The notes under the pieces are model-generated. The model worked only from the letters and a program-made list of their open reading frames with translations. It ran no database searches and had not been told where the DNA came from. Source: Rickettsiales bacterium (GTDB taxonomy: Bacteria; Pseudomonadota; Alphaproteobacteria; Rickettsiales; SXRF01). From it: DNA of 64,000 nt. The stretch covers positions 101,183-165,182 of the forward strand of contig JAOAUZ010000001.1 in assembly GCA_025464625.1 (NCBI GenBank), read 5' to 3'. Every line of letters begins with the position of its first letter. Position 1 is the first letter of the stretch. This document shows positions 1 through 64,000 of this stretch, piece after piece. A program made the translations under genes and the position numbers.

Positions 1-639
1 GTAAGGGATCACCAGCTCTATTTTGCCACTAGCAGCGAGGGCTTGCAGCTTGCTTTCAGACTCGGGAGCGCAGCGGAATTTTGCGCGACGATGCACCACA
101 TATAATTTTTCAGTTAATTCCGACAGCGAAATTGCCCAGTCCACCGCTGAGTCGCCACCACCTGCAATCACCACTTTTTTGCCACGAAATTCTTCGCGCT
201 TGCCAACTAAATAAAATACACTCTTGCCTTCATATTCTTCCAGATTCTGCATTGGTGGGCGGTTTGGTCCAAATGCACCACAGCCTGCCGCGATAATTAT
301 CGCTTTGCAATTTATGGTGGTGTTTTTGGAAGTGGTGACACTGAAGCTCCCAGCCGAATTTTTTGTGACTTTATCAACGGTTTGCCCGAGATGATAAGTT
401 GGTGCAAATGGTGCTGCCTGCGTTGCTAGTTTTTCTATCAATTCCTGCGCTAAAATGGAAGGATGGGCTGGGATGTCATAAATCGGCTTTTCTGGGTAAA
501 GCGCGCTGCACTGCCCGCCGACTGCCTCCAGAGCATCAACCATATGGCAGCGCATTTTGAGCATTCCCGCCTCAAAAATGGCAAAAAGCCCCACCGGTCC
601 TGCGCCGATTATCACTATATCAGTATCAAAATTATTCAT
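1..639 (-). CDS. Ferredoxin--NADP(+) reductase, thioredoxin-reductase-like type (3' end outside window)
   Basis: Absent from the ORF track because it runs off the window. The reverse complement from the ATG at 637-639 reads [25 protein letters not shown]...[20 protein letters not shown]...IELVIPY. It has a GxGxxG FAD motif and a GGGDSA NADPH motif, with 213 open in-frame codons. Confidence 0.8.
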
Positions 640-652
640 ATTTATCCTTATG

Positions 653-722
653 TTGTCATTCCGACGAAGGAGGAATCTTGTCATTATCTTGAAAAGATCC
701 CTCGACTACGCTCGGGATGACA
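653..722. repeat. RPE-like palindromic element (family PE-A, TTGTCAT...ATGACA termini)
   Basis: Reads ttgtcattccgacgaagg...gatccctcgactacgctcgggatgaca. The arms are imperfect inverted repeats and match about 12 other loci in the window. Confidence 0.8.
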
Positions 723-805
723 TGGTTATTTTTGTGGTTGTAGCAAGAAACTAACGAAAAAGTAAGGTTTTTCTATTACAATAAGTGAAAAATTAGGAGG
801 AATTT

Positions 806-1933
806 ATGACCAACCAAGCTGTAATCTGCGCTTATGTCCGTTCACCTTTTACTCCCGCAGGTAAAGGCGAGTTGGCGCGGACACGGGCGGATGATATTCT
901 CGCGCAGGTGATAAAAGGCTTGCTGGCGAAGGTTACCTTAAACCCCAATGACATTGAAGATGTGATGGTCGGTTGTGCGTTTCCTGAGGGTGAGCAGGGG
1001 ATGAATATCGGGCGCATGGCAGCACTTATGGCTGGGCTTCCTGTTAGTGTTGGCGGTGCTACAGTGAATCGTTTTTGTGGGTCTTCAATGGAATCTATCC
1101 ACATTGCTGCAGGAAAAATTGCTTGCGGTGCGGGTGAGGTGTTTATCGCTGCTGGTGTGGAATCTATGTCACGCGTGCCGATGGGTGGGTTTAATCCACT
1201 GCCTAGCCCTGCTTTATATAGCGCGCTGCCTGCGGCTTATATGTCTATGGGACTCACTGCCGAGCAGGTGTGCAAAAAACTTTCCATACCGCGCAAAGCG
1301 CAGGAAGAATTCGCGCTGAGAAGCCATCAGAAAGCTGCAAAGGCGGATTTTTCAGAGGAAATAATAGGAATTAAAAACAAAGCAGGAACTGTTACTAAAG
1401 ACGGTTGCATCCGCGCTGAAACCACACTGGAAAAAATGGCGGAATTAAAACCTGCTTTTGATGTTTCTGGAACTGTTACGGCGGCGACTTCTTCACCTGT
1501 TACTGACGGTGCATCGGCTGTGCTAGTGTGCAGTGAGGCTTATGCCAAGAAAAATAATTTGCCGATTCTGGCGCGGGTAAAAAGTTTTGCTACATCAGGC
1601 ATCACGCCAGAAATTATGGGGCTTGGGCCAGTGGAAGCCAGCAAAAAAGCCCTAAACCGTGCTGGGCTTAAAATTTCTGATATTGATATTATCGAACTGA
1701 ACGAAGCCTTCGCCGTGCAGGCACTTGGTGTTATTAGTGAGTTAGGGTTGGATGAAAGCAAAATAAACCTTGATGGCGGTGCGATTGCCCTTGGTCACCC
1801 GCTTGGTGCGTCAGGTGCGCGTATCACAGGTAAAGCAGCACAGCTACTTGCCAAACATGGCAAAAAATATGCTCTAGCAACCCAATGTATAGGTGGTGGG
1901 CAGGGGATTGCTACGGTACTGGAAAGGGTCTAG
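806..1933 (+). CDS. Thiolase (acetyl-CoA C-acyl/acetyltransferase)
   Basis: 375-aa ORF with an AGGAGG RBS upstream. Thiolase signatures are NRFCGSS (active-site Cys), NEAFA, GGAIALGHPLGASGAR and CIGGGQG. Confidence 0.9.
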   Translation: MTNQAVICAYVRSPFTPAGKGELARTRADDILAQVIKGLLAKVTLNPNDIEDVMVGCAFPEGEQGMNIGRMAALMAGLPVSVGGATVNRFCGSSMESIHIAAGKIACGAGEVFIAAGVESMSRVPMGGFNPLPSPALYSALPAAYMSMGLTAEQVCKKLSIPRKAQEEFALRSHQKAAKADFSEEIIGIKNKAGTVTKDGCIRAETTLEKMAELKPAFDVSGTVTAATSSPVTDGASAVLVCSEAYAKKNNLPILARVKSFATSGITPEIMGLGPVEASKKALNRAGLKISDIDIIELNEAFAVQALGVISELGLDESKINLDGGAIALGHPLGASGARITGKAAQLLAKHGKKYALATQCIGGGQGIATVLERV

Positions 1934-2619
1934 CTGTACTTTCCAGTTTTGGCTCTAAAAGAACGGAGCCTCTTTTCGAGTAATTTTTCTACATCTTTCA
2001 TATCTGCATTCAGGCGTTTGATCTCAAAATAAATTGGTTCTTGGGAGGTATGAAATTTATCAATAATACCAATAAAGAATTTTTCCATTTTATTATTAGC
2101 TTGAGGTTTAAAGTCAGGTTTTACATAAATTTTTAATAATTCAGAATTCGTAAATTGCTCTTTTCCTACCTCGAGCCTATCAATGTCACTCCATTCCAGA
2201 AACAAAGGTTTTATACTTTCATCCTTGGGTTTAAAAAGTATTGGGGTGTAGGTGACCCCATTTTTATCAATAACCAGCCCGCTTCTAGTTGTTAAGAGTT
2301 GTTTGGTAAACAAAACCCAGCCGATAAGCATTAGTAATAGCATGGGGAATAACGCGACTTGCGATTTTGTTATTACATAGTCAGTCAATGATGAATTTAT
2401 TTGAGATAATAGGGTGGTAAAACTTCCATTAGTCCTTTTATCCAGATCTTCAAATATTTGAGTGGCGAAGAGATAGTCTGAGTTACTGAAAAAAAGATAT
2501 GATATAACAAATGAAATAAAGGAAACCACCATCAGGACTAGAATATCTGTAGTTCTGATTGCAGGTATATATATTTTATCCGAACTATAAAAATCAGATT
2601 CACTAATTATTTTTTTCAT
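1930..2619 (-). CDS. Hypothetical two-TM membrane protein with a PH-like C-terminal region
   Basis: 229-aa ORF that is visibly AT-richer than its flanks. It has two hydrophobic segments, then GLVIDKNGVTY...WSDIDRLEV. It lies inside a 747-bp insert bounded by duplicated thiolase 3' ends. Confidence 0.5.
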   Translation of the reverse strand: MKKIISESDFYSSDKIYIPAIRTTDILVLMVVSFISFVISYLFFSNSDYLFATQIFEDLDKRTNGSFTTLLSQINSSLTDYVITKSQVALFPMLLLMLIGWVLFTKQLLTTRSGLVIDKNGVTYTPILFKPKDESIKPLFLEWSDIDRLEVGKEQFTNSELLKIYVKPDFKPQANNKMEKFFIGIIDKFHTSQEPIYFEIKRLNADMKDVEKLLEKRLRSFRAKTGKYS

Positions 2620-2680
2620 AACCTAAACGGTAACAAAAAATAATAGTTTTTACAAGCTGGTATAAGGATTCAAAGGGTCA

Positions 2681-2725
2681 GGATTTGGCGGGCAGGGGAT
2701 TGCTACTGTGCTTGAAAGGGATTAA
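2681..2725 (+). pseudogene. Orphan remnant of a thiolase 3' terminus
   Basis: Translates to GFGGQGIATVLERD*, compared with GGGQGIATVLERV* at 1892-1933. An in-frame stop lies upstream at 2663-2665, so only about 14 codons survive. Confidence 0.75.
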
Positions 2726-2743
2726 TCGGGGAAGAGGTTTTTT

Positions 2744-2824
2744 CTTCTCCCTCTCCCTCTGGGAGAGGGCGGGGTGAGGGTTTTAAGCAGCCCTCATCCT
2801 AACCTTCTCCCAGAGGGAGAAGGA
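2744..2824. repeat. Palindromic element, family PE-B (GGGAGAGGG / CCCTCTCCC type), full copy
   Basis: ttctccctctccctctgggagagggcggggtgaggg + loop + ccctcatcctaaccttctcccagagggagaagg. It sits between a convergent gene pair. A half copy lies at 32540-32574. Confidence 0.8.
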
Positions 2825-2846
2825 ACACGCCCTTATCCATAAACCC

Positions 2847-4247
2847 CTAACTCGGTGCTATCATAGTTTCTGGTTTTACCCATGAATCAAATTGTTCGCT
2901 GGTGAGTAGCCCCAGTGCGATTCCAGCTTCTTTTAATGACGTGCCTTCCTTATGTGCTTTTTTGGCAATTTTTGCTGCATTATCATAACCAATATGTGGA
3001 TTGAGCGAGGTAACCAGCATCAGCGATTCATTCATCAGCTTGTTGATGCGCTCGCGGTTGGCTTCTATTCCCACCACGCAATTATCAGTGAAACTAACCG
3101 CGCCATCAGCAATCAGGCGGATAGATTGCAGCACATTATAAATTATCACAGGTTTGAATACATTAAGCTCAAAATGCCCGTTTGAACCACCAATGGAAAC
3201 AGCAACATGGTTGCCCATCACCTGCGCGCAGACCATAGTCAATGCCTCGCTCTGGGTTGGGTTTACTTTCCCCGGCATGATTGATGACCCCGGTTCATTT
3301 TCGGGCAATGACAACTCACCAAAACCACAACGTGGCCCACTTCCGAGCAGGCGAATATCGTTGGCTATTTTCATCAATGAAACGGCGAGGGTATTTAACA
3401 CTCCTGATGCTTCCACTAGCGCGTCATGCGTTGCCAGTGCCTCGAATTTATTAGGTGCGGTGACAAATGGTAATTTGGTGATGCTTGCAACTTCTTTGGC
3501 AAAGGCTTCAGCAAAACCTTTTTTGGCGTTTAGACCTGTGCCAACTGCTGTTCCGCCTTGTGCCAGTTCATAGAGCGCGGGGAGGGTTGATTTTGCACGG
3601 CGGATTCCGTTTTCAATCTGCTTGGCATAACCAGAAAATTCCTGCCCTAAAGTTAGCGGTGTTGCATCTTGTAAATGAGTGCGCCCAATTTTTATGATGC
3701 TTGCAAATTCTTTGGCTTTTTTATCCAGCGCAGAGTGCAGATGCGTCAGCGCGGGAATGAGAGAATTATTTATTTCATAAGCTGCTGCAATGTGCATAGC
3801 AGTTGGGAAAGAGTCATTGGATGATTGCCCCATATTCACATGATCATTCGGATGAATTGGTTTTTTGCTGCCCATAACTCCGCCCGCAAGCTCAATTGCA
3901 CGGTTGGAGATGACTTCATTCACATTCATGTTGGTTTGTGTGCCACTGCCTGTTTGCCACACTACGAGAGGAAAATGTCCAGCAAGTTTTCCGTCGATTA
4001 CTTCACCCGCGGCTGCGATAATTTTTTCACCGATTGATTTATCTAGCACGCCGAGCTGCATGTTCACCACTGCTGCCGAACGCTTCAAAATTCCGAATGC
4101 TGTGATGAGTGGTTGTGGCATTGTCTCGCCACCAATTTTGAAATTCTGCAAACTACGCTGGGTTTGCGCGCCCCAATATTTATCAGAAGCTACGTCAATA
4201 TTGCCAAAAGAATCTGATTCAACGCGGTTTTCTGTGCGGTTGCTCAT
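2847..4247 (-). CDS. fumC: Fumarate hydratase, class II
   Basis: 466 aa with the [16 protein letters not shown] signature and an N-terminal ESDSFG...[10 protein letters not shown]. Confidence 0.95.
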
Positions 4248-4283
4248 AAAATTTCCTTTCTATTACATAAATCATGTATCTGC

Positions 4284-4457
4284 AGAGATACTTCGCTGCG
4301 CTCAGTATGACAAGTAAAATTCTATGGAGTTTTGGTGTTAGTACAAGTCATTTCGAGACATAGCCGAAGAATCTCTGTGTAGTAGATGAGATACTTCGCT
4401 ACGCTCAGTATGACAAGTAAAAATTAGATGAGATACTTCGCTGCGCTCAGTATGACA
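4284..4457. repeat. Cluster of PE-A units (one full element flanked by two half elements)
   Basis: gagatacttcgctgcgctcagtatgaca occurs three times (about 4285, 4390 and 4430). A partner arm gtcatttcgagacatagccgaagaatct lies at about 4347. Confidence 0.75.
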
Positions 4458-4466
4458 GATTATGTA

Positions 4467-5129
4467 TTATAACCCTGAAAGCAACCTATCGATTTCTGCC
4501 TGTGATGAAGCCTGAGCAGCAAGCTGAGGACCATGCAGAAGATCTTTATCATCTTTTGGAAGGACAATATTTTTAGGATCAGCTGGTGCATTATTTGCTT
4601 CAGCGATTTCTGGCTCTGTGCCGAACAGATCATTAAGTTTTTCCACGCGATCCTCGATATTTTCGAGCAAGGTTATAACTTTTCTGATGCGCTGTCCTGT
4701 AATATCCTGAAACGCGCAGGCATCATAAATAATTGTGGTCGCATCAACGATTTTTTGTTCTTTTTCACCGCCAACTCCGCTGGCTGCAGCTTGCACAGCA
4801 TCTGCCGCATCCATGATTTTATTGGTGGCACTTTCGGTGGCTTTTACTACTTCTTCTAGGTGCATAGACGCGTCATTAATTGCATCTTCCGCTTTAGAAT
4901 TTGTTTGAATAGCAAAAATTTCAGTTTTTGCATCGCAAATGTATTTTGCCAATTTGGCAATTTCCTGATGCACGAAATTATCGGCAACGCTATTTTTAGG
5001 ATTAAGTGATGCAGCCATATTCATAAAAATATCGCCCACATCTTCCAGAGTAATATCACCCTTATTCTCACGCGTTTTTATCATGCTGGTAAGCAATGTC
5101 CGTCCCAGTGTTAATTGCATGTCACCCAT
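4467..5129 (-). CDS. cheZ: CheZ-like CheY-P phosphatase
   Basis: 220 aa. The motif AFQDITGQRIRKV matches the CheZ catalytic region (E. coli DFQDLTGQVIKR). The C-terminal SSQAEIDRLLSGL resembles the CheY-binding peptide. It lies directly downstream of cheY. Confidence 0.75.
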   Translation of the reverse strand: MGDMQLTLGRTLLTSMIKTRENKGDITLEDVGDIFMNMAASLNPKNSVADNFVHQEIAKLAKYICDAKTEIFAIQTNSKAEDAINDASMHLEEVVKATESATNKIMDAADAVQAAASGVGGEKEQKIVDATTIIYDACAFQDITGQRIRKVITLLENIEDRVEKLNDLFGTEPEIAEANNAPADPKNIVLPKDDKDLLHGPQLAAQASSQAEIDRLLSGL

Positions 5130-5152
5130 GTTTAATACTCCTACTTGTTTCT

Positions 5153-5539
5153 CTAGAATTCACCAATTACGCTAGTCATTTTTGTTTTTAGTGTTTCCGC
5201 ATTAAATGGTTTTACAATATAATTGCTAACGCCAGCTTGTTTCGCAGCGATTACGTTTTCTGGTTTGCTTTCCGCTGTCACCATGATGAACGGAGTGTTT
5301 TTCAAATTCGCATCGGCGCGAACCAGTTTCAAAAGCTCCATGCCTGTCATTGGTTCCATGTTCCAATCGGAAATAACTAAACCAGCGGGTTTTTCCTGCA
5401 GCTTTTTGAAAGCGTCACCACCATCGGCAGCTTCTTCCACATTATCAAAACCCAACTGTTTGAGCAGGTTTTTGATGATACGGCGCATTGTACTGTAATC
5501 ATCCACTACAAGGATGTGCATTGTTTTATCTACTGGCAT
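5153..5539 (-). CDS. cheY: Chemotaxis response regulator CheY
   Basis: 128-aa single REC domain with [17 protein letters not shown] and NYIVKPF. Confidence 0.9.
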
Positions 5540-5742
5540 AATTTGAACCTGTTATAATTAAGTGAAACTGTAACTGAACTTACGCATACTCTAGCGAAGA
5601 TGTTTTAAAGGAAGGTTAAGATAAAAAATAATTTTTTGCTGATTTCCCTTACGCTAAAAACCCCATAAATTCTGGGCTTTATGGCGTTATTTATATAAAA
5701 TTAACTAATTATGTGTTAATATGAGAGATGAGGGGCAATAAT

Positions 5743-6459
5743 ATGTACAATTTTACTACATATTTTTCATCGAAACCTAAATTTATGAGGGGCGGGGTTA
5801 TTTTTGCCAAATTCAGCAAATTAAATTTTACTAGGCCTGACCTCAGTATTAGTAATATATTCAGGAAAATTGTTCACGGTCTCACGCGTTTTGTTTATCG
5901 CCCCCATTATATTGGTTTAGAAAATATTCCCAAAACTGGTGCTGCTATGCTTATCAGCAACCATGTGTCATATATGGATGGGCCTATTATTGATGCTGGG
6001 ATTTACGCTCAGTGTGGTCGCCATGTGCGCTATGTTATAGATGAAGATATTTATAATGTTGCAGGTGTACATTATCTGATGAGCATGGCGCGGGCGATTC
6101 CTATTGCCTCTAACCGTAAAAGTGTGGAAGCAGCTTTTGATTTGATTTCTGAAGGGCTGCGCGCGGGGGATTTGATTTGTATTTTTCCAGAAGGATATTT
6201 GACATTCACAGGTGGGCTAGGGCGTTTTCGTCATGGTATTGAGGGGATTATCCGCCGTGACCCAGTGCCAGTTATTCCAATGTCGCTTTCGGGTTTGTGG
6301 GGGAGTATATTCTCACGCAAATTTCTTGGTTCATGGAAAAGGTTCATCCCGCGTGACCCGCGTCAGCCAGTGGTGGTTAAATGCGGTGCTGCCATCCCAC
6401 CAGAAAAAGTGGATGTGAATCACCTTCAGGAAATAGTTTTGCGATTGAAGTATTCATAA
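5743..6459 (+). CDS. PlsC-family 1-acyl-sn-glycerol-3-phosphate/lysophospholipid acyltransferase
   Basis: NHVSYMDG (HX4D) and FPEG motifs. The ORF track starts at 5728, but the ATG at 5743 has a GAGGGG RBS 7 nt upstream. The start is uncertain. Confidence 0.75.
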   Translation: MYNFTTYFSSKPKFMRGGVIFAKFSKLNFTRPDLSISNIFRKIVHGLTRFVYRPHYIGLENIPKTGAAMLISNHVSYMDGPIIDAGIYAQCGRHVRYVIDEDIYNVAGVHYLMSMARAIPIASNRKSVEAAFDLISEGLRAGDLICIFPEGYLTFTGGLGRFRHGIEGIIRRDPVPVIPMSLSGLWGSIFSRKFLGSWKRFIPRDPRQPVVVKCGAAIPPEKVDVNHLQEIVLRLKYS

Positions 6460-6577
6460 ATTAATTTTTGCTTCAAATCTCCTTGCAATGAACCTTCCTC
6501 AAAACAAGTCAGTTATGCAGTATAACCTCATGTTTTTCGGTTTTCATTGCGGCGCGCTTTTTTGCCAAAATTAATTT
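6460..6577. repeat. Long imperfect-palindromic element (family PE-C) abutting the plsC-family stop codon
   Basis: The ~100-bp core is about 94% identical by eye to 36451-36555. The outer arms aattaatttttg / caaaattaatt pair. Confidence 0.75.
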
Positions 6578-6597
6578 AATTAGGTATTATTGTTTTT

Positions 6598-6669
6598 TGT
6601 CATTCTGAGGCGTAGCCGAAGAATCTCCTTGTAGCATAGATGAGATACTTCGCTGCGCTCAGTATGACA
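6598..6669. repeat. PE-A palindromic element
   Basis: tgtcattctgaggcgtagccgaagaatct...gagatacttcgctgcgctcagtatgaca. Confidence 0.8.
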
Positions 6670-6674
6670 CCCTC

Positions 6675-6778
6675 TTGTCATTTCGAACGAATGTGAGGAA
6701 TCTTTTCAAGAATAATGTAAAGATGCCTCGACATCCTCCTTCGCCAAGGCTTCGGAGGACAGGAGCTCGGGACGACAA
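6675..6778. repeat. PE-A palindromic element carrying a nested extra hairpin
   Basis: ttgtcatttcgaacgaatgtgaggaatc...cctcgacatcctccttcgccaaggcttcggaggacaggagctcgggacgacaa. The same nested cctccttcgccaaggct(t/a)cggagg occurs at 30049-30166. Confidence 0.75.
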
Positions 6779-6807
6779 GTGCGCTCTGGTGACACACCAG
6801 AACAGTT

Positions 6808-8301
6808 TTACTTGCCCAATCCAGCTTGTTCTTTAGGCGGCACAACAGATAATGGAGGCGGAGATGCAAGCGCATCATCAGCTGTGACCTCATTCTTACC
6901 TTTGCTATCACCTTTAGTTCCTTTGTTAAGGGCTTTTTGTAATTCTTCTTGTGTAGTCGTTGCAGGTGCTGGTGTTGCAGCTTTTTCAGCAGCAGAATCG
7001 GTATCAATCCTAACTCTCTTGCCAAATTCTTCAATTTGTTTATTATAACCAGCAAGAACAATAGGAGCTTGTCTAGCAGCTGCATTAATATTGGTGTATG
7101 TTTGATTCACTATAGGTTCAAGTTCTTTTCTTTCCTGTAACTGAACTGTGTATTGCTTTATTTTTTCCATAGATTCTATGGCTTGGTTGTAATAGGCTCC
7201 TCTATCCTTTTCGCTGTTATCGAGTTTAAGGCTTAATTTCTCAAGATATTCCTTAGCTCCAGCGGCTACGACTGTCGCTTCTTGGAACCTTTTTTGTTCT
7301 ACCAGTTCAGCAATTGCAATTTTAGCATTATTGTTCCACTCTTTATCAAGATTAAATATTTTCTGGACTTTTTCTTTAACCGCTCTGCTAGTATCAAAAT
7401 GATCAGCCCAAGTTTGATTGTCAATGAAGGGAACAACTTGTTCTACCTTGGTAACGCTACCTTCGCTCCCAAGCCTGCCAACGATACTATTTTTGTTAGC
7501 AATGTTTCCCTTTATCAAATCTTTTGTTTGTTCTAAAGCCTCTGGCTTATTTAAAGGGTCACTAGGCAAGCCAACAGATTGCACAAGGGACTGTATCTTT
7601 TGCAAAGGTGAAAAACCGCTCCACGAGCTAGGATTCCTAGTAGCACCAGCCTGTTCTAAACTAGCAGGAAGTTCTGGTATCACTAAATCTATTTTTTTTG
7701 GTGCTGGTGCGCCGAGTCTGACTTGTTCGTCTGCTGCTGCGCCACTTACATCTTTGTTCCAATTTTCAATTTGCAACCCAGCTTGTATAACATCTTTACT
7801 TTTTTCATTGAGTATTTTTTTGCCAGCCCTGCTATTTTCGTCAGAAACACGAGCTCCTTCAAGTTTTGCACGAGCCCCTTTAATGTCATCAAATTCTTTA
7901 TATTCATTAGGGGTTGCAACTACTTTTGAACCAGTAAGTTCTGGATTAGGGGTGAGAACCTCAACTCCACCTACGTTTTTTGTTTTTGTAGATGCGGGAG
8001 GAGGTGGAGAATCAGTAGACCCAAAGCCAAAGGTTTCTTTAACTGTATTCCAGCCTTTATCAAGCAGGTTCACAGTGCCAGTGCCGAGACCACCAAGGTT
8101 TTTATCGGCAAATTCTTTCGCGGTGTCGCTGAATTTGAAAACAGCACCAAGAGTTACCACAGCAGCAGTGGCAATTAGCGCAAACTTGAGCGCGCCCATC
8201 AAGAAACTTCCTACTTTGCTGAGGAACGATTTTTCGCGCGGTTGTTCGCGTTGTTGCTCGTATTCCTGTTCATCATTCCCAAATAAGCCAAATAAAGCCA
8301 T
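6808..8301 (-). CDS. Hypothetical N-terminally anchored protein, paralog B
   Basis: The start is set at the ATG giving MALFGLFGNDEQEYEQQREQPREKSFLSKVGSFL + TM, by analogy with paralog A. The track start at 8313 is a TTG. The C-terminal ~400 aa is coiled-coil and K/E-rich with no recognisable family. Confidence 0.6.
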   Translation of the reverse strand: MALFGLFGNDEQEYEQQREQPREKSFLSKVGSFLMGALKFALIATAAVVTLGAVFKFSDTAKEFADKNLGGLGTGTVNLLDKGWNTVKETFGFGSTDSPPPPASTKTKNVGGVEVLTPNPELTGSKVVATPNEYKEFDDIKGARAKLEGARVSDENSRAGKKILNEKSKDVIQAGLQIENWNKDVSGAAADEQVRLGAPAPKKIDLVIPELPASLEQAGATRNPSSWSGFSPLQKIQSLVQSVGLPSDPLNKPEALEQTKDLIKGNIANKNSIVGRLGSEGSVTKVEQVVPFIDNQTWADHFDTSRAVKEKVQKIFNLDKEWNNNAKIAIAELVEQKRFQEATVVAAGAKEYLEKLSLKLDNSEKDRGAYYNQAIESMEKIKQYTVQLQERKELEPIVNQTYTNINAAARQAPIVLAGYNKQIEEFGKRVRIDTDSAAEKAATPAPATTTQEELQKALNKGTKGDSKGKNEVTADDALASPPPLSVVPPKEQAGLGK

Positions 8302-8360
8302 GGTATTCTCCAAAAGTTTTTAGTCTAATCGTTATTTAACACACTATTACATATTACACA

Positions 8361-8415
8361 TAATGCCACAAATCGGTAATTTTTGTGTGAAGATTTTGTG
8401 ACTTCATATGTGACA
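8361..8415 (-). promoter_or_regulatory. Conserved upstream block of paralog B (putative promoter/operator or 5' UTR)
   Basis: taatgccacaaatcggtaatttttgtgtgaagattttgtgacttcatatgtgaca is nearly identical to 10158-10213. It contains three TGTGA repeats spaced 11-12 bp apart. Confidence 0.5.
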
Positions 8416-8456
8416 GTTTTGCGCTTTTAGCAAGTTATTGAATAATAATGATTATA

Positions 8457-10124
8457 CTAGTTTTTGGCGTGTGAAGAGGCGCTTGGGGCGATGGGAGGCA
8501 TTTCCCATCCGCGCTGCTTCACATGGTCAATCAATGCCAGCGGGTCGATGGTTAAATTGCTTGCCTTAGCCTGTTCATTCCACGCTTTAAGAACGTTTTT
8601 CTGCTCGGCAGTCAGCCCAGCTTCTATGCGTTTTGCTTCCTCAGCGTGCTGCGCAGTTATTTTTTCTGAATCATATTTTTCTATTTTGCCATAGGTCTTA
8701 TCCAGAACATAATCAACAGCTTTGTCACCACCCAGAGTTTCTCCTACAAGGGTTGCTGTAACGCTCCTTTGTAGGTTTGATTTACCGCCATTAGTCATCG
8801 CATCAGCAACATACATAGCATCTTTTATTGCTGAACCAGCAAAAAGAGCTGCTGGATGCCAAGCACCCACCGCTATACTACTAGCTTCTATAGCTGTTCC
8901 TGCGCCCTGTGCAACTGCTGCTCCGCGTTTGTCACTATTGCCTTCGTTATCCTTATGATCCCATAAATTTTTGGTGTGCATTGCGCCTTCCGTTGCAACC
9001 ACTGTACCGCCAACGATTCCCAGAGGTTTTGCAACAATCGAAAGAAGCTCTGCGACTGGTGCAAAAAACGCTTTGGTTGACGCCCACGCACCGCTAGGCG
9101 GAGTTGGTGCTTTAGGAGCGGGAGGCGCAGCACTCTGAACCGCAGTTGCTGTGTTTGTAGCCCCGCTAGTTGTTGCTGTTGGCGATGTTGTGGTTGAAGC
9201 TAGTGGCGGTTTGTTTGTTGGAGGTGTGGTGCTGGTCGCTGGTTGAGCAGTAGGAGTGATTTCACCAAATTCAGTGGCTGTGGTTGGTGCTTTTGAACCA
9301 GCGTTCATTGCTCTGGATCTTGCAGCAGCATCTGCGCGGGTGACATATTGGTCAAGCGGTTTAGCTGTGGAATCTGCTATATTCTTTTCTAAAACACCTA
9401 TTTGTTCGCGCATTGATTTGGCACTTTTCGCCAGATCATCTGCTTTTGGATCTAAGCCTTTCAGATTCCAAGCATCCTTCAACCTGCTTGGATTTACCAG
9501 ACGTTTTGAATCACGGCTCGCCTTTATTTTCTCTGCGTCTGCTTTCATCTTTGCAGCATCTTGTTCTGCTTTCTCAGCTGCTTCTTTCAGAGTTTTGAGG
9601 CGTTCTTGATTTTTAGCAAGCTCTTGCGCTGCTTTTATTTCGTCTTTGGGTGCGGGCTTGAAGTTGCCGTGTTCATCCACCGTTCCCAGAGTATTATTCC
9701 TGTTAGTGCGGATTTTATTTGCTGCATAAGCCCCGCCTGCACCAAGCACTGCGGTTGTTCCTATAGCGGCGGCTGCAACTCCTTCTCCTTTATCTTCAGG
9801 GTTGGGAGCGATACCAAGCGCTTCTTTTGCGCCGTTCCATAATTTTTTTGCACCGTCTGACAGTTTTTTACTTAGATCTTCCTTCTCTAAACCTAGCGTT
9901 TCACGAATTTTATCTCCCCAGCCACCATTGCCATCTTTGTCTTTTGTCCACTCATTCAGCTTGTCGCGGGCGGTATCACTGAAAGTAACAAGCGCAATCA
10001 CAGCCAGCGCGATGATGGCAAGCACTTTCAAGCCATTCCATAAAAAACTACCGACTTTGCTCAGGAATGATTTTTCCCTAGGCTGCGCGTAGTCATCTTC
10101 GTCATCATTACCAAATAGAGCCAT
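8457..10124 (-). CDS. Hypothetical N-terminally anchored protein, paralog A
   Basis: 555 aa. It begins MALFGNDDEDDYAQPREKSFLSKVGSFLWNGLKVLAIIALAVIALV (acidic tail plus TM). This is followed by a coiled-coil region, a P/T-rich linker (TSTTPPTNKPPLASTTTSPTATTS) and a G/A-rich C-terminal domain. Confidence 0.6.
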   Translation of the reverse strand: MALFGNDDEDDYAQPREKSFLSKVGSFLWNGLKVLAIIALAVIALVTFSDTARDKLNEWTKDKDGNGGWGDKIRETLGLEKEDLSKKLSDGAKKLWNGAKEALGIAPNPEDKGEGVAAAAIGTTAVLGAGGAYAANKIRTNRNNTLGTVDEHGNFKPAPKDEIKAAQELAKNQERLKTLKEAAEKAEQDAAKMKADAEKIKASRDSKRLVNPSRLKDAWNLKGLDPKADDLAKSAKSMREQIGVLEKNIADSTAKPLDQYVTRADAAARSRAMNAGSKAPTTATEFGEITPTAQPATSTTPPTNKPPLASTTTSPTATTSGATNTATAVQSAAPPAPKAPTPPSGAWASTKAFFAPVAELLSIVAKPLGIVGGTVVATEGAMHTKNLWDHKDNEGNSDKRGAAVAQGAGTAIEASSIAVGAWHPAALFAGSAIKDAMYVADAMTNGGKSNLQRSVTATLVGETLGGDKAVDYVLDKTYGKIEKYDSEKITAQHAEEAKRIEAGLTAEQKNVLKAWNEQAKASNLTIDPLALIDHVKQRGWEMPPIAPSASSHAKN

Positions 10125-10157
10125 GTATTTTCACTAAATTAGTTTAACTCACTATGA

Positions 10158-10213
10158 ATTATGCCATAAACGAGTAATTTTTGTGTGAAGATTTTGTGAC
10201 TTCATATGTGACA
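10158..10213 (-). promoter_or_regulatory. Conserved upstream block of paralog A
   Basis: ttatgccataaacgagtaatttttgtgtgaagattttgtgacttcatatgtgaca. The 34-bp core is identical to the block at 8382-8415. Confidence 0.5.
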
Positions 10214-10256
10214 ATTGCATTGTGTTCTAATATGCTGAATAATAAAGAAAAAATCT

Positions 10257-11606
10257 TTACATGCCGAATAATTGCCCTAGCCCACCGCGCATCATACCTT
10301 TTTTGCCCATTTTCTTGATTTTTTTCATCATATCCTGCATCTGCTGTTGTTGTTTCAGCAGTTTGTTCACATCCTGAACGGTAAGCCCAGAGCCTTTAGC
10401 GATGCGTATACGCCGAGAAGCGTTGATGAGTTTAGGGTGGGTGCGTTCTTTTGCCGTCATCGACAGGATAATAGCTTCCTGACGGGCAAGAATTTTGGGG
10501 TCAATCTTCGCATCCGCCATTTTTTCTTTGAGTTGCCCCATCCCCGGTAGCATTTTCATCATGCTGCCGATGCCACCCATTTTGTTCATTTTGCGGAGCT
10601 GATCCAATAAATCGTTGAAATCAAACTGACCCTCCATCATCCGCGCACCCATTTTTTCGGCTTCATCGGTGCTGATGGATTCGGCGGCTTTTTCTACCAG
10701 AGAAACAATATCGCCCATATCAAGGATGCGTGATGCAATGCGCGCTGGGTGGAATTCCTCAAACTCATCGAGCTTCTCGCCGATACCAATAAATTTAATC
10801 GGCTGACCTGTAACCGCGCGCATAGAAAGCGCAGCACCACCGCGCCCATCACCATCAACGCGGGTTAGGATGATACCTGTAACACCAACCTGTTCATGGA
10901 AGGTTTTGGCGATATTAACAGCATCCTGACCAGTGAGAGAATCAGCAACTAGCAAAGTCTCCAGCGGATTTGCCAGCTTCTTTACCGCTTTTAATTCCTC
11001 CATCAATGCATCGTCAATATGCAGCCTGCCTGCAGTGTCGAGCAATAATACATCATAACCTTCAAGGCGGGCAGCTTTCAGCGCACGGGCGGTTATCTCT
11101 AGCGGTTTTTCACCAGCAACAATCGGCAGTGATGCAATGCCAGCCTGTTTTGCCACTTGTTCTAATTGCTGTTGCGCGGCTGGGCGGTAAATATCCAGCG
11201 AGGCAACCAGAATTTTTTTGTTTTGTTTGTTTTTCAGGCGCAGAGCGAGCTTGCCTGTGCTGGTGGTTTTACCTGAGCCTTGCAAACCGACCATCATCAC
11301 CACAACAGGTGGTGTGGCAGCAAGGTTAATAGCTTGATGTTCGCTGCCGAGCAATTCCGCCAGATGGTCATTTACCAGCTTTATCACCATTTGTGCTGGT
11401 GAAACGCTGGCGATAACTTCTGCACCTAACGCTTTGGTTTTTAATGAGGCGATAAAATCTTTGACAACAGGCAGGGCAACATCGGCTTCCAGCAAGGCAA
11501 TGCGGATTTCGCGCATGGCGGAATCAATATCTGCCTCCGACAGCACACCACGCTTGCGTAGACCACTAAAAATACCAGTGAGTTTAGAGGAAAGGGATTG
11601 AAACAT
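10257..11606 (-). CDS. ffh: Signal recognition particle protein Ffh
   Basis: 449 aa with GLQGSGKTT, DTAGR and a Met-rich C-terminal M domain. Confidence 0.95.
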   Translation of the reverse strand: MFQSLSSKLTGIFSGLRKRGVLSEADIDSAMREIRIALLEADVALPVVKDFIASLKTKALGAEVIASVSPAQMVIKLVNDHLAELLGSEHQAINLAATPPVVVMMVGLQGSGKTTSTGKLALRLKNKQNKKILVASLDIYRPAAQQQLEQVAKQAGIASLPIVAGEKPLEITARALKAARLEGYDVLLLDTAGRLHIDDALMEELKAVKKLANPLETLLVADSLTGQDAVNIAKTFHEQVGVTGIILTRVDGDGRGGAALSMRAVTGQPIKFIGIGEKLDEFEEFHPARIASRILDMGDIVSLVEKAAESISTDEAEKMGARMMEGQFDFNDLLDQLRKMNKMGGIGSMMKMLPGMGQLKEKMADAKIDPKILARQEAIILSMTAKERTHPKLINASRRIRIAKGSGLTVQDVNKLLKQQQQMQDMMKKIKKMGKKGMMRGGLGQLFGM

Positions 11607-11621
11607 TACCTTATGACCACG

Positions 11622-11909
11622 CTAAAATCTCAGTGCGACTTGGAGCAGAACATCCTGAAGGAAAGTTATCAGCAAAATGACTACGATAGGCGAAACATCA
11701 AACCCGCCTAAATCAGGAAGTCTTTTCTGTATAGGTTTGAGAACAGGTTCGCACAGCTTATCAAGAGCGAACATTAGCTTTTGCACAATCGGTTGATAGG
11801 AATTTACTATTTTGAAGGATATCAAAGTGCTGAGAATAGTCCACGCGATGATTATAACAAGATATATCTGTAATATAGAGTTTATCAGATGAACTACTGG
11901 ATAAAGCAT
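11622..11909 (-). CDS. yggT: YggT-family membrane protein
   Basis: 95 aa with the pattern ...CEPVLKPIQKRLPDLGGFDVSPIV typical of YggT. Confidence 0.7.
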   Translation of the reverse strand: MLYPVVHLINSILQIYLVIIIAWTILSTLISFKIVNSYQPIVQKLMFALDKLCEPVLKPIQKRLPDLGGFDVSPIVVILLITFLQDVLLQVALRF

Positions 11910-11994
11910 GTAGAGCCTATTTACTTTGTTTATGATTAGTTGTTTATATTAGACTTTTATATATTTACTAGCAAAATTTATTAAATAAAAATTT

Positions 11995-12702
11995 ATGGAT
12001 AACATTAAAACTTGTGCATTTATCTTCGCCCGTGGTGGGTCTAAGGGCGTACGCGGGAAAAATATCCGCGAACTTGCGGGCAAGCCAATGATTTCTTACG
12101 CAATTGATGCTGCAAAAAACAGTAAATATGTAAGTCGTGTTATTGTCTCAACGGATAGTGAGGAAATAGCAACAGTCGCCAGAAAATATGGTGCGGACGT
12201 GCCGTTCATGCGTCCAAGTGAACTGGCGACTGACGACAGCCCTGAATGGCTTGCGTGGCAACATGCTATAGGGCAGGCTAGAAATTTATACGGGAAAGAT
12301 TCTTGCCCAATTTTTGTTAGTGTTCCTGCTACTTGTCCACTGCGAAAAACGGAGGATATTGATAATTGCATCGAAGCTCTGATTGCCGATAAAAACGCTG
12401 ATATGGTGATTACGGTCACAGCATCGCACAGCAACCCTTATTTTACGATGATAATGCATGACGTGGAAGGCTATGCCTCGCTTGCAGCAAAACCACCAGT
12501 TCCTGTCGCCCGCCGTCAGGATGCACCGAAAGTTATGGATATTGTTGGTGTTGCTTATGTCGTTAAACCAGAGTTTATTTTTAATTCCACCAGTATGTGG
12601 CAGGGCAAGGTAAAAACTGTAGAAGTGCCACAGGAACGCTCGCTTGATATTGACACGGAACATGATTTTCTGGTGGCTGATTTGTTGATGAAAAATGGAT
12701 AA
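11995..12702 (+). CDS. Acylneuraminate (nonulosonate) cytidylyltransferase family protein
   Basis: 235 aa. IFARGGSKGVRGKNIRELAGKPMISY...VSTDSEEI...RPSELATDDSP matches the CMP-NeuAc/Pse/Leg synthetase fold signature. Confidence 0.8.
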   Translation: MDNIKTCAFIFARGGSKGVRGKNIRELAGKPMISYAIDAAKNSKYVSRVIVSTDSEEIATVARKYGADVPFMRPSELATDDSPEWLAWQHAIGQARNLYGKDSCPIFVSVPATCPLRKTEDIDNCIEALIADKNADMVITVTASHSNPYFTMIMHDVEGYASLAAKPPVPVARRQDAPKVMDIVGVAYVVKPEFIFNSTSMWQGKVKTVEVPQERSLDIDTEHDFLVADLLMKNG

Positions 12703-12703
12703 A

Positions 12704-12778
12704 TTGTCATTCCGAACGAATGTGAGGAATCTTTGCAAAATTAAAGAAAAGATCCCTCGGCTACGCTCGGGATGACAA
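12704..12778. repeat. PE-A palindromic element
   Basis: ttgtcattccgaacgaatgtgaggaatctttgcaaaa...gatccctcggctacgctcgggatgacaa. It contributes a spurious upstream ATG (12772) to the next ORF. Confidence 0.85.
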
Positions 12779-12789
12779 AGGACAAAAAT

Positions 12790-13569
12790 ATGAACCCAGT
12801 GCGACTTATTGCTCGCCTTGATATTAAAGGCGAAAATCTGATTAAAGGTATACAGCTGGAGGGACTCAGGGTTATTGGCAATCCGTGGGAATATGCCACT
12901 GGCTATTATAATGATGGCATTGATGAACTGATTTATATGGACACGGTTGCCAGTCTTTACGGGCGAAATAATCTTTCTTCGATTGTTGAATATACCTGCA
13001 CCAATATTTTTGTGCCGATGACGGTTGGTGGCGGAATCCGCAGCTTGCAGGATGTAGAAAAAATGCTGCGGGCAGGGGCGGATAAAGTGGCGATTAATAC
13101 CGCGGCAATTCATAACCCAAAAATTATTTCTGAAGTGGCAAAGGTTTTTGGCGCGCAGTGCATGGTGCTTTCTATTGAAGCAAAAGCGCAGGGTGAAGGA
13201 AAGTGGGAAGCCTATAGTGACAATGGGCGGGAGCGCAGTGGAAAATCAGTGGTTGAATGGGCAAAACAAGCAGTGGAAATGGGGGCTGGAGAAATACTTG
13301 TTACCTCTGTTGACCGTGAAGGAACAAGGCGTGGCTTTGATGTTGCACTGGTACGGGCGGTGACGGACGCGGTGTCTGTTCCTGTTATTGCATCTGGTGG
13401 TATGGGAAATACGCAGCATTTAGTTGAGGTAGTAAAACAAGGAAATGCCAGTGCAGTGGCGATGGCGGATATACTCCATTATCGGCGTGCTACGCTTAAA
13501 GACATTCGCTCTGAAGCGAGCAAGGCGGGAATAAAAGTGCGTATGCCAGAGGTAAAAATAGATGCCTGA
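12790..13569 (+). CDS. HisF-like cyclase subunit, glycan-amidation associated (WbuZ-like)
   Basis: IARLDIKG...GGGIRS...ADKVAINTAA...VTSVDREGT...IASGG, a HisF (beta/alpha)8 signature. Its context with the HisH-like and WbuX-like genes supports the call. The start was moved to the ATG at 12790, outside the repeat. Confidence 0.8.
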   Translation: MNPVRLIARLDIKGENLIKGIQLEGLRVIGNPWEYATGYYNDGIDELIYMDTVASLYGRNNLSSIVEYTCTNIFVPMTVGGGIRSLQDVEKMLRAGADKVAINTAAIHNPKIISEVAKVFGAQCMVLSIEAKAQGEGKWEAYSDNGRERSGKSVVEWAKQAVEMGAGEILVTSVDREGTRRGFDVALVRAVTDAVSVPVIASGGMGNTQHLVEVVKQGNASAVAMADILHYRRATLKDIRSEASKAGIKVRMPEVKIDA

Positions 13570-14287
13570 AACAGTTACTATTGTTGATTATGGTGTGGGA
13601 AATCTGCGCAGTGTGGCGCGGGCGTTTGAGCATGTAGGAGCGCAGGTGGAGGTGACTTCTGATGCGCAGAAAATTATGCAGGCAGATCGCTTGATTTTGC
13701 CGGGGGTTGGTGCATTTGGGCATTGCATGGAAGAATTACATAAACGGCAATTGATAGAACCAATTTTGAAATTTGCTGCAAGTGAGAAACCGTTTCTTGG
13801 TATCTGCGTTGGGATGCAGATTATGCTTAGTGTTGGTGAAGAATTCGGCGAACATAAAGGGCTGGGGTTGATTTCTGGCAGGGTGCAAAGTTTGTCATCG
13901 CGAGCGAAGCGTGGCGATCCATCTTTATTGCGCTCAAGTGCCGCTTTGGCTGGCTGGATTGCCACGTCGGCTACGCCTCCTCGCAATGACGAAAATATTA
14001 ATTGTAGTAAGCGTATATTACCAGTTATCGGCTGGATGATTCTTAAGAAAACAGGGGATTGGCAGGGAACAATTTTTAGTGGTACTGCGGAAGGAAGTTC
14101 AGTTTATTTTGTTCACTCATTCGAGGCTAATCCTGACGATAAAACAGTGCGACTCGCCGAATATGAATATGACGGACTAAACATAACTGCTGCAATTGCT
14201 AAAAATAATCTTGTTGGGGTTCAGTTCCACCCAGAAAAAAGTGGTCTAGTAGGAATTAATATACTTAGACAATTTATGTTGCTGTGA
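13562..14287 (+). CDS. HisH-like glutamine amidotransferase subunit (WbuY-like) with an in-frame repeat insertion
   Basis: IVDYGVGNLRSV, GICVGMQ (catalytic Cys) and VQFHPEKS. At 241 aa it is about 35 aa longer than typical HisH because of the element at 13892-13992. Confidence 0.8.
   Translation: MPETVTIVDYGVGNLRSVARAFEHVGAQVEVTSDAQKIMQADRLILPGVGAFGHCMEELHKRQLIEPILKFAASEKPFLGICVGMQIMLSVGEEFGEHKGLGLISGRVQSLSSRAKRGDPSLLRSSAALAGWIATSATPPRNDENINCSKRILPVIGWMILKKTGDWQGTIFSGTAEGSSVYFVHSFEANPDDKTVRLAEYEYDGLNITAAIAKNNLVGVQFHPEKSGLVGINILRQFMLL
13892..13992. repeat. Palindromic element (PE-A-related subfamily) inserted in frame in the hisH-like CDS
   Basis: ttgtcatcgcgagcgaagcgtggcgatcc...ggattgccacgtcggctacgcctcctcgcaatgacga. 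It encodes about SSRAKRGDPSLLRSSAALAGWIATSATPPRNDE between conserved HisH blocks. Confidence 0.75.
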
Positions 14288-14321
14288 TTTATTAATATGT
14301 TAATGGTGTTCGAGTAAAGAC

Positions 14322-14386
14322 AAGATCCCTCGACAAGCTCGGGATGACAGAATTTGTCATTTCGAGCGCAGCGAGAAATCTTTGCA
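14322..14386. repeat. PE-A arms in swapped order (right arm then left arm)
   Basis: aagatccctcgacaagctcgggatgaca gaat ttgtcatttcgagcgcagcgagaaatctttgcag. Confidence 0.7.
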
Positions 14387-14410
14387 GTATATCATTAAGA
14401 GAAATAAAAC

Positions 14411-15592
14411 ATGAAACGTGCGATTCAAAAATTATACAACCTCCCAGAAAAAGTGGTGTTCTGTAAAAAATGTACCATGTCTAACCAGCGTCCACGCATC
14501 ACTTTTGATGCAGAAGGTGTATGCTCGGCTTGTAATTATGCAGTGTTCAAACATACGCTTGATTGGGAAAAACGTGAAGATGAACTCTCTGCGCTTTGCG
14601 ATCGCTTTAGACAAAAATCAGGATATGATGTCCTCGTTCCTTGCAGTGGCGGGAAAGATGGCGGGTTTACTGCACATTATTTGAAGGCTCGGCATGGGAT
14701 GAAGCCACTTACCTGCACTTGGGGCGCGAATCTTTACACTTCTATTGGTTGGGAGAATTTAGAGAATTTTATTTCTATCGGCGGGTTTGATAATGTTCTG
14801 GGTCGTCCTAGCGGGCAGGTGAACCGTAAGCTGACGCGGCTTGCTTTTGAACATATGGGTGACCCATTTCAGGGATTTATTTACGGGCAGGCGAATTTTC
14901 CGTTGCGCGCTGCTTTGCAGAATAATGTGCAGCTTATTATGTATGGTGAAAATGGCGAAGTGGAATATGGCGGGGATATGAAAAACGCCTATAAACCAAC
15001 GCGCGATATAACAGATTATAACAAGCATTATTTTTCAGGAATTCCACCTGAACAATGGAGCAAGCACGGCATTAGCGAGCGCGATCTTGAGCTTTATATG
15101 GGTCCGCCTGCTGCTGATGTTCGCAAGGCGGGCATTGAAATGCATTTTATGGGTTATTATAAAATGTGGGATCCGCAGGAAAATTTTTATTACTGCGTGG
15201 AGCATAATGGCTTTAAGCCAAACCCAGAGCGCAATGAAGGTACATACTCAAAATATGCCAGCATTGACGATAAAATCGATGGATTTCATTATTATTTGGC
15301 GTATATGAAATTTGGCATTGGGCGTGCTACTTCTGACACTGCCCACGAAATACGCGATGGGAAAATTACCCGTGAAGAGGGCATCGCGCTGGTCAAAAAA
15401 TTTGATGGAGAATTTCCACGCCGTTACCACAAAGAATTTTTGGAATATTGCGATATGACAGAAGCAGAGTGCGAGCAGATTCTTGATAGCTGGCGGGCGG
15501 AACATATTTGGGAGAGACGTGGGCATAATGGCGCGTGGGAGCTAAAAAATCCGATATACTCTACTGGTGCGGACAATCTGCTTGCGGGGTGA
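14411..15592 (+). CDS. N-acetyl sugar amidotransferase (WbuX/WbpG/PseA-like, PP-loop)
   Basis: 393 aa. The N-terminal zinc ribbon is CKKCTMSNQRP...GVCSACNY and the PP-loop is VPCSGGKDGG. Confidence 0.8.
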   Translation: MKRAIQKLYNLPEKVVFCKKCTMSNQRPRITFDAEGVCSACNYAVFKHTLDWEKREDELSALCDRFRQKSGYDVLVPCSGGKDGGFTAHYLKARHGMKPLTCTWGANLYTSIGWENLENFISIGGFDNVLGRPSGQVNRKLTRLAFEHMGDPFQGFIYGQANFPLRAALQNNVQLIMYGENGEVEYGGDMKNAYKPTRDITDYNKHYFSGIPPEQWSKHGISERDLELYMGPPAADVRKAGIEMHFMGYYKMWDPQENFYYCVEHNGFKPNPERNEGTYSKYASIDDKIDGFHYYLAYMKFGIGRATSDTAHEIRDGKITREEGIALVKKFDGEFPRRYHKEFLEYCDMTEAECEQILDSWRAEHIWERRGHNGAWELKNPIYSTGADNLLAG

Positions 15593-15601
15593 CAGATAAA
15601 A

Positions 15602-16840
15602 ATGAAAATTTTGCTGGTAGCGTATGGTGGTGGGCATGTGGCGGCACTTGCGCCAGTTGCGAGAAAACTGGAAAATTCTGGGCATGAGGTGGTTTTTCTT
15701 GCACTAACTACGGCTAGGCAATATCTCGAAAAACGCGGGATGCAATCAAATATAAAAGTAATGGGATTTAAAGATTTATTGTTTCTGGCAGAGCAAAATG
15801 CACTTGAGCTAGGCGAAAAATTAGCTGCAGAACTTCCTGAAAATAACGCTGTATCACACGAAGAATCTGTTGCCTATCTGGGCATATCATTTTCTGATTT
15901 AGTGGCTGAAAAAGGCTTGATTGAAGCTGAAAAATTATACGATGAGCATAAGCGACAAGCATTTCTTCCCGTGCGTACCATGCGCACAGCATTTGAATAT
16001 TATAAACCAGATGTTGTTGTTGCAACCAATTCTCCGCGCGCAGAACGGGCAGCTATTATTGCTGCTGGTGAGATGAATATCCCATCAATATGCTTAGTGG
16101 ATCTTTTTGCTTTGCAGGAGAGGCAATGGATAGGTGTGGCTGGCTTTGCCAATAGAATTTGTGTGTTAAATGATGCAGTGAAAGAGATGTTTTTAGAGTG
16201 TGGCAGGGGTGATGATGAAGTTGTGGTGACTGGTAACCCTGCTTTTGATGTTTTACTTACCGATGAGGCGCGGGAAAAAGGTAGAAAAATGCGTAGCCAG
16301 CGCGGGTGGGATGATGGCAAAATAAATATATTATTTGCCTCGCAACCAGAGCCTGAACACCATCCATTTAATGATAAAATAGGTAATCCTGCGCTGCCTG
16401 ATGACATTGAAAATTCTTTGCGTTCGTTTGTTACAAATAATAATGGATTCAGGCTGATTGTACGCTATCATCCCAGCCAGAACAGCGTTTTTAGAGATGG
16501 AAAGAACGTTGAATTTAGCCCAAGCAGTGATGAAATATCTGCTGTGCTACACGCGGTGGATATTGTGGTGACGATTACTTCTACGGTTGCGATTGAAGCG
16601 CATATATTAGAAAAACCTGTTATTACCGTTGATATATCAATATTCAGTGCCGATGCTCCTTATGCAAAAATGGGAATTTCTGTTGGTGTTGATTCGTTAG
16701 AGGAATTACATGATGTAATTTTGGAACAGGCTAAATTATTAAGCAACGGGCATGTAAATAAACCTCATAAAAAACAAGAAATTGTTTGTGCAAGTGATAG
16801 GGTGGTGGAGGTTATTGAGGCGTTAGGTATTAGGCAGTAG
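15602..16840 (+). CDS. GT-B-fold enzyme of unresolved specificity (2-epimerase / TagF / sialyltransferase-like)
   Basis: 412 aa. It has an N-terminal MKILLVAYGGGHVAALAPVARKL Rossmann start, VVVTGNPAFDVL and LIVRYHPSQ (an HP motif). Confidence 0.4.
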   Translation: MKILLVAYGGGHVAALAPVARKLENSGHEVVFLALTTARQYLEKRGMQSNIKVMGFKDLLFLAEQNALELGEKLAAELPENNAVSHEESVAYLGISFSDLVAEKGLIEAEKLYDEHKRQAFLPVRTMRTAFEYYKPDVVVATNSPRAERAAIIAAGEMNIPSICLVDLFALQERQWIGVAGFANRICVLNDAVKEMFLECGRGDDEVVVTGNPAFDVLLTDEAREKGRKMRSQRGWDDGKINILFASQPEPEHHPFNDKIGNPALPDDIENSLRSFVTNNNGFRLIVRYHPSQNSVFRDGKNVEFSPSSDEISAVLHAVDIVVTITSTVAIEAHILEKPVITVDISIFSADAPYAKMGISVGVDSLEELHDVILEQAKLLSNGHVNKPHKKQEIVCASDRVVEVIEALGIRQ

Positions 16841-16847
16841 GTGGCTC

Positions 16848-16919
16848 TTGTCATTTCGAGTGCAACGAGAAATCTTTGCAAGAATAATGAAAAGATTCCT
16901 CGACAAGCTCGGAATGACA
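16848..16919. repeat. PE-A palindromic element
   Basis: ttgtcatttcgagtgcaacgagaaatctttgcaag...gattcctcgacaagctcggaatgaca. Confidence 0.85.
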
Positions 16920-16932
16920 GGATTGTTGGAAG

Positions 16933-17514
16933 ATGGGAATAAAAATGTATAGCTATATAAAACGTTTTTTAGATATTATCATTAGCTTTGCTATATTGCT
17001 GTTTGTATTTCCTTTACTGCTTGTGCTTATGCTATGTATCATGGTGGAAACTTCTGGTTCGCCTTTGTTTATGCAAACACGAATTGGAAAAAACGGTAAA
17101 CCATTTACACTGATAAAATTACGCTCTATGGTAAAGAATGCCTCACAAATTGGTTCTTTTCAGACTTCTGCGGGTGATGCGCGTATTACCCGTGTTGGGC
17201 GGTTTTTGCGGATGACCAGCTTAGACGAATTACCACAAATGTGGAATGTGCTTATTGGTGATATGAGTCTTATAGGTCCGCGCCCAGAAACGCCACAGCA
17301 AGAATCATTATATACAGCAAATGATTGGCAACTTCGCCATATTGTTAAACCCGGAATAACAGGGCTGGCGCAGGTTAGTGGGCGGAGCAGCCTTTCACCA
17401 GAACAACGCCTTAAATTTGATCTTGAATATGCCACTAACCATAATTTTATGATGGATATTAAAATTGCAATTAAAACTTTATTGATTGTGGTGACGGGCA
17501 GGGGCGTGAATTAA
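16933..17514 (+). CDS. Undecaprenyl-phosphate sugar phosphotransferase (small PglC/WbaP-C type)
   Basis: 193 aa. It has an N-terminal re-entrant hydrophobic helix, KLRSM, DELPQ and GPRPE motifs. An alternative start lies at 16945. Confidence 0.85.
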   Translation: MGIKMYSYIKRFLDIIISFAILLFVFPLLLVLMLCIMVETSGSPLFMQTRIGKNGKPFTLIKLRSMVKNASQIGSFQTSAGDARITRVGRFLRMTSLDELPQMWNVLIGDMSLIGPRPETPQQESLYTANDWQLRHIVKPGITGLAQVSGRSSLSPEQRLKFDLEYATNHNFMMDIKIAIKTLLIVVTGRGVN

Positions 17515-17516
17515 AA

Positions 17517-18344
17517 ATGGAGACAATTTTAATCACCAATGAACCCGATATTGCAAAGGATGCACAGGAAGCTGGCGTTACACGCATAATGGTTGATTTG
17601 GAATCGATTGGTAAAAAAGAACGGCAAGCCACACGCAATACCTTCATTAGCAAGCATCAGAAAGAAGATATAATTGCGATTCGTAGGGTTCTTAACAAAT
17701 GCCCGCTCATTGTGCGGATTAATCCGTGGAATTCTGACTCAAAACCTGAGCTTGAATATGCTGTAGAAAATGGTGCTGATATTGTCATGTTGCCGATGAT
17801 TAAATCGGTTGCTGATGTTCGTGATTTTATTGCCAGCATTGCGGGAAGAGCAAAACCACTGCCTCTTATTGAGACAATTTATTCAATGGAGCATCTGAGG
17901 GAAATTGCTGCAAATCCTGCTGTTTCAGAATTATATATTGGGCTGAATGATCTGCATTTGGAACTAGGTATGAATTTTTTGTTTGAACCTTTGGCAAATG
18001 GTTTATTAGATAAAATGATTGCTATTATAAAAGATGCAGGAAAATCTTTTGGTTTTGGCGGAATAGCAGCTATTGGAAGTGGAGAACTTCCAGCAGAGCG
18101 CATTTTAGCCGAACATGCACGGCTTGGCTCAAGCCGTATTATTCTATCATCACGTTTCTGCAAGGATGTGGAAATAACGGAAGCTGTAGGTCGGGTGGAA
18201 AGGCTTAAAGATGCTCTTGGAAAACTGAATGAAACATATAGCAGGCTATGCCAGCGCAGTTTAGAGCAGCAGCAAGAAGACGCAAAACTCACCGAAGATT
18301 TGATTAACGTTATTGCTAATAGACTGAAATCTAATGCTGTATGA
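17517..18344 (+). CDS. HpcH/HpaI aldolase / citrate-lyase-beta-like TIM-barrel protein
   Basis: 275 aa. VRINP...GADIVMLPMIKSVADV...LIETIYSMEHLREIA...GLNDLHLELG resembles HpcH-family blocks. Confidence 0.45.
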   Translation: METILITNEPDIAKDAQEAGVTRIMVDLESIGKKERQATRNTFISKHQKEDIIAIRRVLNKCPLIVRINPWNSDSKPELEYAVENGADIVMLPMIKSVADVRDFIASIAGRAKPLPLIETIYSMEHLREIAANPAVSELYIGLNDLHLELGMNFLFEPLANGLLDKMIAIIKDAGKSFGFGGIAAIGSGELPAERILAEHARLGSSRIILSSRFCKDVEITEAVGRVERLKDALGKLNETYSRLCQRSLEQQQEDAKLTEDLINVIANRLKSNAV

Positions 18345-19621
18345 TTATTAAAAGTATCATAGGGAATAAAAATTGGAAATTGTTGCTGGCTTATGTTGCC
18401 ACATTGCTGTTGCCTTTTGCTTTGATTTTTAGCAGGGCTACTGCGGATTCTTGTTGCGTGCTTATTGCTGTATTATTTTTATGGCAGAGCTACGAAAATA
18501 AAAAATGGGACTGGCTTAATTCGCCATTTATAAAAGTTGGATTGCTTGCTTGGCTATGGTTGGTGTTGGTAGTTTCGCCATTTGCAATTGTTCCAAAAGA
18601 ATCTTTTGGCGTAGCTGTGCCGTGGATTAGATATATTCTGCTTTTTGCTGCTCTTAGATATTGGGTTCTGCTAAAACCAGAATCATTATTATTATTAGGC
18701 AAAATACTAGCGCTGATGCTCACTTTTGTTATGGTTGATACAATCTGGCAATATAATTTTGGTATATCTTTAACAGGTCATTTAAGGTTAGAGAGTGGGC
18801 GTTTGACTGGTCCTATGGATAATGTAAAAGTTGGTATTTTCACGGCAAAAATGCTGCTGCCGACCGTTGGTATTTGCTTGTTTTTTGCTCTGCGAGACAA
18901 GCGACATTTATGGACGATTTCTGCAATTTTATTGTTGGTGGTTGGTGAAGTTGTTATTCTTCTTAGTGGCGAACGCACTGCTTTTATCAGCGGTATAATA
19001 GGGCTTGTTAGCGCAACTGCTTTGCTGGCCATGGCTGAACGTCGCGTGCGAATTGTAGCTCCATTTATTGGGGTATTTTTTGCTGCTGTTTTCTTTTTTA
19101 TGATAAGAACCCAAGATTGGGTATCGTTGCGGGTGGCAGAATTTCAACATACCATTTTTTCTTTTGGCGATTCGGTTTATGGAAAATTATTTAGAGCAGC
19201 AGATATAATAGGTGAAAATCATTGGTTAAATGGTGCTGGTCTCAAAGGATTCCGTATATTATGTGAACCGATAGAATATGCAGAATATCCCTATTGTAAT
19301 GTATATCCCTATTGTAACCTCCACCCGCATAACACCTATCTGGAATGGTTTGCTGAGGCTGGAATTGTTGGGCTGCTGCTCTATTCGTCAATGGTGGTTA
19401 TTTTACTTGTAACATCGCTACGTTATTTCAAAGCGAGCGGCGGAATTTACCGCCTGCTGCCAGCGATTGCTTTTGGCACAGTTTTTATTAATTTCTTTCC
19501 ACTATTGGTAACACAAAGTATATTCTCCAACTGGCCAGCGATGCTATTGTGGTATTCGGTTGCCGTTGTTTTTTCTTCACTTAATCTTTGTAAAAATTAT
19601 ATTGGTGCGGGTAAATATTAG
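18341..19621 (+). CDS. O-antigen ligase/polymerase family membrane protein (Wzy_C)
   Basis: 426 aa and polytopic, with the HPHNTYLEWFAEAGIVGLLL signature. Confidence 0.8.
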   Translation: MIIKSIIGNKNWKLLLAYVATLLLPFALIFSRATADSCCVLIAVLFLWQSYENKKWDWLNSPFIKVGLLAWLWLVLVVSPFAIVPKESFGVAVPWIRYILLFAALRYWVLLKPESLLLLGKILALMLTFVMVDTIWQYNFGISLTGHLRLESGRLTGPMDNVKVGIFTAKMLLPTVGICLFFALRDKRHLWTISAILLLVVGEVVILLSGERTAFISGIIGLVSATALLAMAERRVRIVAPFIGVFFAAVFFFMIRTQDWVSLRVAEFQHTIFSFGDSVYGKLFRAADIIGENHWLNGAGLKGFRILCEPIEYAEYPYCNVYPYCNLHPHNTYLEWFAEAGIVGLLLYSSMVVILLVTSLRYFKASGGIYRLLPAIAFGTVFINFFPLLVTQSIFSNWPAMLLWYSVAVVFSSLNLCKNYIGAGKY

Positions 19622-19624
19622 TTT

Positions 19625-21439
19625 ATGTGCGGTATTTTTGGGATAGTTAGTAGGCAGCGGCTTGATTTACCATCTATGGTTGGTAAGATGGCGGAAAGGC
19701 TCGTGCATCGTGGTCCTGATGATGAAGGATTTTATAGCGATTCTATAGCTATGCTGGGCAATAGAAGGCTGTCTATTATTGATGTAGCGCGTGGTCACCA
19801 GCCGATTTTTTCTGATGATTTAAGCATCATTATTGTACAAAATGGCGAGATTTATAATTATATCGAGCTTAGGCAAGAACTAATTAATCGCGGTATCTCA
19901 TTCCGCACTGATTCCGACACGGAAGTTATCCTTAAACTCTATGAAGTTTATGGAACGGAGTTTGTAACGAAATTAAATGGTATGTTTTCCATAGCGATAT
20001 GGGACAAAAATACTAAGGAAATGCACCTATACCGCGACAGGCTAGGCATTAAACCATTATTTATTGCCGATACCGAAGCTGGAATCTGCTTTGCTTCGGA
20101 GATTAAAGCACTGCTTGCGCTTGGGATTCCTGCAACGCCAAGAGTAGAAGCTGTGCATCATTATCTCAGTTTTAATTTTGTTCCGCCCAGCACCACTATG
20201 TTTGAAGGGATTGAAAATGTACCAGCGGGCGGTGCGGTGACTATTTCAAGTGGAAAAATCCATGGCTGGAGATGGTGGAAACCGTCTTTTGTAACGATTC
20301 AAAAAAATGATGCTCAGTGGATTGAAGAATTTAGAGATACGCTTGCTGATGCGGTGCGGATTCATCTGCGTAGTGATGTTGAAGTTGGTGCGTTCCTTTC
20401 GGGAGGAGTTGATTCCAGCAGCATAGTTGCTTTAGCAGCTCCCCATATAAAGCCACCGATGCATAGCTTCAGCATTGGCTTTAATGAAGCGCGGTTTGAT
20501 GAATCGGCTTATGCTATCAGCGTTGCCAAGAAATATAACACGCTGCATCATAATGAAATGCTGGGCAGTGAAATGATGGCGATGTGGCCGAAGGTTATCC
20601 ACCACTGCGAACAGCCACATGGTGACGCTTCTTTTATTCCCACCTATGCACTTTCACAATTGGCAGCAAAGAAGGTGAAAGTGGTGGTGACTGGCGATGG
20701 CAGCGATGAATTATTCGCTGGTTATGAACGCTATGTTCCGTTTATCGAAAATCATTCTAAAGATAAAAATGATGATTTTGAGCGCGCTTATTTTGCCAAT
20801 CAGGGATTGCTATCGCAAGATGAAAAGCTAGGGCTTTATACACAGCATTGGCAGAAATATTTTGCACCGCTGGATAGTTTCGAATTGATGCAAAACGATT
20901 TTGCAGAGGTGCGTTCGCTTTATCCAGTCAACCGCATTTCATGGATGGATATGCGCTGGCTGCTTCCCGCCAATAACCTTATTAAACCTGATAGAATGGG
21001 AATGGCATTTGGGCTTGAAGCGCGTGTTCCATTCCTTGATTCACGGGTTATTGATATGGCACTTTCAATGCCCAGCTCGCTGAAACTACGCGGGAATGTC
21101 GGCAAATATATTTTGAAAGAAGCAATGAAAGATTTACTACCAAAGGATATTCTCCACCGCCCTAAACAGATGTTTACCGTGCCGATTGGGGAATGGTTTA
21201 AAGGACATCTTGCACCGATGCTGAAACAAGTTTTGCTCTCTGAACGTGCAATTGATAGAGGGTTGTTTAATCGAGAATCTGTGCAACGGCTTATTGAAGA
21301 GCATATCAGCGGGCAGGGTAATCACACGCGTATTTTGCGGGCGTTGATGGCACTTGAGATATGGTGCCGTTTATTTATTGATGGTGAGAATTATGATGAG
21401 TTTCCTGAGTTTGCGAGCTTACAATTAGTAGCAGCATGA
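19625..21439 (+). CDS. asnB: Asparagine synthase (glutamine-hydrolysing) family amidotransferase
   Basis: 604 aa with an N-terminal MCGIFG nucleophile and SGGVDSS PP-loop. Confidence 0.9.
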   Translation: MCGIFGIVSRQRLDLPSMVGKMAERLVHRGPDDEGFYSDSIAMLGNRRLSIIDVARGHQPIFSDDLSIIIVQNGEIYNYIELRQELINRGISFRTDSDTEVILKLYEVYGTEFVTKLNGMFSIAIWDKNTKEMHLYRDRLGIKPLFIADTEAGICFASEIKALLALGIPATPRVEAVHHYLSFNFVPPSTTMFEGIENVPAGGAVTISSGKIHGWRWWKPSFVTIQKNDAQWIEEFRDTLADAVRIHLRSDVEVGAFLSGGVDSSSIVALAAPHIKPPMHSFSIGFNEARFDESAYAISVAKKYNTLHHNEMLGSEMMAMWPKVIHHCEQPHGDASFIPTYALSQLAAKKVKVVVTGDGSDELFAGYERYVPFIENHSKDKNDDFERAYFANQGLLSQDEKLGLYTQHWQKYFAPLDSFELMQNDFAEVRSLYPVNRISWMDMRWLLPANNLIKPDRMGMAFGLEARVPFLDSRVIDMALSMPSSLKLRGNVGKYILKEAMKDLLPKDILHRPKQMFTVPIGEWFKGHLAPMLKQVLLSERAIDRGLFNRESVQRLIEEHISGQGNHTRILRALMALEIWCRLFIDGENYDEFPEFASLQLVAA

Positions 21440-22863
21440 ACATAAACAAATTATTATCTGCCAGTGCGTTGATTGCCTTTGGGATGCTTGCTGGGCGGAT
21501 GCTTGGTTTTTTGCGTGAGATGTTTCTTGCTGCTAGGTTTGGCGCTGGAAGCGAGGCAAACACGGCTATATCTTTGCTACTGATTCCTGATTTTATTACA
21601 TCGTTACTCATTGGCAGCGCGATTAGCAGTGTGCTTATTCCTGCCTTTGCCGAGCGTGATAAAGAGCGAGCCTTAGCATTATTCTGGCAAACATTATTGG
21701 TTGGGGTGGTATCATTTTCTATACTGGCTTTTGTTATAGGTCTTTTTGTTCCATCTGATTTTCTTGCAATTGCTCTGTATTCGTTGCCAGTTACCGCTGC
21801 AACTGGAGTTTTTACCGCCTATTTACAACATAAGGGCTGGTTTATCGTTCCTGCCTTTTCAACGGTGATATTCAATGTAATAATCCTTGGTTCATTGTGG
21901 TTTTTACCGCCTAATTTGTTTGTGTTGGCTTTGGCAGTTATTTTGGCATCGCTGGCTAGGCTTGTTGCCCATTCGTTTGTTTTTTGGCGTGATGGTGAGA
22001 GAATTGCCACAAAATCTTGGGAATTTAATATGCCGCTGATTGTGTCCTACGCGCAATCCACCGCCAGTAATATGCTCGGCATACTTATTCTATATACACC
22101 TTTTGCACTGGTCGCGCTTCTTTCTCTCAGTGGGTTTGCGCTGTTTAATTATTCCTTCAAGCTGCTTACATTTCCTTCAATATTAATTCAGACCGTGATT
22201 CAAATGGCATTGTTGCCATGGTTTGTTGGTATGCGTAAAGATTCTGGCAATAATCAAGCCTATACCCAATGTTTGCAGATTGCATGGATTATTTCTCTTG
22301 CCGTTTGTCTTGCAGTTACATTATCGGCAGATGCGATAGCTGCTCTTTGTTTCGGTTATGGCAAGATGACATTGCAGGATGTCGCTGTTATCAGCAAGCT
22401 GCTTGCTATCGGTATTTGGACGACACCTTCTATTGTCATGCTATCAGTCTGGCAGCAAATATTTTATGCCCATCAAAAGCCCAAACCTGTTTTAATTGCT
22501 AATATTATTATGGCTTTATTTATTGTGCCGTTATGCTGGATTGGTCATATTCTTGCGGGTAGTGCGGGGATGCTTATTGGGTTTGTTGTGGCGCAGATTA
22601 TACCTGTATTTATGCTTGCCTCGCTTGGTAAACGATATGTTAAATCTTCATCACACTCGATGCACACATACATAAAAATGTCGTTGGCAACGCTTGCTGC
22701 CTTTTTGCCACTGGCGATATTGTATAGCATTTTTTCTATGTCCTCGTTGTTTGACGTTGTATTTGCTATAATAATCGGAATGTTATCGCTGTTTTCTGGG
22801 TTATATTTTTTCCAGCCTATTAAAGAAAGAGTATATAAACTTATTGCTGCCACACTTGAATAA
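21436..22863 (+). CDS. murJ: MurJ/MviN-family flippase
   Basis: 475 aa and polytopic. The N-terminal GRMLGFLREMFLAARFGAG is the MurJ signature. A 4-bp overlap with asnB links it to the cluster. Confidence 0.7.
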   Translation: MNINKLLSASALIAFGMLAGRMLGFLREMFLAARFGAGSEANTAISLLLIPDFITSLLIGSAISSVLIPAFAERDKERALALFWQTLLVGVVSFSILAFVIGLFVPSDFLAIALYSLPVTAATGVFTAYLQHKGWFIVPAFSTVIFNVIILGSLWFLPPNLFVLALAVILASLARLVAHSFVFWRDGERIATKSWEFNMPLIVSYAQSTASNMLGILILYTPFALVALLSLSGFALFNYSFKLLTFPSILIQTVIQMALLPWFVGMRKDSGNNQAYTQCLQIAWIISLAVCLAVTLSADAIAALCFGYGKMTLQDVAVISKLLAIGIWTTPSIVMLSVWQQIFYAHQKPKPVLIANIIMALFIVPLCWIGHILAGSAGMLIGFVVAQIIPVFMLASLGKRYVKSSSHSMHTYIKMSLATLAAFLPLAILYSIFSMSSLFDVVFAIIIGMLSLFSGLYFFQPIKERVYKLIAATLE

Positions 22864-22901
22864 ATGTTAATCTGCGATTTGGCTATATTTGGAGCTTATA
22901 C

Positions 22902-25325
22902 ATGAACCCTGAGAGTCCATTTCAGTTGAGGTTGCATTCGTTTTCGATTCGCGCGCGACTGTTCAGTATTGTTCTTGCCTTTGCCATTCCTCTATCTGTT
23001 CTTATTTATTTCACGATTGATAACATTCAGCGCAATATTGTTCTTACCGAAATGGAAAGGAAAGGTGTTCGATATGAGCGTCCGCTGATTCATATTCTTG
23101 GTGAAGTGGCAAACCACCGACTTATGCGTATGAGCATGGCGTTTGGCACTGATATGTCCGAAGAATATGTCGAACAAACTAAAAATATTGACAGGCTGCT
23201 TGATGAGCTTGTTGAAATTGATAAAAATATTGGCGATGATTTGCATTTTACCAATGAGACATTGCTTCGTCGTAAGGAAAAAAAGCTTACGGTTTCAGAC
23301 CTAAAAAATAATTGGAACATCATAAAAACCTATAACTCTAACAGCTATGAAGTTTATGGTGAAATGTTTAAAACCCTAAGCAATATGATAGCGCATATCG
23401 GCGACGCATCGGGGCTGATTCTAGACCCAGACCTTGATAGTTATTACATGATGGATATATCAATAAACCAATTGCCACGCACTATCAGGCGCATATCAGA
23501 CACAACTTTTATATTATATCCGCAGCTTAATTTTAATAATCCTATATCGGAAGAGCTTCGTGGTGAAGCAATGGTGGCTGAACGTTTTATGAAAGAAGCG
23601 GGATATGATTTTGTAGTTTCTAATATGGAGGCCGCATTTAATGAGGATAAGAATTTCTATGGAGTTAGTGTCAATTTGAAGCCAGAAATGGGACCAATGT
23701 TAGAAGAATATAAGCAAAAAACTAATAGGCTGGTTGAAATTATCCGTTCAATAGTGGATGGCAAAAATGTTACCTCAAAAGATTTTTCTGCAATTGTTTA
23801 CGATGCTCGTAAATTCTTTGTTGATATGAATACCGCCACCCTTAATCAATTGGATGACATGCTTCTGGCGCGGATTAGATATTATGAGCATAAGCAGAAA
23901 GAGATTTTGATATTGTATGGTATGGCGCAAATAGCGGGGTTGTGGCTATTTTTATTCCTTACCACCAGCGTGACCACCCCTATCAACCGATTGTACAAAG
24001 CGATAGTTGCCATTACTGAAGGCAATTTAAACTATGTTGTTCCCAGCAAAAAATTTAACGATGAAATAGGTGAGATAGCGCGTGGGGTTGAATCTTTCCG
24101 CTTAAATAGTGTGGAAAAAGTTCGGCTAGAAATGGCACTTAAAGAAGAAAGCGACTATCTGCAATCGGTTATGGATAGTTCGCTGGATGGAATTATTGTT
24201 TTTAACAGCAGTGGCGTTATTTTGAATTTTAACCGAGCCGCTGAAAGGATGTTTGGTTATTCTGGAGATGAGGCAAGAGGACAGAATATCTCTATGCTAA
24301 TGGCACAAAATTCTGACTTTCATGACAATAAATATATTGAGGATTATCTTGATGGGATTAGTTCAAACTCAGGAGAAACTGGTGTTAATCGTGACATTGA
24401 AGGGCAAAGAAAAGATGGCAAGATATTTCTTATGGAAATGGCTATGAGTCGTTTGATGCACACTGATAATGAGATATTTTTTGTAGGGTTGTTTAAAGAT
24501 ATTACTGAACGGAAAATGATGGAGGATGAATTACGCCAACATCGTGACCATCTGCAGCAACTTGTAGATATTCAAACTGTTGATTTAATAATTGCAAAAG
24601 AAAAGGCTGAAAAGGCTACTATTGCCAAATCAGAATTTTTATCGAATATGTCGCATGAATTACGCACTCCGATGCACGCTATTTTGAACTATGCCAGCAT
24701 GGGAATAAAGATTGTTGCTGATGATGAATCAAACAAGCTAAATAAATATTTAAGTAATATACAGACGGCGGGAACTAGGTTATTGGGGTTGCTTAATAGC
24801 CTTCTTGATTTTGAAAAACTTGAAGCTGGAAAAATGGAATTTAATCTCAAAGAAGGAGATTTTGTAAAAGTTATTGATTATGCGGAAATGGAGCTTGATT
24901 CGTTGCTAAAGGCAAAGAATATTCAACTCGCTAAAAATTATTTATGTAAAAATACCAATGCTTTTTTTGATGAAACTAGGCTTGTGCAAGTGCTGGTAAA
25001 TCTTATTTCTAACGCAATTAAATTTTCACCAGAAAATTCTTCTATCACTATAACTCTTGCCGATGAATATTTGCCAGAAAAAGGCGGTATCAAAGCTGCT
25101 ATGTTGTGTTCGATAGCAGATGAAGGGATGGGAATCCCAGAAGGTGAACTAGAGACTGTGTTTGAAAAATTTACCCAGAGCAGCCAGACTAAAACCAGCG
25201 CAGGTGGGACAGGGCTTGGACTTTCTATCAGTAGAAAGATTATAGAGCTGCACAAAGGCAGGATGTGGGCAGAAAATGGAAAGACTAAGGGCGCGGTGTT
25301 AAAATTTATTCTGCCTAGGGGGTAA
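22902..25325 (+). CDS. Sensor histidine kinase (periplasmic/extracytoplasmic domain-HAMP-PAS-HisKA-HATPase)
   Basis: 807 aa with the H-box SHELRTPMHAIL, N/G boxes ([23 protein letters not shown]) and a PAS region (FGYSGDEARGQNISMLM). Confidence 0.85.
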   Translation: MNPESPFQLRLHSFSIRARLFSIVLAFAIPLSVLIYFTIDNIQRNIVLTEMERKGVRYERPLIHILGEVANHRLMRMSMAFGTDMSEEYVEQTKNIDRLLDELVEIDKNIGDDLHFTNETLLRRKEKKLTVSDLKNNWNIIKTYNSNSYEVYGEMFKTLSNMIAHIGDASGLILDPDLDSYYMMDISINQLPRTIRRISDTTFILYPQLNFNNPISEELRGEAMVAERFMKEAGYDFVVSNMEAAFNEDKNFYGVSVNLKPEMGPMLEEYKQKTNRLVEIIRSIVDGKNVTSKDFSAIVYDARKFFVDMNTATLNQLDDMLLARIRYYEHKQKEILILYGMAQIAGLWLFLFLTTSVTTPINRLYKAIVAITEGNLNYVVPSKKFNDEIGEIARGVESFRLNSVEKVRLEMALKEESDYLQSVMDSSLDGIIVFNSSGVILNFNRAAERMFGYSGDEARGQNISMLMAQNSDFHDNKYIEDYLDGISSNSGETGVNRDIEGQRKDGKIFLMEMAMSRLMHTDNEIFFVGLFKDITERKMMEDELRQHRDHLQQLVDIQTVDLIIAKEKAEKATIAKSEFLSNMSHELRTPMHAILNYASMGIKIVADDESNKLNKYLSNIQTAGTRLLGLLNSLLDFEKLEAGKMEFNLKEGDFVKVIDYAEMELDSLLKAKNIQLAKNYLCKNTNAFFDETRLVQVLVNLISNAIKFSPENSSITITLADEYLPEKGGIKAAMLCSIADEGMGIPEGELETVFEKFTQSSQTKTSAGGTGLGLSISRKIIELHKGRMWAENGKTKGAVLKFILPRG

Positions 25326-25340
25326 AATTCTACTATGCTG

Positions 25341-25412
25341 TGTCATTCCGAACATATGTGAGGAATCTTTGCAAAATCAAAGAAAAGACCCCTCGACAAG
25401 CTCGAGGTGACA
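25341..25412. repeat. PE-A palindromic element
   Basis: tgtcattccgaacatatgtgaggaatctttgcaaaa...cccctcgacaagctcgaggtgaca, between the convergent kinase and kdpC. Confidence 0.85.
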
Positions 25413-25422
25413 AGGAAATGGA

Positions 25423-26046
25423 TTACTTATTTAGCCCATCAAGTGCCAAGTTTAATTCCAGAACGTTTACATATGGGTCGCCGAATATTTGGCTCTGCCA
25501 ATCAATATTATCGGTGATGATGGCTTGGACTTCTTCTGGTTTCATATTTCGTGCTTTTGCAATTCGTCCTATTTGATATTCAGCGGCAAGCAGGCTGATA
25601 TGAGGGTCAAGACCACTGGCAGAAGCAGTTAATAAATCGACAGGGATTTTGGCTTTATTCTTTGGATCAGCTTTTTGTAACATTTCAGCCCGTGCATTCA
25701 CCAATTCCAGTAATTTAGGGTTAGCTTGGCTTAGATTTGATCCGCCAGATTCCATTGCATCATAATTATGGGCTGATAAGCGTCCCCAAAAATATTTATT
25801 ATCACTGAAATTTTGACCGAGTAGGTGTGAGCCAATAGTTACTGGTTCATCCTTATATTTCTCAAGAGATTCTATCAAACTTCCATTTGCTTTATGGTGA
25901 AAGGCAACTTGTGCAATGACGGTTACAGCCAATGGGTAAACAACACCAAGAACAATCGTCATTACCAGCAGCAAACAAAGTGCAGAGCGCAAAGAAGAAA
26001 AAATATTTTTCATTTTGTTGGGGCTATTCATATTATACAGCTCCAA
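25423..26046 (-). CDS. kdpC: Potassium-transporting ATPase subunit C
   Basis: [11 protein letters not shown] and [14 protein letters not shown] motifs. The true start is probably an internal Met (26031 or 26013). Confidence 0.9.
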
Positions 26047-28102
26047 TCATGGTTAGTATAATATCAACAGCCTTAATGCCGACAAACGGCAGGATAAGCC
26101 CACCAAAGCCGTATACCAGCAAATTATGACGAAGCATAGCCGTTGCGCTGACAGGGCGATAAGTTACGCCACGAAGTGCCAGCGGAATAAGGGCGACTAT
26201 TATTATGGCATTGAAAATTACTGCCGATAACACCGCTGAAATTGGCGACGTTAGGTGCATAACATTAATTGCATTCAGCGAAGGATAGGTGCTGATAACA
26301 GTAGCTGGAATCAGTGTGAAATATTTGGCAAATTCGTTGGCTATTGAGAAAGTGGTCATTGCTCCGCGTGTCATGAGGAGCTGCTTACCGATTTCAACAA
26401 TCTCAATAATTTTGGTTGGGTCGGAATCTAAATCTATCATGTTGGCAGCTTCTTTGGCGGCTTGCGTTCCGCTATTCATAACCACCGCAACATCTGATTG
26501 GGCAAGGGCAGGGGCATCATTAGTGCCGTCACCAACCATAGCCACAAGCTCGCCATCTGCCTGCAATTTGCGGATTAATTTTAGTTTGTCTTCAGGTGTT
26601 GCCTGCGCTAGATAATCGTCAACGCCCGCCTCAGCAGCAATAGCAGCAGCTGTTAGAGGGTTATCGCCTGTAAGCATAACGCTTTTTATTCCCATTTTAC
26701 GGAGGTCGGCAAGGCGTTCTTTAATCCCTGCTTTAATTATGTCTTTTAAGTGAATAACGCCAAGTGCGCGCTCACCATCAATAACCACCAGCGGTGTGCC
26801 ACCAAGCCGAGAAATATCATCAATCTTGCGGTTTAAGTCACCAGATATTTTTTCTCCGTAAATCTGTAATTGCTTCTCAATAGAATCAGCAGCTCCCTTT
26901 AGGATTAAGCGATTTCCGATTTTTACACCGCTTACCCTTGTTTCTGCACTGAAGGCTATAAATTCGCTGCCCGCTGGCGTGGAAGGCATTTCTGGAAGAC
27001 TATATTTGCTGCGGGTGACAGCTAGGATGCTTCTACCCTCTGGTGTTTGATCCATAAGCGAGGAGAGTTGCGCTGCTTTTGCCAACTCATCAATGCTCAC
27101 ACCAGTTGCAGGAAAAAATTCTTCTGCCTGTCTATTGCCGTGAGTAATTGTTCCTGTTTTATCGAGCAGCAGGCGGCTTATATCGCCAGCAGCTTCTACG
27201 GCACGTCCTGATGAGACTATAACATTGGCTTGTAGCAGACGGTTCATTCCCGAGATGCTGATGGTGGAGAGCAGACCGCCGATTGTGGTTGGCGAAAGGC
27301 ATATCAGCAACGCAATCAACGCTGTGAGGCTGACTACCTGTCCTTTAACGTTTTGTTCAACACTGAAAATGGAAAAAGGAAGAAGAGTTATTATGGTAAT
27401 AAGGAAGGTGGCGGTAAGCATGGCAAGAAAAACAAAAAGAGCGATTTCGTTTTGGGTTTTCTGTCTTTTAGCACCTTCAACTAGCGACACCATGCGGTCG
27501 ATAAAACTTTCGCCTGCATTAGCGGTAATCCGCACGATTATCCAATCAGAAAGAACGCGTGTGCCACCAGTGACCGCGTCTGAATCACCATCTGACTCAC
27601 GGATTACAGGCGCGGATTCGCCAGTTATCGCGCTTTCATCAACTGAAGCAATGCCATGCACAACCTGACCATCACTGGGAATGGCATCGCCAGCTTCTAT
27701 TAATACCAAATCATCTTTCTGCAGACGTGAAGCTGGGATAGTTTCATAATCATTACGTTTCTCGATGCTGCGGATTTTTTTTGCATTCACCTCTTTGCGT
27801 AATGTTCTAAGGCTTTCAGCCTGTGATTTGCCCCTATCTTCAGCAATACTTTCGGCAAAATTGGAAAATAAAACAGTAATCCATAACCAGATTGCCACCC
27901 ACAAAGTGAACCATGGCGGTTCACCGCCAATTTTCCCGCCCATCGCTTCGTATATATATAAACCAGAAACTACAATTGTTCCGAGATACACAACGAATAC
28001 AACTGGGTTGCGAAGCTGAACCATTGGCGATAGCTTTACGAACGCCTGAATTACCGAACGACTTATATCAATGCTTTTTGGCTTTGTTTTAGGATGGTTC
28101 AT
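26033..28102 (-). CDS. kdpB: Potassium-transporting ATPase subunit B (P-type)
   Basis: 689 aa with DKTGTIT, MLTGDNP and [10 protein letters not shown]. Confidence 0.95.
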
Positions 28103-29832
28103 TTTGCTATCCCCGCACTACTAGTTACCAGACTCTGGATATGGTAATGTTCGGCAACTGGCCCTAAAACAATGGCTGGAACATAAGTCAATATTCCCAC
28201 AATTATGAGTATCCAAGTTAGCAGAAAAACAAAAAGTGGCGTGTGCGTAGGCAGAGTTCCAGCATTGACAGGAGAAATATTTTTCTTGGCAAAAGAGCCA
28301 GCAATGGCGATAGCTGCGGTTATGATAAAATAACGGCTGAAGAACATAGCAATGGCAAGAGAGGTATTGTAAAATGTACTGTTGGTATTTAAGCCAGCAA
28401 AAGTCCCGCCATCATTATTTCCCGCAGAAGAAAAGGCATACATAATTTCAGTAAAGCCCTGCGCCCCGATATTTAATACACCAGCTTTTCCAGCAGCGGT
28501 GGAAACTGCTATCGCTGTTCCGAATAATACAAGAACGGCAGGGAAAATCACGATAACTCCCGCCATTTTTATATCAAATGTGCTAATTTTTTTGCCCATA
28601 TATGCTGGTGCGCGACCAACCATTAGCCCGCCAACAAAAACGGTAAGAATAACAAATGCCAATATATTATAAATACCACTGCCGATACCGCCGAAAATAA
28701 CTTCGCTGAACTGGGTGAGGACAATTGGTGCAAGTGCGCCAAGTGGAGACATGGAATCGAGCATATAATTAGGAGAACCGTTGGAAGTTGCGGTCGCTAT
28801 GGTTGCCCTGAGTGCAGAGCTTGCAGCACCAAAACGAACTTCTTTGCCCTCCATGTTTCCCGCGGAACTATCAATTATTTTTTCGTCAAACAAAGGATTT
28901 GGTGCTTGTTCGCTGATAACTGTTAAGATGAGTGATGGTATAAAAATAATAGACATGGTTGCTATTAAAGCCCAGCCCTGCCGCCTGTCACCTATTATGC
29001 AGCCAAAGCTATAGGCAAGAGTGGCGGGAAGCAACAATATCGCTATGGTTTGGAAAAAATTACTAAGCGGTGTTGGGTTTTCATAAGGATGCGCGCCGTT
29101 TGCACCAAAAAAACCGCCACCACCACTGCCAACGGTTCTAACTGCCACTTGTGATGCTACTGCACCATTTGGGATTAGTGGTTTGTGGTTAGAACTTCTG
29201 TACTCAAGGGACTCATAACTGGTATAGTTATTAAAATTCTGTACTACCCCTTGTGAGGCTAGGAAAATGGCAAAAACAAATGATAGCGGAAGTAAAATGT
29301 AGAGAGTTCCGCGCACCACATCGACATAGAAATTACCAATGCTTTTTACCTGCCTTCTGGAAAAACCGCGCGCCAGAGCAGCAAAGGCGGTCATACCCGT
29401 TGCTGTTGAAATAAAATTCTGCACGGAAAGACCTATGGTTTGTGAAAAATTACTCATGGTGTTTTCACCAGCATAGCTCTGCCAGTTACCGTTGGTTATA
29501 AAACCAATCGCGGTGTTAAAGGCGAGATCAGGTGCAAGTCCTACAAAATTCTGCGGATTTAGTGGCAGCATATGTTGAAAAATCAAAATAAAATATAACA
29601 GGGTAAAGCCAAGAAAACCAAGCAGAACCATAGAGCCAGCATAGCGCACCCAACTCATTTCCTCGTCAGCATCTATACCACATATTTTGTAAATCAGGCG
29701 TTCTGTAGAGCCTAATATTTTCTCCATGAAGGTTTTTCTACCCATGAAAACGCGGGCAATATAAAGACCAAGCGGCTTAATGCTGACTGCAACAATCGCT
29801 AGACATAATGTGATATAAATTATGGAAGGCAT
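28099..29832 (-). CDS. kdpA: Potassium-transporting ATPase subunit A
   Basis: 577 aa and polytopic with a [14 protein letters not shown] selectivity region. It overlaps kdpB by 4 bp. Confidence 0.95.
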
Positions 29833-29839
29833 GATGATT

Positions 29840-29929
29840 TTAGGGGAATAGTTCAGGTTTTAATGTGGCGACCACAAGATATATAAACAGCGCACCAGCT
29901 ATAACACCAAGCACAACATAAAGGCTCAT
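29840..29929 (-). CDS. kdpF: Potassium-transporting ATPase subunit F
   Basis: Not in the ORF track (29 aa). The reverse complement reads MSLYVVLGVIAGALFIYLVVATLKPELFP*, the KdpF pattern, 7 nt upstream of kdpA. Confidence 0.7.
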   Translation of the reverse strand: MSLYVVLGVIAGALFIYLVVATLKPELFP

Positions 29930-30048
29930 ATTATTTATTCCTCTTTCAGGGAATCGCAGAGCCAGACAAACGCACCAGCGATAGCGAAAAAAAGAACACC
30001 AAGTCCGAAGAATGAGAGCATATAAATAAATTCCTCATTATGTAAATT

Positions 30049-30166
30049 TTGTCATACTGAGCGTAGCGTAAGCGAAGTCGAAGTATCTTTACATTATTTA
30101 TAAAGCAAAGATCCCTCGACATCCTCCTTCGCCAAGGCTACGGAGGACAAGACGCTCGGGATGACA
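30049..30166. repeat. PE-A palindromic element with nested hairpin
   Basis: ttgtcatactgagcgtagcg...gatccctcgacatcctccttcgccaaggctacggaggacaagacgctcgggatgaca. Confidence 0.8.
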
Positions 30167-30255
30167 GGTTTTTAGAAGTTTGTATCAATACTTACGCGCA
30201 CTATAGGCTTTTGGTTTTAGCTGTCAAGAAAGAGTGGTTGGTATATAAAATGGCA

Positions 30256-31413
30256 TTATATCCAGCGGGTAAAAGGTCTTAATAATAATAGCTTGTAACG
30301 AATTGATAGAGGTAAGTGTTTACGAGTGTAGGTTTCTACTTTGATATTATCAATCGCATCCCTTAATTGTACAAATATGTCTTTAATATTTGCAATAATT
30401 TCTTTTTGTTCTGAAAGTATCATGGATTCGGCGAGCCTGTCATGTGCAGCGTATTCCAGATTATAGCTTCCGAATAATGCAATCTTATCATCAACCAGTA
30501 TAATCTTAGAATGTTCTCCATTCTTATTTTCATATATTATTACACCAGCATCCATAAGTTTTTTATATAGGTGAAAGCTGGGAATCCAAGGGGCAATGCT
30601 TACCCCGAGAGCATCCATATGGGAGTGAAATATTTCAACTTTTACACCTCGTTTGGCGGCTTTTATAAGAGCATCAACCAGTGATGGCTCAGGCTTGAAA
30701 TAAAAAGAAGTCAGGCTTATTTGCTTGGTTGTCTGCGAAAAAATATCAATGAGATAATCAGTTATGATATTTGAAGATTTGAGTTTGATAGGGTTAAGAA
30801 AATGCTCATCGAGCGTTGGGTTGTGGGAAATATAGCCTAGCTTTTGTGATTCTGTTTTTGACGTGTTCAAATTTCGTAGAAAATGTTTGTGCTTATCATC
30901 AACATATACACCTAGTGCAGAAAATTCTTCCAATAATCTATTTGTAATTTCTCCTTCCACATATACGGCAAATTCCAGCCACCCATCATATGATGTGGCA
31001 GAAATATTTCCACTAGAGAAGATTGCTCCACCACTATCAGACAGTTGAATTTTGATGTGCATTCCGCTGCCTAGCAGCTTTTGCAGTGGACGGCGGCATT
31101 TATAAAAAACAACATTAATCCCATTTTTTGCAAATATTTGTAGTGTTTGTTTGAATGACTTTATTTCTGCCTTACTCATTAAGTTAGAAGCGAGAATTTG
31201 TCCGAATCCATCAATCAAAAGAGTAACTTTAACCCCTCTCATTGACGCAGCAAGCAAGGCATCAGTATACTCCGTTCCATAATGGTCATGGTGAAGAAAG
31301 TAGGTTGAAGCATAGAGAAATTGTTTTGCTTCATTTATCATGCGGATTCTACACTCCCACTCTTCCTTTCTATCGTAGAGGGGGATTAGTTTTGTCGCGC
31401 TAAAATTTTCCAT
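30256..31413 (-). CDS. Phospholipase D superfamily protein with two HKD motifs (cardiolipin/phospholipid synthase-like)
   Basis: 385 aa with HIKIQLSD...GNIS and HSKIILVDD...GSYN motifs. It is AT-rich relative to kdp. Confidence 0.75.
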   Translation of the reverse strand: MENFSATKLIPLYDRKEEWECRIRMINEAKQFLYASTYFLHHDHYGTEYTDALLAASMRGVKVTLLIDGFGQILASNLMSKAEIKSFKQTLQIFAKNGINVVFYKCRRPLQKLLGSGMHIKIQLSDSGGAIFSSGNISATSYDGWLEFAVYVEGEITNRLLEEFSALGVYVDDKHKHFLRNLNTSKTESQKLGYISHNPTLDEHFLNPIKLKSSNIITDYLIDIFSQTTKQISLTSFYFKPEPSLVDALIKAAKRGVKVEIFHSHMDALGVSIAPWIPSFHLYKKLMDAGVIIYENKNGEHSKIILVDDKIALFGSYNLEYAAHDRLAESMILSEQKEIIANIKDIFVQLRDAIDNIKVETYTRKHLPLSIRYKLLLLRPFTRWI

Positions 31414-31421
31414 AGAAATAT

Positions 31422-31820
31422 TTATTCAACGCAGAAACGCTCAAAATCCTCACGCGTCCATTTTGTTTCCACACCGACGGCTTCTACCTGTGGGAAAATA
31501 TCAGGTTTACAGACGCGCACACTGGCGCAGTCAACCCGTTTGTCACAACGGAAAATATGTTCAAGCAATTCCGTTACACAGTTTTCCAGCAATAATTTAT
31601 GCTCTCGTTTTGGCCATTCATTAACTACAAGCTCATGCACATAATCATAATTAAAACAATCTTCTATCACTTGTGGTTTGGCAAGATATTCACCTTCCAC
31701 AACAACATTTATGAACACCCTTTGTTTCGTTTGTTCATGCGGGTGGATCCCAACTCCTATGGTAGTTATCATATTTTTAATGTGGATATTCCAGCGATGT
31801 TTTGATGCGTTAGAGGACAT
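31422..31820 (-). CDS. folB: Dihydroneopterin aldolase family protein
   Basis: IHIKNMITTIGVGIHPHEQTKQRVFINVVVEG fits the FolB N-terminal pattern. The start is set at MSSNASK. It sits next to a pteridine-reductase-like SDR. Confidence 0.55.
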   Translation of the reverse strand: MSSNASKHRWNIHIKNMITTIGVGIHPHEQTKQRVFINVVVEGEYLAKPQVIEDCFNYDYVHELVVNEWPKREHKLLLENCVTELLEHIFRCDKRVDCASVRVCKPDIFPQVEAVGVETKWTREDFERFCVE

Positions 31821-32532
31821 GTTTACCTCCATCCACATTTATAATTTGTCCAGTTATGCTGCGCTGCTGCGAAAGCCAAAATGCTGCTTCGGAAAGCTCA
31901 TCAAGTGTTGGTTGATTTTTGAGAGGAACTAACTGTTTTATTTTTTCTTCATAACCTTCGTAATTTTCAGCGGATGGCAACATACTACCCGGGCAAACTG
32001 CGTTTACGCGGATATCTGCACCTAATGCCCGCGCTGCCATTACAGTAAAATCTGCCAATGTTTTTTTGGATAGGAGATAGGCAAAATGGCTTATTTGATT
32101 TTGGGCGATGTCGGTATCAAGAATATTAATTACGCATGCGCCAGCGTTTTTACCAAATTTTTTGGCGAAGGCTTGAGTGAGGAAAAACGGAGCTTTGAAA
32201 TTTATCGCAAACTGGCGATCAAATAATGCTTCATCAGTTTCTAAAAATTCACAACGCTCAAATATCGAGGCGTTATTTATAAGCACATTACAATGCGGCA
32301 TTTTTTTGTGAATATTATCAATTAATGTGGGTAGAGTTTTGCTATAGCTCAAATTATGAGAAAATATTTCGCAAGCAACACCAATTTTCCTAATTTCTTT
32401 TTGTAAGGATTCTGCTTCATTTTTTGAATTGTTATAATGCAGTGCGATGTCAAAATTTTTGCGGGCAAAATACATCGCCATCGCCGCACCAACGCGCTTT
32501 GCACCACCTGTTATTATAACAGCATTTTTCAT
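31810..32532 (-). CDS. Short-chain dehydrogenase/reductase, pteridine/dihydromonapterin reductase-like
   Basis: 240 aa with TGGAKRVG, NNAS and YxxxK (YLLSK). Confidence 0.75.
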   Translation of the reverse strand: MKNAVIITGGAKRVGAAMAMYFARKNFDIALHYNNSKNEAESLQKEIRKIGVACEIFSHNLSYSKTLPTLIDNIHKKMPHCNVLINNASIFERCEFLETDEALFDRQFAINFKAPFFLTQAFAKKFGKNAGACVINILDTDIAQNQISHFAYLLSKKTLADFTVMAARALGADIRVNAVCPGSMLPSAENYEGYEEKIKQLVPLKNQPTLDELSEAAFWLSQQRSITGQIINVDGGKHVL

Positions 32533-32539
32533 GATAATG

Positions 32540-32574
32540 CCCTCACCCTAACCCTCTCCCAGAGGGAGAGGGGA
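32540..32574. repeat. PE-B half element
   Basis: ccctcaccctaaccctctcccagagggagagggg. It overlaps and supplies the last ~9 codons of pyrE (SPLPLGEG*). Confidence 0.8.
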
Positions 32575-33177
32575 TTTTTGGGATTTCAAATCACGGCTGC
32601 CCGGTTTTATGGCAGGGATTTTTTGCAGCTCTGGCGGTAGTTCATCTGGTTTATAAGTTGGTACATCGAGCTTTAGCAGAGAAATTAGTGGAATGGTAAG
32701 GCTAACATCATTGCTGCCACGGCGGTCGATAAGGCTTGCCACCGCCACAGCTTTCGCACCAAAAGACTCAACGCAGGCAACGGCTTCCATAGAGGATTTT
32801 CCAGTAGTAACCACGTCTTCAACGATCAATATTTTTTGCCCAGCTTCCAGATTAAAACCGCGACGCAGAACAAATTTTCCCTCTACACGTTCGCAGAACA
32901 TAGCATCGATTTCCAACTGCCTGCCCATTTCATAGCCAACCACCACGCCACCCATGGCAGGCGCGACTATTGCATCAATTTTTTGTCCAGTTGACTGCAC
33001 CCATTCACGGATTTTAAGTGCTAGCGCAGCGCATAAACGCTCGCCACGTTTTGCATCCATCATTACTCGCGCACATTGCAGATATGTTGGGCTATGCAGC
33101 CCAGACGAAAGGATAAAATGCCCGCTGAGCATCGCGCCAGCATCTTTGAATTCTTGGATTATGTTCTCGCTATTCAT
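32548..33177 (-). CDS. pyrE: Orotate phosphoribosyltransferase
   Basis: 209 aa with the PRPP-binding motif ILIVEDVVTTGKS. Confidence 0.9.
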   Translation of the reverse strand: MNSENIIQEFKDAGAMLSGHFILSSGLHSPTYLQCARVMMDAKRGERLCAALALKIREWVQSTGQKIDAIVAPAMGGVVVGYEMGRQLEIDAMFCERVEGKFVLRRGFNLEAGQKILIVEDVVTTGKSSMEAVACVESFGAKAVAVASLIDRRGSNDVSLTIPLISLLKLDVPTYKPDELPPELQKIPAIKPGSRDLKSQKSPLPLGEG

Positions 33178-33211
33178 TCGTTTTATTCCATTGTTTTATT
33201 TCTATGCTAAC

Positions 33212-33282
33212 TTGTCATCTCGAGTGCAACGAGAGATCTCTACAAAATTAATAAGATCCCTCGACTACGCTCGGGATGACAA
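33212..33282. repeat. PE-A palindromic element
   Basis: ttgtcatctcgagtgcaacgagagatctct...gatccctcgactacgctcgggatgaca. Confidence 0.85.
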
Positions 33283-33292
33283 AAAATAATTT

Positions 33293-34132
33293 TTAGAAAT
33301 CCTCCGCTGCAATATTATCAATTAACCGTGTTTTACCAAGCCATGCTGCAACTAGCAATCTTGCATCTTCCACAAATTCAGAAAGTGGAGCGAGGCTTAT
33401 GCTATCACAAAGTTCTAGATATTCTACTTTGAAACCATGTGCGGTTAAATCCGCAATTCCTTTTGCCAGAGCATCAGCAACGCCAGAATATTTCATTTCT
33501 TTTGCGACTTGCGTGAGAGTTTTATAGAGCAGGGGGGCGATTTTTCGCTCCTCTTCTGAAAGATAGCGGTTGCGTGATGAAAGTGCCAAGCCATCTTCTT
33601 CGCGAATAGTTGGTGCAGGAACTATTTCTATCGGAATGTCCAAATCTTCAACCACGCGCTCTATCACGCAGAGCTGCTGATAATCCTTCATGCCAAACAC
33701 TGCTACATGCGGCATAACGCGCAACAGCAACTTGGTGACAACCGTTGCCACGCCGTCAAAATGCCCAGCGCGGAATTTTCCACATAATATCGTGCTGATT
33801 TCACCTGCCGAAACTTTGCTGCTAAAGCCCTCTGGGTACATATCTTCTGCGCTTGGAGCGTAGATAATTTCTGCGCCCGCTGCCTGAGCAATTTTTACAT
33901 CGTCATCCATAGTGCGCGGATAGCGCGCCAGATCTTCATTCGGGGCAAATTGGGTGGGGTTTACAAATATGCTTACCACCACAGCATCCGCGATTTCCTG
34001 CGCATGGGTGATAAGTGAAGCATGACCATCATGCAGCGCGCCCATGGTGGGAACTAGTGCCACACGCTTTCCATTTTGCGCGAGGTTTAACAAGGCTTTC
34101 TGTAATGTTTCAAAATCATGTGCTATTATCAT
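33293..34132 (-). CDS. panC: Pantoate--beta-alanine ligase
   Basis: 279 aa with PTMGALHDGHASL and the FGMKDYQQ-type block. Confidence 0.95.
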   Translation of the reverse strand: MIIAHDFETLQKALLNLAQNGKRVALVPTMGALHDGHASLITHAQEIADAVVVSIFVNPTQFAPNEDLARYPRTMDDDVKIAQAAGAEIIYAPSAEDMYPEGFSSKVSAGEISTILCGKFRAGHFDGVATVVTKLLLRVMPHVAVFGMKDYQQLCVIERVVEDLDIPIEIVPAPTIREEDGLALSSRNRYLSEEERKIAPLLYKTLTQVAKEMKYSGVADALAKGIADLTAHGFKVEYLELCDSISLAPLSEFVEDARLLVAAWLGKTRLIDNIAAEDF

Positions 34133-34357
34133 AGGGGGCGCAGATTATTAGCAAAATGCTAAACTAGCAAGGTGGTTTTATTGGCTTGGCAGCTTTAAAA
34201 AAAAGATATTTTTTTGCTGGATTAGTTAGGTCTCTTAGGGAATATTACAATATTTATACAACCCGCCTAATAAAATCTTTGGCGGTATTTGCTAAAGTTA
34301 ATTAAATTTAAACCATATTATATTAAAGCTAACTCCCTTGAGGGATAATATATTTTT

Positions 34358-34903
34358 ATGCGACAGCGTTTTTTATTACATGGCTTGATTGCTTTGATTT
34401 TAGTCAATATTATTGGCTTTTCAGCACTTGCTGAAGATAATAAGGAAAATTTGATAAAAGCTGCCTTTGTTGCGAATTTTGTTAAATTCATAGATTGGGA
34501 CGGCAATAAATCCCTAGACAAGCATACAAAAATTGATGTCTGTGTGTATGGAGATGGTGGTTTTATTAATACATCTCAGGTGTTTAGGCAGGCTTCGTCC
34601 GATAAACTCTCCCTTTCATTGATTAAAGAAAAAACTTTATCTAACGTTGCATCTCATTGTCACATGCTGTTTATCACTCCAGCAGAGGCTGATAGGGCGG
34701 GTGAAGTTATAGCTGCGCTTAAAAACCAGCAGGTTCTGACGATAGGTGATTCAGTTGATTTTGCTGCCAGCGGCGGAATGGTGGAGTTCACAAGTGATGC
34801 CAGCAAAATAAGGATTATAGTTAATAAAAAGGCCATTGAAGCTGGCGGTTTGCGTGTGGATGCACAGTTGCTGGAAATAGCCTCCAAGGTCATAGATAAA
34901 TAG
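34358..34903 (+). CDS. YfiR/DUF4154-family periplasmic protein
   Basis: 181 aa with a signal-like N-terminus and IKAAFVANFVKFIDW, the DUF4154 hallmark. Confidence 0.65.
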   Translation: MRQRFLLHGLIALILVNIIGFSALAEDNKENLIKAAFVANFVKFIDWDGNKSLDKHTKIDVCVYGDGGFINTSQVFRQASSDKLSLSLIKEKTLSNVASHCHMLFITPAEADRAGEVIAALKNQQVLTIGDSVDFAASGGMVEFTSDASKIRIIVNKKAIEAGGLRVDAQLLEIASKVIDK

Positions 34904-34911
34904 GCAAGTCT

Positions 34912-36429
34912 ATGCGCATCTTGAAAAACTCCTCAATCAAGCAGCGCCTCACCTTCATCATCATGGCGATAAGCAGCTTTTCGATATTGCTGACTACCTT
35001 ATCTATATCCGTTATCGGTGTGTATAATTTAAGAGCCAACATTGTTTCCGAGCTTGACGTTTCAGCTTCCATCGTTGGTGATCGCAACGCAGCGGCATTA
35101 CTCTTTAATGATAACAGTCAGGCGGAATCAAACTTAAACGTTTTCAGTGTTAAGCAAGCCATTGTACAGGCTTGTTTATATAATAAGGACGGCAGTTTTT
35201 TTGTGCGCTATGCGAATAAAGAAATTGGTTATGAGCCACAATGCCCAACCGATATTACCACGCGAACACTTATTAAAGGCGAACATATTGAACTTACAAA
35301 ACCTATTACTAAAAATGGTGATAAAATTGGATATATTTATTTAGAATCTACCCTAGAGGAAGTTAATTCTTATATTCAAAAACAAACAGGAATTGCAGTT
35401 ACTATAATCTTGGTTGGGTTGATATTTTCTTATTTTCTGGCGATTGGTTTTCAGCGCAGTATATCACGCCCGATACTTAGCCTTGCGGACACCGCACGGC
35501 AGGTTTCCCTGCATAAAAATTATTCCATCAGAGCCGCCAAATTGGGAGATGCAACAAGTGAGTTTAAAAATGAGTTGGTGATTCTTACTGATTCTTTCAA
35601 CGAGATGTTATCGGAAATTGACGCACGCAACGTTCAACTTAAAAAGCAATATGATGAGCTGGAAAAGGCAAAGGATGCAGCGGAAAATGCTAACCGCGCC
35701 AAATCGCAATTCCTAGCTAATATCAGCCATGAACTGCGTACACCGCTTAATGCCGTGATAGGTTTTTCTTCTATACTTATGAACCAGTTATTTGGTCCTC
35801 TTGGCGATAACAAATATATGGAATATGCCAAAGATATCAATGATTCTGGTGTGCATCTGCTGGATATTATCAATGATATTCTTGATCTTTCCAAAGCTGA
35901 AGCTGGGAAGCTAGAGCTTAATTATGAAGAAGTGCATATTGGCAAGGCAATTAATAAATGTATTACCATCATTACTGAGCGCGCCCAGCGTGGTGGAGTT
36001 TCTGTTAGCACCGATATTCCAAAAATGTTCCCGCCACTGGTGGTGGACAGGTTGCGCTTTATCCAGATTGTGCTGAACATTCTTTCCAATGCAGTTAAAT
36101 TTACCAATAAAGATGGCAAAGTGCATATTTCCGTTCGTAGCAAGGAAACTGAAGGCGAAATTACCTCGTTCATGGTTATGGTGCAGGATACTGGTATTGG
36201 TATGTCTAAGGAAGATATTAACCATGCCTTCCAAAGCTTCGGGCAGGTTGATAGCGGGCTTAACCGTAAATATGAAGGTACTGGCTTAGGTCTGCCACTT
36301 ACCAAAAAGCTGATGGAGCTGCATCATGGCACAATCGCCATTGATAGCGAGCTTGGTAAAGGGACGCTGGTAACGCTAACTTTCCCTGCAATGCCGCCTG
36401 CAGAGTCAAATTATAATCAATACGATTAG
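34912..36429 (+). CDS. Sensor histidine kinase (CHASE8-like sensor-HAMP-HisKA-HATPase)
   Basis: 505 aa with the H-box SHELRTPLNAVIG and GTGLGLPLTKKLMELHHG. The N-terminal segment VGDRNAAALLFNDNSQAESNL resembles CHASE8. Confidence 0.8.
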   Translation: MRILKNSSIKQRLTFIIMAISSFSILLTTLSISVIGVYNLRANIVSELDVSASIVGDRNAAALLFNDNSQAESNLNVFSVKQAIVQACLYNKDGSFFVRYANKEIGYEPQCPTDITTRTLIKGEHIELTKPITKNGDKIGYIYLESTLEEVNSYIQKQTGIAVTIILVGLIFSYFLAIGFQRSISRPILSLADTARQVSLHKNYSIRAAKLGDATSEFKNELVILTDSFNEMLSEIDARNVQLKKQYDELEKAKDAAENANRAKSQFLANISHELRTPLNAVIGFSSILMNQLFGPLGDNKYMEYAKDINDSGVHLLDIINDILDLSKAEAGKLELNYEEVHIGKAINKCITIITERAQRGGVSVSTDIPKMFPPLVVDRLRFIQIVLNILSNAVKFTNKDGKVHISVRSKETEGEITSFMVMVQDTGIGMSKEDINHAFQSFGQVDSGLNRKYEGTGLGLPLTKKLMELHHGTIAIDSELGKGTLVTLTFPAMPPAESNYNQYD

Positions 36430-36581
36430 ACTTCTTCAATAGCTCTACTTTGGCTTCAAATCTGCTTGCAATGAACCTTCCTCAAAACAAGTCAGTTATT
36501 TAGTATAACCTCATGTTTTTCGGTTTTCATTGCTTCGCGCTTTTTTGCCAAAGTGAGTTATTTAAGAAGTCTATTTATGTG
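36428..36581. repeat. PE-C long palindromic element abutting the kinase stop codon
   Basis: The outer inverted repeat tagacttcttcaatagctctac / ...ttatttaagaagtcta includes the TAG stop. The core matches 6468-6568. Confidence 0.8.
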
Positions 36582-36597
36582 CAAGGAAAATAACAGG

Positions 36598-37833
36598 TCA
36601 AAGAACGTCCCTAACCGCACCAGTTAGTGTGGTTAGTTCTTGTTTGCTGATGGTGAGTGGTGGCATCAGGTATATCACATCCTTAAACGGACGTAGCCAT
36701 ACGCCGCGTTCCACAAATTTAGGACGCAGGGCGTAAATATCAATTTTGGCGGTATCTACCTGCACTACGCCTACCCCGCCTTTAACGCGCACGTCAATCA
36801 CACCATTCAAATTTTTGCAGGGTGAAAGTTCGGCGATTAGTTGAGATTCTATATTTTCTACTTGTGAAAGGCGTGGCTCGCTTTCAAATAGATCAAGTGA
36901 GGCGTTAGCGGCGGAACATGCCAGAGGATTTGCCATGAAAGTTGGCCCATGCATGAAGGCATCTTCGGGTTTATCACTTAAAAACGCATTAAAAATTTCA
37001 TCAGTGGTGAGTGTTGCGCCAAGTGTTATCGCTCCACCTGTCAGGGCTTTACCCAGACACATTATGTCTGGTGAAATTCCAGCCTCATCGCAGGCGAACA
37101 TAAAGCCTGTGCGGGCAAAACCTGTGGCGATTTCATCAGCGATGAAAAGGATGTTATGTTTTTTAGCAATGCGGTAAATTTCGGCAACTGTGTCTGCGCT
37201 GTGAAAGAGCATTCCGCCAGCACCTTGCACCAATGGTTCAATAATTATCCCCGCCACGTTGCCATGTACAGAAGCGAGCAGAGAATCAAACTCGGCAAAG
37301 CTATATTCATCAGTGGGAATATCCAGTACATATTGCTTGATAACCGAATTACGAAAGGCTTTGTGCAGAGATTTTTCTGGATCGGAAACCGACATTGCAC
37401 CCAGCGTGTCGCCATGATAGCCATTCTTGAAACATATAAAACGGTCTTTAAGTGGCTTGCTCACATTACGCCAATATTGCAGGGAAATTTTAAGGGCGAT
37501 TTCCACAGCAACCGAGCCAGAATCGCCAAAGAAAACTTTATTGAGCCCGTCAGGAGTGAGCGCGCATAAACGCTGGGCGAGGGTGGTCGCTGGTTCATGG
37601 GTTAGACCTGCGAACATGACGTGTGGCATGGTGCGTAACTGCTTTTCCATTGCCTCCACAATATGCGGGTGGTTATAGCCGTGGCAGGCACTCCACCATG
37701 AAGAAATGCCATCAATCAGCTCGCGCCCGTCCTCCAGCTTTATTTTGCAGCCACTGGTTGATGCCACACGCAGTGGAGCAGGAACGGTCTGCATTTGGGC
37801 ATAAGGTAGCCAGATGTGCGGAGAGATGGTCAT
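36598..37833 (-). CDS. bioA: Adenosylmethionine-8-amino-7-oxononanoate aminotransferase
   Basis: 411 aa. It has WLPYAQM, SWWSACHGYNHP, DEIATGFARTG and the PLP Lys in CLGKALTGG. Confidence 0.95.
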   Translation of the reverse strand: MTISPHIWLPYAQMQTVPAPLRVASTSGCKIKLEDGRELIDGISSWWSACHGYNHPHIVEAMEKQLRTMPHVMFAGLTHEPATTLAQRLCALTPDGLNKVFFGDSGSVAVEIALKISLQYWRNVSKPLKDRFICFKNGYHGDTLGAMSVSDPEKSLHKAFRNSVIKQYVLDIPTDEYSFAEFDSLLASVHGNVAGIIIEPLVQGAGGMLFHSADTVAEIYRIAKKHNILFIADEIATGFARTGFMFACDEAGISPDIMCLGKALTGGAITLGATLTTDEIFNAFLSDKPEDAFMHGPTFMANPLACSAANASLDLFESEPRLSQVENIESQLIAELSPCKNLNGVIDVRVKGGVGVVQVDTAKIDIYALRPKFVERGVWLRPFKDVIYLMPPLTISKQELTTLTGAVRDVL

Positions 37834-37854
37834 GAGAGCAAAAAATCTATTTTT

Positions 37855-38355
37855 TTAAAGAATATTCTTTATGTTGTTCAATAGCTTTCTATAAAATACC
37901 ATCTCATTATATTTCATATATATCAAGAAAGCGTTAAGTGAGCAAAACAACGTAAAATAAAGCCAAAAATAGATTGAATGTAGAGCGATAAGTGGCGGAA
38001 ACATAAAGAGATTTGTAAATATCATTATATTATCAATTTGCTTGGCGGTTTTTAGTCTTTTCGCTGCCATTTTAAGGTTGGCTTGCCCTTGTTTCTGACG
38101 ATTTTCTACATAGCTGGCTAGGTTTGCTAAATCCCATTTCTTTTCAAAGAAATCATTAGGAAAACAAACGCGGAATTCTTCCTGTATTTTCTCCAAAAAC
38201 CTGTTTTTATAAATTTTTCCTTTTAGGGAATTGTCTAAATTTTTGCCATTCGGCTTTATCAGAAATTCCATGAAATTTTTATTCTCATAAGGAAGGGAAT
38301 TATCCTCTCTTACGGCAGAAAAAATATCCAGAATTTTTGTTTCTGTATCAGGCAT
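37855..38355 (-). CDS. Hypothetical protein with C-terminal TM hairpin, wedged between bioB and bioA
   Basis: 166-aa, AT-rich ORF. It has a K/N/F-rich soluble N-terminal half and two hydrophobic helices at the C-terminus. No family was recognised. Confidence 0.45.
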   Translation of the reverse strand: MPDTETKILDIFSAVREDNSLPYENKNFMEFLIKPNGKNLDNSLKGKIYKNRFLEKIQEEFRVCFPNDFFEKKWDLANLASYVENRQKQGQANLKMAAKRLKTAKQIDNIMIFTNLFMFPPLIALHSIYFWLYFTLFCSLNAFLIYMKYNEMVFYRKLLNNIKNIL

Positions 38356-38368
38356 AGGGATTGGTTAT

Positions 38369-39346
38369 TTATGCGGCGTGTGCCTCATGCTTACACTCTA
38401 TTTGCAGCGGTTCTAGCCCGAGTTTGGCGAAGAGGGCGCGGTCGCTGTCAGCTTGTGGATTAGCGGTGGTGAGGAGTTTTTCGCCGTAGAAAATAGAATT
38501 TGCGCCTGCGAAGAAGCATAATGCCTGAGTTTGTTCGTTCATTTCTTCACGCCCTGCCGAGAGGCGGACAAATGATTTTGGCATGATAATGCGCGCCACC
38601 GCGATGGTGCGGATGAAATCAAACGGATCTAATTCTGCGCGTCCTGCGAGCTTTGTTCCTTCAACCTGCACCAGCAGGTTAATCGGCACACTTTCAGGGT
38701 GTTTGGGCATGTTGGCAAGTGTTTGCAGCAGCCCTGCGCGGTCGCTTAGACCTTCACCCATTCCCACAATGCCACCGCAGCAGACATTCATGCCCGCATC
38801 ACGCACATTGGCGAGTGTATCCAGCCTATCCTGATAGGTGCGGGTGGTGATGATTTCGCCATAAAATTCTTCGGAAGTGTCAAGATTATGATTATAATAA
38901 TCAAGCCCTGCGTCTTTGAGTTTATGCGCTTGTCCAGCGTCCAGCATTCCCAGCGTGGCGCAGGTTTCCATGCCTAATTCTTTTACGCCCTTGATGATGT
39001 CGGCGACATTATCAATATCACGGTCTTTCGGCGAACGCCATGCAGCACCCATGCAGAAACGTGATGCGCCAGCCTCTTTGGCTTTGCGCGCTTCGGCAAG
39101 CACCGCTTCTTTTTTCATCAGCTTTTCGGCTTTAACGCCAGCATCAGCAGAAATACTTTGTGGGCAGTAGGCACAATCTTCCGCGCAGCCACCAGTTTTG
39201 ATGGAAAGTAGGGTGCTTATCTGCACCTCATTTGGCGCAAAATTCTCACGGTGGATGGTGTGGGAGCGAAATAGCAAATCATTAAACGGCATGTTGAACA
39301 ATGAAATGATCTCATCTTTTTGCCAATCATGGCGGAGCGTGGTCAT
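38369..39346 (-). CDS. bioB: Biotin synthase
   Basis: Radical-[14 protein letters not shown] and the YNHNLDTS block. The start is set at MTTLRHDW, which has an AAGGA RBS. The track start at 39406 adds 20 unlikely residues. Confidence 0.95.
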
Positions 39347-39410
39347 AGTTTTTATCCTTATGTTTAGCCCTAAATACCTCAATAAATGCGGTATTACAAG
39401 GCGCAAAATG

Positions 39411-41531
39411 CTATATAATCCGTCTTGCTAGCTCTGGATAGTCGATTTTTCCTGTGCCGAGGCGAGGAATTTCAGGGATATGGATGATGTGTTTAGGCAT
39501 TGCTATTTCTGGCAAGCCCTTTTCCTTTGCCAGTGTTAGCAAGGCTTCGCGGGTTAGTGTGCCGCACTCGCTGCATAGAATAATGTGTTCACCTTTTTTG
39601 TCATCGGCAACCGAGATTGCAGCGTGTGCGCAATCAGGAAACAGGTGAAGAGCTAAGTCCTCAGGAATCATCAGCGAAACCATCTCACCAGCGATTTTGG
39701 CAAAGCGTTTGGCACGTCCCGCAATGGTTAAAAACCCGTTTTCATCAATCTCGACAATATCACCCGTATCATACCACTCGCCCTGTGGTTGGATAACCCC
39801 GACATTATCAGCTTTGATATAGCCCAGCATCACGTTTGGTCCTTTGATGAATAATCTGCCACCGCGCTCCATGCCTGCGACTGGTTCTAGCTTGCATTCT
39901 ATCGCAGGAAAAGCACGACCAACGCTGCCTGTTTTATGTTCCATCATGGTGTTGAATGAAACAACTGGGCTGGCTTCGGTTACACCATAGCCCTGCATAA
40001 TATTTACATCGAATTTATCGGCATAGAGATGCTTAGTTGATTCTTTTAGTTTTTCCGCGCCAGCCACCGCAAGGCGAATAGAATGGAAATCATAAGGATT
40101 AGCGTAGCGGGCATAGCCGTTGAAGAATGTGTCTGTGCCGAGCATTACTGTTGCATCGCAGTCATAAATTAGTTCTGGTATAATGCGGTAATGCACAGGG
40201 CTTGGATATAAGAATACATTTATTCCGCGCATCAGTGGCAGCAACATCCCTATTGTTAAACCAAAGGAGTGGAACACAGGCATGGCGTTGAATAATATAT
40301 CAGACGGGGTGAGGTCAAGAACAGCGCAGGATTGATTGATGTTGGCAAGCAGGTTGCTGTGCGAAAGAGCAACGCCTTTGGGAGTTCCTTCTGATCCAGA
40401 AGTGAATAATATAACTGCTGGTGAATTAGGATCAGTTTGTTTAATGATTTTCTGGAGAAGTTCTTTGGTGAAAACTGCTTTCACAAGCGCACATATCTTG
40501 TCAGAAATTGTGACAGTCGGGCGGATGTCTTCCAGATAAATCACCTTGTAATTTTTCTCTAAAGCAGCTGCGACATGCTCCAACTTTCCTTTTTCAATAA
40601 AGGCGCGGGAAGTTAGAACTGTTTTTACGGTTGCAAGGTTGCAGGCATGGAGAATATTATTTTCACCCGCTGAAAAATTGAGCATGGCAGGAACTTTGCC
40701 AAGCATTTGCAATGTAACAAATGTAACCAGTGCGCCGAGTGAATTGGGCAGCAGCACACCAACATATTTTTGATTTTCTAATGGTTTTTCCAGCTTATCA
40801 CGCAGGATAAAAGAGCGGGTGAAAAGCTGGTTATAATTCATTGGCTGGCGTGCTATATCAACTGCGATTTTGTGGCTGTCGCCGTGTTTATCAACGGCTT
40901 CTATTATTGCAGCAAGCAGTGGACGTTTGTAATTTGAGGCAGCAAAGGCTGCGTTTGTCATTATATCATACATTACTAGAGCAGAAATTTCTTCACCTTC
41001 TGCAAATTTTTTTGGTGGTAGGAATGTGATGGTGATTTTTGGAAAAAAACGGGTGCGGAGCTTTTTGCGAAGTCTGCCGAATTTAGAATATTTTGCACCG
41101 CTGATATGGACAGGAAGCAGTGTTGCGCCAGTCTTTTCAATTATGCGTCCTGTGCCGTCATAAATTTTCATTATCCCGCCAGTGGTGGTGATTCGTCCCT
41201 CAGGAAAAATAACCAGCTTCGCGCCTTTTTTGACATCGGTCATCAACCGCTTCATCGACATAGGGGCGAGGGGGTCTATTTTGTAGGTGTTGATTAGTAA
41301 ATCTACCCAGCGGAAATACCATTTATTCGCTTGATGAACATTCATGGCAAAGACTGGTTTTTCAGGAATGAAAACGGAAAGCAATAATGGATCTAAAAAC
41401 GATTGGTGATTGGCGGCAATCACCACCTTGTCACCCGCTGAGTGATAATTCTCCAAGCCGTGAATTTGCACGCGGTATAATGCTTTTAGAAGGAAAGTTA
41501 GAATTGGTCTAAGCAACAATTTTTCGAACAT
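39411..41531 (-). CDS. aas: Bifunctional 2-acylglycerophosphoethanolamine acyltransferase / acyl-ACP synthetase
   Basis: 706 aa. An N-terminal PlsC domain ([13 protein letters not shown]) is followed by an AMP-binding domain ([20 protein letters not shown]). Confidence 0.85.
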
Positions 41532-41542
41532 TTATTTATATC

Positions 41543-41932
41543 CTATAAAAACATTTTCCAATTTGCATGCAGTACATCAGCAAGTTTTTTTGCCATTTCC
41601 TTGCCGATTGGGCGTTTACCATTTTCCATTTCTGAGAGATGATGTTGATGGATTGATAGTTTTTCAGCAAGTTGTTTTTGAGTTAGTTGCTCGCGATAAC
41701 GTAGACCTCGTAAAATAGTCGCAGGACGTTTTACATCGTCTGCCAATTCTGGCAGGGCGATATTGGCTGGAATACTATCTTCGTGATATGTTTCTTCAAT
41801 ATACGAAACCAGATCACGCCCAACTTTTTTTGGAACAGTATATATTTCTGGCTTAGGCTTTAGCCCTTTTATTGTAATCGTTACTTCCTCAATATGGCGC
41901 ATTTTCTCTACTCCCAACATAATATATTTCAA
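41543..41932 (-). CDS. XRE-family HTH antitoxin (HigA-like)
   Basis: The C-terminal HTH is LTQKQLAEKLSIHQHHLSEMENGKRPI. It lies downstream of and overlaps a RelE/HigB-like ORF. The start is uncertain (41932, 41920 or 41902). Confidence 0.7.
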   Translation of the reverse strand: MKYIMLGVEKMRHIEEVTITIKGLKPKPEIYTVPKKVGRDLVSYIEETYHEDSIPANIALPELADDVKRPATILRGLRYREQLTQKQLAEKLSIHQHHLSEMENGKRPIGKEMAKKLADVLHANWKMFL

Positions 41933-42161
41933 TTAACTTTATTTTTTTATCCTCGACAATCCAACATGCGACCCATTTATAACTCAAATGACAATGATAA
42001 CGATTTCCTCCAAGCTTTGAGTAGTTTGACCAATTAGGCAGAACTGCTCCATTTAACTGTAAGTCTTGTGTAAGAGTAATTAAAATATCGCGCTCACGTT
42101 TTGGAAGTTTATCAGATTGCTTTTTTGCTTTCGCAGTCAATTTAACTACCCAGTCGCTCAT
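41889..42161 (-). CDS. RelE/ParE-superfamily toxin (HigB-like gene order)
   Basis: About 90 aa: MSDWVVKLTAKAKKQSDKLPKRERD...YHCHLSYKWVACWIVEDKKIKLIEIYYVGSRENAPY. The toxin-first arrangement is typical of HigBA. Confidence 0.65.
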   Translation of the reverse strand: MSDWVVKLTAKAKKQSDKLPKRERDILITLTQDLQLNGAVLPNWSNYSKLGGNRYHCHLSYKWVACWIVEDKKIKLIEIYYVGSRENAPY

Positions 42162-42182
42162 ATAATATACCATTTTTTGGTA

Positions 42183-43475
42183 TTAAGCAACAATTTTTCG
42201 AACATACCACGCCACCGCAAGGGTTAAGAATGCCACTATAATAAACAGATCTTTTACACCGAGTCCATACGATAATAATATAGCGGAAACTATCGCAGCG
42301 ATGGTCATAGATAGTGAGTCGCTAAGGTTGCTGGCGGCGATTATTTGTGAGCGATGGCTTGAGCCAGTGCGTGATTGGAGGAGGGCATAAAGCGGGACTA
42401 TATATAACCCACCACATATCGCCACCATCAACATGCAGGCAAGAACTAACAGATGGCTGGTTACGCTGAAAAATTCACTGATGGTCATTAGTTCATCTGT
42501 AGCTGGTACAGGTGTGAAATACACCATAAGCGCGCTGAAAAAAGCAATGCCGATTGCTGATATGGGTGTGAATTTGGTTGAAATCTGACTTTTTAGCAGA
42601 GTGTCGCAGAGCAGCGAGCCTATCGCTGTTCCGACAGAAAATACCGTGAGAAATAAAATATATACTTCGTTATCAGCATGGATTACGCCGCGTGCATAAT
42701 TGGCGAATTGGGAGATATAGATCGAGCCAACGGTGATGAACCATGAGAGGGCTAAGATGGTGCGAACCAAAACATCATCTTTGCGGGCGTGGCGAATTAT
42801 GCTCATGCTGCCTTTCCACAAATTAAAACTGAGTTTTGTGTGTGGATGGGTGGAAGGAGCAGGGGGGATAAACAGGCTGGCGATAAAGCCAATTATAGCA
42901 ACTATTATCGCCACTGTGCCGATTAGATTGTTGGGATATTCTATTATTATTCCGCCTGCAATCATCCCTATAAGAATGGCAAGATAAGTGCCACTGGCGA
43001 TAAAACCATTGCCTGCTAGAAGCTCGCCATGCTGCAGATGTTGGGGCAGTATGCTGAATTTTATAGGAACGTTGAACGCGGTGTGCGTTCCACTTATAAA
43101 AAGCATCACCATGAGCAGATTAATGTCATGATAATAAAAACCATAGCTTGCGATAAGAACAATAAAAATCTCCGCGATTTTTGTATATATAATTAGCCGT
43201 GATTTTTCGTATTTATCGGCAAGTTCTCCCGCGATTGATGAAAATAAAACCATCGGCAAAACCAACAGCCCATAACAAATAGTCACGAGGATTTCAGGTT
43301 GTATTGATAAGGAAATATCATGTTTGGCAGCGTAGGTAATTAGTACAATCAGACCAGAGCGGATTAAATTGTCATTAAAAGTTCCAAGAAAAATAGACAG
43401 AAACATTGGTAGAAAACGACGGTTGAGAAATAACCTGTATTTCAGGTTTTTAAGATCTAGAGATTCTAATTCCAT
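42183..43475 (-). CDS. lplT: Lysophospholipid transporter LplT (MFS)
   Basis: 430 aa and polytopic. It has an N-terminal FLGTFNDNLIR motif and the classic pairing with aas. Confidence 0.75.
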   Translation of the reverse strand: MELESLDLKNLKYRLFLNRRFLPMFLSIFLGTFNDNLIRSGLIVLITYAAKHDISLSIQPEILVTICYGLLVLPMVLFSSIAGELADKYEKSRLIIYTKIAEIFIVLIASYGFYYHDINLLMVMLFISGTHTAFNVPIKFSILPQHLQHGELLAGNGFIASGTYLAILIGMIAGGIIIEYPNNLIGTVAIIVAIIGFIASLFIPPAPSTHPHTKLSFNLWKGSMSIIRHARKDDVLVRTILALSWFITVGSIYISQFANYARGVIHADNEVYILFLTVFSVGTAIGSLLCDTLLKSQISTKFTPISAIGIAFFSALMVYFTPVPATDELMTISEFFSVTSHLLVLACMLMVAICGGLYIVPLYALLQSRTGSSHRSQIIAASNLSDSLSMTIAAIVSAILLSYGLGVKDLFIIVAFLTLAVAWYVRKIVA

Positions 43476-43819
43476 AGCACCACCAACCAGATTACCCCAG
43501 CATTGATAAGGCTTAGCAACACCGCAGCACTTGCCACATCCTTTGCTTTTTTGGAGAGGGGATGTATCTCCAGAGATATTCTATTTATCGCTATTTCAAC
43601 TGCGGTGTTTAGCAATTCGACAATCAGAACTAAAAACAGGCTGCCAATCAGCAATGCGCGTTCTGTGTTATTTTTTGTAACAAGCAAAGCAACAGGAATT
43701 GCTATGGCACTTATGATTATTTCAGTACGGAATGCTGATTCACCAAGTGCTGCCTTCAGCCCCTCAATGGAATAACCAAAAGCGCGGATTATACGTTTAA
43801 TTTCATTTAGCATTATCAC
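43466..43819 (-). CDS. dgkA: Diacylglycerol kinase
   Basis: 117 aa with RIIRAFGYSIEGLKAALGESAFRTE and ELLNTAVE. Confidence 0.9.
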   Translation of the reverse strand: MIMLNEIKRIIRAFGYSIEGLKAALGESAFRTEIIISAIAIPVALLVTKNNTERALLIGSLFLVLIVELLNTAVEIAINRISLEIHPLSKKAKDVASAAVLLSLINAGVIWLVVLWN

Positions 43820-44862
43820 ACCGCTTTGCTTTTTAGCATCTGCGCTTTCGGCAAATTGAATATTTCAGTTGCTGCGGTTATGCCTTCAAAACCTTGAACG
43901 GTTAGTTTTCCTGTTGCTGCATCGGCCACCATGCACAGGCGTGTGAATGGATTTAGCATTGGTGCGCACAGCCATGAAAAACTATGCTGCACTACTTCGT
44001 GACCTTGCAGCCTGCAACCTTGCAGCCAGCGACCATTGCTATTAAAAAACGGGCGTGGTTTTGTGCCTTTGCTTAATGATGTTTGGAACTGATTGCTAGC
44101 GACAACTTGTGGGTCTGCACCTATTTCACGAATCTGTGCAGAATTTTCTGCACGTTCGATTACGCAGCCTTCGCCATACTCCAAACCTGTTAGAATAAAT
44201 ATTGCAGGAACAGCAATAGGAGTTTTGGTGAGCATTTCTTTAGCAGTGTTATAATCACCTGCTTTTTCGAATACCTGCCTGAGTAAATGTGCGGGCGGAA
44301 TACCTTTTTGTGATTGTGCTATTTTGCGATTTCTAAACCAATCGGTGATGATATTTTTGCTATGCCTACGCATCGGGGCAAGGTTAAGCGCGGCACTGAA
44401 ACGAGCAGGTGCCATAGCGTTGAACACGCCAGAAACCCCCGGCCATGTTACATTATAAAAATCTCCAGCCTCGCCACTTTGCAATACCACCATCACATGT
44501 TTCCCGAGCTTGGGAAAAGGCCAGTCTAACACCCGCATCATCACCACGTTTTCGTCATTGCGATAAGCACCACTGGTGCAGCCCCATTCATAAGATAAAT
44601 TTAGGGAATATATACCACGCACACCAAGAATGCTGTCGAAAGTCTCAATTTCATGCAAGAAAGGATTGTTGGTACGCTTGAGCCACGCATGTGATTTGCT
44701 ATCAATAAAGGGCAATATCAAACCACTGACGATATGTGAAAAATAGCCATAGCTTTTACGGGCGGCAACAACCAGAGTCTTTGCGCTATCAGGATAAGTA
44801 CGAAGTAAATCAATCGGTGTTTTACCGCGTAGGTCTATAAAAGGTATGGTAGTTTTGAGCAT
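43816..44862 (-). CDS. Ntn-hydrolase-like protein (C45 / acid-ceramidase / choloylglycine-hydrolase-like)
   Basis: 348 aa. WGCTSGAYR...MMRVLDWPF...YNVTWPGVSGVFNAMAP resembles Cys-nucleophile Ntn amidases. It overlaps dgkA by 4 bp. Confidence 0.35.
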   Translation of the reverse strand: MLKTTIPFIDLRGKTPIDLLRTYPDSAKTLVVAARKSYGYFSHIVSGLILPFIDSKSHAWLKRTNNPFLHEIETFDSILGVRGIYSLNLSYEWGCTSGAYRNDENVVMMRVLDWPFPKLGKHVMVVLQSGEAGDFYNVTWPGVSGVFNAMAPARFSAALNLAPMRRHSKNIITDWFRNRKIAQSQKGIPPAHLLRQVFEKAGDYNTAKEMLTKTPIAVPAIFILTGLEYGEGCVIERAENSAQIREIGADPQVVASNQFQTSLSKGTKPRPFFNSNGRWLQGCRLQGHEVVQHSFSWLCAPMLNPFTRLCMVADAATGKLTVQGFEGITAATEIFNLPKAQMLKSKAV

Positions 44863-45034
44863 ATGACCCAGATTATAAGATAACTAAGATGACGAGATGA
44901 TATGAATATTAAATTAGTATTTACAATATTTCCTTTTAAAAAGGAATCTAATATTATAACCTGAAAAATATTCTATATTTTATTATCTTATCATCCTATT
45001 ATCTCGTAATATTGTAATCTAAAAGGTTTATTCA

Positions 45035-45631
45035 ATGTCTGAAAATAAAGTTATATCTCCATCACAAAAACCAACACGCGAGCAGGCGGAAGATGCAGTG
45101 CGGACGTTGTTACGTTGGGCAGGGGATGACCCAGCGCGTGAAGGTTTGCTTGACACACCTAAGCGTGTGGTAAAATCTTATGAAGAACTTTTTAGAGGTT
45201 ATGAAACTGACCCACGCGAAATATTAAACCGTACCTTCAAAGAAGTTGAGGGCTATGATGAAATGGTGGTGTTGCGTGATATAAATTTTAATTCGCACTG
45301 CGAGCATCACATGGTTCCATTTACTGGCAAAGCCCACGTTGCCTATCTGCCAAGCTGTAAAGTGATTGGTATCAGCAAGCTGGCGCGGCTGGTGGATATT
45401 TATGCCAATCGTTTGCAGATTCAAGAAAAACTGACTTCACAAATTGCAAATACTCTAAATGATATTTTGCAACCAAAAGGTGTTGCGGTGGTGATTGAGG
45501 CGACACATATGTGCATGACTATGCGCGGAGTGCGTAAACACGGAACGGTGATGCAGACCAGTAAACTTCTTGGGCTGTTCAAAAGCGACCCGCGCACCCG
45601 TCAGGAGTTTTTCAGCTTGCTGAAGACATAG
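45035..45631 (+). CDS. folE: GTP cyclohydrolase I
   Basis: 198 aa with [27 protein letters not shown] and [11 protein letters not shown]. Confidence 0.95.
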
Positions 45632-45639
45632 GCTTTTAC

Positions 45640-46032
45640 ATGTATAGCAAAACCACGCGTAATATTAAGATTACTGTAACTCCTGTTTATCTTGAGGATC
45701 AATCTGACCCTGATGGACATCATTATGTCTGGGCATATACTGTGCAACTGGAAAATACTGGTGAAGAAAAAATAAAACTCATCAACCGCCACTGGCATAT
45801 AACAGATGCAACTGGAGCAGTGCAGGAAGTGCGTGGTGCTGGGGTGGTTGGTGAGCAGCCAGTGCTTAACTCTGGCGATTCATTCCAATATACCAGCGGT
45901 GCTGCGCTGCGAACCCCGTCTGGCATCATGAAAGGTAATTACGAAATGGAAACGGATTTATATGAAAGATTTCTGGTAGAGATACCAGCATTTTCATTGG
46001 ATAGTCCTGACCAAATGAGAAGACCAAATTAA
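45640..46032 (+). CDS. apaG: ApaG protein
   Basis: 130 aa with NRHWHITDATGAVQEVRGAGVVGEQPVL...FQYTSG. Confidence 0.9.
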   Translation: MYSKTTRNIKITVTPVYLEDQSDPDGHHYVWAYTVQLENTGEEKIKLINRHWHITDATGAVQEVRGAGVVGEQPVLNSGDSFQYTSGAALRTPSGIMKGNYEMETDLYERFLVEIPAFSLDSPDQMRRPN

Positions 46033-46158
46033 AATACTCTTCGTCTTTTAATAATTGGCGTTGTTATACTTCGGACTCGTAAAACTCACCTATCAATTAT
46101 AGGCTCAAGTTTTACTCGCCTCGTCTGCCTAGCCAATTATTAAAATACTTTGAGTATA
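46033..46158. repeat. PE-C long palindromic element abutting the apaG stop codon
   Basis: aaatactcttcgtcttttaataattggcgttgttatacttcggactcgtaaaactc...gagttttactcgcctcgtctgcctagccaattattaaaatactttgagtat. Confidence 0.7.
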
Positions 46159-46188
46159 TTGCAATATAAACAGGATATTAGGTTTTTC

Positions 46189-46226
46189 TTGACATTTTCG
46201 TGCAAATTGATTATTTTGAACAAAAT
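46189..46226 (+). promoter_or_regulatory. Sigma-70-like promoter with overlapping palindromic operator for the Phd/ParE-like operon
   Basis: TTGACA (46189-94), a 17-nt spacer, then TATTTT (46212-17). The perfect inverted repeat ATTTTG-aa-CAAAAT overlaps the -10. Confidence 0.45.
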
Positions 46227-46243
46227 GACCATTTTAGTAATTA

Positions 46244-46525
46244 ATGAGAATGAATATGGAAATATTAAATGCCACTGATGCAAAACGCGATTTTGGGGAG
46301 ATGCTTCTCAAGGTGCAGAAAGAACCTGTTGTAATTAACAAGAATGGCAAGCCTGTGGCTGTGGTTGTTTCTAGTAGTGACTATGAATATTTTGAAACTC
46401 TGCACAGTAATTGGCTTAAGGCGGAAATTCAAAAAGGTATAGATGATATTGACGCTGGGAATGTGGCAGATGGAAAAGCGGTTCTTGCAGCCTTAAGAAA
46501 ACAGGTTAGGGATGCCACATTATAA
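46244..46525 (+). CDS. Phd/YefM-type antitoxin
   Basis: MEILNATDAKRDFGEMLLKVQKEPVVINKNGKPVAVVVS is the Phd/YefM N-terminal pattern. The likely start is the ATG at 46256. It overlaps the toxin gene by 14 nt. Confidence 0.75.
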   Translation: MRMNMEILNATDAKRDFGEMLLKVQKEPVVINKNGKPVAVVVSSSDYEYFETLHSNWLKAEIQKGIDDIDAGNVADGKAVLAALRKQVRDATL

Positions 46526-46802
46526 ATTTACTGCTCACGCTCAGAAAGATTTATTGAATATTATTAATTACACTGTGCAAAATTGGGGTGGTGTCCAAGC
46601 CGATAAATATATTGATGGTCTAGAAGTTCTAGCAGTTAATCTCGCAAATAATCCTACTCTAGGTACTCGCCGTGATGTTCTAAGAAAAGGTTTGTTTAGT
46701 TTCCCTTATCAAAGCCATATGCTTTACTACATACGCACTAGGGCAGGAGTTACAATATTGCGCGTATTACATCAGCACCAGAATCTTGAAAAAGAATTAT
46801 GA
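46512..46802 (+). CDS. ParE/RelE-family toxin
   Basis: 96 aa: YKFTAHAQKDLLNIINYT...FPYQSHMLYYIRTRAGVTILRVLHQHQN. The stop overlaps the fliB-like start (ATGA). Confidence 0.75.
   Translation: MPHYKFTAHAQKDLLNIINYTVQNWGGVQADKYIDGLEVLAVNLANNPTLGTRRDVLRKGLFSFPYQSHMLYYIRTRAGVTILRVLHQHQNLEKEL

Positions 46803-64000: not shown

Follow-up and report, generated by a model that had tools for sequence, protein, structure and literature searches.

A 99-nt inverted dimer of two short hairpin units, representing CGTC/TGTC-tagged REPs also known as SRM, lies in frame within the gene of a HisH-like glutamine amidotransferase, and in orthologues from five lineages an insert is found at the identical nucleotide, composed of differing unit combinations. 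This insert is the best-conserved DNA of the gene. It very probably represents a selfish or near-neutral DNA repeat which was not part of the ancestral enzyme. All coordinates refer to the window, i.e., the whole 64-kb stretch of DNA that was analyzed.

The insert and its host gene

The following features of the locus and of the insert can be deduced:
12790..13569, plus strand: gene of the WbuZ/HisF-like cyclase partner, its stop overlapping the hisH-like start
13562..14287, plus strand: ORF of the HisH-like (WbuY-type) glutamine amidotransferase, 241 aa, uninterrupted in the ORF listing
13805-13807, 14228-14230 and 14234-14236: catalytic codons for Cys82, His223 and Glu225, respectively
13893..13991, no strand assigned: inverted dimer of two hairpin units (CGTC/TGTC-tagged REP, SRM), 99 nt, in frame
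13893..13920, plus strand: left unit U1, TGTC-ATCGC-GAGCGAAGCGTG-GCGAT-CC
13921..13955, no strand assigned: spacer between U1 and U2, 35 nt
13956..13991, minus strand: right unit U2, CGTC-ATTGC-GAGGAG-GCGTAGC-CGACGTG-GCAAT-CC, with a small hairpin inside
14411..15592, plus strand: gene of a WbuX-family N-acetyl sugar amidotransferase (TIGR03573, 339 bits, cut-off 203)

The HisH-like gene belongs to a WbuX/Y/Z-type sugar-amidation cluster in a surface-glycan locus and not to a histidine operon. It is flanked by the WbuZ-like gene and wbuX, with PseF-like, epimerase, Wzy_C, AsnB and MurJ genes close by, and this gene order is identical in six syntenic loci. The WbuZ-like gene product reaches 282 bits with TIGR03572 (WbuZ), just below the cut-off of 299.7, and 273 bits with TIGR00735. 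The HisH-like ORF, the nearest named orthologues of which are entries labelled 'MAG: Rickettsiales bacterium', scores 195 bits against TIGR01855 (HisH, cut-off 105) in a match split into two stretches. HisH chains from the PDB cover ORF residues 6-111 and 157-235, and the gap between these matches amounts to about 45 residues where the T. thermophilus HisH has 8.

The first-pass annotation had placed a ~100-bp element with inverted termini at 13892-13992, inserted in frame and without a stop. This stretch indeed reads ttTGTCATCGCGAG...CTCGCAATGACGaa, the element proper spanning 13893-13991, beginning at base 2 of codon L111 and ending at base 1 of E144. The insert has no stop in the used frame, is open in two further frames as well and encodes residues 111-144, (L)SSRAKRGDPSLLRSSAALAGWIATSATPPRND(E). 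The element comprises 33 codons, the peptide listed by the first-pass annotation has 33 and not ~34 residues, and the net gain over insert-less orthologues amounts to 31-37 residues. The site is a length-variable loop between the strands GLISGRV and PVIGWM. Peptides at the insert junctions include GRVQSLSSR and PPRNDENINCSK, and no candidate was obtained when the insert peptide was sought in other proteins.

With the unit finder, U1 is resolved into the tag, a 5-bp stem starting with AT, a 12-nt loop and a C after the palindrome, and U2 shows a 5-bp stem (ATTGC/GCAAT) and a 22-nt loop; the 3' ends read ...GCGAT-CCAT in U1 and ...GCAAT-CCAG in U2. The insert is predicted to fold with -47.6 kcal/mol (z = -3.0, with 0 of 200 shuffles as stable), and its G+C content is 60% versus 42% in the rest of the gene. 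A target-site duplication is not found, the flanks AAAGTT|...|AAAATA as well as those of six other copies being without direct repeat. Across the window, no Rfam family is matched at gathering scores, and around the element a chance lncRNA match (E < 1) is all that is seen. Likewise, no terminator or promoter signal was found at the insert.

Palindromes can mislead assemblers and the genome is of the uncultured type, but an assembly artefact or a pseudogene is hardly credible as an explanation. A second assembly, a 1599-nt Logan contig from run SRR21397094, is identical to window positions 12750-14348 and thus spans the insert, although the Logan and GenBank assemblies may share reads and, hence, may not be independent. 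Moreover, homologous inserts at the same site are present in four other lineages, represented by nine contigs from separate assemblies, so that the insert is not private to this genome. Frame, triad and neighboring genes are intact.

The reading frame and the catalytic triad have been retained, and the insert is held in frame across diverged lineages. In agreement with the catalytic site having been called intact, Cys82, His223 and Glu225 are kept and invariant among 120 homologues. The AlphaFold model (overall pLDDT 90.1) predicts an intact HisH core (pLDDT >90) and a disordered insert, with values of at least 92 flanking the insert on both sides and of 45-71 inside it, in line with the surface loop expected by the first-pass annotation. 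When compared with this model, the HisH structures 4gud, 1ka9 and 1gpw show target-normalised TM scores of 0.88-0.92, and Foldseek matches HisH chains with an E of 1e-20. The protein is probably made and active despite the approximately 33 extra loop residues, and the insert would be without function for the enzyme. However, an mRNA hairpin of -47.6 kcal/mol could impair the enzyme, as could the placement of 33 extra residues only a few positions before the conserved Gly-Trp. The Trp of this motif following the insert would be the counterpart of W123, the residue by which T. maritima HisH contacts HisF.

Related units in the window and the Ssn nuclease

Membership of both arms of the element in a repeat family is borne out by about ten further related dimers in the window, all located between genes (no strand assigned):
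654..722: 69-bp inverted dimer, intergenic
4280..4470: unit cluster, intergenic, with three near-identical TGTCATACTGAGCGYAGCGAAGTATCT units in one orientation
6598..6777: cluster of at least four units, intergenic, between convergent genes
12705..12777: 73-bp inverted dimer separating the PseF-like gene from the WbuZ-like gene
14322..14381: two related units with tags face to face, between the hisH-like gene and wbuX
16849..16919: 71-bp inverted dimer, intergenic, with an orthologous copy at L007 13163-13231
25341..25412: 72-bp inverted dimer separating convergent genes, the two stops being 16 nt and 11 nt away
30050..30166: dimer with a long right arm, intergenic
33213..33281: 69-bp inverted dimer, intergenic
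61259..61338: 80-bp inverted dimer, intergenic

In the window, 21 copies of the terminal motif TGTCATYNCGAR were counted versus 3.5 expected. When defined solely by their flanks, 24 units with perfect stems are present versus 0.73 in shuffles, and the window units comprise at least eight distinct stem types varying by compensatory change. The ATCGC and ATTGC unit types of the insert are found nowhere else in the 64 kb. Five of the window's eleven repeat sites lie at most 4.2 kb from the glycan cluster, and the orthologous position of the units at 14322..14381 is occupied in L007, too. The cluster at 4280..4470 contains one more unit at 4346 bearing an AGTC tag. Besides, the first ATG of the listed WbuZ ORF (12772) falls within the terminal ATGACA of the dimer at 12705..12777.

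Across 181 units collected in the window and at related loci, the first base of the 5' tag is C in 121 and T in 60 cases, and the tail consensus ATC-Y-A(71%)-G(52%) matches the published NTS consensus CGTCATTCCCGCGMAVGCGGGAATCYRG. An extended target motif was not detected at these 181 units beyond the pyrimidine at -1. Each unit carries a 5' YGTC tag, followed by an AT-started stem with compensatory variation, a loop and, directly 3' of the stem, a C (tail ATC-Y-R-G).

CGTC/TGTC-tagged REPs have been described previously, CGTC-1 and CGTC-4 of R. conorii being RPE-6 and RPE-4, respectively, and in-frame intragenic dimers encoding 20-30 residues are listed among them (Di Nocera, De Gregorio & Rocco, 2013, BMC Genomics 14:522, PMC3733652). 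Judged by its sequence, the insert is a member of this CGTC-tagged REP superfamily, including RPE-4 and RPE-6 in R. conorii. Its members possess an unpaired CGTC tag, with TGTC and CCTC as variants, immediately 5' of the palindrome. The tags are TGTC in U1 and CGTC in U2, the first two stem positions are A-T complementary (ATCGC/GCGAT and ATTGC/GCAAT), a C directly follows the palindrome together with a short CCA/YRG tail in both units, and in relatives the same unit type flanks ssn in inverted orientation. The four CGTC families reported in 2013 possess stems of 8-9 bp and loops of 4-5 nt (Di Nocera et al., 2013), so that the insert with its 5-bp stems and 12- and 22-nt loops is not one of them; the units fall within the broader SRM length range of 20-50 nt (Chenal et al., 2025, Nat Commun 16:2388).

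SRM and NTS are the motifs recognized in ssDNA by SsnA, a small GIY-YIG nuclease, with the GTC preceding the stem and the C following it being critical for Ssn cleavage and binding (Chenal et al., 2025). At least one motif accompanies 71% of the ssn genes and motifs on both sides are found at 42%, while mobility of SRM units has never been demonstrated (Chenal et al., 2025). An association of CGTC REPs with transposases has not been reported in the literature. U2-type units in inverted orientation lie on both sides of a GIY-YIG ORF of 96 aa in the syntenic relative L005/L006, and the units flanking ssn in L005 and L089 are close to U2. Among 80 metagenome homologues, a unit is present upstream in 36, downstream in 41 and on both sides in 29. 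GIY-YIG homologues were assigned by Pfam PF01541 and their length of ~95 aa. This association of GIY-YIG genes and repeats has already been published (Chenal et al., 2025) and was independently met here, i.e., it is not new. An ssn gene is not present in the 64-kb window, and none could be traced to the source's 925-kb contig among the best 120 of 1853 homologues.

On the Rickettsia chromosome OZ034920.1, the ssn-flanking unit CGTCATTGCGAGGAG-[inner hairpin]-CGACGYGGCAATCY equals U2 over the outer 15 and 14 nt. With RPE-4 and RPE-6 representing CGTC families (Di Nocera et al., 2013), the analogy to in-frame RPE insertions drawn by the first-pass annotation turns out to be not only apt but nearly literal.

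Filled and empty alleles at codon 111

An origin of the insert as an ancestral HisH segment was rejected, as outgroup and sister orthologues are without it. All 14 more distant sequences of the first alignment lack the insert, and so do the nearest relatives P0002 and P0006 (89% and 86% identical to the window ORF outside the loop, respectively), in favor of the repeat-derived nature postulated beforehand. Empty orthologues are 204-210 aa long and show an 8-residue loop, xIPKLNDR, at the insert site. For four of the five filled lineages an insert-less close relative exists which has kept the ancestral xIP loop. In the tree, insert-carrying and empty sisters are paired at 89-100% bootstrap, and parsimony does not separate about 5-6 gains from one gain plus about six losses.

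The unit combinations at the site are U1+U2, U3+U2, decayed+U2', U3+U1(reverse) and U1+U4, with the spacer between the two units being different in length and sequence in every insert-carrying orthologue. U1 recurs with 27/28 nt in L003 as the left arm and in L005, on the other strand, as the right arm. U2 is found unchanged (36/36) in L169, at a third-codon identity of 55%, and with 34/36 identical nucleotides in L002, L175 and L176, with both changes leaving the inner hairpin paired; in U2', this hairpin is changed from GGC-GTA-GCC to GTC-GTA-GAC. Altogether, identities of 36/36, 27/28 and 29/30 are reached by units of genomes in which third codon positions are just 37-55% identical. A partly decayed copy, no longer a complete dimer and with a left arm not forming a hairpin, is shared in frame and with 66/66 identical nucleotides by P0003, P0005 and P0007, the genes of which differ by 10-20% outside the insert.

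One history, to which we would assign nearly an even chance, assumes that old filled and empty alleles coexist and have been shuffled among related lineages through homologous recombination, a frequent process in surface-glycan clusters, and that units inside the insert have been exchanged by recombination or gene conversion as well. Mosaic tracts adjoin the insertion site. Over most of the gene, the empty P0014 shares 88-89% identity with P0012, its filled sister, but within the 107 nt after the loop the identity drops to 58% and reaches 77-78% with the other clade. P0004 and P0007 agree at 91-92% of the positions in the right arm and flank versus about 72% elsewhere, and the longest identical run between P0007 and P0005/P0003, 86 nt, is the insert region. 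Informative sites cluster beside the loop in three sister pairs (permutation p 0 to 0.017), albeit part of this signal may represent the empty sister's own divergence, as with P0002. Furthermore, the left junction is located exactly 4 nt past GTGCAR in all five filled alleles, and right-flank lengths are grouped by clade (23 / 8, 8 / 11, 11 nt). Not in line with simple descent, however, is the appearance of U1 as left arm (plus strand) in the window and L003 and as right arm (minus strand) in L005. In addition, the empty alleles keep the outgroup-like xIP motif and, therefore, cannot be deletion derivatives, which counts against such coexistence and shuffling of old alleles.

Alternatively, one and the same nucleotide might have been hit repeatedly and independently by different dimers, due to a mechanistic hot spot and selection for a permissive in-frame site. 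Five unit combinations at one site, the close relatives with ancestral loop and the near-identity of units despite the strongly diverged third codon positions would fit such repeated hits, as would the absence of the insert's unit types elsewhere in the 64 kb. Nevertheless, this is a possible but rather unlikely history, considering that the 181 units reveal no target motif beyond the -1 pyrimidine and that no target-site duplication is found. Right-flank lengths and sequences common to filled alleles of different sub-clades rather indicate common descent, and fresh transposition cannot explain the decayed copy being identical at 66 of 66 positions in three genomes.

The degree of conservation also bears on the preferred reading of a selfish or near-neutral repeat, since the insert is conserved better than the surrounding gene, which would not be the case for plain neutral junk. 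The insert could have been co-opted and be under its own selection, for example as an Ssn-dependent transformation barrier for this glycan locus, an mRNA hairpin or a protein loop. NTS clusters are located near Neisseria surface-antigen genes and have been proposed to act as such a barrier (Chenal et al., 2025), and the accumulation of repeat sites near the glycan cluster is NTS-like. Besides its exceptional conservation, co-option would be in agreement with the U2' changes keeping the inner hairpin paired and with U1 and U2 keeping the GTC before and the C after the stem that are critical for Ssn. We consider it quite improbable though, as close relatives live without the insert, spacer and loops vary freely between orthologues, and the left arm of P0003, P0005 and P0007 is conserved in a decayed state without hairpin. 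Recent recombinational spread would account for the conservation equally well, and the element shows neither an Rfam family nor a terminator or promoter signal.

Within the favored reading as a selfish or near-neutral repeat, arrival and spread may have proceeded by an ssDNA-based process tied to the Ssn nuclease or, alternatively, by homologous recombination with the units serving as anchors. It is conceivable, yet in our opinion unlikely, that the codon-111 site is a natural record of SRM/CGTC-REP mobility, where patches or dimers have been copied into diverged orthologues in a homing-like or recombination-anchored manner and were then kept near-invariant. If true, this would provide comparative evidence, for the first time, on how Ssn-associated repeats move, and would imply that an intragenic copy can be under selection. 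Taken alone, the insert adds a further case of in-frame insertion of the REP/RPE type into the loop of an enzyme, a useful but unsurprising tolerance test for HisH-type glutaminases. Five filled lineages, four of them with an insert-less relative, together with mosaic units and conserved DNA, however, form a compact comparative data set which can be used for asking how Ssn-associated hairpin repeats spread and whether they promote or block recombination in surface-glycan loci.

Comparison with known repeat systems

Classical MITEs, e.g., Correia elements, are small, non-coding elements with inverted termini and many copies, sometimes located in frame within genes. The element found here shares these traits. 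Unlike MITEs, it lacks a target-site duplication and a parent IS with DDE transposase, and its arms are autonomous hairpin units which are found singly, too.

REPINs and BIMEs, which are mobilised by RAYT (IS200/IS605-like) transposases, are also doublets of short inverted hairpins which can be folded into one long hairpin, show intergenic spread and are associated with a flanked single-copy nuclease gene acting on ssDNA hairpins. Their tag, however, is GTAG, while the tags here are YGTC, on which grounds a GTAG REP/REPIN was rejected. In addition, the associated gene here codes for a nuclease of the GIY-YIG type instead of an HUH tyrosine transposase, and Ssn is not known to mediate strand transfer or mobility.

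The Rickettsia palindromic elements (RPE), reportedly introduced by Ogata et al. in 2000, are similar in being palindromic repeats in frame within protein genes, where they add a few dozen residues and keep the ORF. The host of the insert is likewise a Rickettsiales-like lineage, albeit not shown to be a Rickettsia. RPE-1, the classic in-frame RPE, differs in being longer and not a CGTC dimer. The likeness to RPE sequences is an indirect one, via the literature equation of RPE-4 and RPE-6 with CGTC families and via the Rickettsia ssn-flanking unit.

With the CGTC REP/SRM, the insert and its relatives have in common the 5' CGTC/TGTC tag, the AT-started stem and the C plus CC(A)/YRG tail. Both form inverted dimers with variable spacers, mostly just 3' of ORFs, and occasionally in-frame intragenic dimers, are predominantly alphaproteobacterial, and small GIY-YIG (ssn) genes are enclosed by this type of unit. 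In contrast to the CGTC families, the stems of the insert are 5 bp long and the loops have 12-22 nt, some with an inner hairpin. One site filled by different unit combinations in orthologues, as seen at codon 111, is described neither by Di Nocera et al. (2013) nor by Chenal et al. (2025).

In-frame element in the HisH-like gene

A palindromic element interrupting a HisH-like ORF had been proposed at 13892-13992 by the first-pass annotation, and the window sequence confirms it, the ORF staying open throughout without stop or frameshift.

13893-13991, 99 nt: palindromic element proper, left unit U1 (13893..13920, +; TGTCATCGCGAGCGAAGCGTGGCGATCC), 35-nt spacer, right unit U2 (13956..13991, -; GGATTGCCACGTCGGCTACGCCTCCTCGCAATGACG)
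13562-14287, + strand: HisH-like ORF, 241 aa (protein P0001)

Also as proposed, the catalytic residues are kept, with Cys82, His223 and Glu225 invariant among 120 homologues. The TIGR01855 HisH model matches the ORF with 195 bits (cut-off 105 bits) split into two stretches, and PDB HisH sequences align with residues 6-111 and 157-235, leaving an unaligned stretch of about 45 residues that corresponds to 8 in T. thermophilus HisH. Folded as RNA, the element forms a single long hairpin (-47.6 kcal/mol, z = -3.0). Its G+C content is 60% (gene, 42%), its two stem types are seen at no other place in the 64 kb, and 1599 nt spanning it are identical in a separate assembly of run SRR21397094.

Alignment with insert-less orthologues identifies the segment as an insertion. 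A short loop is found in 23 of the 30 closest homologues aligned, including P0002 (Q-AIPKLNDR-ILPV), which outside the loop shares 89% of its residues with the window protein; an ancestral HisH segment is thus ruled out. The AlphaFold2 model (120 input sequences, mean pLDDT 90.1) agrees with the loop expected earlier: pLDDT is at least 92 in the ten-residue blocks flanking the insert and 71, 52, 45 and 56 in those of residues 111-150, while the solved HisH chains 4gud, 1ka9_H, 7ac8 and 1gpw match the model with E values of 1e-16 to 1e-20 and target-normalised TM scores of 0.84-0.92. Because confidence is low in the insert and high in the flanks of a HisH-like model, a floppy loop between strands GLISGRV and VIGWMI is predicted. 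In T. maritima HisH, the counterpart of the Trp in the following G-W is presumably W123 at the interface, and hence the insert may affect formation of the partner complex.

The gene lies outside any histidine operon. Its start is overlapped by the stop of a WbuZ/HisF-like gene, its other neighbour encodes a WbuX-family N-acetyl-sugar amidotransferase, a PseF-like cytidylyltransferase gene is located upstream, and epimerase, Bac_transf, HpcH, Wzy_C, AsnB and MurJ genes follow downstream. Given these neighbours and the identical gene order in six syntenic loci of related uncultured genomes, the HisH-like protein is assigned, from sequence, as the glutaminase subunit (WbuY type) of a sugar-amidation system encoded in a surface-glycan locus. 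As listed, the WbuZ-like ORF begins at an ATG (12772) that belongs to the ATGACA terminus of an adjoining repeat dimer; translation probably starts instead at the ATG at 12790 (MNPVRL...), as in orthologues.

The same site in other orthologues

Repeat-derived peptides occupy the same place and frame in orthologues P0003, P0005, P0007, P0004, P0011 and P0012. At the DNA level, TGTCA begins precisely 4 nt past GTGCAR in all five filled (insert-bearing) lineages, with units combined differently.

Units at the site in filled lineages (U3 and U4, other orthologue units; U2', U2 with two changes)
Window (P0001): U1 + U2
L169 (P0004): U3 + U2
L002, L175, L176 (P0007, P0005, P0003): decayed left arm + U2'
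L005 (P0012): U3 + U1 on opposite strand
L003 (P0011): U1 + long-looped U4

P0007 additionally carries a repetitive C-terminal tail (GFGIRDSGLGIRD; L002 930-967) missing from the other orthologues, which possibly arose by read-through into a further short repeat.

In the tree, four of the five filled lineages have an insert-less (empty) close relative: P0004 pairs with P0009 (bootstrap 100%), P0012 with P0014 (99.5%) and P0001 with P0002 and P0006 (89%), and P0003, P0005 and P0007 share a 100% clade with P0008; for P0011, the sampled sequences contain no empty sister. Empty alleles retain the outgroup xIP motif. Parsimony does not separate about five to six gains from one gain and about six losses.

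Across filled orthologues, conservation is much higher in the units than in the gene. U2 is identical at 36/36 positions between window and L169 (third codon positions, 55%), U1 at 27/28 between window and L003 (43%) and U3 at 29/30 between L169 and L005 (37%). Insert plus loop is identical at 66/66 nt in P0003, P0005 and P0007, the remaining gene at 80-90%, and the insert lies at the centre of the longest mismatch-free run of P0007 versus P0003/P0005 (86 nt, columns 312-397). Moreover, the inner hairpin of U2' stays paired despite its two changes.

An old filled allele exchanged among lineages by recombination, with the conserved units possibly serving as anchors, is the explanation we tentatively lean to, at slightly below an even chance. 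In line with this, the left junction is fixed, right-flank lengths are common within clades (23 / 8, 8 / 11, 11 nt) and the empty P0014 is recombinant, being 88-89% identical to its sister P0012 outside the tract but only 58% over the 107 nt that follow the loop, where it reaches 77-78% identity to the other clade. Informative sites cluster beside the loop in three sister pairs (permutation p 0 to 0.017), and identity between P0004 and P0007 rises from about 72% elsewhere to 91-92% across U2 and flank. Part of this mosaic signal may be due to divergence on the empty side only, e.g., in P0002. Repeated insertion or unit replacement at a hot spot is favoured by the flipped U1, the differing unit pairs and the near-identity of units over deep divergence; however, a target motif search found nothing past a pyrimidine at -1 and no target-site duplication was found at the element, and we consider this history rather unlikely. 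Selection acting on the insert itself appears more doubtful still. The three histories overlap in part. The occupation of one codon site in several lineages, by a hyper-conserved insert whose units are mosaic, may be new and merits focused comparative study, although a new mechanism is not yet evidenced.

Repeats in the window

The insert's architecture recurs at about 11 window sites. The basic unit comprises a YGTC tag, an AT-started stem, a loop, the complementary stem and a C with the tail Y-A-G; stems vary between copies, a change on one side being matched on the other (ATTCC, ATCCC, ATTTC, ATCTC, ATACT, ATCGC, ATTGC and others). The majority of sites are inverted unit pairs of 69-117 bp. 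The hisH copy is the sole intragenic one, the rest being intergenic and usually no more than about 20 nt away from a stop codon. This pattern is far from chance, with 21 terminal motifs in the window versus 3.5 expected and, when units are defined by flanks only, 24 perfectly paired stems versus 0.73 in shuffles. An Rfam search returned no matching family. A tandem cluster replaces the usual inverted dimer at 4280-4470, where three near-identical, co-oriented units (TGTCATACTGAGCGYAGCGAAGTATCT) are packed into 170 nt.

Other repeats were also noticed:

6466-6576 and 36449-36559: 111-nt palindromic element unrelated to YGTC units, 92% identical, each directly downstream of a + strand gene; long hairpins of -27.7 and -38 kcal/mol (z = -3.9 and -6.0)
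8360-8418 and 10158-10216: intergenic 59-nt repeat, 90% identical, directly to the right of two adjacent minus-strand genes, 8457-10124 and ffh (10257-11606)
2790-2823 and 32539-32572: 34-nt hairpin repeat rich in G+C (GCCCTCAYCCTAACCYTCTCCCAGAGGGAGARGG); minus-strand ORF 2847-4247 has its low-coordinate (3') end just above the first copy, and the second straddles the 3' end of ORF 32548-33177

The 59-nt repeat also occupies orthologous places in a related genome (L007 4709-4743 and 6483-6517), possibly as a regulatory element common to both. The 34-nt hairpin is a second REP-like family, its copies possibly terminators.

Relation to ssn-flanking units and CGTC-tagged REPs

A link of such repeats to GIY-YIG nucleases is already published: SsnA, a 94-aa nuclease, binds the NTS/SRM motif (consensus CGTCATTCCCGCGMAVGCGGGAATCYRG) as ssDNA and cleaves a few nucleotides upstream, and ssnA homologues have the motif nearby in 71% and on both sides in 42% (Chenal et al., 2025, PMC11893778). 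In the syntenic loci L005 and L006, a 96-aa GIY-YIG ORF separates the PseF-like from the HisF-like gene, with CGTCATCGCGAGGAGGCGTAGCCGACGCGGCGATCC on one side of it and inverted TGTCATTGCGAGCGAACAAAGTGAGCGCGGCAATCC on the other. Metagenome ssn homologues have a unit upstream in 36/80, downstream in 41/80 and on both sides in 29/80 cases. In Rickettsia chromosome OZ034920.1, ssn-flanking units read CGTCATTGCGAGGAG-[inner hairpin]-CGACGYGGCAATCY and share their outer 15 + 14 nt with the right arm of the window insert.

The unit-ssn-unit cassette of L005/L006 spans about 385 bp, and a repeat unit (L005 8824-8859, also L006) provides the last six codons and stop of the PseF-like gene (...RHREEA*); in L003, the PseF-like and HisF-like genes overlap directly, and the window's slot holds only a 73-bp dimer. 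OZ034920.1 has the cassette twice (L173, 383333-403620; L174, 1224784-1245071), each copy lying in a duplicated prophage-like region that carries genes for a head-tail connector, capsid and lysozyme, and ATTGCGAG-type units occur in at least 120 IMG/VR viral contigs. Phages may carry such cassettes between hosts.

CGTC-tagged REPs, as defined by Di Nocera et al. (2013, PMC3733652), are chiefly alphaproteobacterial and chiefly dimers, with a tag frequently altered to TGTC, A-T at the stem start and the tail CCA; some are intragenic, dimers coding for 20-30 residues, and in R. conorii CGTC-1 is RPE-6 and CGTC-4 is RPE-4. Their CGTC-1 to -4 classes have stems of 8-9 bp and loops of 4-5 nt, whereas stems here have 5 bp and loops 12-22 nt, and the insert is therefore filed under the superfamily and SRM class instead. 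Both its arms keep the GTC before and the C after the stem, which are critical for Ssn cleavage and binding (PMC11893778). The likeness to in-frame Rickettsia palindromic elements (RPEs) suggested at first reading is accordingly supported, the insert being an in-frame CGTC-REP/SRM dimer of the class that contains RPE-4 and RPE-6.
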